A stretch of DNA of 63,250 nt, the filler included. It is 8 parts of 8 records of this genome, joined end to end, with 100 filler letters (N's around TTAATTAATTAA, not from the genome) between each part and the next. Parts side by side here need not be neighbours in the genome. Positions count along the whole stretch, not along the records: positions 38,205 to 46,264 come from SRR31147125_30811; 7 more parts are not named here. The stretch is one strand, 5' to 3'. Below, piece after piece: positions 1-63,250 of this stretch; within the stretch, counting starts at the first letter, position 1, and each line of letters opens with the position of its first letter. The notes under the pieces were generated by a model, which saw nothing but the letters and a program-made list of their open reading frames with translations, searched no databases and was not told where the DNA came from. The position numbers and the translations under genes are program-made.

Positions 1-42
1 TAGGAAGTTTGAAAAATATAAAAGGAAAAATCCTTTTGTCCA

Positions 43-333
43 TTACCCGGAAAAAGTCGTAAAATCCGGGGCATCTGTATTCTCATCGTTTAAATCTTGT
101 AATTCCGGCTCGGATGATTCCGCGTTTGTCACCTTTTCGGGATGTGTCAGAATTTCAATACGTTTTTCCGCTTTTTTCAATTCATCTTCCAGTGAGCCTG
201 CCAGCTTCAAACCTTCTTCAAAAAGTTTCATTGATTCATCCAGGGGCAGGGCAGAATCCTTCATTTGCTCATGTATCTTTTCCAGACGATCGAGTCTGTT
301 TTCAAATGTTTGTTTGTCATCTATTTTACTCAT
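43..333 (-). CDS. xseB: Exodeoxyribonuclease VII small subunit
   Basis: TFENRLDRLEKI...LPLDESMKLFEEG...AEKRIEIL pattern; overlaps the 3' end of xseA. Confidence 0.95.
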   Translation of the reverse strand: MSKIDDKQTFENRLDRLEKIHEQMKDSALPLDESMKLFEEGLKLAGSLEDELKKAEKRIEILTHPEKVTNAESSEPELQDLNDENTDAPDFTTFSG

Positions 334-1585
334 CTACTGTCTCCTCAATTACGGCCTGCAGCGATCCGCTTGCCAGGGTTGCTATAATTCTATCACCTGC
401 ATTCAGGTTTCGGGAATCAATTATTAATGTCCCGCTCTTTTTTTCAGTTACAACAGCGTATCCGCGCTGCAGAATGGCTATTGGTGAGCTGCCTTCAAGG
501 CTGCTTTTTGCCAACAATAATGCATGTTTTTTCGCAACCGCTTTATCCTGCATGAATTTGATTAGACTGTCTCTGAGGTCATCCAGCCGCAGATAGCGGG
601 GTTCGATGTACCGTTGAAATGTATTCATCAATGATTCTGAAGAGAATTGTCGCAGCAATAAATCGGCTTTGGTAATCTTTCCGTGAACAGTCTGTGCAGC
701 ATAATCCTTGAACATAGTGATTTTCTGTAGAATCTCATCAATATGCGCGGTTACAAGTTCTGCCGCGGCAGATGGAGTGGGGGCCCGCAGATCAGCAGCG
801 TAATCAGATAAAGCCCAGTCAATCTCATGTCCCACGGCAGAAATAACCGGGATATCTGAATCGGCAATCGCTCGGACTACTGCTTCCTCGGAAAATGGCA
901 GAAGATCCTCAATAGACCCGCCGCCGCGCCCGAGGATGATAACATCGCCCAGTCTTTTTCTGTTGGCCAGCTTAATCATCGAACAGAGTTGGTTCACCGC
1001 TTTTTCTCCCTGTACAGCAGCAGGAAGAATTCTGATTCGAATATTGCTGTTTCTGCGGTCAATGACCTGGAGGATGTCGCGTATCGCGGCACCAGTAGGA
1101 GATGTAATAACAAGTACGTTCTTTGGGAGCTTGGGAATCTGCTTTTTACGGTCCTGATCAAACAATCCTTCATTTGCAAGTTTTCGCTTGCGCTGTTCCA
1201 GCATCGCGAGTATATCACCCTCTCCGGCAAGGCGCAAAGATGTACAGACTATCTGGTATGTGCCGCGCTTTTCATACAGTGAAATTGATCCTTTTGCGAT
1301 TACCTTTTGCCCATCTTTCGGTCTGAATGAAAGACGCCCCTGGTGCCCTCTGAACATAACCGCGGAAATTGCCGCATTGTGATCTTTCAAGGTGAAATAC
1401 CAATGACCGGAACTTGCCGGTCTGAAATTGGAAATCTCACCCTCAATTGATACCTCTTGAAAAGTGGAAACCAGAATATCTTTTATGACAGCAGTGATCT
1501 GGGTAACGGAAAGAACTTCTGTAAAAGTTGGTCGTCTGATTCCGTTTCCCTTTTCAGTTTTTATCACAGGAAATGCTCCATTCAT
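326..1585 (-). CDS. xseA: Exodeoxyribonuclease VII large subunit
   Basis: GEISNF..SSGHWYFTLKD OB fold, GRGGGSIEDL, SAVGHEID, APTPSAAAE motifs. Confidence 0.97.
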   Translation of the reverse strand: MNGAFPVIKTEKGNGIRRPTFTEVLSVTQITAVIKDILVSTFQEVSIEGEISNFRPASSGHWYFTLKDHNAAISAVMFRGHQGRLSFRPKDGQKVIAKGSISLYEKRGTYQIVCTSLRLAGEGDILAMLEQRKRKLANEGLFDQDRKKQIPKLPKNVLVITSPTGAAIRDILQVIDRRNSNIRIRILPAAVQGEKAVNQLCSMIKLANRKRLGDVIILGRGGGSIEDLLPFSEEAVVRAIADSDIPVISAVGHEIDWALSDYAADLRAPTPSAAAELVTAHIDEILQKITMFKDYAAQTVHGKITKADLLLRQFSSESLMNTFQRYIEPRYLRLDDLRDSLIKFMQDKAVAKKHALLLAKSSLEGSSPIAILQRGYAVVTEKKSGTLIIDSRNLNAGDRIIATLASGSLQAVIEETVDE

Positions 1586-1629
1586 TATATGTTATTACAG
1601 GATATGTAAACCAAATGTTTCACCAGATG

Positions 1630-1674
1630 AAAAAAGGCTATCTTTAATGATTAAAAATCATCATTGATAGCCTT
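1630..1674 (-). terminator. Probable intrinsic terminator after the ferredoxin gene
   Basis: AAGGCTATC...GATAGCCTT inverted repeat followed on the minus strand by a T run. Confidence 0.5.
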
Positions 1675-1714
1675 CATTACCATCCTGTATCTGATTAAAC
1701 AGGATAAAGTTTAT

Positions 1715-1882
1715 CTAACCGGCAATAATTGCTTCAGTAGGACAAACGTCTGCACATGCACCGCAATCGATACAGCTGTCGCCGTCAATTACATAAATGT
1801 CACCTTCAGCAATAGCTTCAACCGGACATTCGGGAAGGCAGCTGCCGCATGCAACACATGCGTCTGTTACAGTATAAGCCAT
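1715..1882 (-). CDS. 2[4Fe-4S] clostridial-type ferredoxin, 55 aa (not in the ORF track)
   Basis: Hand translation [55 protein letters not shown]; two CxxCxxCxxxCP motifs; GAGGAG RBS. Confidence 0.96.
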
Positions 1883-1959
1883 GTTGGTCTCCTCATAACT
1901 TTATTTTACTTGACTATATACCTCTTGAAGATATCTAGTCAAGAAAGCACAATAGGTTT

Positions 1960-2701
1960 ATGGATAACATAATTAAAGAATTGGCACTTGATATTCAGCA
2001 GGCGAACAGATGTGTGGTGCTGACCGGGGCAGGGGTTTCCACTTTATCGGGACTTCCGATTTCCGCGGTCCTGACGGCTTATATAAAAAAGTGAAATGAC
2101 CCAAATGTTTGATTTGGAGATGTTTAAACGCGACCCCGCCGTTTTTTACCGCAACGCGGCTGACCTGCTCTATTCAGACCGGGTAATAAAGCCATCTGTC
2201 GTTCATTATGATCTCGCAAAAATGGAATCGATTGGATTAATCGATACCGTGATTACGCAGAATATAGATTTACTGCACCAGAAAGCCGGGTCGGTACGTG
2301 TATTGGAACTGCATGGAACACCATCAAAGCACACCTGTACGGCATGCGGAAAAACCTATCCTTTCCATGAAGCTGCCGAAGTTGGGCGGGAAGGAAAAGT
2401 ATTTTACTGCACTGCATGCAGCGCTCCGGTAAAACCTGATATAACTTTTTTTGGGGAGAGGCTTCCTCTGGGGGTATTTGAAAAGGCAGAGGAGGTGGTT
2501 AAGCAGGCAGATCTGATGCTTATTCTTGGTACATCACTTACTGTATATCCCGCGGCACAGCTGCCGATTACGGCTCTGGAGCAAGGTGTCGATATTGCCA
2601 TAATTACAAATAGTCAAACAGATTTTGACCGGTTTGCGAAATATAAGCTGGGTGATCTGAGAGCGGTTTTTGCGGAGCTTGCGACACTTTTGACGTTTTG
2701 A
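1960..2701 (+). CDS. cobB: Sir2/CobB NAD-dependent deacylase, with a one-base frameshift near 2059
   Basis: ATG 1960 gives ..VVLTGAGVSTLSGLP; restoring one G gives DFRGPDGLY; TQNID, ELHG, CxxC..CxxC, GTSL.VYPAA. Confidence 0.9.
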
Positions 2702-2734
2702 ATTATGTTTCTATAATAACATTATGTTATTATC

Positions 2735-2763
2735 TAGACATAAAGTTATATTTAAGCTACTAT
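2735..2763 (+). promoter_or_regulatory. Probable sigma70 promoter of the dap/lys operon
   Basis: TAGACA-17 nt-TACTAT, about 30 nt before the dapB start and its AAGGAG RBS. Confidence 0.6.
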
Positions 2764-2794
2764 GCGTTCAATCACCCCATGAAGGAGTAACATA

Positions 2795-3547
2795 GTGAAA
2801 ATTGCGCTGAACGGCTATGGCAGAATGGGCAGACTTATCCGTGAAAAATCCCTCGGTAGAGAGATCGAAATTACGGCAATAATTGATCCATTTGTGAAGC
2901 TTCCCGAAGTCACTCATTCGGTACTAACGGCTGAATCCATACATGATGCTGATGTTGTCATAGATTTCACTCTGCCTGATACTGCCATGGAAAATATAAA
3001 GGTCATCACCGCTGCCGGTAAACAGGCTGTTATCGGCACAACCGGCTGGTACGCGCATTTATCTGAGGCCAAAGCACTGGTTAAAGAAGCCGGAACTGGT
3101 CTGATCTGGTCTGGAAATTTCTCACTTGGAGTGAATGTACTGTTTGAACTGGTGCGGTATGCCGGTCGCATTATGAATAAATTAAACGATTACGACTGTT
3201 TTATTCATGAGTATCACCATACAGGAAAGGCTGACAGCCCATCAGGAACAGCTGAAATGCTGGGAAATATATTGCTGGAAGAGATAGATCGGAAAGAGAC
3301 ATTGGCAGTAGATGCCATGCACAGGCAGATCGAAGCAGATGAGCTGCATGTATCATCAACCAGAGGCGGATCGATACCGGGAACTCATTCAATCTGTTTT
3401 GACAGTGAAGTTGATACCATCGAACTGACCCATCAGGCCAGAAACAGGGAGGGCTTTGCCTTCGGAGCGCTGAGAGCGGCCGAATGGATCTATGGTAAAA
3501 CCGGTTTTTTCACAATCGAAAACCTGATGCGCAGTCTTATACAGTAA
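2795..3547 (+). CDS. dapB: 4-hydroxy-tetrahydrodipicolinate reductase
   Basis: GYGRMG, VVIDFT, VIGTTG, EYHHTGKADSPSGTA, FAFGALRAAEW. Confidence 0.96.
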   Translation: MKIALNGYGRMGRLIREKSLGREIEITAIIDPFVKLPEVTHSVLTAESIHDADVVIDFTLPDTAMENIKVITAAGKQAVIGTTGWYAHLSEAKALVKEAGTGLIWSGNFSLGVNVLFELVRYAGRIMNKLNDYDCFIHEYHHTGKADSPSGTAEMLGNILLEEIDRKETLAVDAMHRQIEADELHVSSTRGGSIPGTHSICFDSEVDTIELTHQARNREGFAFGALRAAEWIYGKTGFFTIENLMRSLIQ

Positions 3548-3574
3548 CAAAACAAGAAATTTAGGAGAATCGAT

Positions 3575-4465
3575 ATGAGCAGAGAATTCAGAGGAGTCTA
3601 TACAGCATTAATCACTCCATTTACAAAGTACGGCAGTGTTGATGAAGCCGCACTGGAGAAGATTATAGAATTTCAGATATCCCAAGGGGTTGATGGTCTG
3701 GTACCTTGCGGAACAACCGGGGAGAGTCCAACATTGTCCCACGAGGAACATGACCGGGTAATTGAGCTGACAGTCAAATTTGCGGCTGGACGTGTACCGG
3801 TTATTGCCGGCACTGGCAGTAACGCTACTACTGAAGCTGTCAGATTGTCCAAACATGCCCAGGATGCCGGAGTAGATGCGGTATTACTGGTAAATCCGTA
3901 CTATAATAAACCGACCCAGAAGGGACTCTACCTGCATTTCAAGGCAATTGCCGACGCGCTGTCCATCCCCTGCATCGTCTATAATATTCAAGGCCGGACC
4001 GGGGTGAATATCGAAACCGAAACTCTGGTTCACCTGATGACTGATTGTCCAAATATCACTGTTGTGAAAGAAGCTTCGGGAAATCTTGATCAGATGAAAG
4101 AGGTCATCAGCAGAAGGCATGATGGATTTTCGGTATTGTCGGGAGATGACAATCTTTGTCTCAGTCTGATCAAAGCCGGAGGAGATGGAGTCATATCGGT
4201 TGCATCGAATCTGGTACCGGCTATGATGGTAGAGATGGTGCATGCGGGTCTTGAGGGTGACTTTGAGAAAGCGGAAGCATTGGAAAATCGCATGAAACCA
4301 TTTTTTGAAGCTTGCTTTGTAGAGACAAATCCGATACCGATAAAGACGGCTATGGCTTCGGCGGGGTGGTGCGAGGAAGAGTTTCGCCTTCCTATGTGTT
4401 CTCTGTCGACTGCTGACAGCAGACGACAGTTGGAACAGGCTGTTTCCGGGCTTCTGGAAAAATAA
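3575..4465 (+). CDS. dapA: 4-hydroxy-tetrahydrodipicolinate synthase
   Basis: GTTGESPTL, PYYNKPTQ, YNIQGRT, KEASG, TNPIPIK. Confidence 0.97.
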   Translation: MSREFRGVYTALITPFTKYGSVDEAALEKIIEFQISQGVDGLVPCGTTGESPTLSHEEHDRVIELTVKFAAGRVPVIAGTGSNATTEAVRLSKHAQDAGVDAVLLVNPYYNKPTQKGLYLHFKAIADALSIPCIVYNIQGRTGVNIETETLVHLMTDCPNITVVKEASGNLDQMKEVISRRHDGFSVLSGDDNLCLSLIKAGGDGVISVASNLVPAMMVEMVHAGLEGDFEKAEALENRMKPFFEACFVETNPIPIKTAMASAGWCEEEFRLPMCSLSTADSRRQLEQAVSGLLEK

Positions 4466-4526
4466 TTCGATTTACGGTACAGTACCTCATCAGGACTTCC
4501 AACGTATTGATGTAATCATTTTGAAA

Positions 4527-4683
4527 TGACCGAAAGAGTGTGGGATTTACTAGAATGTAACATATTGTCCAATGAGAAAATATCTCATATACCTATGTTC
4601 AGATTTCTGCGAAATGTTTTAATATGCATTATCTGTTTTAAATGTATGGATTACCATGAATAGATCCCACACTCTTTCGGTCA
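4527..4683. mobile_element. MITE-like 157-bp element with perfect 20-bp terminal inverted repeats
   Basis: TGACCGAAAGAGTGTGGGAT (4527-4546) and its exact reverse complement (4664-4683) around an AT-rich interior; no clear target-site duplication. Confidence 0.6.
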
Positions 4684-4759
4684 GTTAACAAACACAAAGA
4701 ACAGGATGCGCTACTCGAGCAAACAGTATACTTCATAGATAAGAGGAGATTCATATAGA

Positions 4760-5989
4760 ATGGCACGAATTAATGAAAACTACAGGAAATTAGCAGCGGG
4801 ATATCTATTCCCGGAAATTGGAAGAAGAACCAGGGCATTTCAGGAAGCACACCCGGAAGCAGTTTTGCGACGGTTGGGAATTGGTAATACTACCGAAGCA
4901 TTGACTCCTTCAGTTGTAAAAGGATTGAATAAGGGAGTATCCCAGTTAGCGGATGTATCGACCTATTCAGGATATGGTGATGAGCAGGGCATGACCGCAC
5001 TACGTAAACGTTTGTCGGCATTTTATGCTGAACGCGGGGTTGATATGGATGCGGACAATTTTTTTATAAGTGATGGTGCCAAACCGGATTCAAGTAATAT
5101 TCAGTCGATTTTTGGACTGGATAACATAATTGCTGTACAGGATCCGGCTTATCCTGTCTATGTGGATTCTAATGTGATATCCGGACGAACCGGAGAATTT
5201 GACCAGGAAAGCGGGAAATATGAGGGATTTGTCTATATGGAATGCAGGGAAGACAATGGATTTTTTCCAGCGCTCCCTGAAAGCAAAGTAGATATCATCT
5301 ATTTGTGCAGTCCCAATAACCCAACTGGTGCCGTAGCAACCAAACAGCAGTTGGCTCAATTTGTCGAATATGCCATACAACACAAAGCGGTGATCTTTTT
5401 TGATGCGTCATACTCTGAATATATTACTGATCCCGAGCTGCCGCGTTCCATATATGAAGTTGAAGGTGCTGAACAATGTGCTATAGAGATTAATAGTTTC
5501 TCGAAATTTGCTGGTTTTACCGGTGTACGGCTGGGATGGACAGTTGTTCCCCGTGAACTGACAGTTGAAGGTTCGGAACCAGGTGAGGTGAGAAACATGT
5601 GGTTCAGGAGACAGACTACGTTTTTCAATGGGGCATCTAATATTGTTCAGGAAGGCGGCCTTGCCGTTCTTTCAGAAGAGGGATTGCAGGAGTGTTCCGA
5701 TCTTATTGGTTACTATATGAAAAATGCTGAAATTATTCGCTCTGGGTTAGAATCTATCGAACTTGAAGTTTACGGTGGAGACAATGCTCCTTACTTATGG
5801 CTGAAAACACCCGGCGGAATAAGCTCATGGGATTTCTTTGACAAGCTGTTGAATGAATGCTGGGTTATCGGTACACCAGGATCAGGATTTGGTCCTGCCG
5901 GTGAAGGCTATTTCAGGCTTAGTGCGTTTGGGCATCGTGAAGATGTTGAAGCTGCAGTTGAAAATATTGTCACAAGACTCTCTTTATAA
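4760..5989 (+). CDS. dapL: LL-diaminopimelate aminotransferase
   Basis: GYLFPEI, SDGAK, DPAYPVYVDSNV, CSPNNPTG, SFSKFAGFTGVRLGW, GEGYFRLSAF. Confidence 0.96.
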   Translation: MARINENYRKLAAGYLFPEIGRRTRAFQEAHPEAVLRRLGIGNTTEALTPSVVKGLNKGVSQLADVSTYSGYGDEQGMTALRKRLSAFYAERGVDMDADNFFISDGAKPDSSNIQSIFGLDNIIAVQDPAYPVYVDSNVISGRTGEFDQESGKYEGFVYMECREDNGFFPALPESKVDIIYLCSPNNPTGAVATKQQLAQFVEYAIQHKAVIFFDASYSEYITDPELPRSIYEVEGAEQCAIEINSFSKFAGFTGVRLGWTVVPRELTVEGSEPGEVRNMWFRRQTTFFNGASNIVQEGGLAVLSEEGLQECSDLIGYYMKNAEIIRSGLESIELEVYGGDNAPYLWLKTPGGISSWDFFDKLLNECWVIGTPGSGFGPAGEGYFRLSAFGHREDVEAAVENIVTRLSL

Positions 5990-6025
5990 AATAACTGAAA
6001 ACAGAGCAATATCAGGAGATATCAA

Positions 6026-7288
6026 ATGAGTGCAAAACCATTATCATTAAGCAGGGAACAACTGCAGAATATTTCTCAGACATTTCCGACACCATTTCAT
6101 ATATATGACGAAAAAGCCATAAGAGAAAATGCCAGAGCTATGAAAGATGCATTTTCATGGATTCCGGAGTTTAAGAACTACTTTGCCGTGAAAGCCTGCC
6201 CTAATCCTGCAATTATGACAATCCTCAAGGAAGAGGGATTCGGCGCTGACTGCAGTTCACTGCCGGAGCTGCTTCTTTCCGAAAGTGTGGGAATGACGAA
6301 AGAGGATATCATGTTTACCTCAAATGATACCCCGGATGAAGAGTTTCAAGCCGCATACGAGATGGGAGCGATTATAAATCTTGATGATGTTAAGCATATA
6401 GATGCACTTGAAAAAAGTGCTGGAATCCCGGAGTTGATATGCTTTCGGTACAATCCAGGTGAAGCCAGAACGGGAAATGTGATTATCGGACATCCCACAG
6501 AAGCAAAATACGGTATTACAAACAGCCAGGTGGTTGATGCCTACAGGACCATGCAGGAAAAAGGTGTTAAGCGCTTCGGACTGCATACGATGGTAGCCTC
6601 AAATGAATTAAATGGTGACTACATTGTTGAGACGGCTCGAATGCTGTTTGACCTGGTGCTGCTTGTTTATCGTGAAACAGGAATTCGTCTGGAGTTCATC
6701 AATATGGGCGGTGGTATCGGCATCCCCTATAAACCGGATGAGGAACCGATGGATCTGGTAAAAGTTTCTGATGGGATGAAGCAGCTGTATGAAGAAAAAA
6801 TCATTCCTGCTGGTCTCGATCCATTGAAAATTGTTTTTGAGTGCGGTCGAATGGTTACCGGTCCTTACGGGTATCTGGTAAGTAAGGTGCGGCATATCGC
6901 AGAAAAGTATAAAAGCTATGCTGGTCTGGATGCCTGCATGACTAATTTAATGCGTCCGGCATTATACGGCGCATATCATCATATCAGTATACCCGGAAAA
7001 GAGAGTGAACCGGTAAATTCTGTATATGATGTAACTGGTTCACTTTGTGAGAATAATGATAAATTTGCCATAGACAGGGAACTGCCTGAACTAGATCCCG
7101 GCGACTTCGTCGTGATTCATGATGCCGGGGCTCATGGGTATGCTATGGGATTCAATTATAACGGCAAACTGCGATCAAGCGAACTACTGCTGGGAGAGGA
7201 TGGTACTGTACGTCTGATTCGTAGAGCTGAGACAATAGATGATTACTTCGCTACACTGCGATTTGATTCAGAGGAAATTCAGCTGTAA
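6026..7288 (+). CDS. lysA: Diaminopimelate decarboxylase
   Basis: YFAVKACP (PLP lysine), GGGIG, FECGR, GSLCENND, GAHGYAMGFNYN; last gene of the dap operon. Confidence 0.95.
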   Translation: MSAKPLSLSREQLQNISQTFPTPFHIYDEKAIRENARAMKDAFSWIPEFKNYFAVKACPNPAIMTILKEEGFGADCSSLPELLLSESVGMTKEDIMFTSNDTPDEEFQAAYEMGAIINLDDVKHIDALEKSAGIPELICFRYNPGEARTGNVIIGHPTEAKYGITNSQVVDAYRTMQEKGVKRFGLHTMVASNELNGDYIVETARMLFDLVLLVYRETGIRLEFINMGGGIGIPYKPDEEPMDLVKVSDGMKQLYEEKIIPAGLDPLKIVFECGRMVTGPYGYLVSKVRHIAEKYKSYAGLDACMTNLMRPALYGAYHHISIPGKESEPVNSVYDVTGSLCENNDKFAIDRELPELDPGDFVVIHDAGAHGYAMGFNYNGKLRSSELLLGEDGTVRLIRRAETIDDYFATLRFDSEEIQL

Positions 7289-7354
7289 CTGATTTTTTCT
7301 CGTATATTCACAGGATGCAGATATAAGATATAACAGATATAAGATATAAAAAGA

Positions 7355-7457
7355 GGGGCTGTCCTGGCCGACAGCCCCAAGCAAAGTATGATGAGCCGGT
7401 TGGCTCATCATGTAGCAGTGTATATGTAATGGCTCTGTCCCCCGGACAGGGCCATTA
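7355..7457. terminator. Three consecutive hairpins between convergent lysA and glnA
   Basis: GGGGCTGTC/GACAGCCCC (7355-7378), ATGATGAGCC/GGCTCATCAT (7388-7411), TAATGGCTCTGTCC/GGACAGGGCCATTA (7427-7457). Confidence 0.6.
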
Positions 7458-7464
7458 TTTCATA

Positions 7465-9588
7465 TTACAATCTGAAAAGCATGTCCTCATAAGAAGGATA
7501 AGGCCAGTATGCTTTATCGGTTACTTTTTCGAGAGCGTCTGCGGTAAGTCGAAGATCTGCCATAGCTGGAATTACCAGGCTGCGATACGCTTTTGCCTGT
7601 TCAAGGATTTCTTCTTCAAGCGCCAGAGCTTTTTTGATGCGTTCTTCAAGTACATCGGCTTTTGCAAATAGAGTATTTATCAGTTCTGAAATATTTTTCA
7701 CAACTTCTTCCTGATTCGGTGCCGCAATACCGAGACTTTTCTGTGAAGAAATTGAATCAATAATTTCCTGCAAATAGCGAGTTGCGGCGGGTGCAATTAG
7801 GCGTCTGGCCATTTCAACCATAACTCCCGCTTCGATATTTATCTGTTTACTGTAAGTCTCAAGATAGATCTCAAGTCGAGATTCCAGCTCAGCCTTAGAG
7901 AGAACACTCTGGTTTTCAAATAATTCGATACATTCATCTGAAACTAATGTTTCTAATGCCTCTACAGTACTTACCAGATTAGGTAATCCGCGTTTTTCTG
8001 CTTCAGCAACCCATTCGTCAGAGTATCCGTTACCATCAAAAATGACTTTCCGGTGTTTGCTGTAGTATTCTTTAACGATTAATTTAATTTCACTGAGGGT
8101 GTCATCGGACTTTTCCAGACGATCAGCAAATTCAGAAAGCACGGCTGCTATGGTAGTGTTGAGCATAACGTTCGGACCTGCCAGAGATTGCGATGATCCT
8201 ACCATTCTGAATTCAAACTTATTTCCGGTAAAAGCAAAAGGCGATGTACGGTTACGGTCAGTCATGTCTTTCGGGAAATTGGGCAGGGTAGTAACACCAA
8301 CTTCCATTATTTCACCATCACGTTTTTTATACACTGTGTCATCGGCTATTGAATCCAGTATTTCAGAAAGTACATTACCAAGAAATATTGAAATAATTGC
8401 CGGAGGTGCTTCATTGGCGCCCAGCCTGTGTTCATTGCCGGCGTTTGCTGCTGATAACCGCAGATAAGGAGCGTATTTATCAACGGCAGTAATAACTGCA
8501 GTCAGAAACAACAGAAACTGTGCGTTGTCTTCCGGGCTGTCTCCGGGCTGCAGAAGGTTCTGTCCATCATCTGTTGATAAGGACCAGTTGTTATGTTTTC
8601 CCGAACCATTTACACCTGCAAACGGTTTTTCGTGCAGAAGTGCAACCATTCCATGGCGTTTGGCGACAGTTTTCAATGTCTCCATTACCAGCTGGTTTGT
8701 ATCAGTTGAATGGTTTGATGTAGAAAATATTGAAGCTATTTCAAACTGGTTTGGTGCCACTTCGTTATGCTGAGTCTTGGCGGAAATTCCAAGTCTCCAG
8801 AGTTCAAAGTTAAGTTCCTGCATGAAAATAGCAACTCTTTCTTTGATAGCTCCGAAATAGTGGTCATCAAGTTCCTGACCTTTCGCACTCATGGTGCCAA
8901 ATACCGTTCGACCAGTCAGCAGCAGGTCTGGACGTTCTTCAAAGAGGGATTCATCAACAAGGAAGTATTCCTGTTCTGGTCCGACTGTAGCAAGTGCTCT
9001 ATCAGCTGTTGTATTGCCCAACGCGTGCAAAACGCGGATTGCGGCTTTGTTGACTGCTTCCATAGATCGGAGCAGAGGTACTTTCTTATCTAGTGCTTCA
9101 CCAGTGTAGGATATAAATGCTGTTGGGATTGTTAAAGTTTTAACACCGCCCTGATCCTTAATGAATGCAGGTGAAGTGGAATCCCATGCAGTATATCCAC
9201 GAGCTTCAAATGTAGCTCTCAGTCCACCGCTGGGAAAAGATGATGCATCCGGTTCTCCCTGAATCAATTCTTTACCTGAGAACTCAAGCAGAACAGAACC
9301 ATCGGATTTAGGGCTGATGAAAGAGTCATGCTTCTCAGCTGTCAATCCTGTTAATGGCTGGAACCAGTGAGTGAAATGGGTTGCACCCTTTTCAATAGCC
9401 CAGTCTTTCATTGAATTTGCAACTATTTCCGCGACTTCCTGAGTCAGGGCTTTATTCCCACTCTGAACCAGTTTCAACTCTTTAAAAATGTTGGCGGGAA
9501 GCCGTTCTTTCATAATTGCGTCATTAAAACAATTTTCTCCATAAATTTCTGCCAGGGGTTTTTTTTCAAAATCAATACACGCTGCCAT
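7465..9588 (-). CDS. glnA: Glutamine synthetase type III
   Basis: 707 aa; [60 protein letters not shown]. Confidence 0.96.
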
Positions 9589-9666
9589 AACTCTTTTTTC
9601 TCCTTAGTTATCTTTGCTTTTTTTTGCAGCAGCAAAGCTTTTCTGCTTTGCTGCTGCTTAATATAT

Positions 9667-9683
9667 TGCAATTAGTATGCCAA
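9667..9683 (-). promoter_or_regulatory. Sigma54 -24/-12 promoter of glnA
   Basis: Minus strand TTGGCATACTAATTGCA, GG-N10-GC. Confidence 0.85.
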
Positions 9684-9789
9684 AAAGAGTGTTTGCAATC
9701 TTTTTCCACATAACCTGTTACAATGTAAGAACATATGAAAAATAAACCTTTTTCATAGTACTTTTTTGTTTCTAAAAATGGTTAAATAG

Positions 9790-9835
9790 ATACATAAATG
9801 TAGGAATTGATATATTAAACCTACAAAAATGTATG
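9790..9835. promoter_or_regulatory. Paired candidate enhancer sites TACA-N4-TGTA upstream of glnA
   Basis: TACATAAATGTA at 9791 and TACAAAAATGTA at 9822, 31 bp apart; same motif recurs at amtB and at the regulator gene. Confidence 0.7.
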
Positions 9836-9836
9836 A

Positions 9837-10178
9837 TTAACCAATAGCTTCGCTGCCGGTATCTCCATTCCTGATTCGGATACACTCTTCAATGGGAGTA
9901 ACAAAAATCTTACCATCACCAATTGTTCCGGTTCTTGCTCCCTGAATAATACCTTCAACCGTGGAAGCCACAAATTTCTCATTAACCGCTATTTCAATTC
10001 GCACTTTTTTTAACAAATTAACTTCGATATCGACACCACGATATGTTTCTGTATAACCCATCTGCTGACCGCACCCCAACGCGTTGGTTACGGACATTTT
10101 ATATATTTCTCGTTTATACAACTCCTGTTTTACTGAATTCAGCTTATCGGGCTGTATATATGCAATTACCAATTTCAT
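9837..10178 (-). CDS. glnK: PII nitrogen regulatory protein
   Basis: [15 protein letters not shown]-loop, [11 protein letters not shown]; directly downstream of amtB. Confidence 0.93.
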
Positions 10179-10257
10179 AATTTCTCCTCTATAACTATCT
10201 ATTTATCCCATAACGTTTTATGAAACGTCATCATCTTACCGATATACCCAGACAATC

Positions 10258-11580
10258 TTACATATTGGTGAAAATCTGGAAGCCGCTGTAGGATTCGGTT
10301 CCATGTTCACTGATATCCAGACCGGTCAGTTCTTCTTTTTCATCGACACGCAGACCGGCAATTTTCTTAATCAGCAGGAAGAGGATTCCGGAGGTAACAA
10401 CTACCCATACAAATACTGAAGCAACACCTGTCAGCTGAACCAGTAACTGTTTTGCGCCACCGCCGTAAAACAGACCCTTGATATCATCGGTATTGGCAAA
10501 GAGCCCAACTGCAAGGGTTCCCCAGACACCACAGACTCCGTGTACAGATATAGCACCTACCGGATCGTCTATATGCAGTACTTTATCGATAAATTCTACA
10601 GAATAAACAACCAGGATACCGCCGATCAGGCCGATAATAACTGCACCGATAGGAGATACGACAGCTGTGGGAGCAGTAATCGCTACCAATCCTGCAAGCG
10701 CACCATTGAGAGACATCGAAATATCAGGTTTACCGAAATGTATCCATGAAATGAACATCGCACCGATTGCTCCGGCAGACGCACCCATTGTTGTGGTAAC
10801 GGCTACAGTAGCTATACTGAGATCTGTACCACTGAGGGTTGAACCGCAGTTGAATCCGTACCAGCCGAACCAAAGGATGAAGACACCAAGACTTGCTAAA
10901 GGTATATTGTGGCCTGGTATGGCTTTAACAGTTACTTTCTTACCAACTTTTACATATTTTCCAATTCTGGGACCAAGAATGATGGCGCCCATGAGTGCTG
11001 CCCATCCACCGACTGAGTGAACTACAGTTGAACCGGCAAAATCGTGGAAACCGAGATTTGCAAGCCATCCGCCGCCCCAGATCCAATGACCTGATATAGG
11101 ATAGATAAGACCTGAAATAAAAACCGTATAGATGAGATAAGATGAGAATTTTGTTCGTTCAGCCATGGCTCCCGATACGATAGTAGCTGCGGTTGCCGCA
11201 AAAACTACCTGAAACATCCAATCTCTGAACAGAGTGGAATCAGCTCCGGCAATAAAAAATTGTGATGTGCCGAACAAACCGGCTGCCGATGCACCGTACA
11301 TTAAAGCCCATCCAACGGCCCAGAATATTACTGCACCGGTACAAAAATCCATCAAATTCTTCATAATGATGTTGCTTGCATTCTTTGCTCTAGTAAGCCC
11401 CATCTCCACCATGGCAAATCCTGCCTGCATGAAGAATACCAATACCGCTGCCAGGATCAGCCAGATCATGTCCAGGGATGCGCCATGCAAGGCGACTGTT
11501 TCCGTGACTTCTTCAGCCCACAGAGTCCCGCAACTGATCATGCCGATTACGGCCATTAACACTGCTGTCTTTCTTTTCAT
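10258..11580 (-). CDS. amtB: Ammonium transporter
   Basis: FMQAGFAMVE, DFAGSTVVH, GWYGFN, DDPVGAISVHG; start set at ATG 11580 (GGAG RBS) because the track's 11607 start lies at or upstream of the predicted transcription start. Confidence 0.96.
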   Translation of the reverse strand: MKRKTAVLMAVIGMISCGTLWAEEVTETVALHGASLDMIWLILAAVLVFFMQAGFAMVEMGLTRAKNASNIIMKNLMDFCTGAVIFWAVGWALMYGASAAGLFGTSQFFIAGADSTLFRDWMFQVVFAATAATIVSGAMAERTKFSSYLIYTVFISGLIYPISGHWIWGGGWLANLGFHDFAGSTVVHSVGGWAALMGAIILGPRIGKYVKVGKKVTVKAIPGHNIPLASLGVFILWFGWYGFNCGSTLSGTDLSIATVAVTTTMGASAGAIGAMFISWIHFGKPDISMSLNGALAGLVAITAPTAVVSPIGAVIIGLIGGILVVYSVEFIDKVLHIDDPVGAISVHGVCGVWGTLAVGLFANTDDIKGLFYGGGAKQLLVQLTGVASVFVWVVVTSGILFLLIKKIAGLRVDEKEELTGLDISEHGTESYSGFQIFTNM

Positions 11581-11613
11581 TAGTAGCTCCTGAAATGTAG
11601 TTTGCACCTAGAT

Positions 11614-11630
11614 AGCAAGTTGCGTGCCAA
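11614..11630 (-). promoter_or_regulatory. Sigma54 -24/-12 promoter of amtB-glnK
   Basis: Minus strand TTGGCACGCAACTTGCT, near-perfect consensus. Confidence 0.9.
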
Positions 11631-11877
11631 AATTTTGGTTTTATGCGTGTTATGCATTTTTTTCCAATTAACATAGTATGAGAAGAGAAAGGAACTGATT
11701 TTCACTTTGTAAATACTAAGAAATGATATAACTTGTTATAGTATAAAAATTAAGATGCTGTGTGCCATAGTTTGCATGTTGCTGATATGGTCAAGGATAC
11801 CCATGTTGAGAATTTTTTATAAAGAAAATGTTTTTGGAAAACTGGTTATTGAGTTTATTTGGCAATAACAAACAAAA

Positions 11878-11923
11878 CCTACAAATATGTAACTTTATAC
11901 TGCATAACATACATAAATGTAGG
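11878..11923. promoter_or_regulatory. Paired candidate enhancer sites TACA-N4-TGTA upstream of amtB
   Basis: CCTACAAATATGTA at 11878 and TACATAAATGTAGG at 11910; cores 30 bp apart. Confidence 0.7.
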
Positions 11924-11962
11924 ATATTGCTATACATTATTCGTAATCATAGAGGTGAAATA

Positions 11963-13504
11963 TCATTTAGTTGATTTATATTTTCTGGTATTGATGTGAT
12001 ATTTATCTACTCTTAAACCCATAATTCGTTCTGAAATACCAAGGATTTTGGCTGCTTGGGCACGATTACCCCTTGTGGTTTTCAGTGCATCAGCAATGAT
12101 TTCCTGTTCCAACTCTTCAAGAGCGTGTTGAAGTGAGCTTGAAAACTGAGTATTTGACGATTCAGCAGACTGCAGGCTGGGAGGAAGGTGGTAGCCGTGA
12201 ATTACATCATCACTGCTTAATAAAACAGCACGCTCAATACAATTCTCCAGTTCACGTACATTACCAGGCCAGTGATAACTCATAAACAGATCAATGGCCG
12301 CGCTGGTAATGCGTTTCACGTTACGATGATTTCTTTTGTTGTATTTTTCTATAAAATGATCACATAACAGCATGATATCGCTTTTGCGGTCACGCAGAGG
12401 CGGTATATGAATGGGAAATACATTCAGCCGATAATAGAGATCCTCCCGAAAATTCCCGCTTTTTATCTCGTCTTCAAGATTTCTGTTTGTCGCTGTTATC
12501 AGGCGCACATTGACACGTATGGTTTTCACACCTCCGACCCGCTCGAATTCCTGCTCCTGCAGTACCCGTAGCAGTTTTACCTGCATCTGAGGGGATAATT
12601 CACCAATTTCATCAAGAAACAAAGTCCCTTTGTCAGCAAGTTCAAACCGACCCTTCCGGTCGGCATGAGCACCGGTAAATGCTCCTTTCTGATGTCCAAA
12701 TAATTCACTCTCTATTACACTTTCCGGTAAAGCAGCGCAGTTTACCTTGATAAACGGTTTATCCGCCCTTAGGCTATTGTAATGTATCTCCTGGGCAAAT
12801 AACTCTTTACCAGTTCCGCTTTCACCACGAATCAGAACAGTTGCTTCACTCTTGCAGACCTGACCGATAAGATCGAAAACCTCCTGTATTGACTGAGATC
12901 TTCCGATTATATTGGCAGGCTGAAATCTATCTTTCAATTCGTTAAGCAGGCGATCATTCTCAGCCTGAAGGCGTTCTTTTTCTTCCCGTAATTCCTGCTG
13001 CAGTTTTACGGCACGTGCAATCATGGACGAAATGATTGAAAGCAGACGAACATAGGTTTCCAGGCTGAAATCCAGTTCATTGCTGCATGTGATATTCATT
13101 GTTCCAATTGTCTGATTACCAATTTTTACCGGCACACAAACAAATGCCGCTTTTATACTATCTTTAGGAGGGGCTTTATTTTCTGCTCCGGTTTTATTGA
13201 TGAAGGCAGCATCTTCAGAAATATCAGGAATAATTACCGGTTCTCCTGTTTTTACAACTTGTCCGGTAATACCTTCACCCAGCTGATATCTTCCTCGTTT
13301 TTTCTGATTTTCAGTCAATCCAAAAGCGGATTCAATGAGTATTTCGTCTGTCTCACGATTCAGCAGTGTAATTGCACCCCGCAGCATAGGACTGTGGTAG
13401 GCGATAGCTTCCAGAATTGGAGCAATAATCTGCTGCATATCTTCAGATCGGTCGAGGATTTTACTGATTTCGAACAGCAGTGTCAGCTCGTTCAGGTTTT
13501 CCAT
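11963..13504 (-). CDS. NifA-like GAF-AAA+-Fis HTH sigma54 enhancer-binding protein
   Basis: N-terminal GAF ([13 protein letters not shown]), [33 protein letters not shown]-terminal HTH. Confidence 0.93.
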
Positions 13505-13508
13505 TCCA

Positions 13509-13532
13509 ATATCCTACATTATTGTAGGATAT
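13509..13532. promoter_or_regulatory. Perfect palindrome over the regulator's RBS, candidate autoregulatory site
   Basis: ATATCCTACA-TTAT-TGTAGGATAT, 4 nt upstream of the ATG; contains the TACA-N4-TGTA core. Confidence 0.7.
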
Positions 13533-13682
13533 AACTCAAGTTTTATTTATCTGCATAATACTGCATAATTCTGCACTGTAAAATTATGCACGCGGTCAGT
13601 AAAATTCTACACTGCATAATTCTACAGGTGGCTTGTACATTTTGCTTAATTTCAGATCAGCTGCTTATCATGCACAGAGAAA

Positions 13683-14177
13683 TCAAACTATTTCAAAAAC
13701 ACCTCGCTGACGATTTTTCCTGACTTTATTCCAGTTGAAAATACGTCCATTCATGCAGATATAGACTCCCGATGCAAGTGACTGGGCTGCAGATATTGAT
13801 GCTCCAAGATTGAAAATTGCATCGGTATTGCGAATTGAATAGGGAACCATGGCTCCGGTAAGAATAATTGTCTTATCGGTTATCCTGGAACCGAGCAGTT
13901 CTGCCGTCTGTACCATGGTATCGGTACCGTGGATTATTACTATGGTCTCTTCAGGCGAAGCAATACAGGATTCCAGAATTTTCATCCTGTCGGAATCATT
14001 CATATCCAGACTGTCTTTCAATTGGTTAATTTCGATTTCCATATCAAGCGTGCAGCGAACATATGTTAGAATTTCCGGGAGATGCGTTGTAGTAAAAGTT
14101 AACGCGCCATTCAGCTCATCATACTCTTTATCGAATGTCCCGCCGGTAATAATTAATCGGATCTCTTTTTTTGCCAT
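13683..14177 (-). CDS. Short asparaginase-family protein (N-terminal domain only)
   Basis: IITGGTFDK, KDSLDM, IIHGTDTM, ILTGAMVP; 164 aa. Confidence 0.85.
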   Translation of the reverse strand: MAKKEIRLIITGGTFDKEYDELNGALTFTTTHLPEILTYVRCTLDMEIEINQLKDSLDMNDSDRMKILESCIASPEETIVIIHGTDTMVQTAELLGSRITDKTIILTGAMVPYSIRNTDAIFNLGASISAAQSLASGVYICMNGRIFNWNKVRKNRQRGVFEIV

Positions 14178-14193
14178 AAATCAGTTTACCCGG

Positions 14194-16206
14194 TTATTTT
14201 GACTTGTCAAACATTGCACGCATATTGGCAAAAAATTCTGCAGCCGTTTCCTCTTCTGTTTTCCCTTCAGGCAGTTCATTTGAGTAAATACCTTTAGGGA
14301 GTTCAGACAGAAAGCGGGAAGGAACAGGTTCGATTACCTCACGCATAACGGTCCTGGAAGTGCAGCAGGTCATGAAAAGGTTCACCATGGCCCTGGTGAT
14401 AGCTACATAGAAAAGTCGCCGCTCTTCTTCAATATTATCCATATTTTCTTCAATTGAGCGTTTATGGGGGATGATATGGTCTTCTACACCCGCCAAGAAA
14501 ACCGTGTGAAATTCCAGACCTTTCGCCGCATGAATCGTCATGAGGTTTACTTTCCCCCGTTCCTGATCGGGTTCAGTTTTCCCTTTTAAGCTGATAGAGT
14601 TCAAGAAATCAAATAATGACCGGTTGGAGAAATTGTCCGGATCCTGTTCCCAATCCTTAATTATATTGATGAACAGAATTATATTATCAAGCTTCCAGCG
14701 CATAAGACGCTCATTGTCGGGATGTTCGGTTATCAGATGACTTTTGTAATTAATTTCACCAACCAAAGTTTCCACAACACTACTTATGTTGTTTTTGTTG
14801 CGGAAAAGATCTTCCCTGAAGAGCTCCATCTTTTCCATGAAATCCGTAACGTTGATACGCAGGTGCTCTTTTACCGGAATCTCATCAGTTTGAGCTATCA
14901 GATTCATAACGGAATAGAGGCTGCATTTTTTCGTTTCAGCAGTTGACCGCAGTAGTTGGAGGGATGTTTTACCGATTCCGCGGCGCGGTGTATTGATTAT
15001 ACGAAGCAGAGACATATCGTCATCCGGATTTGCCAGAACACGCAAATAGGAAATTATATCCTTTATCTCTTTTCGTTGAAAAAAGCTTTGTCCTCCCGAT
15101 ACTTTATAGGGAATATTTGCAGCCAGGCAGGCTCTTTCCAATTGTGTAAGCAGTCCGTTCGTGCGCACAAGAATACCAAATTGGTCATAACGCAGTGACT
15201 GGCGTGTTAATACTTCCCGAATTTTCTCGGTAATGAATTCGGCTTCTTCAAGTTCATCTGCAGGGTGAGTAAGGGAAATGACACCTTTTGATTCTTCGTC
15301 ACCAGTCCATAACCGTTTCTTTTTACGTTTGCGATTATGAGTAATGAGAGTGTTTGCCGCGTTTAGAATAGTACCGGTTGATCGATAGTTCTGTTCCAGT
15401 TTGATTTCGATACATTCCGGGAAATCTCTTTCGAAATTAGCGATATTCCGGTAGTCGGCTCCGCGCCAGGAATAGATAGACTGATCATCATCTCCAACTA
15501 CACAAATATTACGATGCTTTTCAGCCAACAGCTGAATAAGCTGATACTGCTGCATAGAGGTATCCTGAAACTCATCTACCAGAATATTGGTGAAACGTTC
15601 ACGGTACTTTTCCAGAATTTCGGGATATTCATGAAATAGATTGAGCGGCTGTACAATCAAATCGTCAAAATCAACAGCGTTATATAATTTCAGATGGGAA
15701 ATGTATTCATGGTAAATTGGTTTAAACTGCGCTGTATCCGAAGTAAAAGATTTTCTTCCTGTTTTAATATCTGAAAAAAGCATACTGAGAGAGTAAAGAT
15801 CCACACTTTTAACATCTATTTTCAGCTCCTGCAGAGAGGTTTTGATCATTGCCAATGCATCTGCCTGATCGTAAATGGTGAAATTCTGCTGATATCCTAT
15901 TTTTTCACCCTCCTTGCGCAAAACAGAAAGACCGAAGGCATGAAAAGTTGATGTTGTCAGTTTGGTTAATTTCTTTCCGGTAATCGTGTGAATACGTTCA
16001 CTCATTTCACCGGCTGCTTTATTGGTAAAAGTCAGTGCCAGAATATTTGATTGGGGAATTCCCTGTTCAAGCATATAGGCTATTCTGTAGGTGATCATAC
16101 GGGTTTTACCGGAACCGGCTCCGGCGATTATCAATATTGGACCATCCAGGGTGCCTGCCGCTTTGGCTTGCTCAGTGTTCAGAACTTGGGTTAGTTGTAA
16201 TGACAT
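14194..16206 (-). CDS. UvrD/Rep/PcrA family SF1A helicase
   Basis: AGAGSGKT, TFTNKAA, LVDEFQDT, VGDDDQSIY, QNYRST, TIHAAKGLEF, EEERRLFYVAITRA. Confidence 0.95.
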   Translation of the reverse strand: MSLQLTQVLNTEQAKAAGTLDGPILIIAGAGSGKTRMITYRIAYMLEQGIPQSNILALTFTNKAAGEMSERIHTITGKKLTKLTTSTFHAFGLSVLRKEGEKIGYQQNFTIYDQADALAMIKTSLQELKIDVKSVDLYSLSMLFSDIKTGRKSFTSDTAQFKPIYHEYISHLKLYNAVDFDDLIVQPLNLFHEYPEILEKYRERFTNILVDEFQDTSMQQYQLIQLLAEKHRNICVVGDDDQSIYSWRGADYRNIANFERDFPECIEIKLEQNYRSTGTILNAANTLITHNRKRKKKRLWTGDEESKGVISLTHPADELEEAEFITEKIREVLTRQSLRYDQFGILVRTNGLLTQLERACLAANIPYKVSGGQSFFQRKEIKDIISYLRVLANPDDDMSLLRIINTPRRGIGKTSLQLLRSTAETKKCSLYSVMNLIAQTDEIPVKEHLRINVTDFMEKMELFREDLFRNKNNISSVVETLVGEINYKSHLITEHPDNERLMRWKLDNIILFINIIKDWEQDPDNFSNRSLFDFLNSISLKGKTEPDQERGKVNLMTIHAAKGLEFHTVFLAGVEDHIIPHKRSIEENMDNIEEERRLFYVAITRAMVNLFMTCCTSRTVMREVIEPVPSRFLSELPKGIYSNELPEGKTEEETAAEFFANMRAMFDKSK

Positions 16207-16268
16207 ATGTAGTACTCCTGCTCAATTCCTCAAGTTTTCGTTGGGTTTGTATGTTGTCAGATGATAAG

Positions 16269-16754
16269 CTATTCACCAATTATCTTTATAAAAACAGAAT
16301 AAAAACTTTCTCCCGCGAGTAAAATAAGGCTGACTATAATTCCCGCAATGCAGACACCGCCGAGTACAGCAAGAGCACTCTTTTTTTTGTTCAAACCAAG
16401 AATCCATGCCCCCAGAGTACCGGTATATGCACCAGTAATGGGTAATGGAATAGATACAAAAAACAGCAGCCCCCAATAACCATATTTTCTGATTTTTGGT
16501 TCTATTCGATTTCTTGCACGCAAAACGGATGCATCGAATATTTTTCTATAAAAATTCCACCTGTAGAAAGCTGTATGCAGAGTTGTGAGGAAGAAAAATC
16601 CCAATGGGGCAACCAGTGCATTTGCCGAAACAGTTATAAGGTATGCCAGCCAGAGGGGAACATCATGTAAATAAGCGTGAGGAAGTGCTCCCCGTAATTC
16701 AAAAATCGGGATAAAAGTGAAAAGAATCGTATACAGAATTATATGAAATGACAT
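16269..16754 (-). CDS. Small multi-drug export family (COG2426-like) membrane protein
   Basis: PIFELRGALP and FVSIPLPITGAYTG motifs, four hydrophobic segments. Confidence 0.85.
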   Translation of the reverse strand: MSFHIILYTILFTFIPIFELRGALPHAYLHDVPLWLAYLITVSANALVAPLGFFFLTTLHTAFYRWNFYRKIFDASVLRARNRIEPKIRKYGYWGLLFFVSIPLPITGAYTGTLGAWILGLNKKKSALAVLGGVCIAGIIVSLILLAGESFYSVFIKIIGE

Positions 16755-16851
16755 CTATCTACGCTCCTTGCTGCTATTGCGATTATATAAGAAATTCATT
16801 GATTACCATTAACTGACATCAACTTCATAATTAGCAATATGTACTATACCA

Positions 16852-18006
16852 CTATTCCAGATTAATTGCATCATGAGGACATACCTCATGACAGCAGTAA
16901 CACCGGATACATTTGTTGTAGTTAACTGCTATTCCACCAATATCTTCATGCTTTAATTTCAAGTCAGTCTTTAATTTCAAGGCGTTATTTGGACAGATTT
17001 GAATACACATTCCGCACATAATACATTTTGCATCATCAAATACCGGTTTTGGGGCATTGTTGTGGTATCTTTTTCTGCCTTTCAGGAAAAATAGAGCCGT
17101 CTTAAAAAGGCTTGGCTCCTCTTCAACAGATATACGGGTAAAATCCTTTATTACGCAGTTGTCTGGATGAAGCAGTGGAAAAGATATTCTGTTTAATGCA
17201 ATTCCCGTAATATGATTATTTGAAAGAGCCTGCTGAAATAGCGGAAGATGAGACGGGTTGTAGCCCATGATATGCGCGGCAGCGATATCAAGATTAATTG
17301 CTGAGGATGATGCCAGGATCAATCCTGCCTTTATAGGGTATCCATTATTCGGTCCAGGACCTTCCATGGCTGTTATAGCATCCATTATGCTGAAAACCGG
17401 AGGAAGTCCGTAGAATAGGTCAAGCAGCATAGCGCTGAACTTGCGTCTGTCTGGATATTTTACATGATACGGCCCCTTATGCAGACCTGGGATAACACCA
17501 AACATATTTTTTACCGCACCAGTCATGTAGAGTAATTGGTGTGTCTTCATTTTTGGAAGCGATATGATCAAATCAGCTTCTACGACAGCTTTTGCCACTA
17601 AGAACTTTTGCTGTGTGTGGAATAACCCTGCGCGTGCTTTTGAAACAGAAATGCCGGTATTTTCTTGGGAAAAGTCTACCCATTCGACACCTGATTGCTC
17701 ACAAACTGCACGTATGCCGCTTTTTCGTGCGTTGAAGGATGGTCGGTGCAGAGGAGGAGAGTCTCCAACCTGTACATGTCCGCCTCCTTCCAGTACCATC
17801 CGAATCACTGCTCTTAATACTTCCGGATGCGTGGTGATGGCCCGCTCAGGTTCTGTATCGGCAAGGATATTCGGTTTTATAAGTACGTGTTTGTCACGGA
17901 CATCGGGAAATCCAGCAGCAGAGCACACTTTTTTCACACTGCTGTATACGAGTTCAGAAGAGTAATCGGTACATTTTTCAATTGCAACAGCAGTATTTTT
18001 TTCCAT
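16852..18006 (-). CDS. DUF362 protein with C-terminal 2x[4Fe-4S] domain
   Basis: LIKPN, TTHPEV, PKMKTH, GAVKNMFG, MEGPGP; CIMCGMCIQICP and CIRCYCCHEVCP. Confidence 0.88.
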   Translation of the reverse strand: MEKNTAVAIEKCTDYSSELVYSSVKKVCSAAGFPDVRDKHVLIKPNILADTEPERAITTHPEVLRAVIRMVLEGGGHVQVGDSPPLHRPSFNARKSGIRAVCEQSGVEWVDFSQENTGISVSKARAGLFHTQQKFLVAKAVVEADLIISLPKMKTHQLLYMTGAVKNMFGVIPGLHKGPYHVKYPDRRKFSAMLLDLFYGLPPVFSIMDAITAMEGPGPNNGYPIKAGLILASSSAINLDIAAAHIMGYNPSHLPLFQQALSNNHITGIALNRISFPLLHPDNCVIKDFTRISVEEEPSLFKTALFFLKGRKRYHNNAPKPVFDDAKCIMCGMCIQICPNNALKLKTDLKLKHEDIGGIAVNYNKCIRCYCCHEVCPHDAINLE

Positions 18007-18121
18007 GTCTATGTAAACTAACGTAATATGAGAATTTTGTCAGTATACTTGACTTTTTCATTCACGGCATCCTAGTCTTGGAACAGAGTACATTCCAGGG
18101 ACAACATACTAGGGACAGAGC

Positions 18122-18584
18122 ATGAAAACAAAAGAGTATAAACGAGTGAAAGCCGTAATTTTTGATATGGACGGCACCCTGCTGGATACTATGCCGGATA
18201 TAGTCCGGTCTTTTAACGCGGTATTTGCCGATTATGGCTATCCGCAATATACAGTTGAGAATTTTTCAAAATTTGTTGGATCAGGATTGCGCAACGCGAT
18301 GATTCGCTCATTACCGGTCGGTGCAGGCTGCAATGATGATCAGCTGAATGAGATGTTGACGCAATTATTGAGAGTGTATGCCGAAAATCCAGTCGGATTG
18401 ACAAAACCATATGAGGGTATAGGTAACATGCTGGAAACACTTTTGGAATCTGGTATTGCACTTTCTGTATTGTCAAATAAAGATCACGCATTAACCGTTC
18501 CCATTATACATCACTTTTTCCCCCATATCCCGTTTGCTGGAATATTGGGGAAATCGGAGCATTTCCCTCTGAAACCCGCTCCGG
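18122..18584 (+). CDS. HAD-family phosphatase (phosphoglycolate phosphatase-like), 3'-truncated by the contig end
   Basis: IFDMDGTLLDT, LSNK, KPAP. Confidence 0.88.
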
Positions 18585-18684
18585 NNNNNNNNNNNNNNNN
18601 NNNNNNNNNNNNNNNNNNNNNNNNNNNNTTAATTAATTAANNNNNNNNNNNNNNNNNNNNNNNNNNNNNNNNNNNNNNNNNNNN
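18585..18684. other. Artificial contig spacer
   Basis: N44-TTAATTAATTAA-N44 linker. Confidence 0.99.
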
Positions 18685-18711
18685 CGGGGACGGATTTGAA
18701 ATCCGTCCCCG
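18685..18711. repeat. REP-like palindrome at the contig start
   Basis: CGGGGACGGATTT-G-AAATCCGTCCCCG. Confidence 0.6.
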
Positions 18712-18817
18712 TTTTCCCTCGTTTAACCGGCGTTTAAATAAAAATTCAGATTAGGTTAAACCGTATTCCCCCAGTCGAATAGGAATATCGGAAGAACAGT
18801 GGAGAAAAGCATCAACT

Positions 18818-19914
18818 ATGAAAGAAAGCGTGTTGGTCACCGGAGGTGGGGATTTCTTGGAAAAGCCATCGTGAGACGGCTTGTGGAACGGGGAGATGAG
18901 GTTTACAGCTTTTCACGGAGATTTTATGATGAGCTTACAGATATGGGCGTCATTCAAAAAAGCGGCAGCTTGACCGATCTCCCGGCCGTAGAAGATGCGT
19001 GTAAAGGGATGGACGTGGTCTATCATACGGCTGCCAAAGCCGGTGTCTCCGGAACGTGGGATGCATACTACGACACCAACGTCATCGGTACGGAGAACAT
19101 TCTACAAGCCTGCATCCGCCACAGGGTTGACCGGCTCATCTATACGAGTTCGCCCAGTGTCATTTTCGATGGGAGTGACATGGAAGGCGTGGATGAATCC
19201 GTTCCCTATCCCTCATCTTATCATGCCCCATACCCGGAAACCAAAGCAATGGCGGAAAAGAAAGTCATTGAGACGACCACGTACCATAAAAATCATCCGT
19301 ACCATCACAACACCCCATCGAATGACAGACCATCCAATCAACCTGAACAATCCGACCAACGGAATGCCTCTTCCCACGCCACTGATCTCAAAAGTATCTC
19401 TTTACGGCCCCACTTGATTTGGGGGCCGGAAGACAATCATCTACTCCCCGGAATCGTAAAAAGAGCAAAAAGACTGAAGCGCATAGGAAACGGAAATAAT
19501 CGCGTCGACACCATCTATATCGACAATGCCGCCGATGCCCACCTGCAGGCAGCCGATGCGTTGAAAAACAATCCGGAACTATCAGGTAGTGTCTATTTCA
19601 TCAGCCAGGATGATCCCATTTCTCTGTGGGAGATGGTGGATGCCATGCTGAATTGTGCAGGGTTTCCTGCGGTTCAAGGAAGTGTTTCATCGGGAGTGGC
19701 TGAGGTGAGCGGTTGGGTGATCGAGTCGCTTTATCGTACACTAAATATCAAAAAAGAACCTCCCATGACCCGATTCATGGCAAAGGAGCTGGCAACATCC
19801 CACTGGTTTGATATTTCAAGGGCCAAAAGAGATCTGGGATATACACCAACGGTGTCAACAAAAGAGGGGCTGAACAATTTAAAGCAATGGCTTCAATCCC
19901 ACCCTTTGAATTAA
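18818..19914 (+). CDS. Extended SDR, 3-beta-HSD/OleD-like reductase; frameshift in a G run near 18850
   Basis: ATG 18818 gives MKESVLVTGGG, continuing as FLG after restoring one G; HTAAKAG, YTSSPSV, YPETK, LRPHLIWGPED. Confidence 0.85.
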
Positions 19915-19989
19915 AGGGTCACTTGATTGATATCTACGGATACTACGGGAGGCTTCCACTCCCCGCCAAAAGCAAAAAACAGTCCAATA

Positions 19990-20868
19990 TCAGTCCAGTG
20001 TAATATCAAAAAATTCCTTGATCTGTTCCTGTTTGTACCGAAGTTGATCCAGAATCATTTTCAGCACCACTTGACTGATTCCCACCTTCTGAATGGAATT
20101 CTTGATGGTTACCGGAACCGGATTTCCGCTGTGTCCGATATGGGCCTTATGGCAGAGATAATCGGCTATATTGAGGATAACGGCAGCATCTCTATGGGCC
20201 GGAGACGCCGCAGAAGGGTTATGATGATACCTGCTGGGATAGAGAATGGCGTCCGGAAAATTCCATCGTTTCATCAATAACCCCGACAAAACGGCATGAT
20301 CCAGTTCAAAAACCTGCCGCTCCACTCGAAAGAGCGGCTTTTGTTGTTCCATGGCCATTGCCCGCACCTGGCGATACTCATCTTTGAAATAGACCGACAA
20401 AATCATCTTCCCCATATCGTGCAGCAGCCCCGGAATGAAGATTTTTCCTGAAATTTCCGGATGAATCCGGGCGGCGATCTCCTTGGCAGCGGTCGCACAC
20501 CCGATACAGTGGAGCCAGAGTGCTTTGATATCAAGGCTCAAGCCGGAGTCCGCCTTACTCAACACAGACAGGACATTCATGCCGAGTGAGATCCCCATGA
20601 TCTCATCAAACCCGATCACAACAATCGCCCGTTTGACGGAATCCACTTCAGTACGCTGGCCATAGTACATGGAGTTTGACAATTTAAGCAGTTTGTTTGT
20701 CATTCCCTGGTCATAATTGATGATATCGGCCAATTCGTCAGTTGTCGTGGCATCGTCCGATGCGGCATCAATAATCTTGTTCACCACAAAAGGAAGAGAC
20801 GGCAACTCGGTATCATTTCTTTGGATCAGCCGAATCATTTTCTGCTGCACATTCAGTGGGGCACCCAT
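19990..20868 (-). CDS. HDOD domain protein
   Basis: LPSLP, DQGMTNKLLKLSNS, LWLH, GLLHDMGK, DHAVLSG..MKRWNFP, YHH. Confidence 0.9.
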   Translation of the reverse strand: MGAPLNVQQKMIRLIQRNDTELPSLPFVVNKIIDAASDDATTTDELADIINYDQGMTNKLLKLSNSMYYGQRTEVDSVKRAIVVIGFDEIMGISLGMNVLSVLSKADSGLSLDIKALWLHCIGCATAAKEIAARIHPEISGKIFIPGLLHDMGKMILSVYFKDEYRQVRAMAMEQQKPLFRVERQVFELDHAVLSGLLMKRWNFPDAILYPSRYHHNPSAASPAHRDAAVILNIADYLCHKAHIGHSGNPVPVTIKNSIQKVGISQVVLKMILDQLRYKQEQIKEFFDITLD

Positions 20869-20872
20869 TTAG

Positions 20873-21418
20873 TCATCTCGAATATGGTGTATCGAAATTG
20901 TTGTCAAAAACCTTTTCATACCCAAGCGCGCTTTTTGGATGGAGGGCTTTGGTCTCATCCGGATATCCAATGGCGATGATGGATTCCACCTTTATCTCTT
21001 CCGGCAATCCCAATAGCGATTGAACATAGGTTTCCGCCATTTTTGAGCCGTCATGCTCTCTTTTTCGAATCTGAATCCAGCAGCTGCCAAGTCCCAGTGC
21101 TTCTGCTGCCAGATGAATATATATGGAGGCAATGGAGGCATCTTCAACCCACACATCCGTGGCAGTTGAATCCGCACATACCACGATTCCCAAGGGTGCC
21201 CCTTTTAGGAACTTGGCCCCGTGGGGTTTTGATTTTGAAAGTTTTTCCAGAAGCTCCGGTTGATCAACCACAACGAATCGCCATGGGTTGAATCCCCTGG
21301 ATGAGGGGGATCTGAGAGCGGCTTCGATCAGCTGATCCACCTTTTCCTTTTCTATCGGTGCCGATGTAAACTGCCTGATACTCCGTCGTTTTGCTATCAA
21401 TTCAAAAAACATCATCAA
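20873..21418 (-). CDS. Nitroreductase family protein
   Basis: RRSIRQF, SPSS..NPWRFVVV, LGLGSCW, AIGYP. Confidence 0.92.
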   Translation of the reverse strand: MMMFFELIAKRRSIRQFTSAPIEKEKVDQLIEAALRSPSSRGFNPWRFVVVDQPELLEKLSKSKPHGAKFLKGAPLGIVVCADSTATDVWVEDASIASIYIHLAAEALGLGSCWIQIRKREHDGSKMAETYVQSLLGLPEEIKVESIIAIGYPDETKALHPKSALGYEKVFDNNFDTPYSR

Positions 21419-21522
21419 TGTCCTTTTGGAGATTATTCTATTTTCGGGGATATCCTTCTATTCATTGCTCCGCCGGTTTTTTGTTTTTTTCCGATGGCTT
21501 TGAGGTTCTCCTTGCTTTCGCA

Positions 21523-21915
21523 TCAATACCGGGTGATGTCAATGGTGCCGTCATCGGTCATTTCACGGAATTTCCTTCTCAAAAAATTCTTGAATCGATT
21601 TCGGGATGGAGGCCACAACAGCAGCAGTCCGGCACAATCCGTCATCAATCCGGGAGTGATCAACACCACACCGGCTGCAAATATAATTAAAGCATCGATC
21701 AGCTCTTCTGCAGGCATATGGCCTTGCTGCATACTTGTCCGAACTTTGAGCATGGTATTCATCCCCTCCATTCTGGCAAGCCATGCACCGAAAAAACCGG
21801 TGGCAATCACCACAAGAATGGTTTCAAACCCACCAATCACACTCCCCATTTGAATCAGCAGCCAAAGCTCAATCACGGGAATCAATGTAAAACACAAAAA
21901 GAGTCTAAATAGCAT
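21523..21915 (-). CDS. fxsA: FxsA family membrane protein
   Basis: PVIELWLLI, LITPGLMTD motif. Confidence 0.88.
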   Translation of the reverse strand: MLFRLFLCFTLIPVIELWLLIQMGSVIGGFETILVVIATGFFGAWLARMEGMNTMLKVRTSMQQGHMPAEELIDALIIFAAGVVLITPGLMTDCAGLLLLWPPSRNRFKNFLRRKFREMTDDGTIDITRY

Positions 21916-22185
21916 ATGTTTCCTATCGGTATTCAGATAATACCCATGAGCGGCCGACTTCTCGACGAAGAGCGAATGCTCTTGATAGCGTATCGTTAAG
22001 GGCGTTCAAATGAACCTCCATGTTTGCCGGCGCATCACAGTGATGCATAAAAGCTTTTTTATTACAGCACCTTATGGAGACCCTCCAATGAAAGACTTTA
22101 CACTTTCCCACTGTGAGCCTCTCAAAGAAATCAGCAAAGGATCCACCATAGAAAAGTGTAAAGCCACATTGGAATTCCGATAATT

Positions 22186-23912
22186 TTACGCTAAAGCCTC
22201 ATGAATGGCAAGCACCATTCCATATCCACCCTGGACATTCAAGGTATTGGTAATCCCTTTAGCCGCAAGGACAATCTGCCCCTCATAGGAGCGAGGACCT
22301 GTTCCGCAAATAATGTACAATGGCGTGCCTTCCTCATTATTGCCGAATTCGGCCTCAATTTCCCCTACTCTTCTTCTGAGCTCTTCTTGAGGAATATTAA
22401 TCCATTGATCTCCATATTTGTCCACAAAAGGCCCTGCCTGGATAGTGCTTCTCACATCCAGCACTTTGATATCGCCGCTTTTGAAAGCCTCCAGAAATTC
22501 ATAGGTATCAGCCGATTTCAAGCTGTGATTCAGCGTATTGTCCAACGCATTGCCGGCATTATTGACAACATCCATGGCTGAGGCATACGGGGGGAATAAC
22601 TCACTTCAAGATTGCAGATCTCGCTGACATCCACACCAAATTTTAATAAGGGTGCCACGGCATCCACCCTTGACTTCACTGCATCTCCTTGGGGACCCGC
22701 CGCTTCGACACCCAATACTCTTCGACTTCTTTTGTCTGCAATGAGTTTCATGAACATAAAATCGGAATCCGGAAAAAAATGGGCTCTATCGGACTGGGCA
22801 ACCGTGACGGCAACCGGATCAAACCCGGCCGCTTCCGCCTGGGCAACCGTAAGACCCGCTTTGGCCGCTCCCATATCGAACACCTTAATACAAAAGGACC
22901 CCACACTGCCGGGAAACTGCTCATTTCCACCATTGAGGTTGGTGGCAATGATACGGCCCTGTCGGTTGGCCAGCGAACCGAGTGGCATGACGCAATCCTG
23001 TCCGCTGACTAGATTTGTGAACTCGGCGCAGTCCCCACCGGCATAGATATCCGGATCAGTGGTTTGCATGCGTTTATTAACCAAAATCCCGCGATTGCGT
23101 CCCACGGCAAGTCCGGCCTCTGCCGCCAATTCGGAATTGGGGCGGACTCCGGCTGCCAGGATCACCATGTCACACGCTAGGGTTCGGTTGGAGGTTTCCA
23201 CGGACTGCACCCCGTTTTCCGCATCCCCGTTGATACGCATCACCCGTTCGGAGAGAAGAAGCTGTACCCCGTTGTCTTCCAGCTTTTTCTCCACAATGCG
23301 GGCCATATCCGGACTCATCGCCTGGGGCAGAACATGATCGAACATCTCGATGATGGTGGTCTCGATTCCCCACAGGTCAGTCAACGCTTCCGCCATCTCG
23401 ATTCCAATGGCACCGGCACCGATAACGACGGCATTCTCCACTTCCCCTCTGGAGATAGCCCCTTTTACGGCTTCTGCATGATGGAGATTGGAAACGACAT
23501 GCACCTGGGGCAGATCCGCTCCCGGAAAAGGCGGTCTCAAAGGTGTGGCACCGGTTGCCATGACCAGTTTATCGTATTCGAGCTCAGCGTCTCGATCTTC
23601 ATCAAGATAGCGCACCACCACTTTCTTTTCCGCCCGATTTATCCGGATGGCCTCAACCCTTGTCAAGACATCGAAACCCTTGACATGTTTGAAAAAGCCC
23701 ACATCCCGTTTTGCATGGGCGATGGTGGAGTAGAGCCCCTCCAACTCGGCCACATCTCCCCCGACATAATAAGGGATACCGCACCCGCCGTAAGATATCA
23801 GGGCATCTCTATCAATAACGGTGATCTCAATATCGGGATTGATACGTCTCAACCGGCAGGCCACTTTGGGTCCCAAAGCCACCGCACCGATGATCAACAC
23901 TTTTTCAGCCAT
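22186..23912 (-). CDS. CoA-disulfide reductase-like flavoprotein with C-terminal rhodanese; frameshift in a homopolymer near 22590
   Basis: SYGGCGIPY, ATGA, GAGAIG, YAGGD, then YSP(PYA)..MDVVNNAG continuing into a rhodanese domain (LDVR, ICGTGPRS) in another frame. Confidence 0.88.
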
Positions 23913-24218
23913 TTACAACCTCCTGTTCAATCTTTACATACCTTGAATATTTACATATTTGTGTTCCACACTCTTCGACGAGAAGCGACACCGGTTAAAC
24001 AAGGTACTTGGGTTGCGGATTTCCCGCGCTGGAACCTTACATCCCGTTTCTTGTCGAAAAAACAAGAATTTGATGAAAAGCGTCGAGTTGCGGGTTTCCC
24101 GCGTTAGATATGTGAATGCAGACTAAAGCCATCCGTTCCAATGACTTCTATCAAAAAATCGGAATTAATTCTTTTTGCGGCCATTTTTTATAACGGCCAT
24201 GTCAGGCCGCCTGACACA

Positions 24219-24318
24219 NNNNNNNNNNNNNNNNNNNNNNNNNNNNNNNNNNNNNNNNNNNNTTAATTAATTAANNNNNNNNNNNNNNNNNNNNNNNNNN
24301 NNNNNNNNNNNNNNNNNN
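24219..24318. other. Artificial contig spacer
   Basis: N/TTAATTAATTAA/N linker. Confidence 0.99.
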
Positions 24319-24618
24319 TTTACTTCCCTCATCAGCTATAATCAGTTCAAATTGCCCATAAGTATCCGGGACTTTAAAAATTATTTTGTTTGATCCTTCC
24401 ATTAATGGCTTTATATCAAAACTCTGAGTCCTGCTATTCTCAAATCGGATAATTGTATTTGACCCATCCCCATCAAATGGTCCTAAAACATAAGCTTCGG
24501 AATTTGCGACAAAGTATCTTGGAATAGTGAAATTTTTAGTTGTTCTTTCTTTCACCACTTGCGGAAAGGCAAATGAACAAATAAAGAGGAGAAATAACAA
24601 AATACTGGGTGGTTTCAT
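24319..24618 (-). CDS. Secreted hypothetical protein, 3'-truncated
   Basis: Signal-peptide-like N-terminus; ORF runs into the gap. Confidence 0.55.
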
Positions 24619-24758
24619 AGTTTGATTAATTGGTTTAGTTAAAAATACATTTTTTTACTTTCCAATTCAAGCTGAATTTAAGTATTAAATTAGGAAATAA
24701 AAAAACAAACCCGAAGGCTCAATACCATCGGGTCTGCTTCTGGAAACTATAACAAAGA

Positions 24759-26092
24759 CTACAATTCAATGGCAACGCCATTGTAGAAGTCAAGTATTTT
24801 TGTGCGGAAAATGTATTCGTATTTTGCCTGAGCAAGATCACTTTTAGCTTTTGCCATATTATTTTTTGCAAGGTTATATTCTACTGTGTTAACCATTCCT
24901 ACATTAAATTTTTCTTCGGTGTAGCGAAATGCTTCCTGCATTGATGTTACTGCTTTATCATTTGCCATGTAACGTTTTAAAGCTGCTAATGCATTTGCAT
25001 AAGCCTGCTCAATGTCTTGCCGAAGTTGATTCTTTGTACTTTGCACTTCCAGTTCCTGGCTCACAACCTGCAACTCGGCATTACTAATTTGAGTACGAGT
25101 GAGGTTTTTATTGAAAATTGGAATCTGTAAGTTCATTCCAAAACCATACCGCTCATTACTTTTAAGCTGATCGCTTAACTCCAATTTATTTCCCTGAAGA
25201 TCGGTGTATTTATCATTATACGAATTGTAATAATCGGCACCGAATGTAAGGTTTGGATAAAGTTGACTTTTTGCTATTGCAACCTGTTTTTTATACGATT
25301 CAAGCTGATATACTGCACTTTTTACTTCCGGACGGATCTGCACAGCATTACGAAAAACATCCATCGAATTAATCATAGTCCGGTTTGCCGTAATCACAGG
25401 CAGCTCTGGAACTGATATTTCAAAACTTTCTGTTGAAGGAAGTTCCAGCAATTGATACAAATTAAGATAGGCCAATTGAAGTTTGTTTTCTTCATTAACC
25501 AGATTCAATTCTTCACGAGCAAACTGGGCTTCAATTTCCAAAAGACTTCCTTTGGCCAAACTCCTGCATCAACCAATTTGCCTGTTCTTTCAATTTGTTG
25601 TTTAGTGACTTCGAGTTGATCTTTAGCCACCTGAACTAACTCCTGAGAAAATAATATTTCAAGATAAGACGCTGCAATCATAAGCATGATATCATCTTTG
25701 GCTTTCTCAAGCGTTTCAATACTGGCTTTTAAGTTTAGTTCTGCCTTATCGATTGAGTTATTTAATGCAGAACCATTCCAAAGCGTAATACCGGAGCTTA
25801 AACTAGCTCTGGTTGTATTCGAATTTACTTCAGCGTAGGTATTATCAAATTGTAGGGATCGACCAAAACTAAAGCTGTTGCCTATAGACCCACTAAGAGA
25901 TGGCAAACGATTATTTTTGGATTGCTGCAACTCATTTTTATAATAGCCTGTATTTAAATCCTGCTGCTTAATTTGAATGTTATTCTCAAGTGCATAGTCA
26001 ACACACTTTTGAAGATCCCAAACGTTTTGCGCATTTAGCTGGAAGGAACAGAGTAATAAAATAGATACAACACTATAAATAAGATGTCTCAT
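24759..26092 (-). CDS. TolC family outer-membrane efflux protein; frameshift in a T run near 25560
   Basis: WDLQKCVDYALENN N-half and EKFNVG..YIFRTKILDFY C-half join as DAGVLAKG if one T is restored. Confidence 0.88.
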
Positions 26093-26264
26093 CTTTATCA
26101 GTTTTTTATTTTTAAATGTCAACATGGGAATATCAATCTGTTTAATCGGGATTAACCCTTATCTGCAAAGCAATATAAACGATTAAAACCACATGAACGA
26201 TTATCCTTAACTTTTTTAAAATTTATTAAGCTAATTTAATAATTCATACATAGATGAACCTTGC

Positions 26265-27395
26265 TTATCCTTTATTTTCTTCTTTTTCTTTTAGTTTCTT
26301 AGGGTCAATTTTTTCGCCTTTAACCTTATCTTCTTTTTCAAGACCAGAAATAATTTCAATATTAATCCCATCAGACAATCCGGTTTCAACAAATCGTTTT
26401 TCATAAATTGGTTCTTCTGAAGTACCCGTATTCACTTCAACAAACGATGAGTCGTTTTCAAATTTCAGGAATCCTTCCGGAATTACCATTACACTGTCTT
26501 TTTTCTCTAAAACAATATTGGCATTTGCACTGTAACCTGCCCGGATAAACTGACCTTCTTTTAGTTGTACATTGGCTTTAATTTCAAACTGAATAGCTCC
26601 GTTTTCTTCAACTCCTTTAGGTGACAAGTATGTAAGAATGGCATCAAATTCTTCATCGTCGATAGCTCCAATGGTAAGAATAATGTTCATACCTTCTTTT
26701 ACTTTACCAACTTCGGTTTCATCAACTTTTCCTTCAAAAATCATATCGGTCATATCGGCCACAACAGCAATAGTTGTTCCTGCATTAAAAGTGTTAGCTT
26801 GAATTACAGAGTTCCCAACTTCAACAGGTACATCCAGCACCATTCCGTTTATGGTTGATCGAATGAGTGTATTTGTAGTTGTTTCCGATTTTTTTGTAAC
26901 ACCTTCTTTTATTAACTCCAGATTATTTTCAGCTGAATAAAGTTCCTCCCGAGAGGTTTTGAATGCCAAATCTGCTTTCTGGTAATCTTCATAGGAAATT
27001 ACTTTCTTCTCATACAAATCGTGCTGGCGATCGTAATCGATTTTAGCATCTTCGTAGTTCATTTTTGCACGGTTAACTCTCGACTCAGCATTATTCAATG
27101 TAACCATGTCGGGTATAATTTTCACTTTGGCAATAATGTCGCCCATTGTAACCATCTGACCTGCTTCGAGGTACACTTTATCAATAATGCCTGAAACCTG
27201 CGGCTTAATTTCAATTTCGTAACGCGGAACAACAGAACCTGTTGCTACCGTTTTTTTAGTAATACTTTCAACGCTCGGCACCTGATTCTTATACACTTCA
27301 GGTGCCTTTTGTGATTTGGCATAAAGGAAATAGAATGTTCCTAGGAAAACTCCTATTAAAATTACAAGTCCAGTAATTTTTAATGCTTTTTTCAT
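26265..27395 (-). CDS. MacA-like periplasmic adaptor (membrane fusion protein)
   Basis: N-terminal TM, IKPQVSGII, IRSTINGMVL, VDETEVGKV. Confidence 0.92.
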   Translation of the reverse strand: MKKALKITGLVILIGVFLGTFYFLYAKSQKAPEVYKNQVPSVESITKKTVATGSVVPRYEIEIKPQVSGIIDKVYLEAGQMVTMGDIIAKVKIIPDMVTLNNAESRVNRAKMNYEDAKIDYDRQHDLYEKKVISYEDYQKADLAFKTSREELYSAENNLELIKEGVTKKSETTTNTLIRSTINGMVLDVPVEVGNSVIQANTFNAGTTIAVVADMTDMIFEGKVDETEVGKVKEGMNIILTIGAIDDEEFDAILTYLSPKGVEENGAIQFEIKANVQLKEGQFIRAGYSANANIVLEKKDSVMVIPEGFLKFENDSSFVEVNTGTSEEPIYEKRFVETGLSDGINIEIISGLEKEDKVKGEKIDPKKLKEKEENKG

Positions 27396-27426
27396 GACGT
27401 ATTTTTTTATTTATTGTTTCTTTTAA

Positions 27427-28698
27427 TTATTCTGAACGTAAGGCATCAATTGGTTTAATAACAACTGCGCGTTTGGCTGGAATATATCCTGCAATAGCAC
27501 CTGATAGAATTAATATCATTAAACAGGCTACCGCCACACCTAAATTTATTTCCGGATTTTTTATGAATATATTTTCGCCTCCATTTTCTACAGCCATTTC
27601 CAGAACATAATTAAACCCTTCGAGTATTAATATTCCAAAAAACAATCCAGCATACCCTGCTATAGTTGTCAAGAAAACACTTTCCTGTATTATTTGAGAA
27701 ATCACACTCCGGGGTGTTGCCCCAATTGCTCTCATAACACCAATTTCTTGAGTTCTTTCTTTAATTATTACTAACATTATATTGCTAACACCTATCACTC
27801 CAGCCAACAAAGTACCAATTCCAACAATCCATGTTAGTATCTGAATACCTGTAAAAAGTGATGAAAATTGTTTGAATTGTTTTTCAAGGTTTACATGACC
27901 AACTGCTTGTACATCGTTTGGTGCAATTTTGTGTCTCTCTTTTAAGGCTGCAATAACTTTATCTTCAACAACACTTGCACTATATCCTTTTTTCGAAGTT
28001 ATTCCCATTACATGAACACTGTTGCCATAGTTGTAGGCTACCTGCATGGTAGAAAAAGGCATAAAAATGCTTTCCTCGGTACGACCATTCATATTAATAC
28101 CTGAAACAGGCTTAACAACTCCCACAATTTGGTAATACACTCCATTTACTCGTATGTATTGCCCAATGGGTTCTTCGTCCATCCTGAACATTTCTTCAAC
28201 TATTTTTTCACCAACAACACATATTTTTCTACGCTGAATAATATCCACTTCATTCAGCCAGCGACCTTTAATTACATCTGCCGGGTCAATTTCATTCCAT
28301 TCAGGATAATCTCCCTTAATATAAAAAGAAGCAGTGCGTTCTCCTCTAACTGTATTGTTTCCACCTCCTCTTCCTCCTGCAAAAAGACGCGGAGCAACAA
28401 CATCGGCTTCTTTAATATGTTTTCTGATAAACGTTACATCTTCATTATCGTAATCCCAGTTTCGGCCCCGTCGCAATCCCTTGTAAGGCTCACTGGTACG
28501 TTGCGTCCACATAAAAAATGAATTAGTTGCAACAGTACCCACGCCATCCGTAATTCCATTTTCCAGCCCCTTACCTGCGCCAGCCATAATGATGAGCATA
28601 AATATGCCCCAAAAAACTCCGAATGCTGTAAGAAAACTTCTAAGTCTATTCTTCTTAAGAGCACTTATTATTTCTGTCCAACGATCTATATCAAACAT
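27427..28698 (-). CDS. MacB/FtsX-like ABC permease
   Basis: RSFLTAFGVFWG, GVSNIMLVIIKERTQEIG, PIDALRSE. Confidence 0.93.
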   Translation of the reverse strand: MFDIDRWTEIISALKKNRLRSFLTAFGVFWGIFMLIIMAGAGKGLENGITDGVGTVATNSFFMWTQRTSEPYKGLRRGRNWDYDNEDVTFIRKHIKEADVVAPRLFAGGRGGGNNTVRGERTASFYIKGDYPEWNEIDPADVIKGRWLNEVDIIQRRKICVVGEKIVEEMFRMDEEPIGQYIRVNGVYYQIVGVVKPVSGINMNGRTEESIFMPFSTMQVAYNYGNSVHVMGITSKKGYSASVVEDKVIAALKERHKIAPNDVQAVGHVNLEKQFKQFSSLFTGIQILTWIVGIGTLLAGVIGVSNIMLVIIKERTQEIGVMRAIGATPRSVISQIIQESVFLTTIAGYAGLFFGILILEGFNYVLEMAVENGGENIFIKNPEINLGVAVACLMILILSGAIAGYIPAKRAVVIKPIDALRSE

Positions 28699-28709
28699 AG
28701 CTTATTTCT

Positions 28710-29978
28710 TTATTCGTCGCGAAGTGCTTCGATAGGTTTTACTGATGAAGCTTTTTTAGCCGGGAAATATCCGGCCAATGCACCAGCCGAAACCAATAAT
28801 AACATGGCGCTTAATGCAATCCGGAGGTCAACAGTTGGATTCATAAACATTCTAAACTCACCTTGATCACCACTCGTTCCAATTTGTGCTTGTGCTTGTT
28901 GTTCCATCATAAAATTAATCCCTTCCATAATGCTAATTCCAAGAAACATTCCGATGTAACCAGCTATGGCTGTAATTAATATTGATTCGAGTAACACTAA
29001 ACCAACTATTGACCCGGGAGTGGCTCCTAGTGCTTTGCGCACTCCAATTTCTTTTGTACGCTCTTTTACAACAATGAGCATTATATTGCTTACCCCTACA
29101 ATTCCTGCAATTAACGTTCCTATTCCAATTAACCATACAAACATTTTAATGGCCTTAAAAATATTCATGGTTTCAATATAGTCTTCCAACGAATTGTAAA
29201 TACCGACAGCACGAGTATCTTCAGGGTCAAACTTGTGATTTTTTGCAAGCAATGCTTTTATTTCTGCTTCAATTTTCTGGCTTTCCTTTTTTGAAACATC
29301 GAAAGTTGTTAAAGCAAAATTATGAATTCTATCCCCTGCACTGAAAAGTTTCTGAGCTGTTGCAATTGGTATTAAACCTTGGTTAGTTCCTTCTCGCGGA
29401 TCTTTCTCATCATATACACCAATTACGACAAATGGGACATTCCCAACTTTAAGGTATTCTCCTATTGGATCAACATTCTTAAATAATGCTTCTTTGATAT
29501 CCTGTCCAATTACCATTACCTTCCGGTTATATTCAAGATCAATCTCGTTGATAAAGCGTCCTTCAGTTATTTCAAATTTCTCAATGTATCTAAAATCCGG
29601 ATGACACGATTGAGTATTGTATGTACCATACTCACTTCCATAAGCATAAGTGCGATTCCCAATCCAGTATCGAGCTGATATTTTATCAATATTTTTCATC
29701 TCCTTTACTGTATTGTAATCATCAATAGTAAATTGAATTCGTCTTCCTGACTGAAACCCGGCATAGGGTTTACTCGTTTCGCGACTCCATACCCACATCG
29801 CATTATGAGCGTTTCCTTCAAAGTTTGAACCAACACCATTACTTAATCCGTTACCGGCTCCCAACAAAATCATGAGCATAAAAATCCCCCATGCAATTGC
29901 AAATCCGGTGAGGAAAGTTCGCATTCTATTTTTTTTGATGGTGGCCAGAATTTCCTGCCAAATATCAATATCGAACAT
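28710..29978 (-). CDS. MacB/FtsX-like ABC permease (paralogue)
   Basis: RTFLTGFAIAWG, GVSNIMLIVVKERTKEIG, PIEALRDE. Confidence 0.93.
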   Translation of the reverse strand: MFDIDIWQEILATIKKNRMRTFLTGFAIAWGIFMLMILLGAGNGLSNGVGSNFEGNAHNAMWVWSRETSKPYAGFQSGRRIQFTIDDYNTVKEMKNIDKISARYWIGNRTYAYGSEYGTYNTQSCHPDFRYIEKFEITEGRFINEIDLEYNRKVMVIGQDIKEALFKNVDPIGEYLKVGNVPFVVIGVYDEKDPREGTNQGLIPIATAQKLFSAGDRIHNFALTTFDVSKKESQKIEAEIKALLAKNHKFDPEDTRAVGIYNSLEDYIETMNIFKAIKMFVWLIGIGTLIAGIVGVSNIMLIVVKERTKEIGVRKALGATPGSIVGLVLLESILITAIAGYIGMFLGISIMEGINFMMEQQAQAQIGTSGDQGEFRMFMNPTVDLRIALSAMLLLVSAGALAGYFPAKKASSVKPIEALRDE

Positions 29979-29987
29979 GGTTAAGAG

Positions 29988-30713
29988 TTATGCGGTTTGC
30001 AATTCTTTTGAATACTTATAACGGAATTCGCTCAAGTCACCGTTACGAATAATCTCATCAATCTGACCATCTTTTAATCGAACGATCTTCTGTGTCATCG
30101 CAGCAATGTCATGTTCGTGAGTTACCAGAATAACTGTAATGCCATCGTTGTTTATTTCTTTCATGATCTCCATCACTTCATACGAAGTAGTAGTATCAAG
30201 CGCACCGGTAGGTTCATCGGCAAAAATAACCTGAGGTTTCGAAATTAATGCACGAGCAATGGCAATACGTTGTTTCTGTCCACCCGACAGTTCATTGGGC
30301 ATATGTTGCGCCCAGTCTTTCAAACCTAACTTGTCAAGATATTCCATAGCCATCATGTTCCTTTTTTTACGTTTCACTCCCTTGTAATAAAGAGGAAGAG
30401 CTACGTTTTCCATGGCGTTTTTAAACGAAATAAGATTGAATGACTGAAATACAAAACCAACCAACTCGTTTCTTAGCATGGCCGCTTTTTTCTCACTCAT
30501 ATTGAGGATGTGCATTCCGTTAAGATGATAAGAACCTTGATCGTAATTATCGAGCATTCCCAAAATATTCAGGAGTGTAGATTTGCCCGATCCGGATGAT
30601 CCCATAATGGAAACAAACTCTCCTTTTTCTATTGTAAGGTCAATTCCTTTCAATACATGAAGTTTGCTACTACCCATTTCATAGGATTTGTGAATGTTGT
30701 TTAATGTAATCAT
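29988..30713 (-). CDS. ABC transporter ATP-binding protein (MacB/LolD type)
   Basis: GSSGSGKST, LSGGQKQR, DEPTGALD. Confidence 0.95.
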   Translation of the reverse strand: MITLNNIHKSYEMGSSKLHVLKGIDLTIEKGEFVSIMGSSGSGKSTLLNILGMLDNYDQGSYHLNGMHILNMSEKKAAMLRNELVGFVFQSFNLISFKNAMENVALPLYYKGVKRKKRNMMAMEYLDKLGLKDWAQHMPNELSGGQKQRIAIARALISKPQVIFADEPTGALDTTTSYEVMEIMKEINNDGITVILVTHEHDIAAMTQKIVRLKDGQIDEIIRNGDLSEFRYKYSKELQTA

Positions 30714-31034
30714 GTTTTCAGGTTTCTGCTTTCTAGTTGTAAAATTGTTTATTTGATAGCTTAAATCAAGAGTTTTTTCGATGAACTGTAGTTTTTTCTA
30801 TGTAAAAGAACTTTTTTGCAGGTAACACTTTTCCTACTTTCTGCTGATTTTCTTTCAATAGGACGAACAAGTGTGCAATACGTTACAAAAACAGAGCCAG
30901 AAATTAATTGTGCTACTCAATGCAAAAATTCAACTTTCTGAAACTTAGAACAACCACCCCGCCTGACACGAAGGGGAAAGTTTCATCATTTACTTTTTTC
31001 TGAGATTTCATCTCTTCAATATGAATTTATAAAT

Positions 31035-31134
31035 NNNNNNNNNNNNNNNNNNNNNNNNNNNNNNNNNNNNNNNNNNNNTTAATTAATTAANNNNNNNNNN
31101 NNNNNNNNNNNNNNNNNNNNNNNNNNNNNNNNNN
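31035..31134. other. Artificial contig spacer
   Basis: N/TTAATTAATTAA/N linker. Confidence 0.99.
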
Positions 31135-31755
31135 ATCGTCGAGCAAGCCGAAAACGATTCCGAACTCGCTGACAATATTCGCGGACGCAAGGATGTCGAT
31201 TGGGCCAAGGTTGGTGCCGCCATTGGCACGGCCGGTCAACGCGTCCTTGAAAAGCTCGCCCTGAGTGCCCGTCCATCCGAAGCGGATGCCATGTCGAGCG
31301 CCAAGGCCATTGCCTATGGCCGTCTCAAGAACCGCGCCGGCTTTTCCGCGCAGGAATGGCGGTTGGCCTGGAACCAGGTCAAGGCACTTGCCGACCGCGA
31401 GCAGATCGATATGCGTACGCTCGCCCGTTTTGCCCGTTTCGGTTATGGCCACCATGTGGCCTCCAGCCTCACCATGATGCTCAACGTGCCGGCCGAGGTG
31501 CTGCTGAAATGGCTGTCGACCCAGGACTACGTGGCCGTGACCATCTCGCTAAGGGCGATGGGCATGGATCCGGAACTGGTCGGCTCGGTCTTTGCGGCCC
31601 TGCCGTGGCGCGATGCCCCGTCCAAGGAAGATATCGATCAGATTCTGCAGCGTTTCGAGGCGCTCAGCTCCGACGAGGCCCGCGGGATCTTCCGCCTGTG
31701 GCGTGCCCATGCTTTCCGCAAGCGCCCGCAAAACAGCCAGCACGCCGTTGCCTGA
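31135..31755 (+). CDS. DUF2336-like protein, 5'-truncated
   Basis: Frame is open to the contig edge; C-terminal FEALSSDEARGIFRLWR resembles alphaproteobacterial DUF2336 proteins. Confidence 0.65.
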   Translation: MVEQAENDSELADNIRGRKDVDWAKVGAAIGTAGQRVLEKLALSARPSEADAMSSAKAIAYGRLKNRAGFSAQEWRLAWNQVKALADREQIDMRTLARFARFGYGHHVASSLTMMLNVPAEVLLKWLSTQDYVAVTISLRAMGMDPELVGSVFAALPWRDAPSKEDIDQILQRFEALSSDEARGIFRLWRAHAFRKRPQNSQHAVA

Positions 31756-31775
31756 CGGCCGGATATCCCATGCAT

Positions 31776-31804
31776 GAAAAGGGCCGGCGCAAGTCGGCCT
31801 TTTC
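31776..31804 (+). terminator. Intrinsic terminator
   Basis: GAAAAGGGCCGGC-GCAA-GTCGGCCTTTTC. Confidence 0.7.
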
Positions 31805-32069
31805 TTGTGTGTCGGTTGCGCCCGAATCCATCTGAAAACCTGCAAAATTCGGCCTAAACTCCAATCGTCATCATGAGAATTCCGGATTCGATCCGCGGGA
31901 TGAAAAGTACTCCGGAAAGCAGCCGATATCGGCGCGTATAGCTTTGTGAGTTGCGGCGTGGCTTCACGGGCGCTTGCGGTGACGGCAAAAGTGTTTCTAC
32001 CTAGACCTGAAACGCTCTGGCGCGTTCCCTGGCAACCAACGAAAATCGCTGGACCTCGGCAACCGAATA

Positions 32070-32091
32070 GATATAAAGATATCTTTATGTC
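32070..32091. promoter_or_regulatory. SahR/SamR-type operator palindrome
   Basis: Perfect ATAAAGAT|ATCTTTAT (32073-32088) just upstream of the ArsR-methyltransferase/metF operon. Confidence 0.75.
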
Positions 32092-32106
32092 TTTTGGAGA
32101 ACTGCC

Positions 32107-33078
32107 ATGCCGCAGCTCGGCGATCTGATCGCAACGCTGAAGGCGGCGAGCGAACCGACGCGTTTGAGGATGCTTGCCCTTCTCGCCGAGGGCGAATTGT
32201 CCGTCAAAGACGTCACCGACATACTCGGCCAGAGTCAGCCGCGCGTCTCGCGTCATCTCAAGCTGCTTGCCGATGCGGGATTGGCCGAACGTCATGCCGA
32301 AGGCGCATGGGCCTATTACCGACTGAGCGACAGGACGTCGAGCGAGGTGCTGGCGCGTGCCATGCTCGACCGGCTCGATTGTGACGATCCGGTAATCGCC
32401 AATGACCGCATCAAGCTCACGGCGATCCGCTCTGCGCATGCAGCCCGCGCTGCAGCATATTTCGCCACCATTGCCGAGCATTGGGATGCTGTCAGAAGCC
32501 TGCATGTGCCGGAATCGGAAATCGAAGACGCCATTGTCGAAATCGCCGCAAGACGCAAGCTCGACCGCGTGATCGATCTCGGCACCGGTACCGGGCGGAT
32601 GCTCGAACTGCTGGCGCCGTTCTACCGCCAGGGGCTTGGGATCGACTCGAGCCGGGAAATGATCGCCGTTGCCCGCGCCAAGCTCTCCGACGCGGATGTC
32701 GGTCACGCCCAGGTGCGTCAGGCTGATATTGCCGATCCCATCCATGCCGGCAGGGGAGCCGATTTCGTTATCCTGCACCAGGTGTTGCACTATATCGAGG
32801 ATCCCGGCACGGTGATCGACAACGCGGCGCGAGCGCTGAAGCCGGGCGGCTCGGTGCTCGTCGTCGATTTCGCGCCGCATGCCCATGAAACTCTGAGGAT
32901 CGAGCACGCGCACAGGCGTCTTGGTATCTCTGCGGCGCAAATGGAGGCCTGGGCCGGAAACGCTAGCCTCAGCGTCATCGAGACTCGCGAGTTTGCCAAT
33001 CGCCAGTCACCCGAGGGATTGACAGTTTGCCTGCACCTGCTCGCCCGCGCTGACGAAAAACGACAAAAGGCGGAATAG
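32107..33078 (+). CDS. ArsR HTH fused to a SAM-binding methyltransferase-like domain (SahR/SamR-type methionine-cycle regulator)
   Basis: EPTRLRML..SQPRVSRHLKLL, DLGTGTG, LHQVLHY, HAHRRLG; directly upstream of metF. Confidence 0.88.
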   Translation: MPQLGDLIATLKAASEPTRLRMLALLAEGELSVKDVTDILGQSQPRVSRHLKLLADAGLAERHAEGAWAYYRLSDRTSSEVLARAMLDRLDCDDPVIANDRIKLTAIRSAHAARAAAYFATIAEHWDAVRSLHVPESEIEDAIVEIAARRKLDRVIDLGTGTGRMLELLAPFYRQGLGIDSSREMIAVARAKLSDADVGHAQVRQADIADPIHAGRGADFVILHQVLHYIEDPGTVIDNAARALKPGGSVLVVDFAPHAHETLRIEHAHRRLGISAAQMEAWAGNASLSVIETREFANRQSPEGLTVCLHLLARADEKRQKAE

Positions 33079-33080
33079 TC

Positions 33081-33962
33081 ATGCCCCTTGCCGACAAAGA
33101 CAACGCGTCGCTTGTCCATTTCAGCTTCGAGTTTTTTCCGCCCAAGACCGACGATGCCGAAGACCGGTTCTGGGGAGCGCTGCACCGACTGGCGCCGCTC
33201 CAGCCGAAATTCGTCTCCGTCACATACGGGGCGGGGGGTTCGACGCGCGAGCGCACGTTGAGGCTGGTGTCCAAGATCACCAACGAGACTGGCATACAAA
33301 CAGCGGCGCACCTGACCTGTGTCGGAGCGACGCGGGACGAGATCGACGACGTGGTTCGGGGCTACAGGGATGCCGGTATTGCCCGCATCGTCGCCTTGCG
33401 CGGCGATCCGCCCGAGGGGATCGGCGCGCCGTTTGTGCCGCATCCGGAGGGCTATCAGAGCGGAGCCGATCTTGTTGCCGGCATCATGGCCTCGGGCGAT
33501 TTCGACGTGTCGGTGGCCGCCTATCCGGAAAAGCATCCGCAAAGCACTGACTGGTCCGCCGAGATCGATAATCTCAAACGAAAGATCGATGCCGGCGCCA
33601 AACGGGCCATAACTCAGATGTTTTTCGAGAACGCCGATTTCTACCGGCTGCGTGATATGGCGGCGGCGGCAGGCATCTCGGCGCCGGTCATTCCGGGCAT
33701 CCAGCCCATTCACTCGTTCAAACAAGTCTCGAACTTCGCCGCGCGCTGCGGCGCTGGCATCCCGGACTGGCTGAAGGCGCGTTTTGCCGGTGTGGAACCG
33801 GGCACCGACATGCATGCCGATATCGCGGCGGATGTTCTGGCCGCACAAATCAACGATCTCCGCGCTCACGGCATCACCGATTTCCACGTGTTCACGCTCA
33901 ATCGCGCCAACCTCATCCTGCCGCTGGCGGAGCACCTGATCCGGCTTGGCGACCGGACCTGA
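33081..33962 (+). CDS. metF: 5,10-methylenetetrahydrofolate reductase
   Basis: SFEFFPPK, SVTYGAGGS, AHLTCV, ALRGDPP, AYPEKHP, ITQMFF. Confidence 0.96.
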   Translation: MPLADKDNASLVHFSFEFFPPKTDDAEDRFWGALHRLAPLQPKFVSVTYGAGGSTRERTLRLVSKITNETGIQTAAHLTCVGATRDEIDDVVRGYRDAGIARIVALRGDPPEGIGAPFVPHPEGYQSGADLVAGIMASGDFDVSVAAYPEKHPQSTDWSAEIDNLKRKIDAGAKRAITQMFFENADFYRLRDMAAAAGISAPVIPGIQPIHSFKQVSNFAARCGAGIPDWLKARFAGVEPGTDMHADIAADVLAAQINDLRAHGITDFHVFTLNRANLILPLAEHLIRLGDRT

Positions 33963-34022
33963 CTGGCGGATTTGCCTTTTTGTACCGGTGCGCACAGTGT
34001 TGTGCCGACCGAAGAGGATTCG

Positions 34023-34724
34023 ATGGCCATATGGCAGCAAATCGGCGAGATACTCGGCTCGTTTTCGGAGCGCACCGGCCTCGCCGGATCGCTTGCGAAC
34101 GCGCTCGATCCGGACAACTGGCTACCCGGCGGCCGGGAAGCGGCCTTCACCATCGCTTTGATCTCGCTCAGCGCCAAGATGGCTGTCGCGGATGGCGTCG
34201 TCACCCAGACCGAAGTGCGCGCCTTTCGCGCCCTTGTCGACGTTCCGCCTGGACAGGAGGATCAGGTCGAGCGCCTGTTCGAGTTGGCACAGCAGGACGT
34301 CGCCGGTTTCGATTCCTATGCGCGCAAGATCCGTCGCTGGTTTGCCGATTCTCCGGAAATGCTCGAACACGTGCTGGACAGTCTGTTCCAGATCGCCGCG
34401 GCGGACGGATTGATCCATGAAGCCGAACTCGATTATCTCAAAACTGTCAGTGATATATTCGGTTTTGATGAAGCGCGGTTCGAACAGATTGTCGCCCAGC
34501 ATCTCGTTGGAGCCGGCGGCTATGATCCTTACCTTGTGCTCGGCCTCGCGCCCGATGCACCTGACGAAGAGGTTCGCCGCGTCTACCGACAACTGGCCCG
34601 CGAGCATCACCCCGATCGCCTGATGGCCAAGGGCGTGCCCGAGGAAATGATCGGTGTCGTTACCGCACGCATGGCGGCGGTCAACACCGCCTACGACACG
34701 ATCAGGAAGCAGCGCAGCCTATAG
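34023..34724 (+). CDS. TerB-domain plus J-domain co-chaperone (DjlA-like)
   Basis: AKMAVADGVVT, IAAADG, DPYLVLG, HHPDRL; start at MAIWQQ after GAGG. Confidence 0.88.
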   Translation: MAIWQQIGEILGSFSERTGLAGSLANALDPDNWLPGGREAAFTIALISLSAKMAVADGVVTQTEVRAFRALVDVPPGQEDQVERLFELAQQDVAGFDSYARKIRRWFADSPEMLEHVLDSLFQIAAADGLIHEAELDYLKTVSDIFGFDEARFEQIVAQHLVGAGGYDPYLVLGLAPDAPDEEVRRVYRQLAREHHPDRLMAKGVPEEMIGVVTARMAAVNTAYDTIRKQRSL

Positions 34725-34819
34725 CGGCACGTTCAAATCGAGTCGCTTTGCCACTCTATCTTTTGAGTGCATCGTTTTTTGCACAAAACCGGTATCAACT
34801 TTTGCGCACGATGTTTTAG
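34719..34819. repeat. Rhizobiales RIME/Bru-RS-like intergenic repeat
   Basis: Minus strand CTAAAACATCGTGCGCAAAAGTTGATACCGGTTTTGTGCAAAAAACGATGC...GATAGAG...CTATAG; two-palindrome architecture, recognised from memory. Confidence 0.65.
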
Positions 34820-35916
34820 AACGGCCAGCCGCTCGACTGGCTGGAAGTATCGGCAAACATGTCGGCGATGTAGCTGGCGCTCTTGTAGTTGGCGATCGCC
34901 GCCGAATAGAACGCGTCGCCCCAGCCCACCGCGGCGCGTTCCTCCTCGCTGAGCGAGCCATAGGCGCTGATGAGGTTCTGGGCGAGGGCGGTCGGATCCG
35001 AGGAGCTGTTGGCATCGGAAAGGCATGAGAGGAGCAACTGCCGGCTGCGGTTCGATAATTCGTCCTTGGCCGCCCGGATTTCCTCGGCGCTGAACTGATC
35101 GCCCTCGTTGAGCGTGATGGCGCTGAGGGCCCGGCTGCTGAAATCCGACAAATCGGCCTTGATCCCGCTCTTGCGGTATTTCGAGAAATGGAGTGTCTGG
35201 CCTTCTGCCTCGGCCTTGGCGATCTGCGCATCGAGCGCGGCCCGTGCATCGTCGGCAACACTGGCAAAATCACGCTCGGTACCGGCTGTGCCGGATTTGA
35301 CGCGGGCCAGATAATCGATGACAGGATCGTTCTCGACCTCCGGCCATGTGCCGGGCGCGACTTCGAGTTGCGCCAATGCCTCGGTGACGGCGTCATGCTT
35401 GGCAATCCAGGCGTCGGTCTTCTGTTCCTCGGGCGAGGCTTCTTCCAGGTATTCCAGAGCCTCCGTATAGAGCTTGGTGATGTTGCCGGTGACGTTGTAG
35501 ACGGCGGCTGGACCAGCCATGACCCGATCGAAGCGTAACCCGAGTTCGATGGCTGCCGCCTCGATCTCGTCTTCGGTAAAGGTGCCGTCGGTATTGCCCG
35601 CGATGGCATAAAGCTCTCGCCGGTCGAAGCCGGAAAGGTCGATGACGAGTTCGCCATCCTTGTAGGGGCTGTCGCTGCCCGCTTCTTCGAGCAATTCGGT
35701 CAGCGTGGTCCGGGTTTCGGCGACCACCTCGGCAAAGGTCTTTGCCGCAAGCGCGGCCTGTGCCGAGGCAGATAGTGTTACATTGGTGGCGCTGGTCGAA
35801 CTGGCGGGTGTCGAGGTTCCGCCCGATGTCGACTGGCTCGCTTTGGTGCTTGTCGAATTCGAATAGGTGTAGCCAGAATAAGCGTTATAGGCGCTGGTGG
35901 CGTTGACTGTGCTCAT
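34816..35916 (-). CDS. Hypothetical protein with Ser/Thr-rich N-terminus and an internal duplicated helical repeat
   Basis: Start MSTVNATSAY; DLSGFDRRELYAI..FTEDEIEAA and DLSDFSSRALSAI..FSAEEIRAA repeats. Confidence 0.8.
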   Translation of the reverse strand: MSTVNATSAYNAYSGYTYSNSTSTKASQSTSGGTSTPASSTSATNVTLSASAQAALAAKTFAEVVAETRTTLTELLEEAGSDSPYKDGELVIDLSGFDRRELYAIAGNTDGTFTEDEIEAAAIELGLRFDRVMAGPAAVYNVTGNITKLYTEALEYLEEASPEEQKTDAWIAKHDAVTEALAQLEVAPGTWPEVENDPVIDYLARVKSGTAGTERDFASVADDARAALDAQIAKAEAEGQTLHFSKYRKSGIKADLSDFSSRALSAITLNEGDQFSAEEIRAAKDELSNRSRQLLLSCLSDANSSSDPTALAQNLISAYGSLSEEERAAVGWGDAFYSAAIANYKSASYIADMFADTSSQSSGWPF

Positions 35917-35966
35917 AATATCAATTCCGGACAGGTCCGGCCCAAATGACGTCCTGCCATGTTCAA

Positions 35967-35982
35967 CGCATATTCCATGCCA
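35967..35982 (-). promoter_or_regulatory. Candidate sigma54 promoter
   Basis: TGGCATGGAATATGCG, GG-N10-GC, about 50 nt upstream of ATG 35916. Confidence 0.55.
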
Positions 35983-36148
35983 TCGGTCCGGCATTGATTC
36001 TTCACGGCTTTTCGTCTCGGCGCCACACTCGTCCGGGCAAAAGATTCCGGGTGCCGGAAAAAGACGCCGTCCAAATCTGCTTGTGTTGCATCAAGGCGCC
36101 GCTCCCGCCGAGGCGTTAGAAAACGCGCGCATGAATGGAGGGGGGATC

Positions 36149-36889
36149 ATGTCTGAAGCTGTTGAACGCAACGCGGCGCGGCTTGCCGTGTTCTGGTCGT
36201 CGCTCATCCTGGCGCTGTCGCCCGTCGCGGCAACCCTGGTCGTGGCGCCGGCCCGGTCCGGGCCATTCTGCCCCGGGGATTGCGTCTTTTATCCTTACGC
36301 CGATATCGCCCGGCTCTACCCCCAGGAATATTGGTGGATGTACGCAATGATCGTCGCCGGCTTGGCGCTGATCGCGCTCGGTGCTTCGGCAGTGTCGCTG
36401 GCGCCGGTACCGCGGCGGGCGCTGGCACGCATCGGCAACGGCTTCGCCATCCTGTCGGGCACGGTGCTGGCGATCTGCTATTTCATCCAGATCGAGGTGA
36501 TCCAGCCGAGCGTTCTGGCCGGTGAGATGGATGGCATTGCCGTTCTGACCCAGTATAACGAGCATGGCGTGTTCATCGCCCTCGAGGATCTCGGCTACCT
36601 GACCATGGCTTTGGCGCTCGCCGGGCTGACCATGGGGCTGAAGCCGCTCGGGCGGCTGTTCGGGCTCGCCTTCTGGGTGGCGCAGGTCGGCGCCGTTCTC
36701 GTCATTGTCGCGTTCGTTTACATTAATGTCGTTTACGGCGTGAACCGGAGCTATTATTTCGAGGTCGTCGCGATCCTGATCGACTGGATCGTGATGCTGG
36801 TCGCGGGCGGACTGATCGCGGTCGGAACCATGCGGATAACCCGCCGTTCGATGGAATGGCGCGAGAAACCGCCGGCCGGAGACGCATAA
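36149..36889 (+). CDS. Multi-pass membrane protein of unknown function
   Basis: About six hydrophobic segments, SGPFCPGDCVFYPY loop, QYNEHGVFIALEDLGY; GGAGGG RBS. Confidence 0.75.
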   Translation: MSEAVERNAARLAVFWSSLILALSPVAATLVVAPARSGPFCPGDCVFYPYADIARLYPQEYWWMYAMIVAGLALIALGASAVSLAPVPRRALARIGNGFAILSGTVLAICYFIQIEVIQPSVLAGEMDGIAVLTQYNEHGVFIALEDLGYLTMALALAGLTMGLKPLGRLFGLAFWVAQVGAVLVIVAFVYINVVYGVNRSYYFEVVAILIDWIVMLVAGGLIAVGTMRITRRSMEWREKPPAGDA

Positions 36890-36915
36890 CTCGTAGGAAC
36901 AAGCGCTTGCCCGAC

Positions 36916-38104
36916 GTGCCGGAACCGCATCGATTTCTGTCGTTCCGGCAATTCCGGCACGCCTATTTTGCCTATGTCTTCCTGTTTGAATTCGTCCTGG
37001 CCTACGCGATCTACGCGGCCTTTTTCGAATTCTCGGGACTGTCCTATTTCGAGATCGGCGCACTACTCGCCATCTGGTCGGGCAGTGCCCTTTTGTTCGA
37101 ACTGGGCACCGGAGCGCTGTCGGACGCACTCGACCGGCGCCTGCTGATGGTTCTCGCGCCCTTGTTCAAGGCGCTGACCTTCATCTGCTGGGTGCTGGCT
37201 GGCGGTGCCTTCTGGCTCTACGCTCTCGGTTTCGTTTTGTGGAGTTTCGGCGAGGCGCTCGTCTCAGGGACAGGCGAGGCGCTTTTATACGAACATGCCG
37301 AAGCCGCCGGCAAAAAGGATGACTACGACAGGTTCTACGGTCAGGCGCGGGCGGCACAGTATTTCGGCGTCGGTTCGAGCCTTCTCATCGGCGGCATCGT
37401 CGCATCATGGAACATGGAGCTTGTGTTCTGGCTTTCGTTGCCGCCCATGTTCCTTGCATCGCTTTCTGCCTTATGGATCAAGGATATCAGGCAAAATTCT
37501 GACAAAGAAGATAAGGCTACGCCAGGATTTTTCGAAGCGTTCGGCCTTGCCTGGCGCGACCTAAGAACGGCGCCGGACGCGCGCTTTCTGATTGCCTATA
37601 TTGCCGTCGGGCTGATCCTTTTCGAGGAACTGGAGGAGTTCGACCAACTCTTTTATGTGGCGGTCGATCTGCCTATCGTTCTGTTCGGCGTCGCGGGGGT
37701 CGGCGGGCTGATCGTTCATGGCCTCGGTTCGATGAGCGCCCATCGGCTGGCGCGCTTTCGGTTCCTTGCGTGGGCGGCGCCGGCGCTGGCCGGCCTGTTG
37801 CTGATCGCCGCTACGGCCTATCAGAGCCCGTGGTTCGTCATCATGCTGGAACTGGCTTATCTGGTGGCGGTTCCGCCGGCCATTCTCGCCGAGGCGCGCT
37901 TCCAGCAGGTCATTGAAGGCCGGGCGCGGGCGACGGCGACCTCGGCGCTTTATTTCCTGCAAAACATCATGGCGCTGCTCATCGCTCTCGGTTTCGGTGC
38001 CCTCGCCGAAGCGGTCGGCATCCGCCCCGCCTACGCCTGGGCCGGTCTCCTGCTCCTGCCCGTCGCCATCTGGATTTTTGTCGCGCAAAGGCGCGGGCAG
38101 CGGG
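36916..38104 (+). CDS. MFS transporter, 3'-truncated (start uncertain)
   Basis: ELGTGALSDALDRR motif A, SGTGEALLYE, RATATS; about 12 TM segments. Confidence 0.85.
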
Positions 38105-38204
38105 NNNNNNNNNNNNNNNNNNNNNNNNNNNNNNNNNNNNNNNNNNNNTTAATTAATTAANNNNNNNNNNNNNNNNNNNNNNNNNNNNNNNNNNNNNNNN
38201 NNNN
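38105..38204. other. Artificial contig spacer
   Basis: N/TTAATTAATTAA/N linker. Confidence 0.99.
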
Positions 38205-38249
38205 TTTTCACGATTTTTGACTATTTTTAACCTCTTTTTACATCTGATT

Positions 38250-38268
38250 TGGCACACATATGGCACAC
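38250..38268. repeat. Direct repeat TGGCACAC x2, candidate integrase arm-type sites
   Basis: Copies at 38250 and 38261 (11-bp period), immediately after the excisionase stop codon. Confidence 0.45.
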
Positions 38269-38270
38269 TT

Positions 38271-38483
38271 TTATGCAAGTATCTCTTCAGCCGTTTTTGA
38301 CTTTATTGCTCTCACTTGATGTTTCTTCAACCATTCTTCTATTTCACTCAGCTTAAATTTTAATCCACCTACTTTATAGTAAGGCAGTCTACCCTGGCTT
38401 GTGAGACGATAGATATAGCTTTTCTTGCATTTCCATATGTGAGCCAGTTCGTCAATCGTGAGGAGTTCATCGTCTTTTGACAT
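38271..38483 (-). CDS. Excisionase/Xis-like HTH_17 DNA-binding protein
   Basis: LLTIDELAHIWKCKKSYIYRLTSQGRLPYYKVGGLKFKLSEIEEWL; start at MSKDD after AAGGTG. Confidence 0.85.
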   Translation of the reverse strand: MSKDDELLTIDELAHIWKCKKSYIYRLTSQGRLPYYKVGGLKFKLSEIEEWLKKHQVRAIKSKTAEEILA

Positions 38484-38528
38484 AACATACACCTTTAATT
38501 TATAAAACATCGAATTTAAAACAAGTAT

Positions 38529-39617
38529 TTAATTTAATGTATATTTTATTTCCTTTCTATGTTTAACCTGTTTTTCTGCAATGGGACAATAAGGATCTAT
38601 ATTCCAGTCTCTCTGTTGGGATATTTGCACAAAAGCCTCCTGCTCGTACAACAATTTGGAAATTCCTGGCGTACAAAATTCGATATCCCACCTATGCTTT
38701 AAACTTTTGATAATGGTTTTCTCATTTTTAATTGGCCAAATAGTAAACGAATAAAATGATGGCTTTATTTGACTGATATCAATCCTGGGTGAAATTATTA
38801 GATTTTCCTGCCATAACTGCTCAAGAATCATTTCACATTCCATTCGATGTTTCTGTACCAATTGTACTACCTTATCAAAATTTTCACTGGCCCAGACTGC
38901 CGATAACGGATTCATACGCAAATTATAAAAAAACTCATTAGAAGGTTTAAAAGGTAGATCACGTTTTTGTCTGTTTGGATGCTGAGTTAACCACACAAGC
39001 TTTTCATATAATTCTTGATGTCTGGTAACAATTATCCCTCCCTCACCAGCAAAAAGTGGTTTGCCATAGGTTAAAGAGAAAACGGCAGCATCTGCCCAGT
39101 AACCTGTGTGGAGCTTGCCATCATATGCACCAAAGCTCTGGGCGCAATCTTGAATAAAATAAAGATCATGCCTATCTGCAATTGTTCTCATCTTTTCTCC
39201 AAAAGATGGGAAACCATATATATCTATACAAAGTATTGCTTCTGTTTTTGGCGTTATTGCTTGTTTAACTTTATCAGGATCAAGACAAAGTGTGTCCGGA
39301 TCAATGTCCGCAAAAACCGGCCTGTTCCCGGCTAATATGAGTCCTGAGATGGATCCACCCCAGGTGTATGGCGGTACAATGATGTCACTGTTATGTATAT
39401 TCCATGCTTCGAAAATGGCCCAAAGGCTCATGGTTGCATTACAGGCAGCGAGTGCATGCGGCACACCAGTGAGTTTAGAGAATTTTCTCTCCAAATGATG
39501 TACAGACTCGGATCCATTCAATGCCATATCTACCTTTTTTTCATCTAAAAAGATTTGTGAAAAAGTTGATTTCATATCGAGCCCAAAGTTAGAAATGTAT
39601 ATATTTGCGATATTCAT
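38529..39617 (-). CDS. DegT/DnrJ/EryC1/StrS PLP-dependent aminotransferase (alternative start 39575)
   Basis: PVFADIDP, QDCAQSFG, FSLTYGKPLFAGEGG. Confidence 0.88.
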   Translation of the reverse strand: MNIANIYISNFGLDMKSTFSQIFLDEKKVDMALNGSESVHHLERKFSKLTGVPHALAACNATMSLWAIFEAWNIHNSDIIVPPYTWGGSISGLILAGNRPVFADIDPDTLCLDPDKVKQAITPKTEAILCIDIYGFPSFGEKMRTIADRHDLYFIQDCAQSFGAYDGKLHTGYWADAAVFSLTYGKPLFAGEGGIIVTRHQELYEKLVWLTQHPNRQKRDLPFKPSNEFFYNLRMNPLSAVWASENFDKVVQLVQKHRMECEMILEQLWQENLIISPRIDISQIKPSFYSFTIWPIKNEKTIIKSLKHRWDIEFCTPGISKLLYEQEAFVQISQQRDWNIDPYCPIAEKQVKHRKEIKYTLN

Positions 39618-41340
39618 CTATTCTTTTATAAAGTCCTTCTCGATTAATCTCTCCTGTTTTTTCATTGACAAGATCAGCAAGATACCATGGATAAGTAAAC
39701 TCACCTGGATTCAAACTCCAGGGATAATATTTGGTAAAAGATGTCAGAGCAAGAGCGTTTAAGCTTGCATAAGCAACCGCATAGGGATTCGTCTCACCTG
39801 CGTATTCCTGTGCTGCTTGCAGCAGTACGTCTTCTGTTAATTCATTTGAGGACATAACAGCATGATTAAAAACATCCCGCATCTTTCGAGGGGAAATTCC
39901 TTTTTGGTATAAACTTGTGCACGCCTCAATCAGTTTCGGAGAGTTAGGATCAAGTGACTGCTTTTTGGTCAGTTGTTTTTCCAATAGGCACACGAATTGA
40001 CAAAGTTCAGCAGGCTGCAATTCAAGGAAAGGCAGCACCAAAAATCGGTCGATCCAGGCTGGATCCAATCGTTCAGGAACGTTGGTGGCTGCAATTAATA
40101 AAACCTTACCACGTAAATCATCCCGGGCAAAAAACTGGAAAAGCTCTCCCAAAATATTTTGTGAAACGCCTCCATCTGACGCTTCGCTCTTCCTTGATGG
40201 TGTCATTTCCGTGATTTCATCTATGAATAAAATAACTGGACTGAGAGTCTGGAGTAATGAAAGAGCCAACTTTATCCTGCGTTCTGTTTCACCTACGAAC
40301 TTGTCCTTTATCAGTTCAAATTGAACAATATTAAATCCACATAGTTCACCCAATATAGGTGCAAATGTTGACTTTCCAACACCAAAAGGACCGGCAAACA
40401 AAAGCGCGCGTGGAGATCGTGGATCACAACTTTTCAGTAATTCTGAAAACTGTGCTATAACACGCTTTATAACTTTTAAACCAACGATCTGGTTTAAAGT
40501 CATGTCCGTGCTCATGATTGAAAGTGTTCCTTCGGAAGATTTTAATATACTTTGTGATTTGTGTTCAGTAATACCCTTAATGGTAAACGGAGTATTTTTT
40601 GTTCTTTGTATTTTTACCAGTTCTTCAATTTGTTTTAATTTTTCTCCCTTCGCATGCTTTGCAAAATTCTTAAGGTTTAGCTCCTTACTGAAGATATTCA
40701 TATTATCACCCTCCATCCGATCAATTAAAATCGTCGTAAAATTGATTATCTCTTCCTCTGAGGGATGGGCGTATACAACTTTGTACAAATCATTTAAAAG
40801 CTTGTTCTGCAGGCCAGATCGAGTCAAACAAATAACACAGTTTTCACTTTTTCTCAAAGCTATCGAATAATTCAGGCTATGCAAGGTTTCCGCAACAATT
40901 GTTGTTTCATTTGCACCAGTATTAGCCGATTGTGAGTCTGGTGCCAAATGTTCGAGATATTGGATTAGCCAAACATATCTAATTCCTTCTTTTGCTTTTA
41001 TTTGTAATAGCCTGCTCATATCCCGCATGATCTGTAAAACTTCTTCCGCATTTACCTCCCGTTCCTTTTTAATTATTCTCGCCAATCCCACCGCCTGCAT
41101 ATCCCTGTCGACTTTATCCTTAATTTCTTTTGCTAGGTTACTGTAATCGTACACATATAAACCACTTGAAAATGAATAACAGAGTACGACATATTCTTTT
41201 TTAGAAAGACACTCCGCAATATGTGTTGGGGTATAATAAATACTATTATCAGAGACACGAAAATCATGAATATTTCCTTGAGCCTCTATCGCTGGATGCC
41301 CTTCATCAACAGCTTTAATGACAGGATCACTTTTTTCCAT
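39589..41340 (-). CDS. Classical AAA ATPase with degenerate N-terminal domain (Ycf46-like)
   Basis: GPFGVGKS, KFVGETERRI pore loop, LFIDEI, DGGVSQNILG, AATN, LDPAWIDRF. Confidence 0.85.
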   Translation of the reverse strand: MEKSDPVIKAVDEGHPAIEAQGNIHDFRVSDNSIYYTPTHIAECLSKKEYVVLCYSFSSGLYVYDYSNLAKEIKDKVDRDMQAVGLARIIKKEREVNAEEVLQIMRDMSRLLQIKAKEGIRYVWLIQYLEHLAPDSQSANTGANETTIVAETLHSLNYSIALRKSENCVICLTRSGLQNKLLNDLYKVVYAHPSEEEIINFTTILIDRMEGDNMNIFSKELNLKNFAKHAKGEKLKQIEELVKIQRTKNTPFTIKGITEHKSQSILKSSEGTLSIMSTDMTLNQIVGLKVIKRVIAQFSELLKSCDPRSPRALLFAGPFGVGKSTFAPILGELCGFNIVQFELIKDKFVGETERRIKLALSLLQTLSPVILFIDEITEMTPSRKSEASDGGVSQNILGELFQFFARDDLRGKVLLIAATNVPERLDPAWIDRFLVLPFLELQPAELCQFVCLLEKQLTKKQSLDPNSPKLIEACTSLYQKGISPRKMRDVFNHAVMSSNELTEDVLLQAAQEYAGETNPYAVAYASLNALALTSFTKYYPWSLNPGEFTYPWYLADLVNEKTGEINREGLYKRIDEYRKYIHF

Positions 41341-41341
41341 T

Positions 41342-42151
41342 TTAATCCACCAATACTTTTGTTCGTTGTTTCATAACGGATCTTGAACTGGTTGATCTTT
41401 TATTTTTTTGAGATGTCTTGCCTTTTTGTCCATTTTTCAGAGATCGAGATTCACGGGGGATGCGTTCACCACTTCTTATTGTGATTCCTTTATTCTGCAG
41501 TTTTTCCAAGATTCTATCCATCACACGATGACACTCGCCCTTTGGAAATCCGGTGATATCCATATCAATTTTTACACCATTAGATGAAGAAAATGTCTTT
41601 ACTATAACGGCTCGCCCGTCAGAATCGGCAAGAGAAAAAAGACCCACCCTATCGTTTACATTGTTGAATTTTTGTGTTGTAAATCCCTCTTCAGATGTTG
41701 TCTGGATAATTCGTTTGTTCACTTCATCAAATTGTATTTTTTGCATGGTCTTCGATGCATTTTTTAAGAGTCGCTGAAAACTTTTTTCATCATCCAATTG
41801 ATGTAAATTTTTAAGACCCTCCTCGTTCAAATAATAGCGCAATGGTGATGTATTCATTACAGCCAAATTTCTCATTCTATTCAAGTCTATATTATTCACT
41901 TTACTCATTGAAAATTGCGACAACTTTTTCATATTAGATTTGGCATTTTCTAGTGCTTCTTTGGGTGTTGAGATTTCATTCTCATCATTAGCTTCAACCA
42001 ATTTGACAAGTTCATCATATGTCTTTTTTGCATCTTCGGGTAAAGCATTGATTATTCGCTTCATCGCTTCAGCTGTTGCCAACGCAGCAGCCCCGAGACC
42101 GGCAATACAGGTCCCAACAATAAAAAGTCCATTTATAAAAAGTTCACTCAT
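41342..42151 (-). CDS. Hypothetical protein with N-terminal hydrophobic helix and DUF1257/DUF2997-like C-terminus
   Basis: EEGFTT..VKIDMDITGFPKGECHRVMDRILEKL; similarity judged by eye. Confidence 0.6.
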   Translation of the reverse strand: MSELFINGLFIVGTCIAGLGAAALATAEAMKRIINALPEDAKKTYDELVKLVEANDENEISTPKEALENAKSNMKKLSQFSMSKVNNIDLNRMRNLAVMNTSPLRYYLNEEGLKNLHQLDDEKSFQRLLKNASKTMQKIQFDEVNKRIIQTTSEEGFTTQKFNNVNDRVGLFSLADSDGRAVIVKTFSSSNGVKIDMDITGFPKGECHRVMDRILEKLQNKGITIRSGERIPRESRSLKNGQKGKTSQKNKRSTSSRSVMKQRTKVLVD

Positions 42152-42161
42152 TTTAATTCTC

Positions 42162-43181
42162 CTATAGTTTTTTGTTATTATCCTGGTTTAAATCGTCCAA
42201 AATTCTGCCAATGTTACTTTTTTCATCTTCATCAATATCCTCTTCCTCTTGGTCAATTTCTTTCGCATTCCCTGCTGTCTTAGGTGGAGGATCGGGTGTA
42301 TTGTTCTCCTCAGAAATGCATTCAGCTTGCACATCGTCATCATCATCACCACCATAAAATATGTTGAGCAAACGACGAAGAGCAGATGAGAGCGGGACAC
42401 TGACTTCATTTGTGTTGTTTTTTCGGTTATATATTTCAAGTTCTCTTAGATAGGCATCCCACATTTCACAAGCTCTTGCTGCAAAATCTTCATATAGGAA
42501 ATTTTCACTTTTTATTTTCCATCTCAGATATTTTAACCGGGGATAAAAGTAAAAGGAATAGTAGACAAATGAGAGGACGAATATACCGGCAATTATTTCT
42601 ATTGCCAGAAGAAATGCAGGTAAATAAAGCTGAATGAATGTGCTTTCTACTTGAATACCTGCTTCTTGCATGAGCTGAACACGTATTCGTGAGAAATTGA
42701 GCATCGCTGATATGAGTATGACTGAGATAATAATGCCAAACACAAACATAATCCATGATAAAGAAACGTTCTTTTTCCGACGATTAATAATCGTATCTGC
42801 AAGCGTATGATGTGAATAAGTAAGATTTGACGCTCTGGTAAATAGAGGGAAAAACGGTTCAGCAATGAGTGCTGAGGGTAATATTGCAAATAAAATGAGC
42901 GCTAAAGGTGGTATCCCCTGGAACCTTTGTCCAACCATTTCGTAATACATGGGCTGGCTGACAAGAAACTCAACAAATCCTGTGAGTAACCAGGTGAAAA
43001 ACATGACACCTGAAATAAGAACAAATATATTTGACAAGTTAGCTTGTTCCTGATGATGCTTTAGAAAATCCTGGATGATCTCTTTGAGCTCATCTAAACT
43101 TCTTTTTTTATCCTCTGCTCTTTGAGCCAAACTGTTCGCTTCATGTCCCAAAGCATGCGGAGGAAAATTTTTCTGTTCCAT
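42162..43181 (-). CDS. Four-TM membrane protein with acidic C-terminal tail
   Basis: Four hydrophobic segments; DDDDD and EEEDIDEDE tail. Confidence 0.75.
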   Translation of the reverse strand: MEQKNFPPHALGHEANSLAQRAEDKKRSLDELKEIIQDFLKHHQEQANLSNIFVLISGVMFFTWLLTGFVEFLVSQPMYYEMVGQRFQGIPPLALILFAILPSALIAEPFFPLFTRASNLTYSHHTLADTIINRRKKNVSLSWIMFVFGIIISVILISAMLNFSRIRVQLMQEAGIQVESTFIQLYLPAFLLAIEIIAGIFVLSFVYYSFYFYPRLKYLRWKIKSENFLYEDFAARACEMWDAYLRELEIYNRKNNTNEVSVPLSSALRRLLNIFYGGDDDDDVQAECISEENNTPDPPPKTAGNAKEIDQEEEDIDEDEKSNIGRILDDLNQDNNKKL

Positions 43182-43182
43182 T

Positions 43183-43887
43183 TTATTTCCTTTCCTGGAT
43201 ATCTTTTACTTTTAGTACATTTGCTGCTTCTAAATAGGATAATACCCCGCTGAGAGATTCAAACATTTTGACATCCTGGCCAAAAACAGATTTTGCCTTC
43301 TCTGATGCCATCCCAACTGTCAGGATGTCCACATCTGGAATATCTGTTGACTTTGGTAAAGTTTTATATTCTCCATCACTGATAATGACAAGGATTTTAT
43401 CCCATGTAGTAAATTGAGTCTCCTGAAACAGAAGGGAAAACCGTCGAAGACAACCAACAATATCCGATCCTTTGCTGTTCTTTTTCACATTAATTTTGTC
43501 CATTATGATAGTATATGCCTTTGTGTTCTCATCATCATACCTTTGCTTTAATTTCTTATTTTTAGAAATCTGCTGGCCTCTTTCAGTCAGTTTTCCCGAA
43601 ACAGGAATGGTATCCATTTTCAGGTTGAACCGTAAAAGCTCAGTGTAGCTGCTTGTCTTGATATGCCCGAAGGCAAGGACACCGCCTCTTTTACTAACAT
43701 GTCGCAATAATTCCCTTGTAAGGGCAGAGTCCAGGGCTGGCCATTGTTTCATCGAACCCGAAATGTCATAGGCTATGCCGAGGACGACGGGCAAATAAAT
43801 TTTCTTTTGGAGTTGTTTATTTTCAATTTTTTCCTGACATCCACCCACAAACGCAAACATGCTAAATAGAAAAATAACATTCTTCAT
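43183..43887 (-). CDS. Lipoprotein with vWA/MIDAS domain
   Basis: Lipobox VGG-C17; YDISGSM (DxSxS), SDI, IISDG. Confidence 0.75.
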   Translation of the reverse strand: MKNVIFLFSMFAFVGGCQEKIENKQLQKKIYLPVVLGIAYDISGSMKQWPALDSALTRELLRHVSKRGGVLAFGHIKTSSYTELLRFNLKMDTIPVSGKLTERGQQISKNKKLKQRYDDENTKAYTIIMDKINVKKNSKGSDIVGCLRRFSLLFQETQFTTWDKILVIISDGEYKTLPKSTDIPDVDILTVGMASEKAKSVFGQDVKMFESLSGVLSYLEAANVLKVKDIQERK

Positions 43888-43939
43888 AGTAATCCTCCTT
43901 CAATTGCTTGAATCTGGCACTAATTCAAGCACTCTCTTA

Positions 43940-44398
43940 TTAGCCCCATTCGAAGTAGTCTTTGTAATTTTTCAGATATTTTTCGAGTTTTTTAATTATT
44001 CCGCCCTGTCCTTTACTATTTCCATAAAATGCCTGTCTAACATTTGCTTCACTGCAACCTCGTTCTTGGGCAATGTCTGTCCAGTTATTTCCTTTTAAAT
44101 AGCTATTGAAAATGCCTTTTTGAGTAGGTGTAAAGTGCTGTTCAACAAGATCGAAGATCAGACGAATCATTGCCCTTCTTTTTCTTAACTTTCTCCTACA
44201 CCTTATTTCCTCATCATATTCGAGTTGTTTTACTTCCTCTTCACTCAGATAATGGTATTCCACATTAGGATCGATTCGAAATTTATTAGATTTTGAATAT
44301 GAAATAGTCGTCTGATAATTACCCCAGCGATCTGAAACGATTTTATACCTTGTGGTTTCCCATGTTTCATTATTTTGCAGGTATTCATACGGTGACAT
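43940..44398 (-). CDS. Sigma70 region-4-like HTH protein
   Basis: FTPTQKGIFNSYLKGNNWTDIAQERGCSEANVRQ; GGAG RBS. Confidence 0.7.
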   Translation of the reverse strand: MSPYEYLQNNETWETTRYKIVSDRWGNYQTTISYSKSNKFRIDPNVEYHYLSEEEVKQLEYDEEIRCRRKLRKRRAMIRLIFDLVEQHFTPTQKGIFNSYLKGNNWTDIAQERGCSEANVRQAFYGNSKGQGGIIKKLEKYLKNYKDYFEWG

Positions 44399-44558
44399 AT
44401 ATAATATCTCCAGCCTCTAAGTAATTTGCATTATTAAATTTTAATCAAGGCATATTGCTGCAACTTGACCATTGGCTTCGATTCGTAATAGACTTCAGAT
44501 TTCAGTTATTAAATTATTTCAAACCAAGCCTAAACATGTTCTTCTTTGATCTGTTTAA

Positions 44559-44575
44559 TGCAAAAATAATTCCAG
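44559..44575 (-). promoter_or_regulatory. Candidate sigma54 promoter of the 44398-38271 operon
   Basis: CTGGAATTATTTTTGCA, GG-N10-GC, between the bEBP gene and the first operon gene, correct orientation. Confidence 0.6.
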
Positions 44576-44744
44576 ATCAGAGACTGCCTACAAACAAAGA
44601 TATATTTCATTGATTATAAAAAAGTTAAAAACTTTTCACAACAGGGAGGACCAAATAGTCTTCGCCAAATTATTTGAAAACTTTTGGTTTTAATTTGCTG
44701 ATTATTTGAAGAATTGGGGAAAGTTTTATATATGAAGTGTTTTC

Positions 44745-46264
44745 CTATAGCATTTGTGCTCTATCATCTATATTTCTAATATAATATTTTGTACTGCGTC
44801 CACGTTTATCACATACAAGAATATTTTTTTGCATAAGTAGCTTAAAATCACTAACTGCAGTACTATCTGTAATCCTATATCTTTCTCTATATTCTCTATT
44901 TGTAATTTCGACTTTGTGTGATGTTTTACACAATTCAATAAAATCAATTAGCCTCCAATTCAATCCTTTGTAAAGATCTTGAAATTCTTCGGACGATACC
45001 ATATCATCATGAAGGGATTTTACCATTCCACGAGGAATATCATGAACTGTGATTTGATTTCCTGTAGCCATAATTAACCCACTCTTTACAGCGTTTTCGA
45101 GTTCGCGTATGTTACCTGGCCAATTATATTTTTTGAAAATATCCAATACGGATTTATCAATTTTAGTAATTGAAGGATTTTCTGCTTGAAATTTATGTAA
45201 AAAATAATTCGCTAGTGGCTCAATATCTTCAATTCGATCTCTTAATGGCGGAATTTCGAGTTGCACTACTTTCAATCTGTAATACAAGTCCTCTCTAAAT
45301 CTACCACTTTCGATTAATTTTAGAAGATCCTTATTCGTTGCTGCTATTATTCGAACATCAATTTTTATTGTCTTCGTTCCCCCTACTCGCTCGAATGTTT
45401 TATTTTCAATAATCCTTAATAGTTTACCTTGAGCACTAAAATCCATATCCCCAATTTCATCAAGAAATATTGTTCCCTTATCTGCTAATTCAAATTTACC
45501 CGGTTTTGTTCTATATGCACTAGTGAAGGATCCTTTTTCATGACCAAATAACTCACTTTCAACTAAAGATTCTTGGAATGCAGTACAATTAACCGTAATC
45601 ATTGGACCATCTTTTCTTATGCTTTGTTTATGAATAAGATTAGCGACAACTTCCTTTCCAGTACCACTTTCTCCTAATATTATTACCGTTGCTTCACTAT
45701 TTGATATTTTCTTTACTTTATCCAGCAAAGCAAACATACAGGGACTATGTACAATTATCTCATGGGGCAAGATAACTTCAAGTAATTTTTTTAAATTGTC
45801 ATGATAACCACCAGAAACTTGGTTTTTCTTATATATTAATTCCTTTATTAAAGCTTGATTCTGTGCTTTAAAAAGTAGCCATGCTATAAATGGCAAAGAT
45901 ACATCTTTTTGGGCATATTCCAGGATAAAACTTTTAATGTATTGCAAATTATTCTCATTTAATAATTTCAATAAAATTATTTTTGTAAAAACATTTCTTT
46001 TAACTTCATAAGAGTTAAGTCTTTCACCTAAATTTAATAATCCTGACAGCTTTGTTGACCAGATATGCTTGGGAATTCTGGACATATAAAGAGCGTCTAA
46101 AGTAGCAATAATGAAATTAACATTATCCGATTTTATTATCATATTCAAAATACCAGCTGGATCAAAATCTCGATTTAACAAATCAAGTATTAACGCTCTA
46201 AAGATAAAAAATGGAAGCTCAACATCTTTATAAATTACGGATGTATCGAAATTTATATTTTTTT
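44745..46264 (-). CDS. Sigma54 enhancer-binding protein with winged-helix C-terminus, 5'-truncated
   Basis: [32 protein letters not shown]-terminal ITNREYRERYRITDSTAVSDFKLL..GRSTKY; frame open to the contig edge. Confidence 0.88.
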
Positions 46265-46364
46265 NNNNNNNNNNNNNNNNNNNNNNNNNNNNNNNNNNNN
46301 NNNNNNNNTTAATTAATTAANNNNNNNNNNNNNNNNNNNNNNNNNNNNNNNNNNNNNNNNNNNN
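46265..46364. other. Artificial contig spacer
   Basis: N/TTAATTAATTAA/N linker. Confidence 0.99.
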
Positions 46365-46394
46365 TCGTCAGTTCGAGTCTGACTACCAGCTCCA
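46365..46394 (+). tRNA. 3' part of a tRNA (probably Thr; anticodon not visible)
   Basis: T-arm GTCAG-TTCGAGT-CTGAC, acceptor strand TACCAGC, discriminator T, CCA. Confidence 0.75.
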
Positions 46395-46435
46395 AAAAAA
46401 CCCTTGTAATCAGAGTGATTACAAGGGTTTTTGGT
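46381..46435 (+). repeat. Left att-like direct repeat (tRNA 3' end plus hairpin)
   Basis: GACTACCAGCTCCAAAAAAACCCTTGTAATCAGAGTGATTACAAGGGTTTTTGGT, repeated at 51368-51420. Confidence 0.85.
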
Positions 46436-46555
46436 TTTTGCTGAGTTTACATTCAATGAAGAAATTCCCGCCTTGTTACTATAAATAAAAGAGACACCCC
46501 TGTTTAGGCATAAAAACACAAGTCGCACGGATATGAAAATTCTCTCGAAGCTCTA

Positions 46556-47158
46556 TTATAGGCTTCGAGAGGGATAATCTAGATGCACTTCGCTTAGGCG
46601 GACCGGGAATGGACCCCAGTCACTATTTTCAAGATTAATACCTTGTGATAGAAGAAAATTCCTTAACTTTAGATGCTCCCTTATATCTTCAATTGAGTCG
46701 CAAAGTCCATTGGCATTTAACTTGCTAACTGTTTGATTAAATATTGCACATTCACCTTCAAGATAATCTGTATCCATTGTTAAATATGAGAAATTCACAC
46801 TATTCATTAGATCAAATCCAAGGGTTTCGATTTTTACTAAAGAGTCACTGGCTAATTGAGTATCAAGAGGACTCTCAACCATCAATATTCTTGTGCGAAT
46901 TCCCAAATCATCACATTGTCGGATATACCTTTGCAAATACTCTTTCTCTGGAACTACCTCAAATACTCGTTGATAAGCAAACCATTTATGCCAAGCTTCT
47001 TTATTTAAAGCTGTCGATATCCGATCATCAAAATCATCCAGAGGCCATGAGTCATTGCGCCCAATCCCCCGATAATTATCTCTTGATGGTGGATACATTC
47101 TGGTATTATTGTAAAGTGATTTTACAACATACCCATTGTTATAAAGTGCTTCTTTCAT
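46556..47158 (-). CDS. Hypothetical protein
   Basis: 200-aa ORF with GAGG RBS; no family recognised. Confidence 0.65.
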   Translation of the reverse strand: MKEALYNNGYVVKSLYNNTRMYPPSRDNYRGIGRNDSWPLDDFDDRISTALNKEAWHKWFAYQRVFEVVPEKEYLQRYIRQCDDLGIRTRILMVESPLDTQLASDSLVKIETLGFDLMNSVNFSYLTMDTDYLEGECAIFNQTVSKLNANGLCDSIEDIREHLKLRNFLLSQGINLENSDWGPFPVRLSEVHLDYPSRSL

Positions 47159-47269
47159 TTCTTTCGCCTCTTAATATGGAATTAATTCCGCTTGTTTACA
47201 ATCTCGATTTCACCACCAGCCAACGTACCTGATCCTAGAAGGTCTTGTTATATAAGGTAAGCCTGAGAT

Positions 47270-47702
47270 TTATAAAATCGTAATTTGTTCAACAATTATA
47301 TTTTCACAAATCACCTTGAGCTTACTAAAATCCCCCAACAAAAAACTAACAGTAAATAATTCTTCATTCCATTTACCTCCATTTGAAATGAAAGTATCTT
47401 TCACCTCATCAATGTAATTATCTTTTGTAGCATCATTAGGAATTTTTGCCCAGTCAAGAATTTCATCTTTTCGAGAAATTACATCAGCACCTCTATGAGT
47501 AAAGAGAAAATCAAATACATTATAAACCAGCATTATCCCAATTTGTGAAAAGAACATAAATACCCGCAATAAACTGTGTTAACAGTATATTGCGGGTTTC
47601 ATTATCTGAAGTAACCGTGTACTTCTCGACAGTTTTGCCACGGGAAGCAACGGTTTCTATAATTGGCAAATTATACAGATGATTGACTTTTTTATTGTGC
47701 AT
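47270..47702 (-). pseudogene. Fragmented hypothetical gene(s)
   Basis: Two overlapping short ORFs in different frames; the 3' one looks like a genuine acidic protein C-terminus. Confidence 0.35.
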
Positions 47703-47753
47703 ATTTAATATGTTAGATGGATGTAACTATTATTATGAATCGGAGAACCGCTG

Positions 47754-49799
47754 ATGGAACAAATAATACAGTTAATTGGACTGATTGTTGCGGTCTTATT
47801 TATTTTATTCAGCCTGGATGATTTATTCTGGGATGTGTTCAGTATAGTCCGCAGTATACGCTACGGCGGAACCGGCCGGCTGCCTATTGAGCATTTGGAC
47901 CAGGCGCCGCCAAAGCTTCTGGCTGTAATGGTGGCCGCTTGGCACGAGGGCAACGTCATCGGGCCCGTCATCGACAATATGCTCGCATCGGTACAGTATC
48001 CGCGATCCATGTATCATGTTTTCATCGGCGTTTATCCAAACGATGAATCGACAATTGACGCCGCCCGTAAGCTCGAGCAGAAATATGAAAATGTACATAT
48101 AGTTGTAAACACCCGTCAAGGCCCGACATGCAAAGCAGACAATTTGAACAGCATCATCCGGCACATCAAGCAGTTTGAACAAGATCGCCGCTGGCGGTTT
48201 TCCTCCGTGACCGTTCATGATTCGGAGGATGTCGTTCATCCATACGAGCTGAAGCTGACAAATTACCTTATTGATGATTACGCAGTGCTGCAGTTTCCCG
48301 TCATTCCGCTTCAGAAAATGCCTTCTCTGAGGCACGCTTTCCAGGGCATGACGACCGGTACTTATGCCGATGAGTTTGCCGAGAACCATTACAGGACTAT
48401 GGGTATCCGGGAGGCCATGTCCGCGGTCGTTCCCTCCGCCGGCACGGGTTTTGCAATTTCCCATACGATACTGGAGGATTACGGAGACGAGCCGCTGTTC
48501 CCGGAGGACAGTCTGACGGAGGATTACAAGCTATCGCTGACACTCTCAAAACAAGGATACAAAATCCATTATGTGCTTGAGAAGATCCCGCGCCTCACGG
48601 ACAGCGATACTGTTAGATGGGACTATGTTGCTACCCGGAGTTTTTTTCCGGACACCTTCCGGACAGCCGTCCGGCAAAAAACGCGTTGGATCTATGGGAT
48701 TACGATGCAAACGGTTAACATCTCCGACTTCTTCCGCCGCAGCAGCTTGAGCATAACGGGCAGATACTCACTTTACAGGGACCTGAAGGCCAAAATAAGC
48801 AACCTGATGGTTCTGCCGGGTTACCTCGTCTTTCTGTATTTTATCCTCTCGCTGTTTGTGGCTGTTCCCGTCATGTATCCGTGGCAATCGCTCGCCTGGC
48901 ACCTCTGCGTTGTTTTGACGATCCTGATGATTTTCCGCCAGTTGATGCGCGCCATATCTATTATAAATTTTTACGGCTTTAAAAGCATGGCCATATCCTG
49001 TCTGCTGCCCCCGCTTCTACCGATCCGGCTTGTTTGGGGCAACATCATTAACATGTCGGCAACATTTTGCGCGTGGAAGCAATATTTTCTCGGAACAGGA
49101 AAAAATAAAAAGAAGAAAAAGGTGGTTTGGAATAAAACAGACCATACGTTCCTGAATGAAAATGTTCTGTACCGTTACTACCGCCATGTCGGAGACGTGC
49201 TGCTCGAAAAGCAATACATTGACGTCAGCACGCTCAGCGACGCGCTACGGCAGAGCCGCGGTACAGGAACACGCCTGGGAGACGTGCTGCTCCGGCAGGA
49301 TATCGTATCGGAAGAGCAGCTGATGGAAGCCGTATCGAATGTTCAGCACCGGCCCTTTGCAACGAATATTCTCCAGCAAGACAAGACCATTTTCTCAAGG
49401 ATTGACCGGGATTTATTCAGGGAGCTTCTCGTCTGTCCTCTGTTTGAGGCGAACGGCGCTTATGTTTTCGCCGTGACTGATTTTTCACCAATAGAGGAGC
49501 TGCCCGGACAGCTTGGCATTCCGGCGGAAGTCCTGCGCTATGTTTATACGACTAAATCAAGCGTTCTCGAGGCGATTAATCGCCATAATTCTCAAGAGGA
49601 TCCAGACAGCGGGAGAATTGGCGCTTTACTCAGGCGGGGACGTATCACCTGGGAGCAAGCCGTGCTTGCACACGATAGGCGAGATACGTCACGGGACATC
49701 CTTTGCTATATGGGCCTTGAACCATGCGCCCAAGTTCAAGAATTAGTTACCGTCTCACCGGATCTATTCATGATGGAGGCTGGCGTTATTTGGTATTAA
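47754..49799 (+). CDS. NfrB-like GT2 glycosyltransferase with C-terminal MshEN c-di-GMP-binding motifs
   Basis: AAWHE, GVYPND, GPTCKADNLN, HDSEDVVHP, VPSAGTG, SLTEDY, RQKTRW, WNKTDH, RLGDVLLRQDIVSEEQL. Confidence 0.88.
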   Translation: MEQIIQLIGLIVAVLFILFSLDDLFWDVFSIVRSIRYGGTGRLPIEHLDQAPPKLLAVMVAAWHEGNVIGPVIDNMLASVQYPRSMYHVFIGVYPNDESTIDAARKLEQKYENVHIVVNTRQGPTCKADNLNSIIRHIKQFEQDRRWRFSSVTVHDSEDVVHPYELKLTNYLIDDYAVLQFPVIPLQKMPSLRHAFQGMTTGTYADEFAENHYRTMGIREAMSAVVPSAGTGFAISHTILEDYGDEPLFPEDSLTEDYKLSLTLSKQGYKIHYVLEKIPRLTDSDTVRWDYVATRSFFPDTFRTAVRQKTRWIYGITMQTVNISDFFRRSSLSITGRYSLYRDLKAKISNLMVLPGYLVFLYFILSLFVAVPVMYPWQSLAWHLCVVLTILMIFRQLMRAISIINFYGFKSMAISCLLPPLLPIRLVWGNIINMSATFCAWKQYFLGTGKNKKKKKVVWNKTDHTFLNENVLYRYYRHVGDVLLEKQYIDVSTLSDALRQSRGTGTRLGDVLLRQDIVSEEQLMEAVSNVQHRPFATNILQQDKTIFSRIDRDLFRELLVCPLFEANGAYVFAVTDFSPIEELPGQLGIPAEVLRYVYTTKSSVLEAINRHNSQEDPDSGRIGALLRRGRITWEQAVLAHDRRDTSRDILCYMGLEPCAQVQELVTVSPDLFMMEAGVIWY

Positions 49800-51373
49800 A
49801 AAGAAACTGGTTTGCAACCTTAACACTCGTACTTTTTGAAATTTGCCTGGCGTATGCCTTGTTCAGCGCTGTTCTTGATATATCCGGAACAAAATCTGAA
49901 ACGTTTCTATGGTACGGCGGGATAATATGCGGTTTCGCTGCCGTTTACACGACGATCCATTTTGGACTTAAAGGGCTGGCGCGTTTAAATCCAACGAAAC
50001 GGCTGCCCACGAATCGAAGCGTCAAAAATACGGAGCGCCTATTTGTCGCTGTCATCATATTAATAAGCGCCGCGCTCAGAACCTGGGTAATCATCAGGCT
50101 CCCGATTGAGCCTTCTTCCGATTATGAGACCTACTACCAAGTGGCTGTTTTGCTCTCCAAAAATTTGCTGGGGGCCTCGGGCTACAGCGGCTATATCGCG
50201 GAATTCCCTCATGTCATCGGATATCCATTTATCCTGTCGCTGCTTTTCAGAATTACCGGGCCGTCACTTCAAGCGGGCCTGTATCTAAATATGGCGGCAG
50301 GCCTGTTTTCGATTTTCCTGACCTATAAAATCGCCCGCCTGCTCGGCGGACGGCTGTGCGGCTTTGCTGCTCTTCTCGCGGCTGCTTTCTGGCCGTCACA
50401 GATTCTATACGGTGCTGTTCTGGCGTCTGAACCCGTATTTACCTGTATGCTGCTTCTGTGTATACGGCTATTTATTTATATGTGGAAGTACCCGGTTACG
50501 ACGGGGAATATTGAGGGCTCAATGTTTCTGTGCGTCATATGGGGTATCATGATTGCGCTTACCGCCGCCGTACGCCCGTTGGCCGAAATTCTTCTGATTG
50601 CGGCGCTGATCAGTTTATTGCCTCTCCGCGTGAGGTTTGATAGAAATGAGCGTATGCTGAGCGGAAGAATGAGCCGAATAGCCTGTCAAGGCTGGTTTCG
50701 CGGGATTGTTATTGTCCTGAGCTATTTCATTAGCGCCTGGCTTATCTCAGGAGCGATCTCAAATACGATCGCATACGAACTGCCGGGTTCCGGCGCGTCG
50801 TTCGGATATAATCTCATGGTTGGCGTCAACATTGACGCCAAGGGCGCGTGGAACCAGGAGGATGCGGATTATTTCGCCAACGAATTTGAGCTGACGAATT
50901 CCGCAGAGCAAGCGCACAAAGCCAGTGTTGGCGTTGCCCTGCAGCGTATCGGAGAAAACCCTCTGGGCGTTGCAAACCTGGCTTTTGAAAAATTCACATT
51001 TCTCTGGGGGAACGACGATTACGCATCCTACTGGACAACGCTGTTTCTGGATCAACAGGGGGAGCTGACGCCGGACCGCAACGAAATGATTCAATCTATG
51101 TCCCTCTGGAACGGTTATTTCTATCTCCTGAGCTTATTTTTTTCCGCAGCTCTGGGCCTGCGTCTGCTCCGCCGAAAAACCCTCAGTCAGTCGCAGGTGC
51201 TGATATTGCTCTTTTTAGGGACCGTTCTCCTGCATATGATACTCGAATCTCAGAACAGATATCACTACTTTATCCTGCCGGTTTTTATAATCCTCGCTTC
51301 CATAGAGGCCGCTGAAATGTACCGCGGATATGTCTCTGATACCGGACAACTCGGGATCGCCGATACAGACTAA
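49724..51373 (+). CDS. Polytopic GT-C/PMT-like membrane glycosyltransferase (true start probably near 49793)
   Basis: PSSDYETYY, GYPFILS, ASEPVF, VRP, ESQNRYH; many TM helices. Confidence 0.72.
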   Translation: MRPSSRISYRLTGSIHDGGWRYLVLKRNWFATLTLVLFEICLAYALFSAVLDISGTKSETFLWYGGIICGFAAVYTTIHFGLKGLARLNPTKRLPTNRSVKNTERLFVAVIILISAALRTWVIIRLPIEPSSDYETYYQVAVLLSKNLLGASGYSGYIAEFPHVIGYPFILSLLFRITGPSLQAGLYLNMAAGLFSIFLTYKIARLLGGRLCGFAALLAAAFWPSQILYGAVLASEPVFTCMLLLCIRLFIYMWKYPVTTGNIEGSMFLCVIWGIMIALTAAVRPLAEILLIAALISLLPLRVRFDRNERMLSGRMSRIACQGWFRGIVIVLSYFISAWLISGAISNTIAYELPGSGASFGYNLMVGVNIDAKGAWNQEDADYFANEFELTNSAEQAHKASVGVALQRIGENPLGVANLAFEKFTFLWGNDDYASYWTTLFLDQQGELTPDRNEMIQSMSLWNGYFYLLSLFFSAALGLRLLRRKTLSQSQVLILLFLGTVLLHMILESQNRYHYFILPVFIILASIEAAEMYRGYVSDTGQLGIADTD

Positions 51374-51420
51374 CAGCTCAAAAAACCCTTGTAATCGCAA
51401 TGATTACAAGGGTTTTTGGT
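51368..51420 (+). repeat. Right att-like direct repeat
   Basis: GACTAACAGCTCAAAAAACCCTTGTAATCGCAATGATTACAAGGGTTTTTGGT. Confidence 0.85.
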
Positions 51421-51520
51421 NNNNNNNNNNNNNNNNNNNNNNNNNNNNNNNNNNNNNNNNNNNNTTAATTAATTAANNNNNNNNNNNNNNNNNNNNNNNN
51501 NNNNNNNNNNNNNNNNNNNN
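51421..51520. other. Artificial contig spacer
   Basis: N/TTAATTAATTAA/N linker. Confidence 0.99.
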
Positions 51521-51544
51521 AAAAAATCAATAAATAAAGTTGGG

Positions 51545-53204
51545 ATGATTGTTGTATTATTTGTTCTTGTGCATATTGTTTTTGCACAACCACAAAGTTC
51601 TAGCCTTCAAGAAACAGGATTTGCGAGGTTCAATATTTTGGATTTTGGAGCAGTTCCTGATGGTAAGACGTTGAATACCGTGGCCATTCAAAAAGCAATA
51701 GACACAGCTTTTCAAAGTGGCGGAGGAATTGTATATGTCCCTCCGGGTGTCTATTTATCTGGTTCTCTGGAATTGTTCGATAATATAACGTTGTATCTGG
51801 AAGGGGGCGACGATCAAGGGAAGTCGCAAATATGATCATTATGATAAAGGGCATTTGATTGTTGCAAGGGAAGCAAAAAATGTTTGTATTACCGGAAGCG
51901 GCCAAATAGATGGGCAAGGAGATGCATTTTGGGAACGGCGAACTGAATTCCCCAAATGGATGCAGGGACGCAAATCCTATGGTTGGGTTCCAGCGTTTTG
52001 TTTCAAACGCAAAAAAAGACCCGAATCCCTCATAAGTTTTATTGGTTGTTCTGATGTTCGAATGGAAAATGTACTCCTTCAAAATTCACCAGCCTGGACT
52101 GTCCATTTTCTTGCATGCGATTTCGTGCATGTACGCGGTTTACGTATACGAAATCTCATTCATGGATGCAATACTGACGGCCTTGATTTTGATGCATGTC
52201 GAGATGTTTTGGTTTCCGGCTGTGATATTATTACGGGAGATGACGCTATCGTTCTAAAGAATACAAACCGGGAAAACAGAAAACGTTTATCACGCAATAT
52301 TACTGTTACGAATTGTATTTTGGCTACAACCTGTAATGGATTTAAAATTGGCACTGAAACCCAGGATGATTTTGAAAATATTGTTTTCACAAACTCTATT
52401 ATCAAGGCAATTGAAGATTACGATTTACAATCAGATCTAGCTCCTGATAAACTCTGTATTGAACAACCAACGGATCTGGGACCATTGAGCGGTATCGCAT
52501 TGGAATCAATAGATGGCGGTCACGTTCGTGGTATTATGATTTCGAATCTTGTCATGAAGGGAGTGCGTGCTCCCATATTTCTTCGAATTGGTAACCGGGG
52601 AAGAGGACAAAAAACTGAGAACACAATTCCAGGCACACTTGGCAATATTACAATTGATAATATCATTGCCTACGATGCTTCCATAACCTCATCAATTACC
52701 GGTTTAATAAATTATCCTGTTGCGGATGTGTCGATAAGTAATGTTCGAATTGAAGTAAATGGAGGTGGCTCAAAAGAGTTAGCTGAACGAAAGATCAAAG
52801 AAGAGGAGAAAAAAGGACCGGATTCCATCATGTTTGGACCTTTGCCGGCATTTGGTTTCTTTTGTAGACACGTGCACGATTTAACAATGCGAAATATCAG
52901 CGTAACTTTTAAAAACAATGACGCGCGACCTTTGCTGGTTTGTGATGATGTGTCGGATTTGTGCGTAGCAGGATTAAAGGCAAACTCTCAAATAGATGCT
53001 CAGAGTTTAATTCGATTAGTAAATGTGAGTGATGCGATTTTTCAGGGAATGACAGTCCCCAAAGGCTTGCAAACATGGATGGATGTAAGAGGGATGTCTT
53101 CTAAACACATTCTTCTTTTACCAATTGAGTTGATAGATGTCCAGAAGCCATATACACTCGGAAAGGATGTCTCGCAAGATGCCGTTAAAATGGTTAAAAA
53201 TTAA
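51545..53204 (+). CDS. Secreted GH28 family glycoside hydrolase; frameshift in a G run near 51805 (start may be off-contig)
   Basis: FNILDFGAVPDG..AIQKAID, NTDG, GDDAIVLK, GFKIGTE. Confidence 0.88.
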
Positions 53205-53302
53205 TAATATTTACTTACGAAATATCACGTACCTTTCAAGTTAAATTTCGTTTTATTGTAATCAAAAATTTATTTGCTATACTTGCTATAAGGAGGAAAA
53301 AA

Positions 53303-54139
53303 ATGAAAATGAATCGTTTTGGCTTTGCAATGTTGTTTTCTGTTGTTGGATTAACAATCCTGTGGAGTTGTGGCCAGAAGCAAAATAAGACTTTTGATTT
53401 TATTGTCGTTGCTCATCGAGGCGTGGTTGATGGCGAACGCATGGAAAACAGCCTGGCATCCCTGGAGGAGACGATAAACCAGGGATATACACACGTGGAA
53501 GTTGATTTGAGATGTATAAAAGACGGCACCGTTGTTTGTTTTCATGATGGTTCTTTGGAGCGCGTATTAGGAATAAATAAAGTTTTACGTGAATTGACTC
53601 TCCCCGAACTCAAAGAAATTACCTCCACTTTTAGTTCAAATCCAATTCCAACTTTTGATGAATTCTGCTCTCGTTGTCAGGGACAAATTAATTTAATGCC
53701 GGACATAAAGCGATGCCCGGCATCGCAGCTGGATCAATATGTGACTGATATTGAACATATTCTGAAAAGATATCATCTTTTAGATGGTGCTCTGATTATA
53801 GGTGATACGGAAATAGTTGATAAATTTTATGGAAAAACCAAAATAGCCTGGAGAGACAGGTACAAGGAGGCGTTGAAATCTGAAAAGGCTCATAACGACC
53901 CCTCCCGATATTTCTTCATTTTTAATCATGGTGAACATTTTAACAAGGAAGAAGTGGATGGATTTCATAAAATGGGATTAAAAATTATTGTCAGCATTAA
54001 TAATTGGCATTATCCTGATGATGATCCTGATATGCAATATGGCCAGAACGACATTCAGCGTATGGTAGACCTTGGCGTGGATGGGCTGCAAATTGATTCT
54101 CAATATGGTGAATTTGTTTTTCGTCAAATAAAAAAATGA
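53303..54139 (+). CDS. Glycerophosphodiester phosphodiesterase, probable lipoprotein
   Basis: Lipobox-like LWSC; AHRG, ENS, EVDL, HD, GVDGLQID. Confidence 0.88.
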   Translation: MKMNRFGFAMLFSVVGLTILWSCGQKQNKTFDFIVVAHRGVVDGERMENSLASLEETINQGYTHVEVDLRCIKDGTVVCFHDGSLERVLGINKVLRELTLPELKEITSTFSSNPIPTFDEFCSRCQGQINLMPDIKRCPASQLDQYVTDIEHILKRYHLLDGALIIGDTEIVDKFYGKTKIAWRDRYKEALKSEKAHNDPSRYFFIFNHGEHFNKEEVDGFHKMGLKIIVSINNWHYPDDDPDMQYGQNDIQRMVDLGVDGLQIDSQYGEFVFRQIKK

Positions 54140-54745
54140 TTTAAAATGTCAAACAAGTATAAAATTTTAAAGTAGTGAGAATGTTGTTTATTAGTGGTTT
54201 TAAATGATAAGCTTTTGTTGTTGACCATATTGAGTGTTTCATCATAGTGCATTAAAGAAGAAAATCGGTATTAGTAATCGATAATGTACTTTTAACTTCA
54301 TTATAACAATAAAAAACTATTTTTTGCGATGTTTGTCGAAAAAACTGTTTAAAAGTCTAATCAGTTTTAAAAAACATTGTGATTATAATCCAATTTACAT
54401 ACAGTTAAAGTTATCAATTTGTAAATGAAGCCGAATTCGTTTGGGCAATTTATACCAGGGAAATTTCAGATTTTGGTAGCGAATAATTAACTGTTGCTAT
54501 TTTTATAAAACATTGTGACCAATCAAGAGCTGATTCCTGACTTGTCCGATCCAGTTTTATCAAGTTGATCTGTGTTTGTGGCACTCCAACACGTCCCAGG
54601 TATCTATGATTTATAGTACAAGAACAGGCATACTCAATTGCCAGAGCTCTGGTGAGGTGGAAAAGCATTCGGCGAACCGGTTTTTTCAGGAAAATATGTT
54701 GTATGGAAAATTGTACTGTTTACCCCCCAGGCGGTCAGTTTTTCA

Positions 54746-55110
54746 CCATTTTTGATGTTTTTTGTGATTTTAGAATCGGCTTAATTTTAATATAAACATT
54801 AAACTATGTGAGTTGACTGAATGTAGCATGTCAGTGTTTGCAAATTGTACCATCAGTGGACCAATTTTGGTTTTTTATTGTGATTTTAAAAATGGCTTTA
54901 TTTAAAAATAAACATAAAGTTAACGAGTTTGATAATTATGCCATGCCAGCATTTGCCAGGTGATTCAATTTTGGACCAGTTTTGGTTCTGTTTTAGTGAT
55001 TTTCAAGACAGTATAAATTATTTATAAACAAAAATATATGCAAAGTTGACCGATTGTGCCATTCCAGCATTCGCCGGGTGTTTCAGTTTTGGTACATTTT
55101 TTGTGATTTT
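54746..55110. repeat. Degenerate non-coding tandem array, 116-bp period, about 3.3 units
   Basis: GTGATTTT at 54764, 54880, 54996, 55103; ATAAACA at 54792, 54908, 55024. Confidence 0.8.
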
Positions 55111-55134
55111 TACAAAGAACAATTTTGCGCGGAC

Positions 55135-55161
55135 AGATGTTTCGACTCCGCTCAACATGAC
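55135..55161 (-). repeat. REP-like element of the GTCATGYTGAGCGGAGTCGAAR type
   Basis: Minus strand GTCATGTTGAGCGGAGTCGAAACATCT; recognised from memory as a dispersed repeat of FCB-group genomes. Confidence 0.55.
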
Positions 55162-55851
55162 TGGTTTAATTAGAATATCTATGGAATAGTTTAGCATGGC
55201 AAACATGTCTTTATTGTTATAACGTGCGCACAGTCAGCAGAAGGGCGTTTATCCGTTATGTCTTTTTATCAATTTAAGATGATAAAAATCAATAGCAAGT
55301 GATTTTGCCCAAATATGGATATATGGGAGATTTTATTGAAAAGTTTCGTTATTTCCTGGAATTACAATCGGATTATTTTGGTTTTTTTTCATATCAATAA
55401 TCCGTGTGTCCCAAAGATATTTTATTTTAATGTACTGTTATTTAATAATTAATAAAGCATTTTAGAAACAGTTAATTGGACGCTCTTTAGATTTTAGATA
55501 TTTTTTTATAAAAATTGAAGTACGCCGTATGGTATCGTTATTTCCTGGAAATTAAAAGATGAACCATAATGTGAATCCAACGAGTCAGGAATAATCTTGT
55601 ACTATTTCTATAAATAATTTTTTATAGATATGGGTCGAATCGATATTACATTTTGAAATTAGCATTTTAAAGCTGAAGGTAAACTTTTGCATCGCCACTA
55701 TTGTTTTTCGGTAGAAAATAACATATCTGTTTGCATATTTTTAAGTAAAAAAGTGTTATTATTTATTGTTGATTTGATTACAATGGAATATCACTGAATT
55801 TTATCGCCAATTCATAATCAGGAATTGAAATTATTTAAATGGAAATTATTT

Positions 55852-56859
55852 ATGAACTTACGAGCATTGTTTTTGCTTATAATTGTCCAGACTGTATTGG
55901 GCGCCAATGGAGATAAACCTATAGTTATAGCGCATCGGGGTGCATCCGGTTATATTGTTGAGCATACCCTTGCATCCAAAGCCATGGCTGCTGCTATGGG
56001 TGCTGATTACCTCGAACAGGATGTCGTCATGAGTCGTGATAATGTGCCAATCATAAGCCATGATATAGTACTGGAGCATGTATCAAACGTGGAACAGATT
56101 TACCCTAATAGAAATCGTGATGACGGACATTATTATGCTATTGATTTTTCTTGTGCGGAATTGAAATCACTTACTCTCCATGAACGTACAGATAAAAACA
56201 ATAAAAATGCGGCTTACCAAAACCGATTTCCCCTTTCCAATAAAGTCGGTTTTAAAATTGTTACGCTTGAAGAAGAAATTAATTTTATACAGGGCCTGGA
56301 AAAGAGTCTTGGAAGATCAATTGGTCTCTATGTTGAAATTAAATCACCTGAATTTCACCGACAACAAGGTTGTGATTTGGCAAAATCTGTTCTTGACCTA
56401 TTAGCAAAATATGGATTTGCAGAAAAAAAAGATAAAATATTTATTCAATGCTTTGATTTTAATACATTGGAATATATAAGGACGGATTTAAACAGCCAAC
56501 TCAAGCTTATTATGCTTGTTGGAACCAGTTCTGATTATGATGAGCTGGTTACAGAGTCGGGACTTGAAAAAGTGGCAAAAATTTGTAACGGCATAGGGCC
56601 TAGTTTAAAACGGTTGTATTTCGAAAATCAGGGTACAGTTGCTATTACTTCTCTAGTCAGCCTGGCACATAAAAAAGGTCTCGATGTTCATCCATATACA
56701 TTACGATTTGAGGAAAGACCATCCTATATTCCGACACTTGAGGACTGGTATAAACTTTTATTTGTACAATTACAAGTTGATGGTTTATTTACTGATTTTC
56801 CCGATGCGATAGTTAATTATTTACAGAAAAATATGAGGGAAAATGAAAATAATTATTAA
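55852..56859 (+). CDS. glpQ: Periplasmic glycerophosphodiester phosphodiesterase
   Basis: Signal peptide; IAHRGASGYIVEHT, ADYLEQDVV, YVEIKSP, VHPYT, DGLFTDFPD. Confidence 0.9.
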   Translation: MNLRALFLLIIVQTVLGANGDKPIVIAHRGASGYIVEHTLASKAMAAAMGADYLEQDVVMSRDNVPIISHDIVLEHVSNVEQIYPNRNRDDGHYYAIDFSCAELKSLTLHERTDKNNKNAAYQNRFPLSNKVGFKIVTLEEEINFIQGLEKSLGRSIGLYVEIKSPEFHRQQGCDLAKSVLDLLAKYGFAEKKDKIFIQCFDFNTLEYIRTDLNSQLKLIMLVGTSSDYDELVTESGLEKVAKICNGIGPSLKRLYFENQGTVAITSLVSLAHKKGLDVHPYTLRFEERPSYIPTLEDWYKLLFVQLQVDGLFTDFPDAIVNYLQKNMRENENNY

Positions 56860-57958
56860 TACAAAAAGCCCTATACCGAAATATTATCAATTACAAACCT
56901 GGCTTGTTGAGCAAATTGAACAAGGTGTGTACGCCCCGGGAGATAAAATTCCCACAGAGGAAGAAATTATTGAAATTACAGGACTTGCCCGGGCTACTAT
57001 AAGTCAGGCGATTAGAAATCTGCATAATGAGGGTTATTTAACCAGAAAACGTGGTCATGGCTCCTTTGTCATTGAACGGTATAATCAAAAAGACATGGAA
57101 ATGATTATCGCTGTAATGGTTCATGATATCCGAAGTGGCTATGCCTCGGAATTTTTACGTGGTGTCGGTGATGAAGCGGATAAAAATAATTATAGTATTT
57201 TGCTGTGTAATCATGATGATTTATATGTCCGAGCCGAATATCATTGCCGAAAAATTATAGACCTGAGCCCAAGCGGCATTATCTTTATCCCTACTGTAGC
57301 TACGGATGATAAAAATATTGAGATTATTGAAAGTTTTTTAAATAAAAATTTTCCTGTGGTGCTTGCTGATCGAACTATATCTATTCAAACTGTTGATACC
57401 GTGAGTACGAATAATTTTGACGGGGCGTATCTATTGACTCGATATCTTATTGAATTAGGACACAAAAAGATAGCATTTTTTCAAAATGCACAAAGCAGCA
57501 GTGAAAAAAACAGATTGGCAGGTTATAAAAAAGCTTTAAGTGATTATCGTATTGATTTTGATCCGGATATCGTTGTCACGCCGTTCGAGCGATACGTGGA
57601 AAAAAGATGCTATGAGTATGCCCGAATATTTTTGACGGATCATTCAAAGTATACTGCTCTACTTGCTAACACAGACAAGTCAGCTGTTATTTTTAGTAGG
57701 GTCGCAGAAGAAATGGGGATACGCATACCTCAGGATTTATCTATTGTTGGTTATGACAACTTGACGTGTAACTGTCCTTCTCAATTGTCAATCACAACAA
57801 TCCATCAACCTATTTACAAAATGGGTAAGCAGTGTCTTCAATTTATGCTATCCCGAATTCAGGGGTATACAGGAAAACCACGGCATATAGTGCTTGAAAC
57901 TCATCTTGTTGAAGGAAATTCCGTTCGTGACCTTACAAAATTCTGTCAAGCCGAATAA
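56843..57958 (+). CDS. GntR-HTH plus LacI-type sensor regulator (AraR-like)
   Basis: PKYYQL, KIPTEEE, RGHGSFV; IPQDLSIVGYD, TTIHQP. Confidence 0.92.
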   Translation: MKIIINTKSPIPKYYQLQTWLVEQIEQGVYAPGDKIPTEEEIIEITGLARATISQAIRNLHNEGYLTRKRGHGSFVIERYNQKDMEMIIAVMVHDIRSGYASEFLRGVGDEADKNNYSILLCNHDDLYVRAEYHCRKIIDLSPSGIIFIPTVATDDKNIEIIESFLNKNFPVVLADRTISIQTVDTVSTNNFDGAYLLTRYLIELGHKKIAFFQNAQSSSEKNRLAGYKKALSDYRIDFDPDIVVTPFERYVEKRCYEYARIFLTDHSKYTALLANTDKSAVIFSRVAEEMGIRIPQDLSIVGYDNLTCNCPSQLSITTIHQPIYKMGKQCLQFMLSRIQGYTGKPRHIVLETHLVEGNSVRDLTKFCQAE

Positions 57959-58002
57959 TGTGGTTGGTATATATAGGGCTTCACAAAACTATTTCTCAAT
58001 TA

Positions 58003-58102
58003 NNNNNNNNNNNNNNNNNNNNNNNNNNNNNNNNNNNNNNNNNNNNTTAATTAATTAANNNNNNNNNNNNNNNNNNNNNNNNNNNNNNNNNNNNNNNNNN
58101 NN
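58003..58102. other. Artificial contig spacer
   Basis: N/TTAATTAATTAA/N linker. Confidence 0.99.
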
Positions 58103-58610
58103 TTTTTCTATACAATATAAATACAAACAAACCAATAAATAGATAGTTAAGCAATCCCATTAATTGGTTTACATCTAAAAAACCTGAAGTTCTATGTAAA
58201 TGCTTAACTTCTGATTGATAAATTGAATAAAACAAATTCAAGCATGCTCCAATTAGAAAACTTTTTACTAACACACTTTGCTTTTGACTATTCATTTTAT
58301 AAAAGCTAAACATCATCAATGTTGCAAAAATCTTCAAACCAGCTTTTATATATAATTTATCAATCGACTCAAATTTATTATGCACTATCACATTTATAAC
58401 AATTGTCAGCATAAATACCAAACTTGCTTTTAGTATTTTACTTTCTTTTATAAGAGTCAATAACTGTTTAGTTTTGACCAAATCAAAAATTAATGTAATT
58501 ACAATTAAGTAAAATGAAAGATTTCTTAATGCTCTTGAAACTGTCATCGAGAATGTAAGTAAAATCATCAATATATAAATATATGTATTTATCTCTTGTT
58601 TTTTATTCAT
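58103..58610 (-). CDS. O-antigen ligase-like membrane protein, 3'-truncated
   Basis: Multi-TM, RTSGF..N motif, LPS cluster context. Confidence 0.6.
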
Positions 58611-58646
58611 GCCTCTCCTTTAATTCTGTTCTGTAAAACATAGACG

Positions 58647-59732
58647 TTAGTTTAGAGCTATTTTTATTTTCTCCAAACAGTTCTCCAGAGTAAATTTCTC
58701 TTCCACTCTTTTTTTCCCCATTTTTCCAAAGTCATTTACAACTTCTTCGTCTCTAGTATACATTTCTATTTCATCACAAAATTCGATTATATTTTCGAAT
58801 TCAACTAAATTTCCCGTTTTTCCATTATCAATGATTTCAGAGTTATTACTGGTATCAAATGCTATAACAGGTTTTTCTGCTAACATCGCTTCAACCATAA
58901 CATAACCAAAGCCTTCCCAGATTGATGTAAGTAAAAACACATCAATTGTTTTCATAAAACTTTTTATATTATCAATAAAGCCAAGGAAAACGACCTCATC
59001 TTCTACTCCTTTTTCTTTTGAGTAAGCTTTTAGCTCTTCTTCAAGCTCCCCAATCCCTGCAATTAATATTTTAAAGTTTATAGCTCTATTTTTTAGTTCT
59101 GCCGCAATATCTATAAGGTATTTTTGACCTTTTTGATGACTTAATCTTCCTGCATTTCCTAAAATAATTTCATCGTTTTCTCTTTTATAGATTATTTCAT
59201 AATCTCGTTCTAAATACTCTCTTTCATCTATACCATTATATATTATCGATATTTTTTCTTCTGAAATAATATTTTTGTTATTTAGAAGTATCGTTTTTTT
59301 AGTAAACTCTGAATTTGCTATAACTCTTGTTATAATTTTTCCAAATAAAAATCTATTTACAAAAGTATTTTTAATTGGAATTGCGCTTCCTCTTCTGTAA
59401 ATTATTTTTTCTACACCTGCTAATTTAGCAGCAATACCTGCACTCTTTAAGTCAGATGGTAGGTTCATTATCACTGAGTTTATTTTATTAATCTTAAAAA
59501 AATTATATAATCTATATATTAGAATCACATTTAAAAAACCCAAGTTACCTATTTTCCAAGGAAAAGTTTTCAACATTTTTTTACTAGCTCTCTCAAAAAA
59601 AGGTTTATTAGGATAGGCACAAACAAAAACCTCAAATTTTTTCTCTTTATTGAGTTGTTCAGCTATTTCTAGATGCCACTTTTCTCCTCCACCCCAAACT
59701 TTACAAGTATTAAAAAAACAGACTTTTTTCAT
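58647..59732 (-). CDS. GT4 glycosyltransferase
   Basis: WGGGEKW, GRLSHQKG, SIWEGFGYVMVEAM; start at MKKVCFF after GGGAG. Confidence 0.92.
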   Translation of the reverse strand: MKKVCFFNTCKVWGGGEKWHLEIAEQLNKEKKFEVFVCAYPNKPFFERASKKMLKTFPWKIGNLGFLNVILIYRLYNFFKINKINSVIMNLPSDLKSAGIAAKLAGVEKIIYRRGSAIPIKNTFVNRFLFGKIITRVIANSEFTKKTILLNNKNIISEEKISIIYNGIDEREYLERDYEIIYKRENDEIILGNAGRLSHQKGQKYLIDIAAELKNRAINFKILIAGIGELEEELKAYSKEKGVEDEVVFLGFIDNIKSFMKTIDVFLLTSIWEGFGYVMVEAMLAEKPVIAFDTSNNSEIIDNGKTGNLVEFENIIEFCDEIEMYTRDEEVVNDFGKMGKKRVEEKFTLENCLEKIKIALN

Positions 59733-59745
59733 TATACCATTCTCC

Positions 59746-60492
59746 CTACTTGTCATTATTCTTATGAAGTAACCTTAGCTTACAATAGATAGTAAAAGTA
59801 TATATTGATGATAATGCAGCATCTAAAAAGCCATGAAAGCCATCCATAAATCCTAATAAAAAGATGTATCTTTTTATAAATCTGAATATTGGATTTCCGA
59901 TAATTTTCAACAGAGGAGCTTTTTTCCCTCTTTTAAACCTTGTTTCAGCTCCTTCAGTTGTATATATTTGGAATTTTTCAAAATATTCTTCTAAATTTTC
60001 ATAGTTATAATTTATTGCCGAGTTTTTTAGTTTTCCTAACTTACCTTTATGTAAAAAAGCCGCATGAAGCGGTCTTTCTTCAAAATCCATATAACCATTC
60101 TTAAAGAAGATTTTTCTATAAAATTTATGTCCAAAATTTAGAGTTTTTCCAAAACTTCTATTTAATATTCTAACGTTATAAACATCCGTTGATGAACCTT
60201 TTTTTAATATTTCGTCTATTTCTGCTTTTAGTTCCTCTGTTACAACTTCATCTTGATCAATAAGGAGAATCCATTCTCCTTTGCACTTCTGTACAACACT
60301 TCTATATTGAGGGCCATCACCCTTCCAAGCCTCTTTGTACACATCTCCATATTGAGAAGCGATCTCTGCTGTATTATCTGAGCTAAAGCTATCAATCATT
60401 ACTATTTCGTCTGCCCAACCGTGAATGGCCTTTAAAGTTCTTTCTAGATTTTCTGCATAATTAAAAATTAATATTGCAACAGATAATTTCAT
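59746..60492 (-). CDS. GT2 glycosyltransferase (KdtX/WaaE-like)
   Basis: IDSFSSDNT, WILLIDQDE, GFMDGFHGF. Confidence 0.88.
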   Translation of the reverse strand: MKLSVAILIFNYAENLERTLKAIHGWADEIVMIDSFSSDNTAEIASQYGDVYKEAWKGDGPQYRSVVQKCKGEWILLIDQDEVVTEELKAEIDEILKKGSSTDVYNVRILNRSFGKTLNFGHKFYRKIFFKNGYMDFEERPLHAAFLHKGKLGKLKNSAINYNYENLEEYFEKFQIYTTEGAETRFKRGKKAPLLKIIGNPIFRFIKRYIFLLGFMDGFHGFLDAALSSIYTFTIYCKLRLLHKNNDK

Positions 60493-60502
60493 TTTTTCCC
60501 CT

Positions 60503-62230
60503 TTATACATTCTCAAATTGAGTATCATATAGTTTTTTATAAATTCCGTTTTGCTTCAATAGTTCTTCATTTGTTCCAATTTCTTTAACCTCGCCATCAG
60601 CCATAACTACTATCTTGTCTGCATGTAGTATTGTTGATAGTCTATGAGCGATAACTAAACTTGTTCTTTTTTCCATTAGCTTCTCTAAAGCATTCTGTAC
60701 TAATTTTTCTGATTCAGTATCAAGTGCACTTGTTGCTTCATCTAATATTAATATTCTAGGGTTTTGAATCAAAGCTCTTGCGATTGCTATTCTTTGTTTT
60801 TGCCCTCCACTTAACTTAAGGCCTTTTTCTCCAACCTCAGTTTCAAACCCATTTGGAAGTTCATTTATAAAGTTATATGCATTAGCCATTTTAGCAGCTT
60901 CTATAACCTCTTCGTTTGATATATTAGTTGTTCCATAAGATATATTTTCATATATTGTTCCTGAAAACAATACAGTTTCTTGAGGAACTATACCAATTTT
61001 TTGTCTTAATGATTTAATTGTTAAATCTTTTATATCAACATCATCTATTTTAATTTCTCCTGAGTTGATATCATAGAATCTAGGAAGTAAACTAACCAGT
61101 GTCGATTTACCGCTTCCACTTTTACCAACAAAAGCTATCATTTCTCCAGCTTTGATATCTAAATTAATATTTTTCAACACTAAATTTTCTTCGCTTGGGT
61201 AGGAAAAGTTTAAAGCGTTAAAATGTATTTCACCATTAACTTCTTCTAACTCTTTTGCATCTGATTTCTCTTTTATATAATCTTCACTCTCTAATATATC
61301 ATATACTCTGTCGATTGAATGAGATTTGGTTTGTATTTCCCCAACCATTTGAGTTATCTTTTTAATAGGGGTTGCTAATACGGCTAAAGCTGATAAAAAC
61401 GACATAAGTTCTCCTGGAGTCATTTTTCCATTAATTACCAATGTACCACCATAATATGCAACTATTGTTACTGATAAAATATTAAAGAACTCCATTATTG
61501 GTCTAATCTTTGCATTCGTTTTTCTATTTTTTAAAGTCAATTTATAGTTTTCATCACTTTTTACTTTAAACTTATTGAATTCATAATCCTCTGTAGCAAA
61601 ACTTTTTATTACATTTATTCCATTTAAAACTTCCTGAAGTCTACTATTTAAATCAGCTAAGCTTTCTTGTATACCTTTTCCAGTTCTTCTTAGTTTTTTT
61701 ACAAACTTACGTATCAATCTTCCACTTAAAGGAACTACTATTATGCAAACCATACTTAATTTCCAATTTAAATGAAGTAATCTCATTAAAAGTAAAAGAA
61801 CATATATTACCTCTATAAGCAATTTAAAAGAAGACTCAACTACACCTTGAACCATCACTAAATCAGAAGAAAATCTTGTTAAAATATCTCCAAGCTTTAC
61901 TTCATGAAAAAAGTTGTGGGAAGAAGCTATAACCTTTTTGTAAAGATCCTCTCTCATATTTTTAATCATTCGTCCAGAAATATAACTCTGAAGGTATATC
62001 CTGTAAAAACTTCCGAGACCTTTTAAAATAGTAATACCTAACATTCCAACACAAACAAATAAAAGCATCTTTTGATCTTTATTTACCAATACATCATCAA
62101 TTAGATACTCTACTAACCAAACTGGAGCAGCATTTCCCCAGGCCACTAATGTTGAAATCACTGCACTAAGTATTGAAAGTCCAACAAAAGGCTTCATATA
62201 TAGTAAAAGTTTTGAAAATCTGTTTTTCAT
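60503..62230 (-). CDS. msbA: MsbA-like ABC exporter
   Basis: TMD plus GKSGSGKST, LSGGQKQR, LDEATSALD; LPS context. Confidence 0.75.
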   Translation of the reverse strand: MKNRFSKLLLYMKPFVGLSILSAVISTLVAWGNAAPVWLVEYLIDDVLVNKDQKMLLFVCVGMLGITILKGLGSFYRIYLQSYISGRMIKNMREDLYKKVIASSHNFFHEVKLGDILTRFSSDLVMVQGVVESSFKLLIEVIYVLLLLMRLLHLNWKLSMVCIIVVPLSGRLIRKFVKKLRRTGKGIQESLADLNSRLQEVLNGINVIKSFATEDYEFNKFKVKSDENYKLTLKNRKTNAKIRPIMEFFNILSVTIVAYYGGTLVINGKMTPGELMSFLSALAVLATPIKKITQMVGEIQTKSHSIDRVYDILESEDYIKEKSDAKELEEVNGEIHFNALNFSYPSEENLVLKNINLDIKAGEMIAFVGKSGSGKSTLVSLLPRFYDINSGEIKIDDVDIKDLTIKSLRQKIGIVPQETVLFSGTIYENISYGTTNISNEEVIEAAKMANAYNFINELPNGFETEVGEKGLKLSGGQKQRIAIARALIQNPRILILDEATSALDTESEKLVQNALEKLMEKRTSLVIAHRLSTILHADKIVVMADGEVKEIGTNEELLKQNGIYKKLYDTQFENV

Positions 62231-62285
62231 AAAACACCTCTTAATCTTATTTTAAGCAACCCAAATTGAGGTGCTGCCTTTACGT

Positions 62286-63040
62286 TTATTTTTTACTTAG
62301 CTTCATCAAATGATACAAGACTAAGCCTGTAAAATACATTATGAAGCCAGCCCAAATGTTATCACTTAAAAAGTGACCGCCTTGAACATTTCTACCAAAG
62401 CCAATAAGTGAACCTAAGATAATTCCAACATACAACCATCTTTTTCCTACTCTTTTTTTCTATATAAGAAATATGGAAACATCATAAAAAAACCAACAGA
62501 TGCATGACCGCATGGAAAAGAGTTGTATTTTCCTTTAATTTTATAGAAAAAATTTCTAAGCTTATCATAACCTATAGCACCTTGCTCTGTTTCTATCATT
62601 TTTGTGGCTCTACTACTTAACACAAACTCACCCATTTTAGCTGGAGGTACATAGTTTGCTTCTCCGCCAAACTCAACAATTTGTCTTGGTCTAGGTCTTC
62701 CCCAATATTCTTTCAGAACCGCATTAACTATAATTCCAGATCCGATTAATAGATAAAGAAAAACAAATAAAGCTCTTTTTCTATACTGCTTTAATCCCGA
62801 TAAAATAAAACTTAAAAAGTAAATTAATAGACTTCCCAAACCTGATATAAAAGCCGGTATAGGACCATAATCATATAATAATTCAAAAGGTTTTGAATTT
62901 TTCAAAAACCAATCTCCATTTCTATAGAAAGGCTCTTGCCAAATTATATCAATTTTCCAAATATAGAATAAACTTGTTAGAACTAACAATGCTAATAGGG
63001 GTATTCCTACTTCTGTAATAAAATTGTCCTTTTGCCTCAT
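62286..63040 (-). CDS. PAP2 phosphatase (lipid A phosphatase-like); frameshift in an A run near 62455
   Basis: KEYWGRPRP, SFPCGH, then RNVQGGHFLSD in the next frame, stop at 62286. Confidence 0.85.
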
Positions 63041-63074
63041 TACTCCTCCTTATAGTCTTCTGTTAATAGTTTAA

Positions 63075-63104
63075 ATGATATTTTCACTTTACATACTTAG
63101 TCAA
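63075..63104 (-). promoter_or_regulatory. Probable sigma70 promoter of the LPS operon
   Basis: TTGACT-18 nt-TATCAT upstream of the AGGAGG RBS. Confidence 0.5.
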
Positions 63105-63250
63105 TTATATGAATTATATCAAATTTATTGACTTTTTTCAATTAATATAAAAATCATTCATTTCACTATAATTTATAAATATTTATATAAATTAAAAATA
63201 AAGAAAAAACAAAAACATACAAATACTTTTTCTCTAAAATAATTTTTTTC

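Follow-up and report, generated by a model that had tools for sequence, protein, structure and literature searches.

IetAS, a plasmid-borne defence pair of an AAA ATPase and a subtilase, resembles the locus analysed here in that the gene of a classical-type AAA ATPase stands beside that of a possible effector enzyme on mobile DNA. MoxR-vWA pairs (RavA-ViaA, the Bat operon, CbbQ-CbbO and NorQ-NorD) also co-encode an AAA+ ATPase with a vWA/MIDAS protein, and Ycf46, which tends to travel with DUF2997 and DUF1257 proteins, shares with our ATPase an extra N-terminal domain. The Psp response, an envelope-stress operon driven by PspF, offers a further likeness, a bEBP without a receiver domain beside a sigma-54-type promoter that drives membrane-associated proteins. 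For control of a PLP enzyme by an AAA unfoldase the precedent is ClpX-ALAS; according to the abstract of PMC10743472, unfolding of ALAS by ClpX gives access to PLP. Among type III CRISPR-Cas accessory modules, which include membrane or enzymatic effectors linked to CARF, family C3a124 is listed by Shah et al. 2018 (PMC6546367) as type III-B associated with function unknown; the main text of that paper mentions aminotransferase 0 times.

The window, that is, the whole stretch of DNA analysed (63,250 nt), consists of eight joined contigs with GC contents from 0.29 to 0.61 and spacers of the form N44-TTAATTAATTAA-N44. The gene cluster is exactly one entire contig of this concatenated metagenome assembly (8,060 bp, 38205-46264), and consequently the flanking DNA of the window provides no genomic context for it. 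An earlier sequence-only reading described eight co-oriented genes behind a sigma54 promoter. The ORFs confirm the eight genes, all on the minus strand and spanning 38271-46181; in the direction of transcription the features are:

44745..46181, minus strand, bEBP of 478 aa (Pfam Sigma54_activat 1.5e-68, AAA_lid_14 9.8e-23)
44628..44685, minus strand, possible enhancer (UAS), inverted pair TGAAAACTTTT / AAAAGTTTTCA of 11 nt, 91% complementary
44559..44574, minus strand, candidate sigma-54 -24/-12 promoter TGGAATTATTTTTGCA, a GG-N10-GC element about 160 nt before p152
43940..44398, minus strand, p152, small protein without a Pfam family, first gene after the promoter
43183..43887, minus strand, exported lipoprotein of 234 aa with a vWA/MIDAS domain (lipobox, MIDAS residues, AF2 fold)
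42162..43181, minus strand, polytopic membrane protein of 339 aa (alignment, family HMM)
41342..42151, minus strand, p269 (alignment, AF2, position next to the ATPase)
39589..41340, minus strand, AAA ATPase of 583 aa (Pfam AAA 6.5e-22)
38529..39617, minus strand, DegT/DnrJ/EryC1-type PLP enzyme of 362 aa (Pfam DegT_DnrJ_EryC1 7.3e-53)
38271..38510, minus strand, HTH_17/excisionase-family DNA-binding protein of 79 aa (Pfam HTH_17 3.3e-14), at the contig end

The core is made of five genes in the order vWA lipoprotein, 4-TM protein, p269 (269 aa), double-domain classical AAA ATPase and DegT-type PLP enzyme. The earlier claim that these lie 1-13 nt apart or overlap was correct: the successive distances are 1, 10 and 1 nt, and the AAA and DegT-type genes overlap by 29 nt if translation of the latter starts with the ATG at 39617. 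Spacing is wider upstream (346 nt between the bEBP gene and p152, 52 nt between p152 and the lipoprotein gene), and the HTH_17 gene follows the DegT-type gene after 18 nt. By comparison with homologous loci, the bEBP, p152 and HTH_17 genes are outside the conserved cassette.

The main finding is that the five-gene cassette recurs. Loci were considered informative when they held an orthologous ATPase (at least 34% identity) and at least 3.3 kb of upstream DNA; in all 10 of these metagenome loci (L003-L008, L014, L017, L019 and L020) the five genes occur in identical order, and five short contigs carry p269 fragments upstream of the ATPase. The architecture is also kept at 24-27% ATPase identity (L001, L022, L023, L030 and L031) and on the Arthrobacter MOBF plasmid pZXY24, and a diverged version is found in a Pseudanabaena genome. 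AAA and DegT genes adjoin in 27 of 31 loci, often overlapping by 1-8 nt. The order is conserved among very divergent bacteria, and since it repeats in independent loci the cluster is more than chance; a failure of the genes to co-occur elsewhere, which would have told against the first interpretation, was not what we found. The distribution is patchy, with a full-length match in one of 401 sampled cyanobacterial genomes, that one being the query's own. The combination was said to be unnamed, and this holds, as no PADLOC model names such a system or covers any core protein apart from the ATPase (generic AAA domain), and a literature search found no description of the five-gene cassette.

The lipoprotein was proposed to carry a vWA domain. 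Its match to Pfam VWA is only 0.04-0.06, and its profile finds the TRAP vWA domain as top PDB match at E 0.011; the AF2 model (pLDDT 73.8) gave 72 PDB matches at E<=1e-3 in Foldseek, nearly all of those listed being vWA/I-domains or proteins containing one, which confirms the fold. All 10 aligned lipoproteins share the lipobox Cys17 as well as D41, S45, D142, S170 and D171; the MIDAS residues are conserved. The neighbouring membrane protein, with about four TM segments and a tail that is acidic and disordered, ends in a conserved motif; it has no family in Pfam, NCBIfam or PADLOC, and its own family HMM finds it in all 10 informative loci.

The ATPase joins a degenerate AAA-like N-domain (residues 1-275) to an active classical AAA domain with Walker A (G317-K323), Walker B (D374-E375), N420 and R432, an aromatic pore loop (K-x-K-F348-V-G) and a conserved C-terminal extension. 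Walker and pore-loop columns are invariant in the alignments, the Arg finger is likewise in place, and the top PDB matches of its profile are VAT, Cdc48 and Afg2 (4.7e-47), in agreement with the cytoplasmic classical AAA ATPase first proposed. About 48 full-length orthologues share 34-48% identity. A profile built on the N-domain retrieves 471 representative proteins at E<=0.001; in the Pseudanabaena genome it picks up the cassette's own ATPase alone. The best PADLOC match of the ATPase is IetA (1.2e-15 in the window, 3.8e-23 in L022), restricted to the AAA core; unlike IetAS, the cassette lacks the IetS protease, its partner being a PLP enzyme, and has three added membrane or exported proteins and the degenerate N-terminal domain. 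The cassette also differs from the MoxR-vWA pairs: its ATPase belongs to the classical Cdc48/VAT type, with no MoxR-type Pfam family among the matches, and its vWA protein, being exported as a lipoprotein, cannot directly touch a cytoplasmic ATPase.

The description of this ATPase as Ycf46-like is not supported, as no specific Ycf46 link was established, and neither is that of p269 as DUF2997-like. Although hhalign lines up GFGxGxC in p269 with GIxGxSC in DUF2997, it does so at a probability of 0.1% (E 0.47-0.89), and 0 of 13 family members match PF11211. The true DUF2997 and DUF1257 genes of Pseudanabaena are located elsewhere, with no ATPase within 3 kb. p269, which like the 4-TM protein and p152 has no family in Pfam, begins with a conserved MSE and a Gly/Ala-rich hydrophobic segment; a helical stretch leads on to a small alpha/beta domain (about 158-235), which bears a GFG...C motif, and the protein ends in a basic tail. 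Its AF2 model (pLDDT 73.1) matches the spermine synthase N-domain (Z 11.6) and KA1 (Z 10.7), a likeness of common fold type only. Its gene is invariably directly upstream of the ATPase gene, in Pseudanabaena as well as on the Arthrobacter plasmid (HMM 6.2e-7), and the protein may serve the ATPase as its membrane adaptor or its substrate. In the DegT-type enzyme the catalytic residues are kept, PLP Lys and Asp among them (D157, S181, K186, G191, G193 and G194 invariant in 15 of 15 sequences), and the HPxRQ motif at 213-217 is family-specific.

Upstream, the bEBP starts with an orphan N-domain (1-140), continues with a sigma-54 AAA+ core whose loop GSFTSA is a variant of GAFTGA, and ends in a non-Fis C-terminal region. 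Its match to the PADLOC RtcR_PspF2 model (3.9e-100) is confined to the AAA core, and a search with residues 1-145 found no homologue. The cluster's own bEBP is borne out by Pfam, and the promoter first claimed with it is plausible at the level of the motif. Taken alone, the TGGAATTATTTTTGCA element is not above chance, the window holding 13 one-mismatch matches versus 8.4 expected. In 5 of 11 loci, however, the 2.5 kb before the lipoprotein gene contain a similar sense-strand element, an enrichment over both the shuffled controls (0.72 +/- 0.80, 1000 shuffles) and the opposite strand (1 of 11); the motif makes sigma-54 control of the operon plausible, and a sigma-70-like promoter is also present upstream. 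The UAS candidate (36 nt between arms, 55-125 nt upstream of the -24 element) is weak evidence because the surrounding region is AT-rich. p152 has no BLASTP partner in any of 14 loci compared, and its C-terminal half, judged by eye, may be helix-turn-helix-like.

The regulators of the cassette are interchangeable. A bEBP gene also lies upstream in L003 and L014, whereas REC proteins are found near the cassette in L006 (a REC-PRTase fusion), L017, L019, L020 and L001, and CARF or type III CRISPR genes in other loci: Cas7 type III-D and CARF directly upstream of the diverged cassette in L030, and a CARF5/Csx1 gene before that in L028. The Pseudanabaena version contains family C3a124 (3.4e-63). 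These versions resemble type III CRISPR-Cas accessory modules, unlike the window contig, which has no cas or CARF gene. Other defence neighbours, listed locus by locus, are AbiEi/AbiEii (L007), a type I MTase and DRT-type RT (L017), a CBASS cyclase, E2 and TM effector (L004), and McrBC, WYL and REase (L020).

For the topology of the module, the contacts between its parts, its substrate and its trigger we infer the following arrangement, in which sensing, unfolding and defence would be the roles of the cassette. A signal, relayed here by the bEBP and sigma-54, would turn the operon on. Lipoprotein and 4-TM protein would together form a trans-membrane sensing or anchoring unit. The ATPase hexamer would be docked at the membrane by the conserved C-terminal tail of the 4-TM protein and by p269, which might use its N-terminal hydrophobic segment for this. 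The ATPase would then thread a partner protein, thereby gating the PLP enzyme or remodelling membrane partners. ClpX-ALAS serves as a working analogy for such gating; homology is limited to the AAA+ and PLP folds, and contact between ATPase and PLP enzyme is hypothetical here. The enzyme would act as catalytic effector on an NDP-keto/amino-sugar-like metabolite, and the outcome would harm the invading phage or plasmid, or the infected cell. Our leading interpretation, to which we give a probability of roughly 0.45, is that the five co-translated genes form an inducible module that spans the envelope, moves horizontally and acts as a new system of defence or conflict.

A different role, which we consider rather unlikely, is that of an envelope-stress or surface-remodelling module: the PspF-like bEBP would answer membrane damage, an amino sugar made by the DegT-type enzyme would alter a surface glycan or lipid and thereby receptor or surface charge, and the ATPase, membrane proteins and lipoprotein would assemble or quality-control the step. 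DegT-family enzymes are normally biosynthetic sugar aminotransferases, so an effector role suits this protein no better than surface remodelling does. Its nearest solved structure is 2-deoxy-scyllo-inosose aminotransferase (1e-32), and its nearest solved and named relatives, ArnB, PseC and DesI among them, act as aminotransferases on sugars or inosose. Furthermore, pspF models match the bEBP core well (TIGR02974, 5.7e-77), three of the five core products are membrane or exported proteins, and surface modification genes are common on mobile elements. However, glycosyltransferase, dehydratase, flippase or other sugar-pathway genes are conserved with the cassette in 0 of 10 loci, Pfam finds no PspA/B/C family match and the bEBP N-domain is an orphan, it is not evident what a pore-loop unfoldase would do in a pathway of this kind, and the regulators and context (REC-effector fusions, CARF, Cas7) are typical of conflict systems.

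That the cassette serves its carrier, an integrative mobilizable element or a plasmid, by helping a T4CP-like ATPase and relaxase to transfer it, to maintain it or to exclude the entry of others, seems to us improbable. The recurrent T4CP-like ATPases and relaxases could nevertheless point to DNA transfer instead of defence. Genes of T4CP/HerA-like ATPases are found close to the cassette in L001 (TrwB_AAD_bind, 8e-71), L008, L020 (a REC fusion directly downstream), L004 and L025. L008 carries, downstream of the cassette, a relaxase (Replic_Relax), an HTH_17 gene and an integrase, in that order and followed by housekeeping genes; an integrase neighbours the cassette in L019, and pZXY24 carries traA. 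Against this, L003, L006, L014, L017 and L019 have no T4CP-like gene in the available DNA within about 10 kb, its distance and strand vary in the other loci, some versions lie in type III CRISPR loci without transfer genes, and Pfam and NCBIfam show no similarity to T4SS components. The location on a mobile element proposed from the window is supported through homologous loci (L008, the MOBF plasmid), not readable from the flanking DNA; like the anatomy and co-occurrence it is a supported part of the first interpretation, which the DUF2997 and Ycf46 links are not. The excisionase-type gene at the contig end (43.5 bits with TIGR01764 'excise', cut-off 28.8) is a further point for a carrier-element role; it is probably part of the carrier element and not of the cassette.

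A chance neighbourhood of unrelated genes, or an assembly chimera, is scarcely credible: the window does string together contigs that are unrelated, and three of the eight genes (HTH_17, p152 and bEBP) are not conserved with the others, but this explanation is already contradicted by the shared order of the core in independent loci, named genomes and plasmids, by its tight or overlapping spacing, and by the even GC content along the contig (0.32-0.38).

The genes under study form a cassette of five: a vWA lipoprotein, a polytopic membrane protein, a 269-residue protein (p269), an AAA ATPase and a DegT-type PLP enzyme. The gene cluster is real and well conserved. We rate it as an NTPase-centred, mobile, multi-gene conflict cassette whose function rests on context, and we put the probability that it is a defence or conflict module at about 45%, giving much less weight to any single step of a mechanism. 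The contig that carries it (38205-46264, 8,060 bp) has eight open reading frames, all on the minus strand, which fill positions 38271-46181:

46181-44745, minus strand, sigma-54 enhancer-binding protein (bEBP; Pfam Sigma54_activat, 1.5e-68)
44398-43940, minus strand, p152, 152 aa, without a Pfam family
43887-43183, minus strand, lipoprotein, 234 aa, vWA/MIDAS
43181-42162, minus strand, polytopic membrane protein, 339 aa, about four transmembrane (TM) segments
42151-41342, minus strand, p269, 269 aa, third core protein
41340-39589, minus strand, AAA ATPase, 583 aa (PF00004, 6.5e-22)
39617-38529, minus strand, DegT/DnrJ/EryC1-type PLP enzyme, 362 aa (Pfam, 7.3e-53)
38510-38271, minus strand, HTH_17/excisionase-type protein, 79 aa (Pfam, 3.3e-14)

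Between neighbouring genes of the central five there are gaps of 1, 10 and 1 nt or an overlap, and these coordinates bear out the sequence-only reading of eight co-oriented genes with the core five 1-13 nt apart or overlapping. By domain model the 79-residue product is an excisionase/HTH_17 family protein with putative excision activity, scoring above the cut-offs of both TIGR01764 (43.5 bits against 28.8) and Pfam HTH_17 (53.3 against 27). Seven identical spacers, N44-TTAATTAATTAA-N44, lie at window positions 18585-18684, 24219-24318, 31035-31134, 38105-38204, 46265-46364, 51421-51520 and 58003-58102, and the GC content of the eight contigs ranges from 0.29 to 0.61. The window is a concatenated, probably mixed-organism assembly in which abutting contigs are not genomic neighbours; the contig is complete in itself, so that the flanking DNA gives no context. 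Scans of the window for tRNA (ARAGORN) and against Rfam returned no complete gene or family. The next contig (46365-46432, plus strand) opens with an apparent tRNA 3' end (T-arm, ...CCA), cut by the spacer; a GC-rich hairpin and a T-run come next.

Full-length relatives of the ATPase number about 48, at 34-48% identity, and are nearly all metagenomic, with source names that include Saprospiraceae, Calditrichota and Deferribacteres MAGs, and a scan of metagenome contigs with the ATPase profile yielded 80 loci. A DegT-type gene follows the ATPase gene in 27 of the 31 loci compared (L001-L031), and in L022 the start of one is visible before the contig ends. When family HMMs for the lipoprotein, the membrane protein and p269 were run against all ORFs of all loci, these three genes were found in the same order in every one of the ten loci where the ATPase is orthologous and the contig extends 3.3 kb or more upstream of it (L003-L008, L014, L017, L019, L020). 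Five short contigs also carry p269 fragments upstream of their ATPase genes. The genes thus clearly do occur together in other genomes, a point on which the proposal of a new system had been made to stand or fall. The bEBP, p152 and HTH_17 genes are not conserved with the core five. The architecture itself (exported or anchored protein, polytopic membrane protein, protein of 190-330 aa, ATPase, DegT-type enzyme) is kept at 24-27% ATPase identity in Pseudanabaena sp. FACHB-1998 (L001) and in four further loci (L022, L023, L030, L031). Arthrobacter sp. ZXY-2 has it as well, on the MOBF plasmid pZXY24, with annotations that read only hypothetical proteins, 'ATPase central domain-containing protein' and 'DegT/DnrJ/EryC1/StrS aminotransferase'. 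One cassette subtype has an additional protein, 104-115 aa long with 2-3 TM segments, encoded ahead of the lipoprotein gene (L014 7021-7335; L017 5437-5754; L019 7067-7414; L020 7020-7334), and L004, L007 and L019 have bPH_2 domain proteins alongside the cassette.

The distribution of the family is patchy. A profile of the ATPase N-domain matched 471 representative proteins at E<=0.001 among 1.84 billion, a scan of genome contigs with a single ATPase sequence found only two distant Pseudanabaena loci, and searches of phage records and IMG/VR turned up no ATPase relative. Among 401 sampled cyanobacterial genomes, the N-domain profile has matches in 21 and a full-length match only in the starting genome. 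The cyanobacterial relatives (L137-L156, 20 regions from 18 genomes) encode ATPases of 505-669 aa that have part of the N-domain in common at 20-28% identity. None of these 20 regions has a DegT gene adjacent to the ATPase, the one DegT-like gene lying about 6.5 kb off on the other strand, so that they belong to a related ATPase family rather than to this cassette.

Searched against the PDB, the ATPase profile matched VAT, Cdc48 and Afg2 best (4.7e-47). All 23 ATPase sequences keep residues G317, P318, G320, K323, D374 and E375 of the motifs Walker A (GxxGxGK[ST]) and Walker B (hhhhDE); the sensor-1 asparagine N420 and the arginine finger R432 are invariant as well. Pore loop 1 reads K345-D-K-F348-V349-G350 in the window, with V349 nearly invariant and G350 invariant, and the alignment A1 gives the pattern [VI]K[NS]M[YWF]VG. 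The second domain thus bears all catalytic hallmarks of the classical clade together with an aromatic pore loop, and it is predicted to work as a hexamer that threads protein substrates. Residues 1-275 look, by eye, like a degenerate AAA domain: the alignment A4 shows strand-loop-helix patterns there, along with a lid and a Walker-B-like hhhDY, without the P-loop lysine. A conserved, aromatic-rich C-terminal extension follows the AAA domain. Among the relatives, the degenerate N-domain occurs twice in P0209, ahead of the active AAA domain, and P0258 has about 140 extra N-terminal residues.

The identification of the first core protein as a vWA lipoprotein holds, although the Pfam VWA match alone (0.04-0.06) is below threshold. 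Its AlphaFold2 model (pLDDT 73.8) has 72 Foldseek matches in the PDB at E<=1e-3, and nearly all of those listed are vWA/I-domains or proteins containing one. In 10 of 10 sequences the MIDAS residues D41, S45, D142, S170 and D171 are invariant and position 43 is S or T; a hydrophobic N-terminus and the lipobox Cys17, also invariant in 10 of 10, mark a signal peptide and lipobox as judged from the alignment. In the polytopic protein the TM segments give way to a helical region, a Pro/acid-rich linker and, at the extreme C-terminus, a conserved motif of about 17 residues. The third core protein, p269, begins with a nearly invariant MSE and a Gly/Ala-rich hydrophobic stretch, after which it is helical, then forms a small alpha/beta domain in which a GF...GFG...C pattern is invariant, and ends in a basic tail. 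Both proteins matched only unnamed clusters in the ESM Atlas. For p269, Pfam scans of 13 family members gave no consistent family, the profile had no match in the PDB and Foldseek returned nothing at E<=1e-3; structural alignment with VIA-align (Z 11.6 to spermine synthase N, Z 10.7 to KA1) reflects a common alpha/beta arrangement only. The earlier description of p269 as DUF2997-like is not supported. None of the 13 members matches PF11211 at E<=5, and hhalign against 29 genuine DUF2997 and 17 DUF1257 sequences collected from cyanobacterial genomes gave a probability of 0.1% (E 0.47) for DUF2997; the best local alignment sets both Gly-x-Gly-x-x-Cys motifs in register, though it is not significant. 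A relation to DUF1257 was likewise not significant by hhalign.

The DegT-type enzyme matches 54 PDB sequences at <=1e-10 and carries a family-specific HPxRQ motif. All 15 DegT sequences agree at the columns of K186 and D157; by family precedent and alignment to 5w70 we take these residues to be the Schiff-base lysine and the aspartate of the pyridine nitrogen. Its nearest relatives are sugar and inosose aminotransferases, and it might serve surface or envelope remodelling instead of defence, an alternative that we regard as rather unlikely. Assignment to a named equivalog (DesI, PseC, ArnB, WecE and others) was rejected: all NCBIfam models score far below their cut-offs, and the best, DesI, reaches 124.7 bits against 650. 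A modelled complex of the ATPase with the DegT-type enzyme scored 0.00 in a run without supplied family alignments, a score that counts neither for nor against binding.

Control of the operon by sigma-54, proposed in the sequence-only reading, is plausible. The bEBP has the expected core domain and an N-domain for which no relative was detected. The consensus of the activator loop in sigma-54 activators is GAFTGA; here it reads GSFTSA, with F and T kept and two positions differing. A GG-N10-GC element, TGGAATTATTTTTGCA, lies at 44574-44559 on the minus strand, about 160 nt before p152, and matches 9 of 11 specified positions. By itself this -24/-12 site is within chance, and a sigma-70-like promoter is likewise present upstream. 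An inverted pair of UAS-like TGAAAACTTTT lies 55-125 nt upstream of the element. Counted over loci, sense-strand elements (at least 9 of 11 matches, up to 2.5 kb upstream of the lipoprotein gene) are present in 5 of 11, namely the window, L003, L004, L008 and L014, against a shuffle expectation of 0.72 +/- 0.80 loci (n=1000), and no shuffle reached 5. On the opposite strand the figure is 1 of 11, and the whole-locus background of 0.20 elements per 2.5 kb corresponds to about 2.2 expected. This enrichment, together with an element in all three loci that have a bEBP, makes sigma-54 control from the candidate promoter plausible. Elsewhere the regulators are a REC-bEBP fusion (L014), large REC proteins (L006, L017, L019, L020), a REC-NYN protein (L001) and CARF proteins (L028, L030). 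Two minor elements were seen in the same region of the contig. The -24/-12 element is flanked by an inverted repeat of 11 nt, CAGATCAGAGA / TCTTTGATCTG (91% complementary; 44543-44583, minus strand), which may serve as the operator of a repressor, for example the p152 protein encoded next to it. An 8-bp hairpin without a T-run, GCTTGAAT...ATTCAAGC, lies between the p152 and lipoprotein genes (43906-43930, minus strand), with a possible role in RNA processing or attenuation.

The neighbourhoods of the cassette hold both mobility and defence genes. Downstream of the cassette, L008 carries a T4CP-like ATPase, a Replic_Relax relaxase, an HTH_17 gene and an integrase ahead of housekeeping genes, a layout that the excisionase-type gene at the end of our contig fits. 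L019 has an integrase, pZXY24 has traA, and T4CP/HerA-like ATPases are found in L001, L004, L008, L020 and L025. The cassette could be an accessory to its carrier element in transfer, exclusion or maintenance, a role that we hold to be distinctly improbable. The defence or conflict reading looks to these neighbours: AbiEi/AbiEii in L007; a type I methyltransferase and a DRT-type reverse transcriptase in L017; a CBASS cyclase, E2, TM effector and methyltransferases in L004; McrBC, WYL and a restriction enzyme in L020; a REC-PRTase fusion in L006; and a REC-kinase-NERD-S1 protein in L003. As a tally over these loci, the defence-gene neighbourhood is suggestive only. Furthermore, L030 has a type III-D Cas7 and a CARF gene immediately upstream, L028 has CARF5/Csx1, and the Pseudanabaena version of the cassette contains a member of C3a124 (3.4e-63). 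Shah et al. 2018 (PMC6546367) give C3a124 as a type III-B associated family with no known function, and the word aminotransferase is absent from their main text. Adjacency to type III cas genes was thus seen in the diverged L030 and L028 and, via C3a124, in L001, and none was seen on the 8-kb contig of the window.

That the cassette would match no described defence system is supported by PADLOC, which covers no non-ATPase part of it. In PADLOC-DB 2.0.0 the DegT-type enzyme, the membrane protein and the lipoprotein had no match at E<=0.1 and p269 had two weak ones (0.003); among 30 proteins scanned from 7 related loci, none of the 18 non-ATPase cassette proteins matched at E<=0.001. No NCBIfam model scored above cut-off for the core proteins, and a description of the cassette was not found in the literature, the supplements of bioRxiv and of Shah et al. 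lying outside the search. Like IetAS, the cassette combines an ATPase with an enzyme on plasmids, but IetA models match the AAA core only and the contig encodes no protease; membership was rejected, there being no IetS subtilase. MoxR-vWA pairs also join an ATPase to a MIDAS protein, whereas here the ATPase is of the classical clade and its vWA partner is an exported lipoprotein, not a cytoplasmic protein, so that this membership was rejected too. The CARF-linked type III accessory modules and the Psp response are somewhat alike, but on the contig of the window the cassette appears to lack a defining feature of each. The aminotransferase of the 'Ukko' system (2025 preprint) is of another family (PF12897) and in another context.

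A mechanism can be proposed from the established composition, conserved order, intact catalytic and binding motifs, vWA protein export, interchangeable regulators and mobile and defence neighbourhoods; with that order kept in ten loci out of ten, a chance neighbourhood is extremely improbable. Upon induction, the lipoprotein and the polytopic protein would form a trans-membrane unit, and p269 would bring the ATPase to the membrane jointly with the polytopic protein's C-terminal tail. There the ATPase might thread a partner and so control the PLP enzyme, or remodel membrane proteins, with an outcome that would act against the invader or the infected cell. ClpX with ALAS offers a precedent for control of a PLP enzyme by an unfoldase, the abstract of PMC10743472 reporting that unfolding of ALAS by ClpX gives PLP access. 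In its most specific form, which we consider unlikely, the proposal is a new phage or plasmid immunity in which the MIDAS lipoprotein would sense an event outside the cytoplasmic membrane and a membrane-docked, double-ring AAA unfoldase would gate a sugar-aminotransferase-like PLP effector, the core accepting at least three inputs: sigma-54/bEBP transcription, a REC phosphorelay and type III CRISPR cyclic-oligoadenylate/CARF. If the cassette is a defence or conflict system, it would bring a new effector chemistry to the field in the DegT-type PLP enzyme, add an extracytoplasmic vWA sensor and provide a concrete pairing of an AAA unfoldase with a PLP enzyme. C3a124 and several hundred 'hypothetical protein' clusters (471 by the N-domain profile alone) would in that case gain a function. 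As the cassette is compact (about 5 kb), occurs in several phyla and offers clear point-mutation targets in each part, the proposal is directly testable.

Several further genes were observed beside the cassette: a lone class-I Trp/Tyr-tRNA-synthetase-like gene (L020 959-2077), a 1013-aa radical SAM/SPASM protein (L014 214-3255), a REC-PRTase fusion (L006 2697-4817), a 1083-aa REC-kinase-NERD-S1 protein with PD-T4-6-like matches (L003 1838-5089) and the REC-NYN protein of Pseudanabaena (L001 12794-13843). No histidine kinase was seen near these genes, and the tRNA-synthetase-like, radical SAM/SPASM and REC-fusion genes may be additional conflict genes carrying orphan receiver domains.
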